A stretch of DNA of 20,000 nucleotides from an uncultured virus (IMG/VR IMGVR_UViG_3300037493_002973) (lineage: Duplodnaviria > Heunggongvirae > Uroviricota > Caudoviricetes), in IMG/VR virus record IMGVR_UViG_3300037493_002973. One strand, written 5' to 3'. This document shows, one piece after another, positions 1 through 20,000 of this stretch (positions within the stretch are counted from its first letter, which is position 1; every line of letters begins with the position of its first letter). The notes below the pieces were generated by a model that did no database searches, was not told the DNA's origin, and worked only from the letters and a program-made list of their open reading frames with translations. The translations under genes and the position numbers were made by a program.

Positions 1-135
1 CACGTCAATTTCGTTTGGGTTGTAATAATCGGGAACAAAATATCCACCGCTTAATCTGCTCCCGTATTCAAAATGCACGGCTAATTCAAGTTCAAAATTT
101 ATCTCCTCAAAGTAGATAGTTACGGTGTTTATCAT
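1..135 (-). CDS. hypothetical protein, partial (runs off window start)
   Basis: Manual translation MINTVTIYFEEINFELELAVHFEYGSRLSGGYFVPDYYNPNEIDV is open to position 1; its ATG overlaps the upstream TGA (ATGA at 135-132). Confidence 0.6.
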   Translation of the reverse strand, partial: MINTVTIYFEEINFELELAVHFEYGSRLSGGYFVPDYYNPNEIDV

Positions 136-518
136 TTCTTAAATTTTATGCGTTTATACTCTTTTAAAATCTCCTCGTCAATCCCTACAAGTTTCCTCAA
201 AACGATTTCCATAAGAACCTTCCCCGCTAATCCTGGTTGAGACTTATCTAAAATCCCCAACAAAACCATCCTTTGTGTCAACTGCGTAAGGACTGCCATT
301 TGCCCTGAGTCGGGAACTTGGTAGCGTAGGGTCTTGTAAACCTTCTTGGAAGATAAAATCTCGGAGAGTAGTTCGTTCTCGTTCGAGGGCGCTAATTTTA
401 TCTCTAAGCGAGGTATTTTCTTTCTTACTTTCTTCATGTCGTTGCTTCTCAAGGTTATATTTTGACCTCCAATTACTAATCTTTTCAGGAGCCAATCCGT
501 TAGCGATATTTCCCACAA
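132..518 (-). CDS. hypothetical protein, start uncertain (probably shorter than called)
   Basis: Stop is coupled (ATGA) to the next gene, but the ORF overlaps 244..891 in another frame; in-frame ATGs at 299, 269 and 212 are alternative starts. Confidence 0.35.
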   Translation of the reverse strand: MWEISLTDWLLKRLVIGGQNITLRSNDMKKVRKKIPRLEIKLAPSNENELLSEILSSKKVYKTLRYQVPDSGQMAVLTQLTQRMVLLGILDKSQPGLAGKVLMEIVLRKLVGIDEEILKEYKRIKFKK

Positions 519-891
519 GCTCCATAGTGTCTTTCCCTACGATTTTTGCAAGAAAGGCAATCTGTCTAAGAGTAAGGTCAATAGGGTGCAGAAGTTTCTC
601 CTCTGCTTCTTTTATTGCCAATTCCTCCTTTGTATTCTCTTGTTTAATAAGCAAACCCATCTTATTCATTCCCGATAAGTAAGCCTCTCTACGGGTTACG
701 TTATCGCCCCTATCCCCGAACTTCTTAGATAACTCTTCCCGTATACTCATGTCGGGAATACTTACTTGTTTGAAGTTGGAAGTTGCCGCAAGGATAGCCT
801 TTGCTAAGGTTTCTTTTGGGGGCAACTTCCTACGGGAAAGTATGACGGAAATAACGTAGTTAGGTGCTTTGGAGATGGTGTAGAAACTCAT
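244..891 (-). CDS. hypothetical protein with C-terminal coiled coil
   Basis: 215-aa ORF with ATGA overlap to the upstream gene at 888-891; heptad-like stretch LEKQRHEESKKENTSLRDKISALERERTTLRD. Confidence 0.75.
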   Translation of the reverse strand: MSFYTISKAPNYVISVILSRRKLPPKETLAKAILAATSNFKQVSIPDMSIREELSKKFGDRGDNVTRREAYLSGMNKMGLLIKQENTKEELAIKEAEEKLLHPIDLTLRQIAFLAKIVGKDTMELVGNIANGLAPEKISNWRSKYNLEKQRHEESKKENTSLRDKISALERERTTLRDFIFQEGLQDPTLPSSRLRANGSPYAVDTKDGFVGDFR

Positions 892-1289
892 TTGCTTTTC
901 AATTTAATCTTCATACTTCTACTGGCATCCTCATGGATTCTCCTAAAAATATCTTTAGAGAGAATATCTGAATAGCGATTCATTCCGTATTTCAACCAAG
1001 TTTCAAACTTTTCTATCCTTCGCTGTTCAGCATGGATATGAGTGTCGGTTTCCTTAGATAGGCAATACTTTGTGTCTGCCGTTCCGACAACTTTTCCGAA
1101 TACTATTCCTGCATCCTGCAATTCATCCAAGCGACCTGTAACGGTGTGAACCTTCACTCCAAGGTATACAGACAGTTCTTTTGCCGTTAGCCCGTTAGAA
1201 CTATCCGTAATAGCTTTTCTTACTCGGGACTTTATGCTCGGGAGCTTTGGCGTTACAAACTCTAAGGCTTTTTGGCGTTCTTGTGTCAT
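888..1289 (-). CDS. winged helix-turn-helix DNA-binding protein (MarR-like)
   Basis: Motif GLTAKELSVYLGVKVHTVTGRLDELQDAGIV is typical of wHTH; has its own promoter upstream. Confidence 0.75.
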   Translation of the reverse strand: MTQERQKALEFVTPKLPSIKSRVRKAITDSSNGLTAKELSVYLGVKVHTVTGRLDELQDAGIVFGKVVGTADTKYCLSKETDTHIHAEQRRIEKFETWLKYGMNRYSDILSKDIFRRIHEDASRSMKIKLKSK

Positions 1290-1311
1290 AGGGTTAATTT
1301 CTAATGAGCAA

Positions 1312-1341
1312 CAAAGTTAGTATTATCTTTTGAATACGAAA
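1312..1341 (-). promoter_or_regulatory. Bacteroidota primary-sigma-type promoter
   Basis: Intergenic -7 box TAACTTTG (1319-1312) matches TAnnTTTG; upstream TTTCG..TATTCAAAA context is shared with the promoter at 12966. Confidence 0.65.
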
Positions 1342-1349
1342 GAACTTTA

Positions 1350-1571
1350 TTAAACTTTTTTAGGGATTATTTTACTGTATTCAGTCGTTTCCTTCAGCTC
1401 TCCGAATCCATTATTAGCCATTACAATTTTCTTGTGCAATGGATACCCCGTTTTACCTACAAGGTAAAAATTTGCGGCTACATGTTCCATTTTAAACATA
1501 GCCCAACAATCAAATCTATTAAGGGAGTAACCCCTATCTAAAAACCAAATAAGTACATTGGGTGCTGTCAT
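1350..1571 (-). CDS. small HTH protein (HTH_39-like)
   Basis: Pattern LxxGxSLxxxDxxxxFxxxxVAAxxxxVxxxGYxLxxxxVxxxNxxGExxxxxEY resembles phage HTH_39 winged-helix proteins; ATGA-coupled start. Confidence 0.5.
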   Translation of the reverse strand: MTAPNVLIWFLDRGYSLNRFDCWAMFKMEHVAANFYLVGKTGYPLHKKIVMANNGFGELKETTEYSKIIPKKV

Positions 1572-1774
1572 TTCTTATCCTTTCTAAATTCTCTTACATT
1601 GTCCTCGGAAATGAGTTTCTTAGAACGTACTCCTCCTTCGTAGATATATTCCCCATTTACTTTAATGTGATAGAAGTATTTTCCCGTAAGGCAATACACG
1701 GCAGTAACCTCGTATTTAGTCCCATCGGTATTCTCCCATTTGAGTCCTGTTGGGAGGTGCTTTAGTGTAGCCAT
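1568..1774 (-). CDS. hypothetical protein
   Basis: 68-aa ORF tightly packed between its neighbours. Confidence 0.7.
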   Translation of the reverse strand: MATLKHLPTGLKWENTDGTKYEVTAVYCLTGKYFYHIKVNGEYIYEGGVRSKKLISEDNVREFRKDKK

Positions 1775-2368
1775 TTACCCGTTTATCCGTTCAAATTTCA
1801 CCCATCCAACCATATCGAGATCTTCCATAAAGTTATTCTTTTGCCCCCTCTTGCCGACATAATGCCAAAGAGTTCTATTCTGTTTCCCGTGCCCGTTCTG
1901 TATTGCATGGGATATGAATGGAGGATTCAATATGCGGTGTATTTTCTCTTCATGTATTCTCAAGGGATTTCCTGTAATGCCGTCCAGGAGAAAGTCGTAG
2001 GAATTTTCCTCCTTCATTTGCTGCCTACCTTTTTCCGTTAGGGCAAACAGAAGGGAGCCATCCTTGCATTCCGTTACAAGTGCATAATCAGATTTCCCGT
2101 ATAAGTTCCCTATTTCGGAAACATTCTCGGAGATGAACTTTGTAAGGAGTGCAAATTGGGGCACTTCTCCGAATATCTCGTAAGCGCCTACTGGCTTGGA
2201 AGATAGGTCGAGGAATCTGAGGTGAACAAACCTTCCTTTATTCGTGCTGTTTGTAACGATTTGAAGCCCTACAACATCTATGTGTGGACCGTTGAAGCGA
2301 ATCCTCGGGAGAGGTAACTCGAAGTCTAACTGCGGAGGAGTAAAATCCTCAAGGTCGTATTGGGTCAT
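1775..2368 (-). CDS. hypothetical protein (start revised to 2368, 197 aa)
   Basis: ATG at 2368 forms an ATGA overlap with the methyltransferase stop, removing the 70-nt overlap of the 2434 call. Confidence 0.7.
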   Translation of the reverse strand: MTQYDLEDFTPPQLDFELPLPRIRFNGPHIDVVGLQIVTNSTNKGRFVHLRFLDLSSKPVGAYEIFGEVPQFALLTKFISENVSEIGNLYGKSDYALVTECKDGSLLFALTEKGRQQMKEENSYDFLLDGITGNPLRIHEEKIHRILNPPFISHAIQNGHGKQNRTLWHYVGKRGQKNNFMEDLDMVGWVKFERING

Positions 2369-3183
2369 TTCTCCCATTGTTCTGTAATTTTTAACTGTTC
2401 TATTTTGAAATAAACTCTCGCTATGTTCCTCCAATCTTTTACATAAATTGGCATCAATATTTTTTTATTTCGTTCTCCAATTTTGATGATATGCTTTACT
2501 AAATTATCAGTTGTAAAATCTTCAAGTTTTTCAATTCCGTAATATCTACGCACAAAATCAAGCCTTTTAAACCTTTTGTGCCCAAGTTCTCCAAGAGTAA
2601 TTACCAGTCCTTTTTTTGCCATCTTAATTGATAAATCAAAGCAATCATAAGCACTTCCAAACGGGTCTAAATCTACAAGGTCATATTTATTTCCTCCTGC
2701 ATATTGCATACAGCAAAAAGTCAAAGCATCATAATTGTAATCTGTACTAAACGAAACTTCTACATCATTAGTCACAATTTTTTTAATCCCATAAGTTTCG
2801 TAAGCGCTTTTGCTCCCTGAAAAAACATCTAAAACGCTATCAATTTTAATTTCAGCAATAAACTTTTCGTTTGTGCTATATTTCTCTGCTCGATGCGGGT
2901 CATTATACGTTTTATTTGCCTTTCCCAATCTTTTCATCTTAATTGAAACCTGTGTAATATCTCTGTCAATACATTCTGCAATCTGTTTTGTGTTAAGACC
3001 TTTTTCTTTTAACATATTTACCCATTCAATTTCTTTTTCCGTCCATTTACGAGGTTGGAATTTAGTTAAACCTCCATTTTTAGTGTGCTCTCCCTTATAC
3101 TCGGGTGGCATTAAATATGGATTAGTAAAAATGTCCATGAAAATTGGGGTGTCTGTTTTTGAATAAAGTTTATCATTTCCCAT
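2365..3183 (-). CDS. N-terminal HTH/Myb-like domain fused to a class I SAM-dependent methyltransferase, Trm1-like catalytic domain
   Basis: RKWTEKEIEW..GLNTKQIAECIDRDITQVSIKMKRL (HTH); VLDVFSGS (motif I), TND, DA, YDLVDLDPFGS (Trm1-type motif IV), GLVIT; start TGATG-coupled to the nuclease stop. Confidence 0.75.
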   Translation of the reverse strand: MGNDKLYSKTDTPIFMDIFTNPYLMPPEYKGEHTKNGGLTKFQPRKWTEKEIEWVNMLKEKGLNTKQIAECIDRDITQVSIKMKRLGKANKTYNDPHRAEKYSTNEKFIAEIKIDSVLDVFSGSKSAYETYGIKKIVTNDVEVSFSTDYNYDALTFCCMQYAGGNKYDLVDLDPFGSAYDCFDLSIKMAKKGLVITLGELGHKRFKRLDFVRRYYGIEKLEDFTTDNLVKHIIKIGERNKKILMPIYVKDWRNIARVYFKIEQLKITEQWEK

Positions 3184-3899
3184 CACGAAAATTGTTTAGT
3201 ACATGTATTCCGATACCCGCAAACAGCATTACAGAAATACCCGTTGTCCTTCATTGGGTAATCCCCCGAATAGGCTTCTATTTCTGAAACCATTTTATCT
3301 GCCCAATCCCAAGCTTCTATGTAGTCCTCTACTTTAAAAGGAACTATTAACGGAAGTTTCTGCCTGAAGTGAAAGAAGATTAAACGTTCGGGAAATTTCC
3401 CAAACTCCTCCTTAACGGCAGTACTGTAAAGATACAACTGACGGGCTTTCTCCTTCAACTTAGCCCCTTCGTAGGGCTTCGCGCATTTGTAATCTGTAAG
3501 GATTAAATTACCGTTTGTAGATGAAAGTCCTAATCGGTCTACATATCCTTGGAATAGGTAATTATCCCTTTGCAGAAGTACGTGCTGTTCTACCCAAATA
3601 GCTTCCGTGCTGAATCCCTTGAAGGTCTTGAAGAAGTTATCTGCTTCCTTCTTCCAGTTATCCATCCAAGAAATTTCGTGGGGTAGACCTACTTCGATTG
3701 GGTATCTATTGTTCCACTCCGTAAAGGCATACTCAGGGGATATTTCTTTTAGGTCTAACTTTTCAAAAATTTCGTGACCAAGAGTTCCGAAGCGGCTAAA
3801 GAAATTATCCTCTCCCTTATCCCCATCTATGTAGTTATTCTTCCATGCTCTTTTGCATGTGTCCCAAGAACTAAGGCGGCTAAAACTGAACGTGGTCAT
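3183..3899 (-). CDS. PD-(D/E)XK exonuclease, Cas4/RecB(AddB)-like, probable Fe-S cluster
   Basis: SFSRLSSWDTC, GTLGHEIFE, E..GYVDRL..LTDYK, QLYLY motifs; one N-terminal Cys plus C-terminal CNAVCGYRNTC. Confidence 0.9.
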   Translation of the reverse strand: MTTFSFSRLSSWDTCKRAWKNNYIDGDKGEDNFFSRFGTLGHEIFEKLDLKEISPEYAFTEWNNRYPIEVGLPHEISWMDNWKKEADNFFKTFKGFSTEAIWVEQHVLLQRDNYLFQGYVDRLGLSSTNGNLILTDYKCAKPYEGAKLKEKARQLYLYSTAVKEEFGKFPERLIFFHFRQKLPLIVPFKVEDYIEAWDWADKMVSEIEAYSGDYPMKDNGYFCNAVCGYRNTCTKQFS

Positions 3900-3929
3900 A
3901 TTCTTAGTGCTAATAACATTAGGGCAAGG

Positions 3930-4454
3930 TTAATTAGTTCTTTCTACTATTATTTTATTCTCTATTGCATTGAATAGCTGAATAAAGTATCGCTTATTCT
4001 TATCGGTTACATCCCCCGTGTAACTCTCGTAAGTCCTTCCGTTAGTCATTCGGATCTTAGACATAGGCTGCGTTTTCAATAACTTCATATCTGAATCCGA
4101 TATGTTGAAATAAGCATTCCCTTTACAATTGAATTTTTGAGCAGATTTTTTAATAATCTTTTCTCCATTTTCAAAGAGGATAATCATTTCATCATTCTCA
4201 TTGCATCCACCAATGCCAACCATTGTGACTGCAATCCATTCAAATAGTAAGTTCTCTTTTAGAACTGGAGTAACCTTGAATCCTTTTGTTCGCGTTTCAT
4301 TTGCGCAAACAAAATCTCTATTGGGGTAGACGTAAATCTCTCCACTCATAGCATCGGTATTTTTCACCACATGAACGCTATCCGTTTGGCTAAAGGTTAG
4401 TGAAGTAATAAAACATAAGGCAATTGCAACTGTCATTTTTTTAAGATTGTTCAT
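3930..4454 (-). CDS. secreted/periplasmic hypothetical protein
   Basis: Signal peptide KKMTVAIALCFITSLTFS followed by Gln (Bacteroidota Q-rule); mature region has Cys residues able to form a disulfide. Confidence 0.75.
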   Translation of the reverse strand: MNNLKKMTVAIALCFITSLTFSQTDSVHVVKNTDAMSGEIYVYPNRDFVCANETRTKGFKVTPVLKENLLFEWIAVTMVGIGGCNENDEMIILFENGEKIIKKSAQKFNCKGNAYFNISDSDMKLLKTQPMSKIRMTNGRTYESYTGDVTDKNKRYFIQLFNAIENKIIVERTN

Positions 4455-4525
4455 TTTTTTAATTGTTAAATGGTTTAAGTTTTTTATTCTTTACAAGGAC
4501 TACTACACAAAATTCTAAATCGTTA

Positions 4526-5746
4526 TTATTTCATTTCACTACTTACCCTACGGAGACCCTCTATCCATTTCTTCTGCATAGATATAAAACTAGAAACTAC
4601 TTCAATACCTTTATCGGATACACATGTAGGAACAGTAATAGATTCAAACGCATTAGCCAACTCCTTAATTTTATCTGAGTCGGAGCCCTGCAACAGAAGT
4701 GATTTCCGAGCTTCCTCCGCATCCTTCAAGCGTTGCTCTTCGTCAAGTTTCTCTTGGGCTAACCTTTTTTGTTCTAAGATAGAATCCTCTAAGGCTTTTT
4801 GCGCGGCTTTCTCTCGGTTCTCTGCATCAATTCTAAGTTGAATGAGCTTGTCTTGTTCTTTTTTAGCTGCTGCTTGTGCAAATGCTGCGGCTTGTTCTTG
4901 AGCAAGACGTTCCTCTTCTAACTTCCTTTGTATAGCATTAAGTTCGTCTTGCGCTTTCTTTTCTGCTAATGCTGCTACTTCTGCTTTCTCTCGCTGTTCC
5001 TTCAAGAAGGATTCTATTCGGATTTTTTCTTCTTCAGCTTCTCTATGTAGCCTTGCGGTTTCTGCAATTTGATTCTCATGTGCTGAGATTCCGTTTTGTA
5101 GGATTTTATTGAAAGCCTTTTCAGTTAACTTCTCCCAAAGTATCGCCTCGTAGTTCTCTATGTAGAGTTCGTACTTGGCAGTAGCCGACATTCTTTCTAC
5201 GCGAATCCTTTGCAAGGCAATCCGTTCTTGTTCTGCTTGGTAATCCTTACGTTTTTGCTCGAAGTATTTCTCCCAAGCATCTTCCGTCATTTCTCCTAAG
5301 AAGGTGTCGGGGTATTCAACTCCATATCCGAATAGAATTGTTCCTCTTGTTTCCTGGAGTTCAGCAATCCTTGCGGCTTCTTGGCGTTCTGCATATTCTT
5401 CAATCTCCCGAAGTTTCTCCTCGCATGACATAAGGAACTCTCTTGGCAGTCTTTCAAGGGTATCTATTGCCTTTCCCTCCAAGTTTACATCTTCCTTTAA
5501 TTGAGCGTGGATTCCTTTCAATCCGTCTTTACCCCGTAATGGAACCATTTTAAGGCGTAATACACGGGCATCCTTTGCTGCTTTCTGAGTGAATACCGTA
5601 ACGTCTGAACCCGTAATGGATTCATATTCGGGCATTAAGTCTTGTATCTGCTCGTAAACAGGCGTGTAGGCATTCATAATAGCTTCCTTACGGGATTCAG
5701 GAAGGTTTAAATCAATACGGGGCACGAAGGTTATTTCTGTTGTCAT
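4526..5746 (-). CDS. long coiled-coil phage protein
   Basis: 406 aa, E/K/A/Q-rich helical C-terminal half; N-terminal ARVLRLKM..LKED..EGKAID pattern resembles proteins of phage recombination modules. Confidence 0.85.
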   Translation of the reverse strand: MTTEITFVPRIDLNLPESRKEAIMNAYTPVYEQIQDLMPEYESITGSDVTVFTQKAAKDARVLRLKMVPLRGKDGLKGIHAQLKEDVNLEGKAIDTLERLPREFLMSCEEKLREIEEYAERQEAARIAELQETRGTILFGYGVEYPDTFLGEMTEDAWEKYFEQKRKDYQAEQERIALQRIRVERMSATAKYELYIENYEAILWEKLTEKAFNKILQNGISAHENQIAETARLHREAEEEKIRIESFLKEQREKAEVAALAEKKAQDELNAIQRKLEEERLAQEQAAAFAQAAAKKEQDKLIQLRIDAENREKAAQKALEDSILEQKRLAQEKLDEEQRLKDAEEARKSLLLQGSDSDKIKELANAFESITVPTCVSDKGIEVVSSFISMQKKWIEGLRRVSSEMK

Positions 5747-5757
5747 AGCTTTTAGTT

Positions 5758-5943
5758 TTAATCGTTAAAAAATCTCTTCCTTACCCTCACTTGCCACCCC
5801 AAGTCATACACGTTAGGTCTTCCTTTCGCGACATCCTTGTATTGTTCCTCCGTAACTGCCTTTTCATTTGCCTTGCGGAGAAACGTGTTGATGAATAGTA
5901 GGGGATTATTCTTGAAGTGTTCCAAAATCGGTTTGCGTTTCAT
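5758..5943 (-). CDS. hypothetical protein
   Basis: 61-aa ORF with A/C-rich leader that fills the gap between neighbours. Confidence 0.55.
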   Translation of the reverse strand: MKRKPILEHFKNNPLLFINTFLRKANEKAVTEEQYKDVAKGRPNVYDLGWQVRVRKRFFND

Positions 5944-6121
5944 GTGTTGTTGGTTTAATTAGTCCATCAATTTCTGCATCCATAATTATTGACTCTCGAA
6001 TGGCGTTGTATTGGTCTACCGAAAAGATGTGCGACCAATGCTCCTTTCCATTTCTACAGGAAATCTTTACTTGATACGATGCAGGAAACTTATCTATCGT
6101 AACGTTTACTTGCTTGCTCAT
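5906..6121 (-). CDS. hypothetical protein
   Basis: 71-aa ORF starting 3 nt after the upstream stop. Confidence 0.6.
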   Translation of the reverse strand: MSKQVNVTIDKFPASYQVKISCRNGKEHWSHIFSVDQYNAIRESIIMDAEIDGLIKPTTHETQTDFGTLQE

Positions 6122-6124
6122 GCC

Positions 6125-6553
6125 TTAAATTTTAGAGACACTTAACGAAGCTGCTGCGTAGGAAACTATTGCAGGCTCTATTTCGATAATCTCCCCTGTA
6201 TTCTCGTCAATGTACTGACCTGAACCCTTTTCGGAAGCCACTTTAGCCAACTCCTCGATTTCCTTTAAGGCATCGTTAGTTTTCTTCCAAGCGGAGATAT
6301 GGTCAAACTTAAACATCCGTCTTCCCTGTTGGAACTTGAACTTGAATCCCTTGTAGGCTACCTCTCCTTTCTCTGCGGAGTGTCCCATTGCGGCTTCTAT
6401 TGCTTCTGCCTTAACGCCTTTCTCAATAGATTCCAATGCCTTTCTCAAGGTTTGGATAATCGCATAGGTTTCCATCGCATCGGCTTCTCCTTCGGACACT
6501 TGCATTGCAAGGTCTAATAGGTGTTCTTCTACTTCGTTTTGATTGAATTTCAT
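6125..6553 (-). CDS. phage hypothetical protein next to the SSB-like gene (start revised to 6553, 142 aa)
   Basis: ATG at 6553 follows an A/C-rich leader; the called GTG at 6589 lies inside the tRNA-like element. C-terminal IDENTGEII motif is common in phage recombination-module proteins. Confidence 0.75.
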   Translation of the reverse strand: MKFNQNEVEEHLLDLAMQVSEGEADAMETYAIIQTLRKALESIEKGVKAEAIEAAMGHSAEKGEVAYKGFKFKFQQGRRMFKFDHISAWKKTNDALKEIEELAKVASEKGSGQYIDENTGEIIEIEPAIVSYAAASLSVSKI

Positions 6554-6586
6554 TGTGTTTGTTTTGGTTTGGTTAATAATTAAAAA

Positions 6587-6660
6587 CACGCAAGGAGGGG
6601 TCGAACCTCATCTCTTCTTACCTATTTCTAGGTGCGTTCTACCTTTGAACTACTTACGTG
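6587..6660 (-). ncRNA. tRNA-like element (pseudo-tRNA with non-canonical anticodon arm)
   Basis: CACGTAAG-TA-GTTC AAAGGTA GAAC-GC-ACCTA GAAA TAGGT-AAGAAGAGAT-GAGG TTCGACC CCTC-CTTGCGTG: acceptor stem, D arm with GG and T arm with TTCGA are all present; intergenic. Confidence 0.7.
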
Positions 6661-6669
6661 TGTACTATA

Positions 6670-7491
6670 TCAGAACGGACACGAATCCTCCTCTATTCCG
6701 TTACTTCCCTCGAAGTTCACTTGATGGACTTCCTGCTGTTGTCTTGACGGGATTCCTTGCGCTGCTTGTTGCGGCAGTTCCTGTTTAGGCGTTTCCTTCG
6801 GGGCTTCTTGCTCTTGAACTGGCGGTGTTGTATTTACGGCATTCGTAGAGAAGTACTGAGTTAAGTACTCTGTAACTTTCTGTGTAAGAACATCCGCTTG
6901 GGCATTCGTTTCGGGAGATACTTCTTTAGTTACGAAAGTTGGAACAACGTAGTTTACCGAACCTTTCTGCTTCTCGGTAACATGGCTAACCATTACTGCG
7001 GTGTTGTAAATAGCGGTTGCCTTTCCTGTTGACTTGGCAAGGGCTGTTGACAAATCTCCGAACGCCATAAGGCTTGTTGAAGATAGTTCTACTACAGCAA
7101 GTTCCAAAACTCCATTTACTTTAATCGCTGCGTATAAGTTTGCTACAAATCCGACCTTCCTTGTTTCGCAAAGTTCCTTAATATCCTTCCAAAGTCCTTT
7201 AGCAAAGATATTACCTTGATTGTCCTTCACCTCAATCTCCTCTGTTCTCGTATCGAGTACTTCGTTGGAGTAATACCCCATTTGTTTCGGTTCGTAGTAA
7301 CCTGAAGCCCCCTGTGTACGGAGAAGAGGTAGGAAGATGAAATCCTTTATTGTAATCTCAGACTTCTGTTTGGTGGTCTTGTCGAATGCTTTCCAAAATC
7401 CTTTTCCTCCGTTCCAACTTACGCGGAAACGTGCGGGGTGAATGTTGGTGTCTACATCGTTAATTCTGCTTGGAATGTTTAGTACTGACAT
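6670..7491 (-). CDS. putative single-stranded DNA-binding protein
   Basis: Beta-rich N-terminal domain, Q/P/E-rich linker and acidic tail ending EEDSCPF (SSB-type tail); located in the recombination/replication block. Confidence 0.65.
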   Translation of the reverse strand: MSVLNIPSRINDVDTNIHPARFRVSWNGGKGFWKAFDKTTKQKSEITIKDFIFLPLLRTQGASGYYEPKQMGYYSNEVLDTRTEEIEVKDNQGNIFAKGLWKDIKELCETRKVGFVANLYAAIKVNGVLELAVVELSSTSLMAFGDLSTALAKSTGKATAIYNTAVMVSHVTEKQKGSVNYVVPTFVTKEVSPETNAQADVLTQKVTEYLTQYFSTNAVNTTPPVQEQEAPKETPKQELPQQAAQGIPSRQQQEVHQVNFEGSNGIEEDSCPF

Positions 7492-7532
7492 GGTTACTTG
7501 GTTTGATTGGTTGGTTTAATTGTTTTGGTTAA

Positions 7533-7724
7533 TTATGTTAGGTACACTATTTCAATTTGTAATCGTTCTCCTTCTTCATTTTCAATAAAAGTTTCTGCAT
7601 ATTCAACTGAATCGTACAAGTGGGCGAATCTTGGATCTTCTTCCCATAAATGGTATTTCCAAAACGCATAACCTGAGAAGTATTTCTTGGTATTAAAATT
7701 TTTTACTACGAATTTTTTCTGCAT
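7533..7724 (-). CDS. hypothetical protein
   Basis: 63-aa ORF with ATG start between neighbours. Confidence 0.65.
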   Translation of the reverse strand: MQKKFVVKNFNTKKYFSGYAFWKYHLWEEDPRFAHLYDSVEYAETFIENEEGERLQIEIVYLT

Positions 7725-7749
7725 TTCATTATTTATTAAAGGTTAGTTA

Positions 7750-8256
7750 CTATCGTTCTACCCTATGTGGAGAATGTTTATATTCCTCCATAAGGTTCTT
7801 AATTTTTTGGTGTATGGTCATTTTCTGACCTTCCACTACTGTCCTGAATCCCCTCAAGTCCGTATATAAGTCCTCGTACTCATTCCTTGCCTTTCTTGCA
7901 AGGCGAAGTTCATCTCGGAGTTTCCTTGTAGATATTGCTGCAAGTTTATCTGCCTTACCCATCGGGATCCCCTCATTGTTACTCAAGCGCAAGGCTTCTC
8001 TTGCCTCTTCCACCTTAACAATCTCCGTACAAATTTCTATGTGTGTTTTAGCAGTAGTAATAAATGGGAGAATGGATTGTTCTTCTTCCTGGAGGTAGGT
8101 TAAGTAACCTGAGTACTGCTGTACGATTTCTATTAAGTAGCCTATATCGTTGCTATTCTCTACCTCTACCCAAAGAGACTTAATTTCCTCTCTAATGGTT
8201 CTCACTTGTGGGAGTCCGTGCGCTGTCATGTCGTTGTCTGTTGTAGGAAGTTCCAT
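7750..8256 (-). CDS. helical hypothetical protein
   Basis: 168-aa ORF that looks all-helical/coiled-coil. Confidence 0.75.
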   Translation of the reverse strand: MELPTTDNDMTAHGLPQVRTIREEIKSLWVEVENSNDIGYLIEIVQQYSGYLTYLQEEEQSILPFITTAKTHIEICTEIVKVEEAREALRLSNNEGIPMGKADKLAAISTRKLRDELRLARKARNEYEDLYTDLRGFRTVVEGQKMTIHQKIKNLMEEYKHSPHRVER

Positions 8257-8325
8257 TTGTGGTTCCTTGTCGTTTGTAAAAGTAAGATTAATTTCTTTAA
8301 TGTAACTAAAAGTGTGAAATTATTT

Positions 8326-8697
8326 TTAGTTGTTTTTCGGTTCAATACTTTCATCTACCTCCAACAGGAACCAATCTATCCCATCTTCAAAGACTGGCAC
8401 GGGATTCATAATGTAATATCCAATAGAAACTATCTCTTTCGGGCAACATACCTGAGCTTTCTTACTTGATTTCTTACTGAGCTTCCAACCTTGTTGTTTA
8501 TCGTAAGGGTCTGCAATACCTATCGCAGGATATTCTACTCCGTTACTATCAATCGTTCTGAATACGCAGTAATCGTTGTCGTACTCCTGTAATGTACTTA
8601 CGGCTTGGGGCTGCAAGTAGAGGAGATTCATTAGTTCCGACCCGTGCATATAATTACAGGCTACACTTAGGGGATTCCTTTTTGACGGTATTGACAT
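8326..8697 (-). CDS. hypothetical protein
   Basis: 123-aa ORF with A/C-rich leader. Confidence 0.7.
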   Translation of the reverse strand: MSIPSKRNPLSVACNYMHGSELMNLLYLQPQAVSTLQEYDNDYCVFRTIDSNGVEYPAIGIADPYDKQQGWKLSKKSSKKAQVCCPKEIVSIGYYIMNPVPVFEDGIDWFLLEVDESIEPKNN

Positions 8698-8719
8698 TTG
8701 GTTGTTTTATAGTGCGTTA

Positions 8720-8866
8720 TTATCCCTTATTCCATCCCCGTCTCCATGCCGTAGCAAGGGGTTCTGTTGTGTACGGGTTTGAGACTGCTTTATTTGTTGC
8801 TTCAAAGAATGTCCAAGATATTTTACCTTGTCTTTCCGCTTGCTTGATGGTTGGTTGGCTGTTCAT
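8720..8866 (-). CDS. 48-aa Rmf/CrpP-fold-like protein (not in ORF track)
   Basis: Manual translation MNSQPTIKQAERQGKISWTFFEATNKAVSNPYTTEPLATAWRRGWNKG; ATGA-coupled to the upstream gene, AAACCATG context; AxxxG...NPY...AWxxGW pattern. Confidence 0.65.
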   Translation of the reverse strand: MNSQPTIKQAERQGKISWTFFEATNKAVSNPYTTEPLATAWRRGWNKG

Positions 8867-9057
8867 GGTTTGTTTGTTGGTTTAAGGTTTGGTTCATGCT
8901 CAAATAGGAAGTTAGCGATGTAGGATCTCCTTCGGGAGTTATTGATGGAGTCCTTGTCTTGTACTTGTTGGATGAAGACCTTCGCTCGTTCCCTTACTGA
9001 GGGACTTAGCTTTACGTTGTCTTGTATTACCTGTAGGCGTTCGATGTAGTTCTCCAT
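8863..9057 (-). CDS. hypothetical early protein
   Basis: 64-aa ORF, tightly packed. Confidence 0.7.
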   Translation of the reverse strand: MENYIERLQVIQDNVKLSPSVRERAKVFIQQVQDKDSINNSRRRSYIANFLFEHEPNLKPTNKP

Positions 9058-9059
9058 TG

Positions 9060-9413
9060 TTATTTGTTTTTTAAATCGAATGCAATTATTTCCTGAGCAA
9101 CTAACCTTCTCTTCTTAGCGTAAGGGGCGCGAACATTACACGCCATCTTGATAATGTTCTCCGCCACTTTTTCTGCATAAAAGAATTCTCGATTAGGTTC
9201 TTGGCAGTCTCCTGGCGACAACTTACCTGTGGGTACGTATGTTGGCTGCTCCTCTGTTTGATAGATTTCGGATTCCTCTTTGATTACTATTGAATTGACC
9301 GCTATTACTTGGTCTTCAAAGAAGAGGGTTTCGCGCAAGGCGAATTCAACGTCCTCTTTTTTCAACCTTGCATCTACTTCTAAAGCGATTGTTACTTGAA
9401 TTTCCTGTTTCAT
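9060..9413 (-). CDS. hypothetical early protein
   Basis: 117-aa ORF, AAGCCATG start. Confidence 0.75.
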   Translation of the reverse strand: MKQEIQVTIALEVDARLKKEDVEFALRETLFFEDQVIAVNSIVIKEESEIYQTEEQPTYVPTGKLSPGDCQEPNREFFYAEKVAENIIKMACNVRAPYAKKRRLVAQEIIAFDLKNK

Positions 9414-9425
9414 GGCTTTTAATTA

Positions 9426-10022
9426 TTAGTCTTCGTTAGTCTCTTCTTCGTCTTTCCAGTTCACGATTAACCCTACTTGGTATTGATGGGTGTCGTAAGA
9501 GTAACCCGTTGTCTCGTCTGTTGCGTAGTAGTCTATGCGGTAGTCTTGGTCGGGGTCGTAGAACACGGTTGCCGATTGTTGGTCATTATCTTCAAGTTCC
9601 GATAAGATGTCTTCTATATCATTTCTGAAAAAAATACATTGCTCGGTTGTTCTTTGCAACTCTTGCAGCGTGTCGAATTGAGTATAACCTGTAACTATTC
9701 TGAACGCAATTTCATCTGCGCTATCGCATATGTCTATCTCCGTTGTGGACTGGCTGTTTGTTGCCTTTCGGAACATCCCCTTGCGAACATCTGCTCCTTG
9801 CCTATGCCAAAGGTTCCAACCATCTCTTCTGTGTAGCATTACCCGTTGGCAGTCCTGACCTTGCTCCGAAAGTTTTTCCGCATGGGATTCTAAATCCGAA
9901 ATTGACTCAAAGGTTAGCGCATAGCGTAGGTTTGAGGGATACCCGTTGGATTGGCTTGTTGTTTCCTCGTACTTTAGTTCGTTGGCTTCTGAGTACTCAA
10001 ATGTTTTTTGATTGTTTGTCAT
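9426..10022 (-). CDS. acidic hypothetical early protein
   Basis: 198-aa ORF, D/E-rich, with ETTSxxNGYP and RRDGWNLW motifs; AAACCATG start. Confidence 0.8.
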   Translation of the reverse strand: MTNNQKTFEYSEANELKYEETTSQSNGYPSNLRYALTFESISDLESHAEKLSEQGQDCQRVMLHRRDGWNLWHRQGADVRKGMFRKATNSQSTTEIDICDSADEIAFRIVTGYTQFDTLQELQRTTEQCIFFRNDIEDILSELEDNDQQSATVFYDPDQDYRIDYYATDETTGYSYDTHQYQVGLIVNWKDEEETNED

Positions 10023-10064
10023 GGTTTTAGATTTAATTATTGGTTAAACTTAATTTAAGGCTTT

Positions 10065-10256
10065 CTACTGCCCTATCTTTTCTATTGACTGTATGTACTT
10101 CACCGCAACTGCTGTAGCAAGTTCTTCGTTATGCTGAGGCGCTCCTACGTTGGTCTTTACATGGGGCTTGGTTGTGGTGTCCACTATTGTTGCCCAAAAC
10201 ATTGTTTTTTTACTGTGCCTCTTTGTTGGGGTGCATGACGGTTTTAAGTTGTTCAT
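10065..10256 (-). CDS. small early protein, paralog of 11768..11968
   Basis: 63 aa; NLKPSCTP..ATIV..LATAVAVKYI aligns with the paralog. Confidence 0.7.
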   Translation of the reverse strand: MNNLKPSCTPTKRHSKKTMFWATIVDTTTKPHVKTNVGAPQHNEELATAVAVKYIQSIEKIGQ

Positions 10257-10273
10257 GGCTGTTGTTTTTAGAT

Positions 10274-10552
10274 TTAATTAGTACTGAGTAGGTAATTCTT
10301 TGTAATGCACGGAAAGAAGCTCCTGGCGGTTGTTGGTACGTGTTTTATTGCAATGTACTCCGTAGGCGAGAATTGATAGGCTTTCAGTCCGTGTAATTTC
10401 GGGTCGGTTGTATCTATCGGCTCTCCTTTCATTTGAATCAGTCGGTGCAACGCTATGAGTTTCCTTCCTTGTATCTCGGTTTCTGTTGTCGGGTCGCTTG
10501 TTAGGAATTGCCTAATAAGGGATTCGTGTTTGGGCTTGATGTTGGTTTTCAT
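10274..10552 (-). CDS. hypothetical early protein
   Basis: 92-aa ORF, ACACCATG start. Confidence 0.7.
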   Translation of the reverse strand: MKTNIKPKHESLIRQFLTSDPTTETEIQGRKLIALHRLIQMKGEPIDTTDPKLHGLKAYQFSPTEYIAIKHVPTTARSFFPCITKNYLLSTN

Positions 10553-10604
10553 GGTGTGTTTGTTTTGCGATTGATTGAGTAAAAAAAAGAAAAAAGTAAT
10601 ACTT

Positions 10605-10877
10605 CTAAAAAAGTCCTATGCCTAATGTATCCCCATTGCCATCTGTTAAAATCTTATATCGGCAAAAGTTATCCGTTGCATTCCAAATTCCCTTAGCTGT
10701 AAGTAGATACCATCTATTACACATTTTAAAGTACACGGGTAAGAAACACAGTCCTTTTCCCCGTAAAATTTCCGTCCTTGTCGCTCTCCTAATTATGTCG
10801 GATCCTGTTTGGGGATGTTTCGTGCGGACCAAGTGTGGAGGGTTGGTTAGTTCTCCTATTCTGTTGTTTGGGTTCAT
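10605..10877 (-). CDS. hypothetical early protein
   Basis: 90-aa ORF, AAGCCATG start. Confidence 0.65.
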   Translation of the reverse strand: MNPNNRIGELTNPPHLVRTKHPQTGSDIIRRATRTEILRGKGLCFLPVYFKMCNRWYLLTAKGIWNATDNFCRYKILTDGNGDTLGIGLF

Positions 10878-10888
10878 GGCTTGGATTG

Positions 10889-11455
10889 TTAGATGATTGC
10901 TACTTGGTCGCTCAAAAAGAGGTCTATGCTTTCTACGTCTCTTACATTTCTATTGATGGACTTCAGTACTTCAGATTTAAGAGCGTTAAAAGTCCTGTAT
11001 TTCTCGCTGCGGATTCCTTTAGGGGTTCTAAAATAGAGGTTTGCACCGAAGGAAGATATTTTGCAATCGGGGTTACTGTCTCGTCCTTTTGTTACTACAT
11101 CGAACTGGAACGCCCCTCCCGTTGTCAATCTTACGAATGCTTTTAACTGCTCCCGTCCTTCGTAGCATGAATTTAGGTGGTTAAATTCAAAATCAAATCT
11201 TGACTGAAGTTCGGGCGTAAGGCTATCAAGGCTAACTTTCTTTCCTAAATGTTTACCTATGTTTTTTCGGTCAATCTCTCCATGTAGGTAAAAACCTTCT
11301 CCTGTCTCGGACGCTCCTACATAACAGAATGAGTCGTAAAAGTGGATTCCATCGCCTGTTATGTGCCTACTTATTCTTGCTGTTGGCTCGGTATCAATAG
11401 CGGTTATTCTGTCGTATGTGGATCCTCCGTTGTCGTAAATTTTTAGATGTTTCAT
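10889..11455 (-). CDS. two-domain phage hypothetical protein
   Basis: 188 aa; N-terminal YDNGGxTxDR..HLGKKVxLxxL module followed by a second basic module. Confidence 0.8.
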   Translation of the reverse strand: MKHLKIYDNGGSTYDRITAIDTEPTARISRHITGDGIHFYDSFCYVGASETGEGFYLHGEIDRKNIGKHLGKKVSLDSLTPELQSRFDFEFNHLNSCYEGREQLKAFVRLTTGGAFQFDVVTKGRDSNPDCKISSFGANLYFRTPKGIRSEKYRTFNALKSEVLKSINRNVRDVESIDLFLSDQVAII

Positions 11456-11460
11456 GGTGT

Positions 11461-11721
11461 TTAATTGTTAATTGGTTCTACTTTTTTAAGGTCGTGGTTT
11501 TCGCGGTCTAAATAGACTGCCGACCTGACTCCTGTCGGTATCATATCAGTTATCCTATCTGTAATTTCTCGCATTGCTTGTACGTGTTCAAATATGTCTG
11601 TAGGGGTTGAAAAATTGTCTGCTATTGCTTCCGATATGTCTCCCCATAACTCATCAGATACTTTGTCGAATATGTCTGCTCGCGTGTCGTTAATTGATGT
11701 TGTAAAGTGTGGCGTTTCCAT
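11461..11721 (-). CDS. acidic hypothetical early protein
   Basis: 86-aa ORF with ATG start, in tandem with neighbours. Confidence 0.7.
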   Translation of the reverse strand: METPHFTTSINDTRADIFDKVSDELWGDISEAIADNFSTPTDIFEHVQAMREITDRITDMIPTGVRSAVYLDRENHDLKKVEPINN

Positions 11722-11767
11722 GTTTTCTATTGTTGGTTAAAATTGTTTTGACTTAAAATTAGGCTCT

Positions 11768-11968
11768 CTAACGGGTTATCTCCTTCGTTCCCTTGTCTAT
11801 ATACTCCTGAGCGTATTTCTTCGCTATATACGCGGTGGAACACATTGTAGGAAGCTTTGTCCGTGTTCCCCGTGTTGGCTTGTTGGATACTATCGTTGGA
11901 ATGTATTGGATAGTTCCGTTGTGTACCTTCGGTAGACAACTTGCTCGGAGGTTCGGGTTGGTGTTCAT
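11768..11968 (-). CDS. small early protein (start revised to 11968, 66 aa), paralog of 10065..10256
   Basis: TAG-CC-ATG directly follows the upstream stop; MNTNPNLRASCLP..PTIV..IAKKYAQEYI. Confidence 0.7.
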   Translation of the reverse strand: MNTNPNLRASCLPKVHNGTIQYIPTIVSNKPTRGTRTKLPTMCSTAYIAKKYAQEYIDKGTKEITR

Positions 11969-11970
11969 GG

Positions 11971-12243
11971 CTAAATAAAGTTGACAATGTTTTTCACTTC
12001 CTTTTTGATTTGTTTCTCGAATGAGGTTCCCTTTCCTTCGTATTGGTGGGATTCTACCTGAAGCAATGCGGTAACAATACATTTCGGGACTATCATAGGC
12101 TTGTCGTTCTCGTTCCATGCGTCTATGTCTATTGCTCCTGAGTTTAACGCTCGGTCAATTTTCTTTAGCATAAATTCATGGGATTCATTTAGCATATCAA
12201 TGCAATGTTTTTTGATTGCTTCTTTTTTCTGTTGCTCGTTCAT
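11971..12243 (-). CDS. hypothetical early protein
   Basis: 90-aa ORF, AACGCCATG leader. Confidence 0.8.
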   Translation of the reverse strand: MNEQQKKEAIKKHCIDMLNESHEFMLKKIDRALNSGAIDIDAWNENDKPMIVPKCIVTALLQVESHQYEGKGTSFEKQIKKEVKNIVNFI

Positions 12244-12263
12244 GGCGTTTAATTGTTTTGTAG

Positions 12264-12542
12264 TTAGTTAATCATTAGGTCTATCAATTCGTAATCGTTA
12301 TCCATTGCTGCCCATTGCATACGGTCTTCTTCTGTCTCTGAAAATTTAGCGTTGGACATTATCCATTGGATTGTTTTACCTGTCATTTCTGCGTAATACT
12401 CAAAATCTGCGGAGCTAAAAATATCGCAAGTTGACTCCAAAAAGTCCTGAAGATACCTTGCTTGCTCTTCCTTATCAACTTTTACTTCCCTTGCCTGTAC
12501 TTGTTGGGCTTGGCTCCATTGTATCTCGGTTTGTGCTTTCAT
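12264..12542 (-). CDS. acidic hypothetical early protein
   Basis: 92-aa ORF, AACGCCATG leader. Confidence 0.75.
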   Translation of the reverse strand: MKAQTEIQWSQAQQVQAREVKVDKEEQARYLQDFLESTCDIFSSADFEYYAEMTGKTIQWIMSNAKFSETEEDRMQWAAMDNDYELIDLMIN

Positions 12543-12561
12543 GGCGTTAATTGTTTGGTGG

Positions 12562-12714
12562 TTATTTTTTTATAGATGAAAGTGTTTTGTAATCTTCCTT
12601 CAGGCATCTGCACATTTCTTTTAGACGTTCGTTAGTGCTGTTTTTCATTCGCTCGTGCCAAAGGTCTTGTAGTGCATCTGCTATCATTATTAGTTCCTCC
12701 TTAGTGTGTTTCAT
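12562..12714 (-). CDS. 50-aa hypothetical protein (not in ORF track)
   Basis: Manual translation MKHTKEELIMIADALQDLWHERMKNSTNERLKEMCRCLKEDYKTLSSIKK; TAA-CC-ATG directly after the upstream stop. Confidence 0.7.
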   Translation of the reverse strand: MKHTKEELIMIADALQDLWHERMKNSTNERLKEMCRCLKEDYKTLSSIKK

Positions 12715-12716
12715 GG

Positions 12717-12932
12717 TTAGGCGGTTGTTAGTTCTGTTAGTACTTTCATAATTTCGTGGATCCCCGATTTTGCTTTCGGGTAATCTTTGCCTGTTAGTTC
12801 TTTCAATATGGCTTGTCTTCTGTCTTTGTTCCGTCCTGGTCCTGCTAATGAATAACCGAAATTATCAATGGCTCGGTGTTTCTCGAACGGGTCTTTTATC
12901 GCGTTAATTTGGCTTATTAGTTGTTCTTTCAT
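12717..12932 (-). CDS. hypothetical early protein
   Basis: 71-aa ORF, AACGCCATG leader, promoter just upstream. Confidence 0.75.
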   Translation of the reverse strand: MKEQLISQINAIKDPFEKHRAIDNFGYSLAGPGRNKDRRQAILKELTGKDYPKAKSGIHEIMKVLTELTTA

Positions 12933-12965
12933 GGCGTTAATTGTTTTGTGTGGTTAATAATGGGT

Positions 12966-12997
12966 CAAAGATATACTTCTTTTTTGAATATCCGAAA
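12966..12997 (-). promoter_or_regulatory. Bacteroidota primary-sigma-type promoter
   Basis: Intergenic TATCTTTG (12973-12966) matches TAnnTTTG, ending 33 nt upstream of ATG 12932. Confidence 0.7.
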
Positions 12998-13012
12998 GTA
13001 ATTCTAAAAATT

Positions 13013-13297
13013 TTACTCCTTCAGGTACTGCCTGTAGTACTTACCTGTTTTGCTCGAAATTCTACCGACATAAAAACTGCCCTTTGCTCCAATGTAGACG
13101 GGATATGTTTTTCCTTTCGCATCCGTGTATGTTTTACTCGTTAGCGTATCGGTAAAAATTTCCCGTTGTTTGCTTAGGGCGTGGAAATTCCCGTTGCTGT
13201 CTGCTTTGACGTTCTGTGCGTTGCATCCGTTTGAAAGTGCGAAGGACGCGGCAAAGATTCCTAAAATTGCTCCGATTGTTTTGGCTGTTGTTTTCAT
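13013..13297 (-). CDS. small secreted basic protein, PBCV basic-adaptor-like C-terminus
   Basis: Signal peptide ending CNA|Q; TYTDAKGKTYPVYIGAKGSFYV..KTGKYYRQY. Confidence 0.75.
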   Translation of the reverse strand: MKTTAKTIGAILGIFAASFALSNGCNAQNVKADSNGNFHALSKQREIFTDTLTSKTYTDAKGKTYPVYIGAKGSFYVGRISSKTGKYYRQYLKE

Positions 13298-13329
13298 GTT
13301 GGTTTGGTTGTTTGTTGGTTGGTTGTTTT

Positions 13330-13569
13330 TTAGTTGGTTAGTAATTCGTATTTCTTTGGCAACTTGTTGTACATTCTAATAGTGTGCCCACTGCTCCATG
13401 AGTTTAGGTAAGTCTCTTTTATTATTACTGACTTTTTACCTGTTGCGTTGGTTAGTAGAATGGTTCCCAATCCTAATACTCCTTCTTCTATTGTAATACA
13501 TTCACCTTCGTATTTATTAACGTAGGTATCAATTAAGTCCTCACATGAGGCAAGCGTGTAAATTTTCAT
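13330..13569 (-). CDS. phage hypothetical protein
   Basis: 79-aa ORF; IEEGVLGLG..IKETYLNSWSSGH..YNKLPKKY. Confidence 0.8.
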   Translation of the reverse strand: MKIYTLASCEDLIDTYVNKYEGECITIEEGVLGLGTILLTNATGKKSVIIKETYLNSWSSGHTIRMYNKLPKKYELLTN

Positions 13570-13580
13570 GTCGTTGTTTT

Positions 13581-13811
13581 TTAGTTGTTAGTTGTTTGCT
13601 CTTCGTCTTTAATGAAATACCTGTAGTAAATTCCTTTCTTGGTTCGTGCTAAGTACTTGCCTCCCTTCTCGGTGGTGTATATTGGCTCGAATTTCCTCCC
13701 TTCCCATCTTATGGTGCTGCCTGTTGTGCTATCGTGTTGGGCTGTCTCGGTCTGCGCCTGGACGTGGGCTGTTGCTGTTAGAATTAGTAAGGTGGTTAGT
13801 ATGTTTTTCAT
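13581..13811 (-). CDS. small secreted protein (start revised to 13811, 76 aa), paralog of 13013..13297
   Basis: AACGCCATG start; signal peptide MKNILTTLLILTATAHVQA|Q; PIYTTEKGGKYLARTKKGIYYRYF. Confidence 0.75.
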   Translation of the reverse strand: MKNILTTLLILTATAHVQAQTETAQHDSTTGSTIRWEGRKFEPIYTTEKGGKYLARTKKGIYYRYFIKDEEQTTNN

Positions 13812-13824
13812 GGCGTTGTTTTTT

Positions 13825-14034
13825 TTATCTTCTGTATTGGTTATCGAAATATGCTTGCTCCTGAGCTTCAATGTATCCCCTTAAGTTGTCCTCGTCTTGG
13901 TTCCCGTTTTCGGGCGTGTGGTCGGGCAAGTATGCTTTTCTCGCTCTTGGGTCGTAATTGATTAGCTGACCTTTTTTTATTGGTTTGCCTGAAGAGGCAC
14001 AAACTGAACTGAATTTTGCGAACATAGATTTCAT
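13825..14034 (-). CDS. small early protein with degenerate zinc-ribbon-like N-terminus
   Basis: AKFSSVCASSGKPIKKGQLINY resembles the AKYxxxCxxCGxxIxxG pattern with the second Cys lost; AACGCCATG leader. Confidence 0.7.
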   Translation of the reverse strand: MKSMFAKFSSVCASSGKPIKKGQLINYDPRARKAYLPDHTPENGNQDEDNLRGYIEAQEQAYFDNQYRR

Positions 14035-14057
14035 GGCGTTGTTTTTTTAGATGTTGG

Positions 14058-14441
14058 TTAAAAATTTACGTGTTGGCTAAGTGCATCGTCGAAAATTTCA
14101 TGCAAATAATCTTTTATGTCGTTCCTGTTCCTGCCTGTTATGCGTATATCGATCCCATCAAAAGAGGGTGTAACAATTACGGTGTGTTCGGTCCAACCAT
14201 CATAGTAGCCGTTCGTGTCCATGTGGTGAAATGCGGTATTTAACACGATTTTGTTCCTTGTCGTTTGTTCGCGGTCTATCGTTGTGCCTGCGTCAATCCC
14301 CGATCCTCTTGGTAGGTCTTTTTCAATGGAGTCTAAAATTTCTCCGTGTTTATTTTCCCATTCCTTGTTTCCTGTTTTGATGCAACTTTTTATTGCTTCT
14401 GCTCTGCTTGTAATTACTTGGTAAATTGGTGCTGTTCTCAT
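14058..14441 (-). CDS. phage early hypothetical protein
   Basis: 127 aa; LPRGSGID..FHHMDxNGYYDGWTEH..ITGRNRNDIKDYL. Confidence 0.85.
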   Translation of the reverse strand: MRTAPIYQVITSRAEAIKSCIKTGNKEWENKHGEILDSIEKDLPRGSGIDAGTTIDREQTTRNKIVLNTAFHHMDTNGYYDGWTEHTVIVTPSFDGIDIRITGRNRNDIKDYLHEIFDDALSQHVNF

Positions 14442-14483
14442 GGTTTCTATTTTTTAGGTTTGTTTGTTTGGTGGTTTAATTTG

Positions 14484-14537
14484 TTGGCGTGGTGGTGGGG
14501 TTTGATGTTATCGCTCCCTTAGTCCACCACGAACCAA
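14484..14537 (-). other. intergenic hairpin with internal loops (possible RNA processing site)
   Basis: CGTGGTGG (14488-14495) pairs with CCACCACG (14524-14531); extended by TTGG/CCAA outside and GGG/CCC, GAT/ATC inside. Confidence 0.55.
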
Positions 14538-14544
14538 TGTTTTT

Positions 14545-14679
14545 TTAGATGGCGCAAAAAGATCCGTTTACCTGTTCTGAAAATGCGTTAGCAACTTTGA
14601 AGGTTTTAAACTTTCGTTGTCTCATGGTAGGAAAGTCAACGTAAAAAACTACGTAATTGATTTTTTTAGGTTTTATCAT
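14545..14679 (-). CDS. 44-aa hypothetical protein (not in ORF track)
   Basis: Manual translation MIKPKKINYVVFYVDFPTMRQRKFKTFKVANAFSEQVNGSFCAI; CCATG start 15 nt after the upstream stop. Confidence 0.55.
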   Translation of the reverse strand: MIKPKKINYVVFYVDFPTMRQRKFKTFKVANAFSEQVNGSFCAI

Positions 14680-14694
14680 GGGTTCTAATGGTTT

Positions 14695-15228
14695 TTAGAT
14701 TTGTTCTCCGTCTACGGTAAATTCGTAGCCGTTGCATTCAATCGTTTCTTTTATTGCTTCATCGGAGTATAAATACTCGTATTGCTTTTGTAGAATGTCT
14801 GAATAGTCGTTCAAAATATCCTCTAAAAATTGTTCTTCGAGTTCGTCTGCTTCTTGGTCGAATTCGTAGGCGTTCTCTTCGGTAACTACATCAAAGTTTG
14901 CCCCATCTGAAAATTTCCTTACCAAAGTATCTCTTTCATTCAGGAAGTTGAACGCGGTTTTGTATGTTTCGCATTGGTTCCCGTGTTCCTTCATTATCTT
15001 GTCGGCTACTTCTGTTGCGCTATTTAGAAAAAATCCTTCCGCGTGTTTGTTTCTGTCAAGGTCAAAGGCGGTCAATTTTAGTCCTATGTTGGCTGCGTCC
15101 TCATATTCAAACTGCCACCAATTATGTTCTAAATTGATGTTTGATAATTTCCGAAGCGCTTTTTCTTTTGCTTTTTCGCTTAGTTCCTCGAAAGTGTAAA
15201 TTTCGCGTATTACTGTTTCTGTTCTCAT
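14695..15228 (-). CDS. acidic phage protein resembling the family loosely annotated as antitoxin of toxin-antitoxin stability system
   Basis: N-terminal IYTFEELSEKAKEKA and C-terminal YEYLYSDEAIKETIECNGYEFTVDG signature; highly acidic; function unverified. Confidence 0.75.
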   Translation of the reverse strand: MRTETVIREIYTFEELSEKAKEKALRKLSNINLEHNWWQFEYEDAANIGLKLTAFDLDRNKHAEGFFLNSATEVADKIMKEHGNQCETYKTAFNFLNERDTLVRKFSDGANFDVVTEENAYEFDQEADELEEQFLEDILNDYSDILQKQYEYLYSDEAIKETIECNGYEFTVDGEQI

Positions 15229-15281
15229 GGTTTTTGGTTTTTGTGGTGGTTAGTTTTTAGATGTGAATTTTTAGGTGTGAA

Positions 15282-15659
15282 TTATTTAGAGGAATAAACT
15301 TCATTTAATAGCTTCGCATACATTGGGCGGCAGGTAAGTGCGCACCTAAATTTTTCTGCTGCTTCTTTATCGGTCAATTTTCTGCCTTGCTGCTCAACTA
15401 AATTCCCCAAAATAAACCTTTTCGCTTCGTGGTCTTTCACTCTTGGACCGCTCGGCCATTTCTCGCCCTGCTCTTGCTTGTACATTGCTGCTCCCCATTT
15501 TTGGTTATCTATGGGGGCTGTAATATATTTACGGTAAAGAGAAGCAACAAAATCTTTTTGCTTCGCGGTCAAATTATTATCAGGCAAATTATCGGGCAAA
15601 TTATTATAGTCGCTAATTTCCTGGTCTGACATTCTGAACTGTGGTTGAATTGTGTACAT
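15282..15659 (-). CDS. first early gene, hypothetical protein
   Basis: 125-aa ORF directly downstream of the 15709 promoter, AAACCATG start. Confidence 0.75.
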   Translation of the reverse strand: MYTIQPQFRMSDQEISDYNNLPDNLPDNNLTAKQKDFVASLYRKYITAPIDNQKWGAAMYKQEQGEKWPSGPRVKDHEAKRFILGNLVEQQGRKLTDKEAAEKFRCALTCRPMYAKLLNEVYSSK

Positions 15660-15708
15660 GGTTTCTTGTTTTTAGTGGTTTGGTTAGTTCCTCCCCTTAT
15701 TGATGCAT

Positions 15709-15740
15709 CAAAGATAATACGCGTCTTTCGTTCTCACAAG
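15709..15740 (-). promoter_or_regulatory. early promoter, Bacteroidota primary-sigma type
   Basis: -7 TATCTTTG (15716-15709) and -33 CTTG (15740-15737) with a 20-nt spacer. Confidence 0.75.
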
Positions 15741-15781
15741 TTTATTTTACTTCTTTCGGTATTTCATACGACAAAAATACG

Positions 15782-15794
15782 TAAGTGCTTGATA
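15782..15794 (-). promoter_or_regulatory. IHF-consensus site
   Basis: TATCAAGCACTTA is an exact match to WATCAANNNNTTR, just upstream of the early promoter. Confidence 0.45.
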
Positions 15795-16100
15795 ATCAGG
15801 TAGATTAATTTCGTTTCTGTTTTGGGTTCGCGTGGCTCTTCATTGCTTACATCAAAAAAAAGAAAAAATACCCTCTTCAACCGTCTCAAACTTGCTGCAC
15901 ATTACACCTATGTGCGCTCGCGTAATTTAAGGCACATTTTCACCTACATATCAGCACAGTAAAAGGCTCTATCTGTTCTCAACTAATTAAGGAACAAACA
16001 AGAGAACTACAAACCGTTTTCTTTTTCGGGGTTTTTTGTTCGGGTTTTTCGTTTTTTCCTCTCGTTTTGGATCCTCTTCTAGGTATCTCTTGAGGGGTAA

Positions 16101-16260
16101 CTCCTCGCGGTTTTCCTTTCCCTGCCTACCTTTCGCGTCCTCCCCTCCTCTTCCCTCTCCCGTGTTCCCTTCCTTCCTTCCGTCCTGTATTCCCGTCCGT
16201 TTATCCCTTCCCTTCCTTCCTTTCGCGTTTTCCCATCTCTTACCCTCCTATCAATCCCCG
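16101..16260. repeat. polypyrimidine/polypurine low-complexity tract with short direct repeats
   Basis: C/T-dominated + strand; CCTTTCGCGT at 16129 and 16219; CCCTTCCTTCCTT at 16167 and 16210. Confidence 0.8.
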
Positions 16261-16450
16261 ACCAATATACACCTTGTTAAACTGCTCAAAGTATCCTTTT
16301 CGGGTTCTTGCTCCTTCTGCCTATCAAAACTGCCTATTTCAGCCCTCAAAAAGGGTGCTACTGTGTGAAACATAGTAGCCGCGGAAACATTGGGAAAAGT
16401 GCGAAAGTTACACGGGGTGGAGATAAAAAAATCGGGCTCCTTTTCTTGGA

Positions 16451-16741
16451 TCCTTTTGGGGCGTTTCCGTTCGTGTTTCCGTTCGTGTGTTCTGCTCTGG
16501 TCTTCCTGTTGGTGTGTTCCTTCGGTGTGTCTCCTTGCTTGGTTCCTTGCGTGGTCTTCCTTGCGTGTGTTCTGCTGTGTCTCTTGCCGTGTGGTCCTTG
16601 CTTGGTTCCTTCCTGTGTGTCCTTCCTGTGTGTTTCCGTTGGTGTGTTCTGCTCAGGTCTTCCCGTTGTGGTCTTCCTGTGTGTGTTCCTTCCGTGTTCC
16701 TTTGCTTGGTCTTCCTTGCTTGGTCTTCCTTCGTGTCCTTC
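16451..16741. repeat. degenerate tandem repeat array (about 20 units of 10-15 nt), almost A-free on the + strand
   Basis: Only one A (16655) in 291 nt; minus-strand units such as AAGGAAGACCAAGC, AAGGAACACACCAAC and GGAAACACGAAC. Confidence 0.9.
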
Positions 16742-16895
16742 ATGTGTTCACATAGCAGAAGCAAACAGAAAAGGAATTTCATAGCGTGCCTATGTGTATC
16801 CTCTACAGGTATCCACTACAGGCGCAAGGCAAGGGGCAACGGTAAGGAATAGCGGAGGGGTGCGCTCGGTGGAATTCCGTAGGGGCCCCACGGTC

Positions 16896-16928
16896 GGGAG
16901 GGCTGACGGGGGCAGGTTCGGGGAGGGG
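16896..16928 (+). other. G-quadruplex-forming motif in a GC-rich island
   Basis: GGG-A-GGG-CTGAC-GGGGG-CAGGTTC-GGGG-A-GGGG fits (G3+ N1-7) with five G-runs. Confidence 0.6.
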
Positions 16929-16977
16929 CGCGCGCGGTGGACATGGGGGGTGAGCCCGTTAAAGACTACCTAACAGA

Positions 16978-17082
16978 GGCACGTTGACATACCCTATATA
17001 AAATTTTATAGAAAATAGTAGTGGGGGATTCTTGTTGTAGGTACAAGAAAAGGGCACGTTAGAGTATCCCCTATAAAATTTT
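16978..17082. repeat. bipartite direct repeat, two copies 75 nt apart
   Basis: GGCACGTT-N11-TATAAAATTTT at 16978-17007 and 17053-17082; the first copy overlaps the 14-bp palindrome TATAAAATTTTATA (16997-17010). Confidence 0.75.
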
Positions 17083-17103
17083 TACAAAAAACACATTAAT
17101 GTA

Positions 17104-17189
17104 CCCCTGTGAATTTCCCTACAAAAATTCCTTAAAAGTGATGTCGGGGGCTTCTATAGAGAAGCCCTACATAGGGAAATTCACAGGGG
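17104..17189. repeat. perfect 18-bp inverted repeat enclosing a nested hairpin
   Basis: CCCCTGTGAATTTCCCTA (17104-17121) and TAGGGAAATTCACAGGGG (17172-17189); inner GGGCTTCT-ATAG-AGAAGCCC (17148-17167). Confidence 0.9.
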
Positions 17190-17315
17190 GGTAGGGTGGA
17201 AATTTTTTTAGTTATTCCTTTATGTTGAGTTGACAAGGATTACTTGTTAGGTTGTTTCTTGTATAGGGGAGTTGACCTGTGTATTGGATTGGCAATCTAT
17301 GTAACTAGACTTATG

Positions 17316-17498
17316 CTATTTTTTTTTAATGTTTGTTTTACTTTTTATTTTTTTTTCTTGAGCCAACATAGCTTTACTAGGGGCTTTAGGTTTAGCACCA
17401 GTTTCTTTATTTTTAGCAGCCTTGCTCCTCAAATTATCCCAAAGTCCACGTTGAGATGTTGAACCATCTGCACGTTTAATCATTTGTTTTTTTGCCAT
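17316..17498 (-). CDS. small basic phage protein
   Basis: 60 aa, very Lys-rich; MIKRADGSxSxRGLWDN motif. Confidence 0.8.
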   Translation of the reverse strand: MAKKQMIKRADGSTSQRGLWDNLRSKAAKNKETGAKPKAPSKAMLAQEKKIKSKTNIKKK

Positions 17499-17508
17499 TT
17501 CTGATTTA

Positions 17509-17811
17509 TTAACAATTCCATTTTCTTAATGCTAATGTTTTCCTTGTCGGTTCCCCATTAGGTTTCTTTGCAGGTCCTTTAACTCCTGACATTCTAGCGC
17601 AGAAAGACTTGCGTCTATTTGAAGCCTCCGAACCTTCTTTAAGTTTAGAAGGTTTAGTTGTAACGGCCATTTTTAATTTAGAGCCTGGATTATCAGCTCT
17701 ATAACTTGCTACGCCTTTTTTATTAAGACCGCCTTTCGGGTCTTTCCCTTCAGAGCGAGTCCAAGCAGGTGTACTACTACTAGACTTCACGTTTTTTTTA
17801 CTTGTTGCCAT
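17509..17811 (-). CDS. DUF6321-like small basic phage protein
   Basis: PAWTRSEGKDPKGGLNKKGVASY..GSKLK..RRKSFCARMSG..ALRKWNC, recognised from memory as DUF6321-like. Confidence 0.8.
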   Translation of the reverse strand: MATSKKNVKSSSSTPAWTRSEGKDPKGGLNKKGVASYRADNPGSKLKMAVTTKPSKLKEGSEASNRRKSFCARMSGVKGPAKKPNGEPTRKTLALRKWNC

Positions 17812-17833
17812 ACCTATTCTTTTTTGACTTGGT

Positions 17834-17841
17834 CAAAAGTA
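17834..17841 (-). promoter_or_regulatory. possible Bacteroidota -7 promoter box
   Basis: Intergenic TACTTTTG ending 22 nt upstream of ATG 17811; nearest TTTG is only 15 nt away, shorter than typical. Confidence 0.55.
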
Positions 17842-17879
17842 TGAATAAAAAAAAACCAAAAGGTGTTTACAGGAATAAG

Positions 17880-18107
17880 TTATTCTTGCCCCCCAAGGTG
17901 AAACACAAGAACCTTCAAGGAGTTTAGAGTGTTTACATTCGGGAGTTCTTGCCAAATTACCTCTCCTTGTCCTGGATTTATCATCACAATAAAAACCTTC
18001 CCATCCTCAACCTCGAGATGGAGTTTGTTGGTTATAGAAATAGAATAGGTTTCATCTCCTGTATTGAATTGAAAGCCTAACGATAGAAGTTCTTGGGGGG
18101 TTATCAT
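17880..18107 (-). CDS. hypothetical protein
   Basis: 75-aa ORF beginning ITPQELLSLGF; ATGA-coupled start. Confidence 0.75.
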   Translation of the reverse strand: MITPQELLSLGFQFNTGDETYSISITNKLHLEVEDGKVFIVMINPGQGEVIWQELPNVNTLNSLKVLVFHLGGQE

Positions 18108-18292
18108 TGCTTTTTTATTAAAGTGATAAATTGTTCAACGGGAATTTCGGTTTTACCTTTTACTTTTTGCTTACTAAAATCAATTGCACCAAATACGGCA
18201 TCTTCATTTCTACACCACAAATCGCGATTAGGCAATAAATCCCATTCTGCTTCACTTTGTGGTTTACAATAAGAGTTCTCTAATGTATTCAT
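18104..18292 (-). CDS. hypothetical protein
   Basis: 62-aa ORF, tightly packed. Confidence 0.7.
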   Translation of the reverse strand: MNTLENSYCKPQSEAEWDLLPNRDLWCRNEDAVFGAIDFSKQKVKGKTEIPVEQFITLIKKQ

Positions 18293-18297
18293 AGCGC

Positions 18298-18636
18298 TTA
18301 TTTATTTTCAATTAAAACAAGTTCCTCTTCCTGAGCTTCCTTCAATAACTCCTCCGCGCGTTCTACTAAAGAAGTCTCTCCTACGGGAACTCCAAACCTA
18401 GATGCCAAGTAGAATTTATATGGGTAACATCCCTCTAAGGAAATTTCTGCAAGGGTTACTCCCATTGCTCCATTCATAGTGCCTACCATACGGCTAAATC
18501 CCGTTATCGTGTAGTATTTACCCTTTACAGGCCACTTCCCTAAAGGAATCTCGTTAGGTCTTCCTTTGTCGTTTATGCAGATAACCCTTACTTGGACTTC
18601 TTGCGGGGGCTTGTTAGGGGATGCGTAGTTGCTCAC
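18298..18636 (-). CDS. phage hypothetical protein
   Basis: 112 aa, GTG start; VICINDKGRPNEIP..YT..GVTLAEI..YPY..RF; promoter upstream. Confidence 0.75.
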   Translation of the reverse strand: MSNYASPNKPPQEVQVRVICINDKGRPNEIPLGKWPVKGKYYTITGFSRMVGTMNGAMGVTLAEISLEGCYPYKFYLASRFGVPVGETSLVERAEELLKEAQEEELVLIENK

Positions 18637-18670
18637 TTATTTGCTATTTGGATTATATTCCAATCGAAAG

Positions 18671-18700
18671 CAAATATAAACAAACTTTTGATTATACAAA
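18671..18700 (-). promoter_or_regulatory. Bacteroidota primary-sigma-type promoter
   Basis: Intergenic -33 TTTG (18700-18697), 18-nt spacer, -7 TATATTTG (18678-18671). Confidence 0.75.
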
Positions 18701-18708
18701 AAAGAATT

Positions 18709-19344
18709 TTATTTCTTCAACATTTCTGCGTAAAGGTGCGTAAGCTCCCTCCTTTCGCTTAGTCCGTTAATCCCTCCGTTAATTCTCTTGGCTACTGCTA
18801 CGATAGAGGCATCGGAAATGTCCTTACATAAATCCCAAACATTATTCTTGTTGAAGAAAAATAAAGCGGAATCGAAAGCGTATGTAGTAGCAACTAAATC
18901 GGGAACATTCATAATCCCTTGGCTTGAGATACTATCTGCAAAATCTTGGTAGTTGTTCTTTCCAGTCAACTGAATTGCGCCCCTTCCACGGTATTTCCAA
19001 GAATCTCCACTCGCTTCATTCCCATTACCCATTCTATTTGCGTAAACCTTATTGGCAATCTTCTCGGGATTTTTAGCGTAACCTAATGTAGATTTTAAGG
19101 AAAGGAAATACTTATTGAAAGTAGTTACAAGTCCTGCTCCGCTATAATTAAGATTCTCTTCAAACTTTGTAAATCCTCCTGATTCGTGATGGCATTGCGC
19201 GAAGAAGTGCGCTGCATGTACGTCAGATAGGTGAAAATAAGCCGCTGCTGCCCTTATCGTGTTCTTTCCTATACTTCCATCGGGAGTAACGCCTATCTTC
19301 AATTGTAGGGCTTTAATTGTCTCTACGTGTTTCTTGTCTGCCAT
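18709..19344 (-). CDS. endolysin, glycoside hydrolase family 19 with short N-terminal peptidoglycan-binding module
   Basis: IKALQ..GVTPDGSIGKNT (PG-binding); HFFAQCHHESGGF, ENLNYS, YRGRGAIQLTGKNNY, INGGINGLSER (GH19 motifs). Confidence 0.93.
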   Translation of the reverse strand: MADKKHVETIKALQLKIGVTPDGSIGKNTIRAAAAYFHLSDVHAAHFFAQCHHESGGFTKFEENLNYSGAGLVTTFNKYFLSLKSTLGYAKNPEKIANKVYANRMGNGNEASGDSWKYRGRGAIQLTGKNNYQDFADSISSQGIMNVPDLVATTYAFDSALFFFNKNNVWDLCKDISDASIVAVAKRINGGINGLSERRELTHLYAEMLKK

Positions 19345-19349
19345 AACGT

Positions 19350-19586
19350 TTAGGGATTGGTTTTCTCAATTTGTTTTTGCGCAACTTTTCCTGTCAATCC
19401 AATTCCTATAAGAGTAATCGGTTGTATCCACTCAATGTTCTTGTAAAGAGTTGTATTATTCCCACACATTAAAAGCTGTAGGAGTATTGAAAGGCATCCT
19501 GTAAGGATAATTATTGAACAGGCTACTCTAAGCCAAGACGGAAATCCTTTATCGTCTTTGTGAGAATCTTTTAGAAACTCTTTCAT
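19350..19586 (-). CDS. putative holin (two hydrophobic segments)
   Basis: 78 aa with two hydrophobic stretches and charged termini, 5 nt upstream of the endolysin start. Confidence 0.7.
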   Translation of the reverse strand: MKEFLKDSHKDDKGFPSWLRVACSIIILTGCLSILLQLLMCGNNTTLYKNIEWIQPITLIGIGLTGKVAQKQIEKTNP

Positions 19587-19597
19587 AGCTTTTATTG

Positions 19598-19864
19598 CTA
19601 CCTGTATATATACGAAGTAAATACTCCTAGTGTAGCAAGGTCTACTACCATTCTTGCAGTCGTCATCTTAGGAATGTAAAACATAGATGATTGATATGCT
19701 TTTTCTATTTCCTGTCTGTTTGAATTGTACTCAACAATTTTTTCTTCTTGGATTTGTTCGGGCCGACTTACCTTTCTTATTGAGCATAATAGGTCGTCAA
19801 GTGCATCTATGCAACTTGTGTCGTTTATTGCCTTTCGTGTTGCTAACCTCATTTTCCGTGACAT
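19598..19864 (-). CDS. hypothetical protein in the lysis module
   Basis: 88-aa ORF; an alternative start at 19852 would be ATGA-coupled to the upstream gene; mildly hydrophobic C-terminus. Confidence 0.65.
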   Translation of the reverse strand: MSRKMRLATRKAINDTSCIDALDDLLCSIRKVSRPEQIQEEKIVEYNSNRQEIEKAYQSSMFYIPKMTTARMVVDLATLGVFTSYIYR

Positions 19865-20000
19865 TTAAGCTTCTCTAATTGTTCTGAAATTTTTTCAAAA
19901 GCTATTTTAGATTCAATCGCTACCTCAACCATCTTAACAGTATTTGCTTCAGATTTTGATAGTATTGATTCTTGAAGTGTTTTGTTTTCTTTCCTAAGAA
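19849..20000 (-). CDS. partial coiled-coil protein (3' end only)
   Basis: Manual translation ..LRKENKTLQESILSKSEANTVKMVEVAIESKIAFEKISEQLEKLKCHGK-stop (TGA 19851-19849). Confidence 0.6.
   Translation of the reverse strand, partial: LRKENKTLQESILSKSEANTVKMVEVAIESKIAFEKISEQLEKLKCHGK

Follow-up and report, generated by a model that had tools for sequence, protein, structure and literature searches.

An optional, recently inserted gene of an uncultured virus encodes an HTH joined to a shortened Trm1-type domain, and we put the probability at roughly 55% that its product (P0001) is a stand-alone SAM-dependent DNA amino-methyltransferase guarding phage DNA from host nucleases. The gene was found in a stretch of 20,000 nucleotides (the window) of a 74.7-kb virus record, where it lies in the early/replication arm. 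Its open reading frame runs on the minus strand from an ATG at 3183 to a stop at 2365, and an in-frame GTG at 3186 would add one residue. It overlaps both neighboring genes by a few bases, the stop of the upstream nuclease overlapping its start codon. The coordinates are listed in Table 1. No DNA-modification gene was found among its own neighbors in the window. By eye, an ORF at window positions 18709–19344 (minus strand) resembles a glycoside hydrolase family 19 endolysin, and an ORF elsewhere in the virus genome (G000 C1:49183–49839) carries C5 DNA methyltransferase-like motifs.

Table 1. Features of the methyltransferase gene and its flanks (window coordinates)
Feature	Position	Strand	Basis or remark
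HTH + mini-Trm1 methyltransferase gene, product P0001, 272 aa	2365..3183	-	ORF, homologues, and helices of the model
Upstream PD-(D/E)XK (Cas4-like) nuclease	3183..3899	-	PD-(D/E)XK_1 match, E 2e-17; insertion flank, not partner
Downstream ORF	1775..2368	-	directly after the nuclease in the empty allele
Empty-site stretch, 815 nt	2363..3177	.	absent in close relatives
Three-helix HTH (Myb/GcrA-like), residues 44-88	2920..3054	-	PHROG 323, Pfam, and predicted helices
Class I Rossmann methyltransferase domain, residues 89-266	2386..2919	-	collinear with the catalytic domain of Trm1, whose helical insert behind strand 5 it keeps
Motif I (VLDVFSG)	2815..2835	-	glycine loop ~4 residues shorter than that of Trm1
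Motif II (ND)	2764..2769	-	acidic residue in 74/74 divergent members (69 D, 5 E)
Motif IV (DLDPFGS)	2653..2673	-	D171 and D173 invariant, 74/74

The original prediction, made from the sequence alone, had named this ORF and a series of motifs, all of which we located in the product in the order given there: VLDVFS (residues 117–122), ND (139–140), DA (152–153), YDLVDLDPFGS (167–177), FDLSIKMAKKGLVIT (182–196), RRYYG (212–216), and ARVYFKI (255–261). The HTH/Myb-like domain that it placed at the N terminus matched PHROG 323 (residues 40–103, E 4e-6) and coincided with three predicted helices (49–60, 65–72, and 76–86), and Myb, GcrA, or HTH_38 Pfam matches were obtained for a few family members. 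This domain probably binds DNA. An AlphaFold model of P0001 built with 78 sequences (mean pLDDT 86, pTM 0.70) showed a seven-strand Rossmann domain at residues ~89–266. We also considered the HTH as a circularly permuted C-terminal region of Trm1; the match scored −1.1 bits, leaving permutation unsupported.

Of the proteins known, Trm1 comes closest to P0001 in both profile and fold, as had been claimed. A Foldseek search with the model returned Trm1 chains at ranks 1–5 (E 7e-10 to 1e-7, TM ~0.5). In VIA, Trm1 chains aligned over 173–176 residues (Z 14.2–15.7, rmsd 2.7–2.9), and all other entries among the best 50 over no more than 161. The VIA Z-score by itself only ties Trm1 with rRNA-methyltransferase-like chains (1wxw, 15.7; 3c0k, 15.2–15.4), of which just 145–149 residues aligned; RsmD (2fpo) reached 13.3. 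No solved DNA methyltransferase appeared among the best 50 matches of three fold searches, and in the structural comparison proposed along with the original prediction the best matches were neither m6A/m4C DNA methyltransferases nor RsmD-type enzymes.

The profile data point the same way. A 74-member family profile matched the Trm1 of P. horikoshii and A. aeolicus (E 1e-8 and 1e-7), crossing the Trm1 helical insert and reaching strand 7 (3axs aligned at 77–229), and also matched the full-length Trm1 of locus L249 (95%, E 4e-8). Pfam TRM (PF02005) was matched by 77 of 78 aligned members and DNA methylase families by none. P0001 itself scored below the curated cutoffs (Pfam, 21.1 against 27 bits; TIGR00308, 19.1 against 280.65 bits). 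The C-terminal domain of Trm1 (~235–380), predicted to be missing, is indeed absent: the model covers Trm1 residues 17–232 of 387, and the protein ends 6 residues later. Because homology to Trm1 is combined with the loss of this domain, other differences, and sub-cutoff scores, P0001 is Trm1-derived but not a Trm1.

Trm1 is the tRNA (guanine26-N2)-dimethyltransferase, and every close solved relative of P0001 is an RNA enzyme. It is therefore conceivable that P0001 keeps the chemistry and the substrate class of Trm1 and methylates guanine N2 of RNA (tRNA of host or phage, or another RNA), the HTH standing in for the lost RNA-binding domain; its role would then be to tune translation or to shield tRNAs from anticodon nucleases. 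We consider this unlikely. The top structural matches are all RNA methyltransferases and the Trm1-specific insert is retained, but the C-terminal domain of Trm1 is missing, and the neighbors of the family are DNA enzymes. The tRNA-like RNA 3.4 kb from the gene (window 6587–6659, minus strand), which had been proposed as a substrate, counts in favor of an RNA target by its position and against it by its abnormal anticodon loop. It passed the Rfam tRNA model (35.8 bits; cutoff, 29) and has a 4-bp T-stem; ARAGORN missed it at default and, at a relaxed setting, assigned no amino acid because of the anticodon loop. It is probably a degenerate tRNA. The RNA is thus real, and the link to the methyltransferase is unsupported: a tRNA gene of any kind occurs in only 3 of 55 family loci, and we rejected a tRNA link for the family.

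Comparison with other methyltransferases bears on the argument from motif IV, in which DLDP(F/Y)GS had been set against the PP motif of DNA m6A/m4C enzymes. Excerpts of PMC4738411 give (D/N/S/H)PP(Y/F/W) as motif IV of N6-adenine/N4-cytosine DNA methyltransferases and place N2G, N6A, and N4C enzymes in one common clade. DLDPFGS is present in P0001, and no motif IV variant with PP was found in 259 proteins (DPFG in 182, DPYG in 27, and DPCG in 18). As a guide to the target base, motif IV alone fails, since guanine-N2 RNA enzymes also use NPPF and NLPY, the forms carried by RsmC and Trm14 according to an excerpt of PMC3367198; target sites of Trm1 proteins are described as hard to predict from sequence in the part of PMC4033218 consulted. 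The phage members matched no DNA methyltransferase family in Pfam, NCBIfam, or PADLOC, and hhalign gave no match between the phage family and a beta-class alignment (E 0.07). In the ESM Atlas, the best clusters were viral TRM-like proteins of 185–197 aa, and with PF02005 set aside, all leads (Tgs1/RsmD-like) stayed under 0.9.

The putative catalytic residues are strongly conserved in an alignment of 74 divergent members whose mean column identity is only 21%. Besides D171, D173, and the motif II acid (Table 1), K101 (73 K, 1 R) and R256 (72 R, 2 K) are near-invariant, which makes an inactive methyltransferase domain improbable. Y93 is retained in 77 of 78 and in 67 of 74 members, and a basic helix, GHKRFKR, is conserved at residues 201–207. 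In P. horikoshii Trm1, F27 is the N-terminal aromatic residue that stacks on guanine, and F27, D138, and F140 are residues with assigned roles; the range ends of the 2dul match (91 against 25) would equate Y93 with F27 only if the stretch is ungapped. The SAM lobe of P0001 is shortened, lacking the second glycine of motif I and helix B. With the N-terminal HTH, these losses would suit a transcription regulator whose degenerate methyltransferase domain serves as a SAM/SAH sensor, a reading that we regard as very unlikely given catalytic-site residues invariant across the 74 members and the full GxG loop of the archaeal branch described below.

The gene is optional, recently inserted, and travels alone. 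Contigs from three of four runs (three studies) join position 2362 to 3178, skipping the whole gene, and one run contains both forms; these joins were called at a likeness threshold of 85 with short sides of 28, 53, and 95 letters, the shortest being weak. In the empty form, two codons retained from the start of the gene are read in frame into the downstream ORF. The gene has a GC content of 0.32 (GC3 0.26), compared with 0.41–0.44 (GC3 0.45–0.49) in the flanking genes. A six-letter word occurs at both gene ends (3183–3178 and 2377–2372) and once more inside the gene, and other contigs diverge from the window sequence at 2372, suggesting that the gene was inserted by short homology. Contigs of an RNA run (X23) cover the flanks and the empty joint with only scraps of the gene, contigs being no gauge of expression.

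The closest relatives (L001:5900–6850, L002, L004, L005, and L054) reside in integron-like cassettes, in which inverted core sites bracket the gene (the left core site was not found in L005) and a hairpin of ~125–130 nt overlaps its 5' end (fold z −2.0 in L001, −3.1 in L054, −2.3 in L004, and 0.0 in L002). The cassette element also encodes the variable N-terminal leader. Together with the empty site and the low GC, these integron-like sites show that the gene travels alone. Such mobility bears on the coupling to the Cas4-like nuclease in the original prediction. The stop/start overlap stands, and on that basis P0001 could pair with the nuclease in a two-gene system and supply its modification half. 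This is extremely improbable and largely refuted: the nuclease occurs without the methyltransferase gene in relatives with an empty site and was not a recurring neighbor in 55 loci, so a functional meaning of the coupling is unsupported. No viral locus was found for relatives of the nuclease. The link between the two genes is positional.

We compared the phage loci with two controls after dereplication at 90%, which reduced the family from 55 to 40 loci, an ERF-like control from 78 to 18, and N6/N4 methyltransferases from 80 to 77. A DNA-modification gene lay within 300 bp in 11/40 family loci against 0/18 of the ERF-like control (Fisher p 0.012), a result that is borderline after correction because four distances were tried, and that rests on a small control and on profiles for C5 and Mom whose seeds came in part from the tested loci. 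At larger distances from the gene, the difference from this control faded (1 kb, p 0.06; 2 kb, 18/40 vs 6/18, p 0.57; 4 kb, 18/40 vs 8/18, p 1). Compared with beta-class N6/N4 methyltransferases (15/77), the rate within 300 bp was similar (p 0.35). No neighbor family is conserved across the 55 loci; the commonest clusters were a gene that we take to be NinG-like (11 loci) and DNA methyltransferases (10 loci).

Fusions were also observed. One sequence (P0122) is joined to a C5 DNA methylase, possibly as a read-through of two neighboring genes, and in 8 sequences of two clusters (P0123 and P0124) the partner is a phage radical-SAM protein (PHROG 9298). At L237:2799–6049, an HTH + Trm1-like gene lies directly behind a fusion of a QueC/Asn-synthase-like protein and a C5 methylase, beside a recombinase. 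At one locus (L052:1229–10029), a divergent member overlaps an unclassified gene, presumably TGT/DpdA-like by motif, in a cluster with FolE2, a radical-SAM (QueE-like) gene, and an intein-bearing QueC-like gene. This overlap and the radical-SAM fusions would be expected of a tailoring enzyme that works with partners and whose methylation substrate is a protein, a nucleotide, or a base that already carries a modification. We find this decidedly unlikely, as the gene moves as a single unit, no neighbor family is conserved, and the preQ1 methylase DpdM has an unrelated fold according to an excerpt of PMC10516641.

Word counts on both strands of the virus genome revealed strong avoidance of GATC (50 vs 413 expected), CCGG (2 vs 261), CTAG, and CCWGG-type sites, with near-total loss of CCGG, GATATC, TTCGAA, and CCATGG. 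This indicates restriction pressure and argues against blanket protection, making a site-limited mark more plausible. No methyltransferase target motif emerged from the k-mer bias; GCGC and CGCG are not avoided.

Distant matches, including proteins that carry the names of Pyrococcus kukulkanii and an Archaeoglobales archaeon, led to an archaeal sister branch with the same Myb-like HTH and Trm1-like domain (hhalign 99.9%, E 4e-37, 223 columns). Its fold appears to be Trm1-like, judging from profile matches in which Trm1 was the best PDB entry (E 8e-9). These proteins retain the full GxG loop, mostly carry DLDPCG, and match PADLOC mad2 over the SAM lobe (E 2e-14 to 3e-6). They form one clade (support 99/96) in a midpoint-rooted tree of 61 rows, from which P0135 was dropped and which, without true Trm1, is silent on origin.

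Among 11 metagenome loci, we left out L249, a true Trm1. In nine of the remaining 10 (L239–L245, L247, and L248), genes for the nuclease NurA and the ATPase HerA adjoin the methyltransferase gene, as one operon in five loci and convergently in four. The archaeal methyltransferases fall into four groups that are only 29–41% identical to one another, so the association does not reflect one recent copy. Locus L244 has an N6/N4 methyltransferase upstream of the cassette, and L242 has a TIR-domain gene. Since the methyltransferase is tied to a DNA nuclease-translocase pair, its simplest reading is as the modification half of a restriction-like system, and the cassette is a separate candidate defense system; no HerA-NurA cassette linked to a methyltransferase turned up in the titles and abstract openings of the literature searched. 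This context is the strongest contextual argument for a DNA substrate. It is indirect for the phage branch, because neither NurA nor HerA occurs in any of the 55 phage loci. Taken with the phage neighborhoods, it favors DNA, one of the substrates that the original prediction had offered.

A protein search yielded 828 homologues at E≤0.001 among 1143 candidates, with 51–91% identity among the 120 matches listed; with the TRM matches noted above, this shows that the ORF is not a chance one. A profile search of 1.84 billion representatives found 92 proteins at E≤1e-30; at 1e-10 there were 373, with HTH repeats among the weaker matches. Nearly all members come from metagenomes, where they are labeled hypothetical or, automatically, Trm1. 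One (L046:5920–6914) is split over two overlapping frames, by a frameshift or an assembly error. The loci comprise 53 from viral contigs and 2 from 185,579 prokaryote genomes. The host probably belongs to the Bacteroidota, as the only two genome-collection matches are small contigs in Flavobacterium and Chitinophagales MAGs. Neither P0001 nor P0265 had any match in 50,697 GenBank phages or 72,556 plasmids, and two other members reached only 16–35% coverage there (E 0.04–0.09), so these collections gave no full-length match. As far as these searches reach, the family is widespread and, the archaeal branch excepted, confined to uncultured viruses. Neither a phage Trm1-like family nor N2-methylguanine in phage DNA is described in the titles and abstract openings of the open-access literature searched; the matches in PMC8651126 were to Trm112.

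We take the DLDPF aspartate to be the catalytic residue that is essential in S. pombe Trm1. That essentiality is stated in an excerpt of a preprint (10.1101/2023.04.12.536578). On our preferred reading, a DNA methyltransferase, SAM would be held at motifs I–III (D119, G123, and D140), and duplex DNA would be gripped by the HTH and the basic helix. The base would be flipped into a pocket lined by F175 and probably Y93, where D173, in the role proposed for the aspartate of Trm1, would position or deprotonate the exocyclic amine for the transfer of one methyl group to the base.

If the substrate is DNA, we would apportion the target, as a judgement, at ~45% guanine N2, 35% adenine N6, and 20% cytosine N4. 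Guanine N2 is the single best guess because of the Trm1 ancestry of the pocket, and overall its methylation on DNA by P0001 is a tentative, somewhat doubtful proposal. We hold with similarly low confidence the broader idea that a Trm1-derived family exchanged tRNA for DNA as its substrate and produces N2-methylguanine there, serving as the self-marking half of the archaeal cassette and as a mobile anti-restriction gene in phages. The known sites of enzymatic DNA methylation (C5 and N4 of cytosine and N6 of adenine) all face the major groove; at guanine N2, only mono-methylation would keep G:C pairing on DNA. N2-methylguanine, if written, would join m5C, m4C, and m6A as the fourth methyl mark that enzymes place on DNA. 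A Trm1-type enzyme acting on DNA would either mark guanine in the minor groove or reach m6A/m4C by a second route that needs no PP motif.

Set beside known systems, the HerA-NurA helicase-nuclease pair (PF01935 and PF09376) adjoins the archaeal sister branch and is absent from all 55 phage loci. Orphan phage N6-adenine/N4-cytosine DNA methyltransferases (PF01555 and kin) are likewise small, accessory, mobile single genes, and they adjoin other DNA-modification genes at a similar rate; they differ in their (D/N/S)PP(Y/F) motif, absent from the P0001 family, and show no profile match. The rRNA methyltransferase domains 1WXW, 3C0K, 4DMG, and 2FPO, which we label RlmI/RlmO-type and RsmD-type, share the Rossmann core (Z 13–15.7) but align over 25–40 fewer residues, lack the Trm1 insert, and give weak profile matches (E 0.03–0.8). 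Trm1 itself (PF02005, TIGR00308; PDB 2DUL/2EJT/2YTZ and 3AXS/3AXT), with structures reportedly by Ihsanawati (2008) and Awai (2011), shares the class I fold, the DLDP(F/Y)GS motif IV, the ND motif II, and the helical insert that follows strand 5 and closes with R-Y-G-like residues, and is collinear with P0001 to strand 7. P0001 differs from it in lacking the C-terminal domain (~140–155 aa) and helix B (17–30 aa), in a shorter motif I loop, in TxGE in place of TATD, and in having an added N-terminal HTH and occurring in phages.
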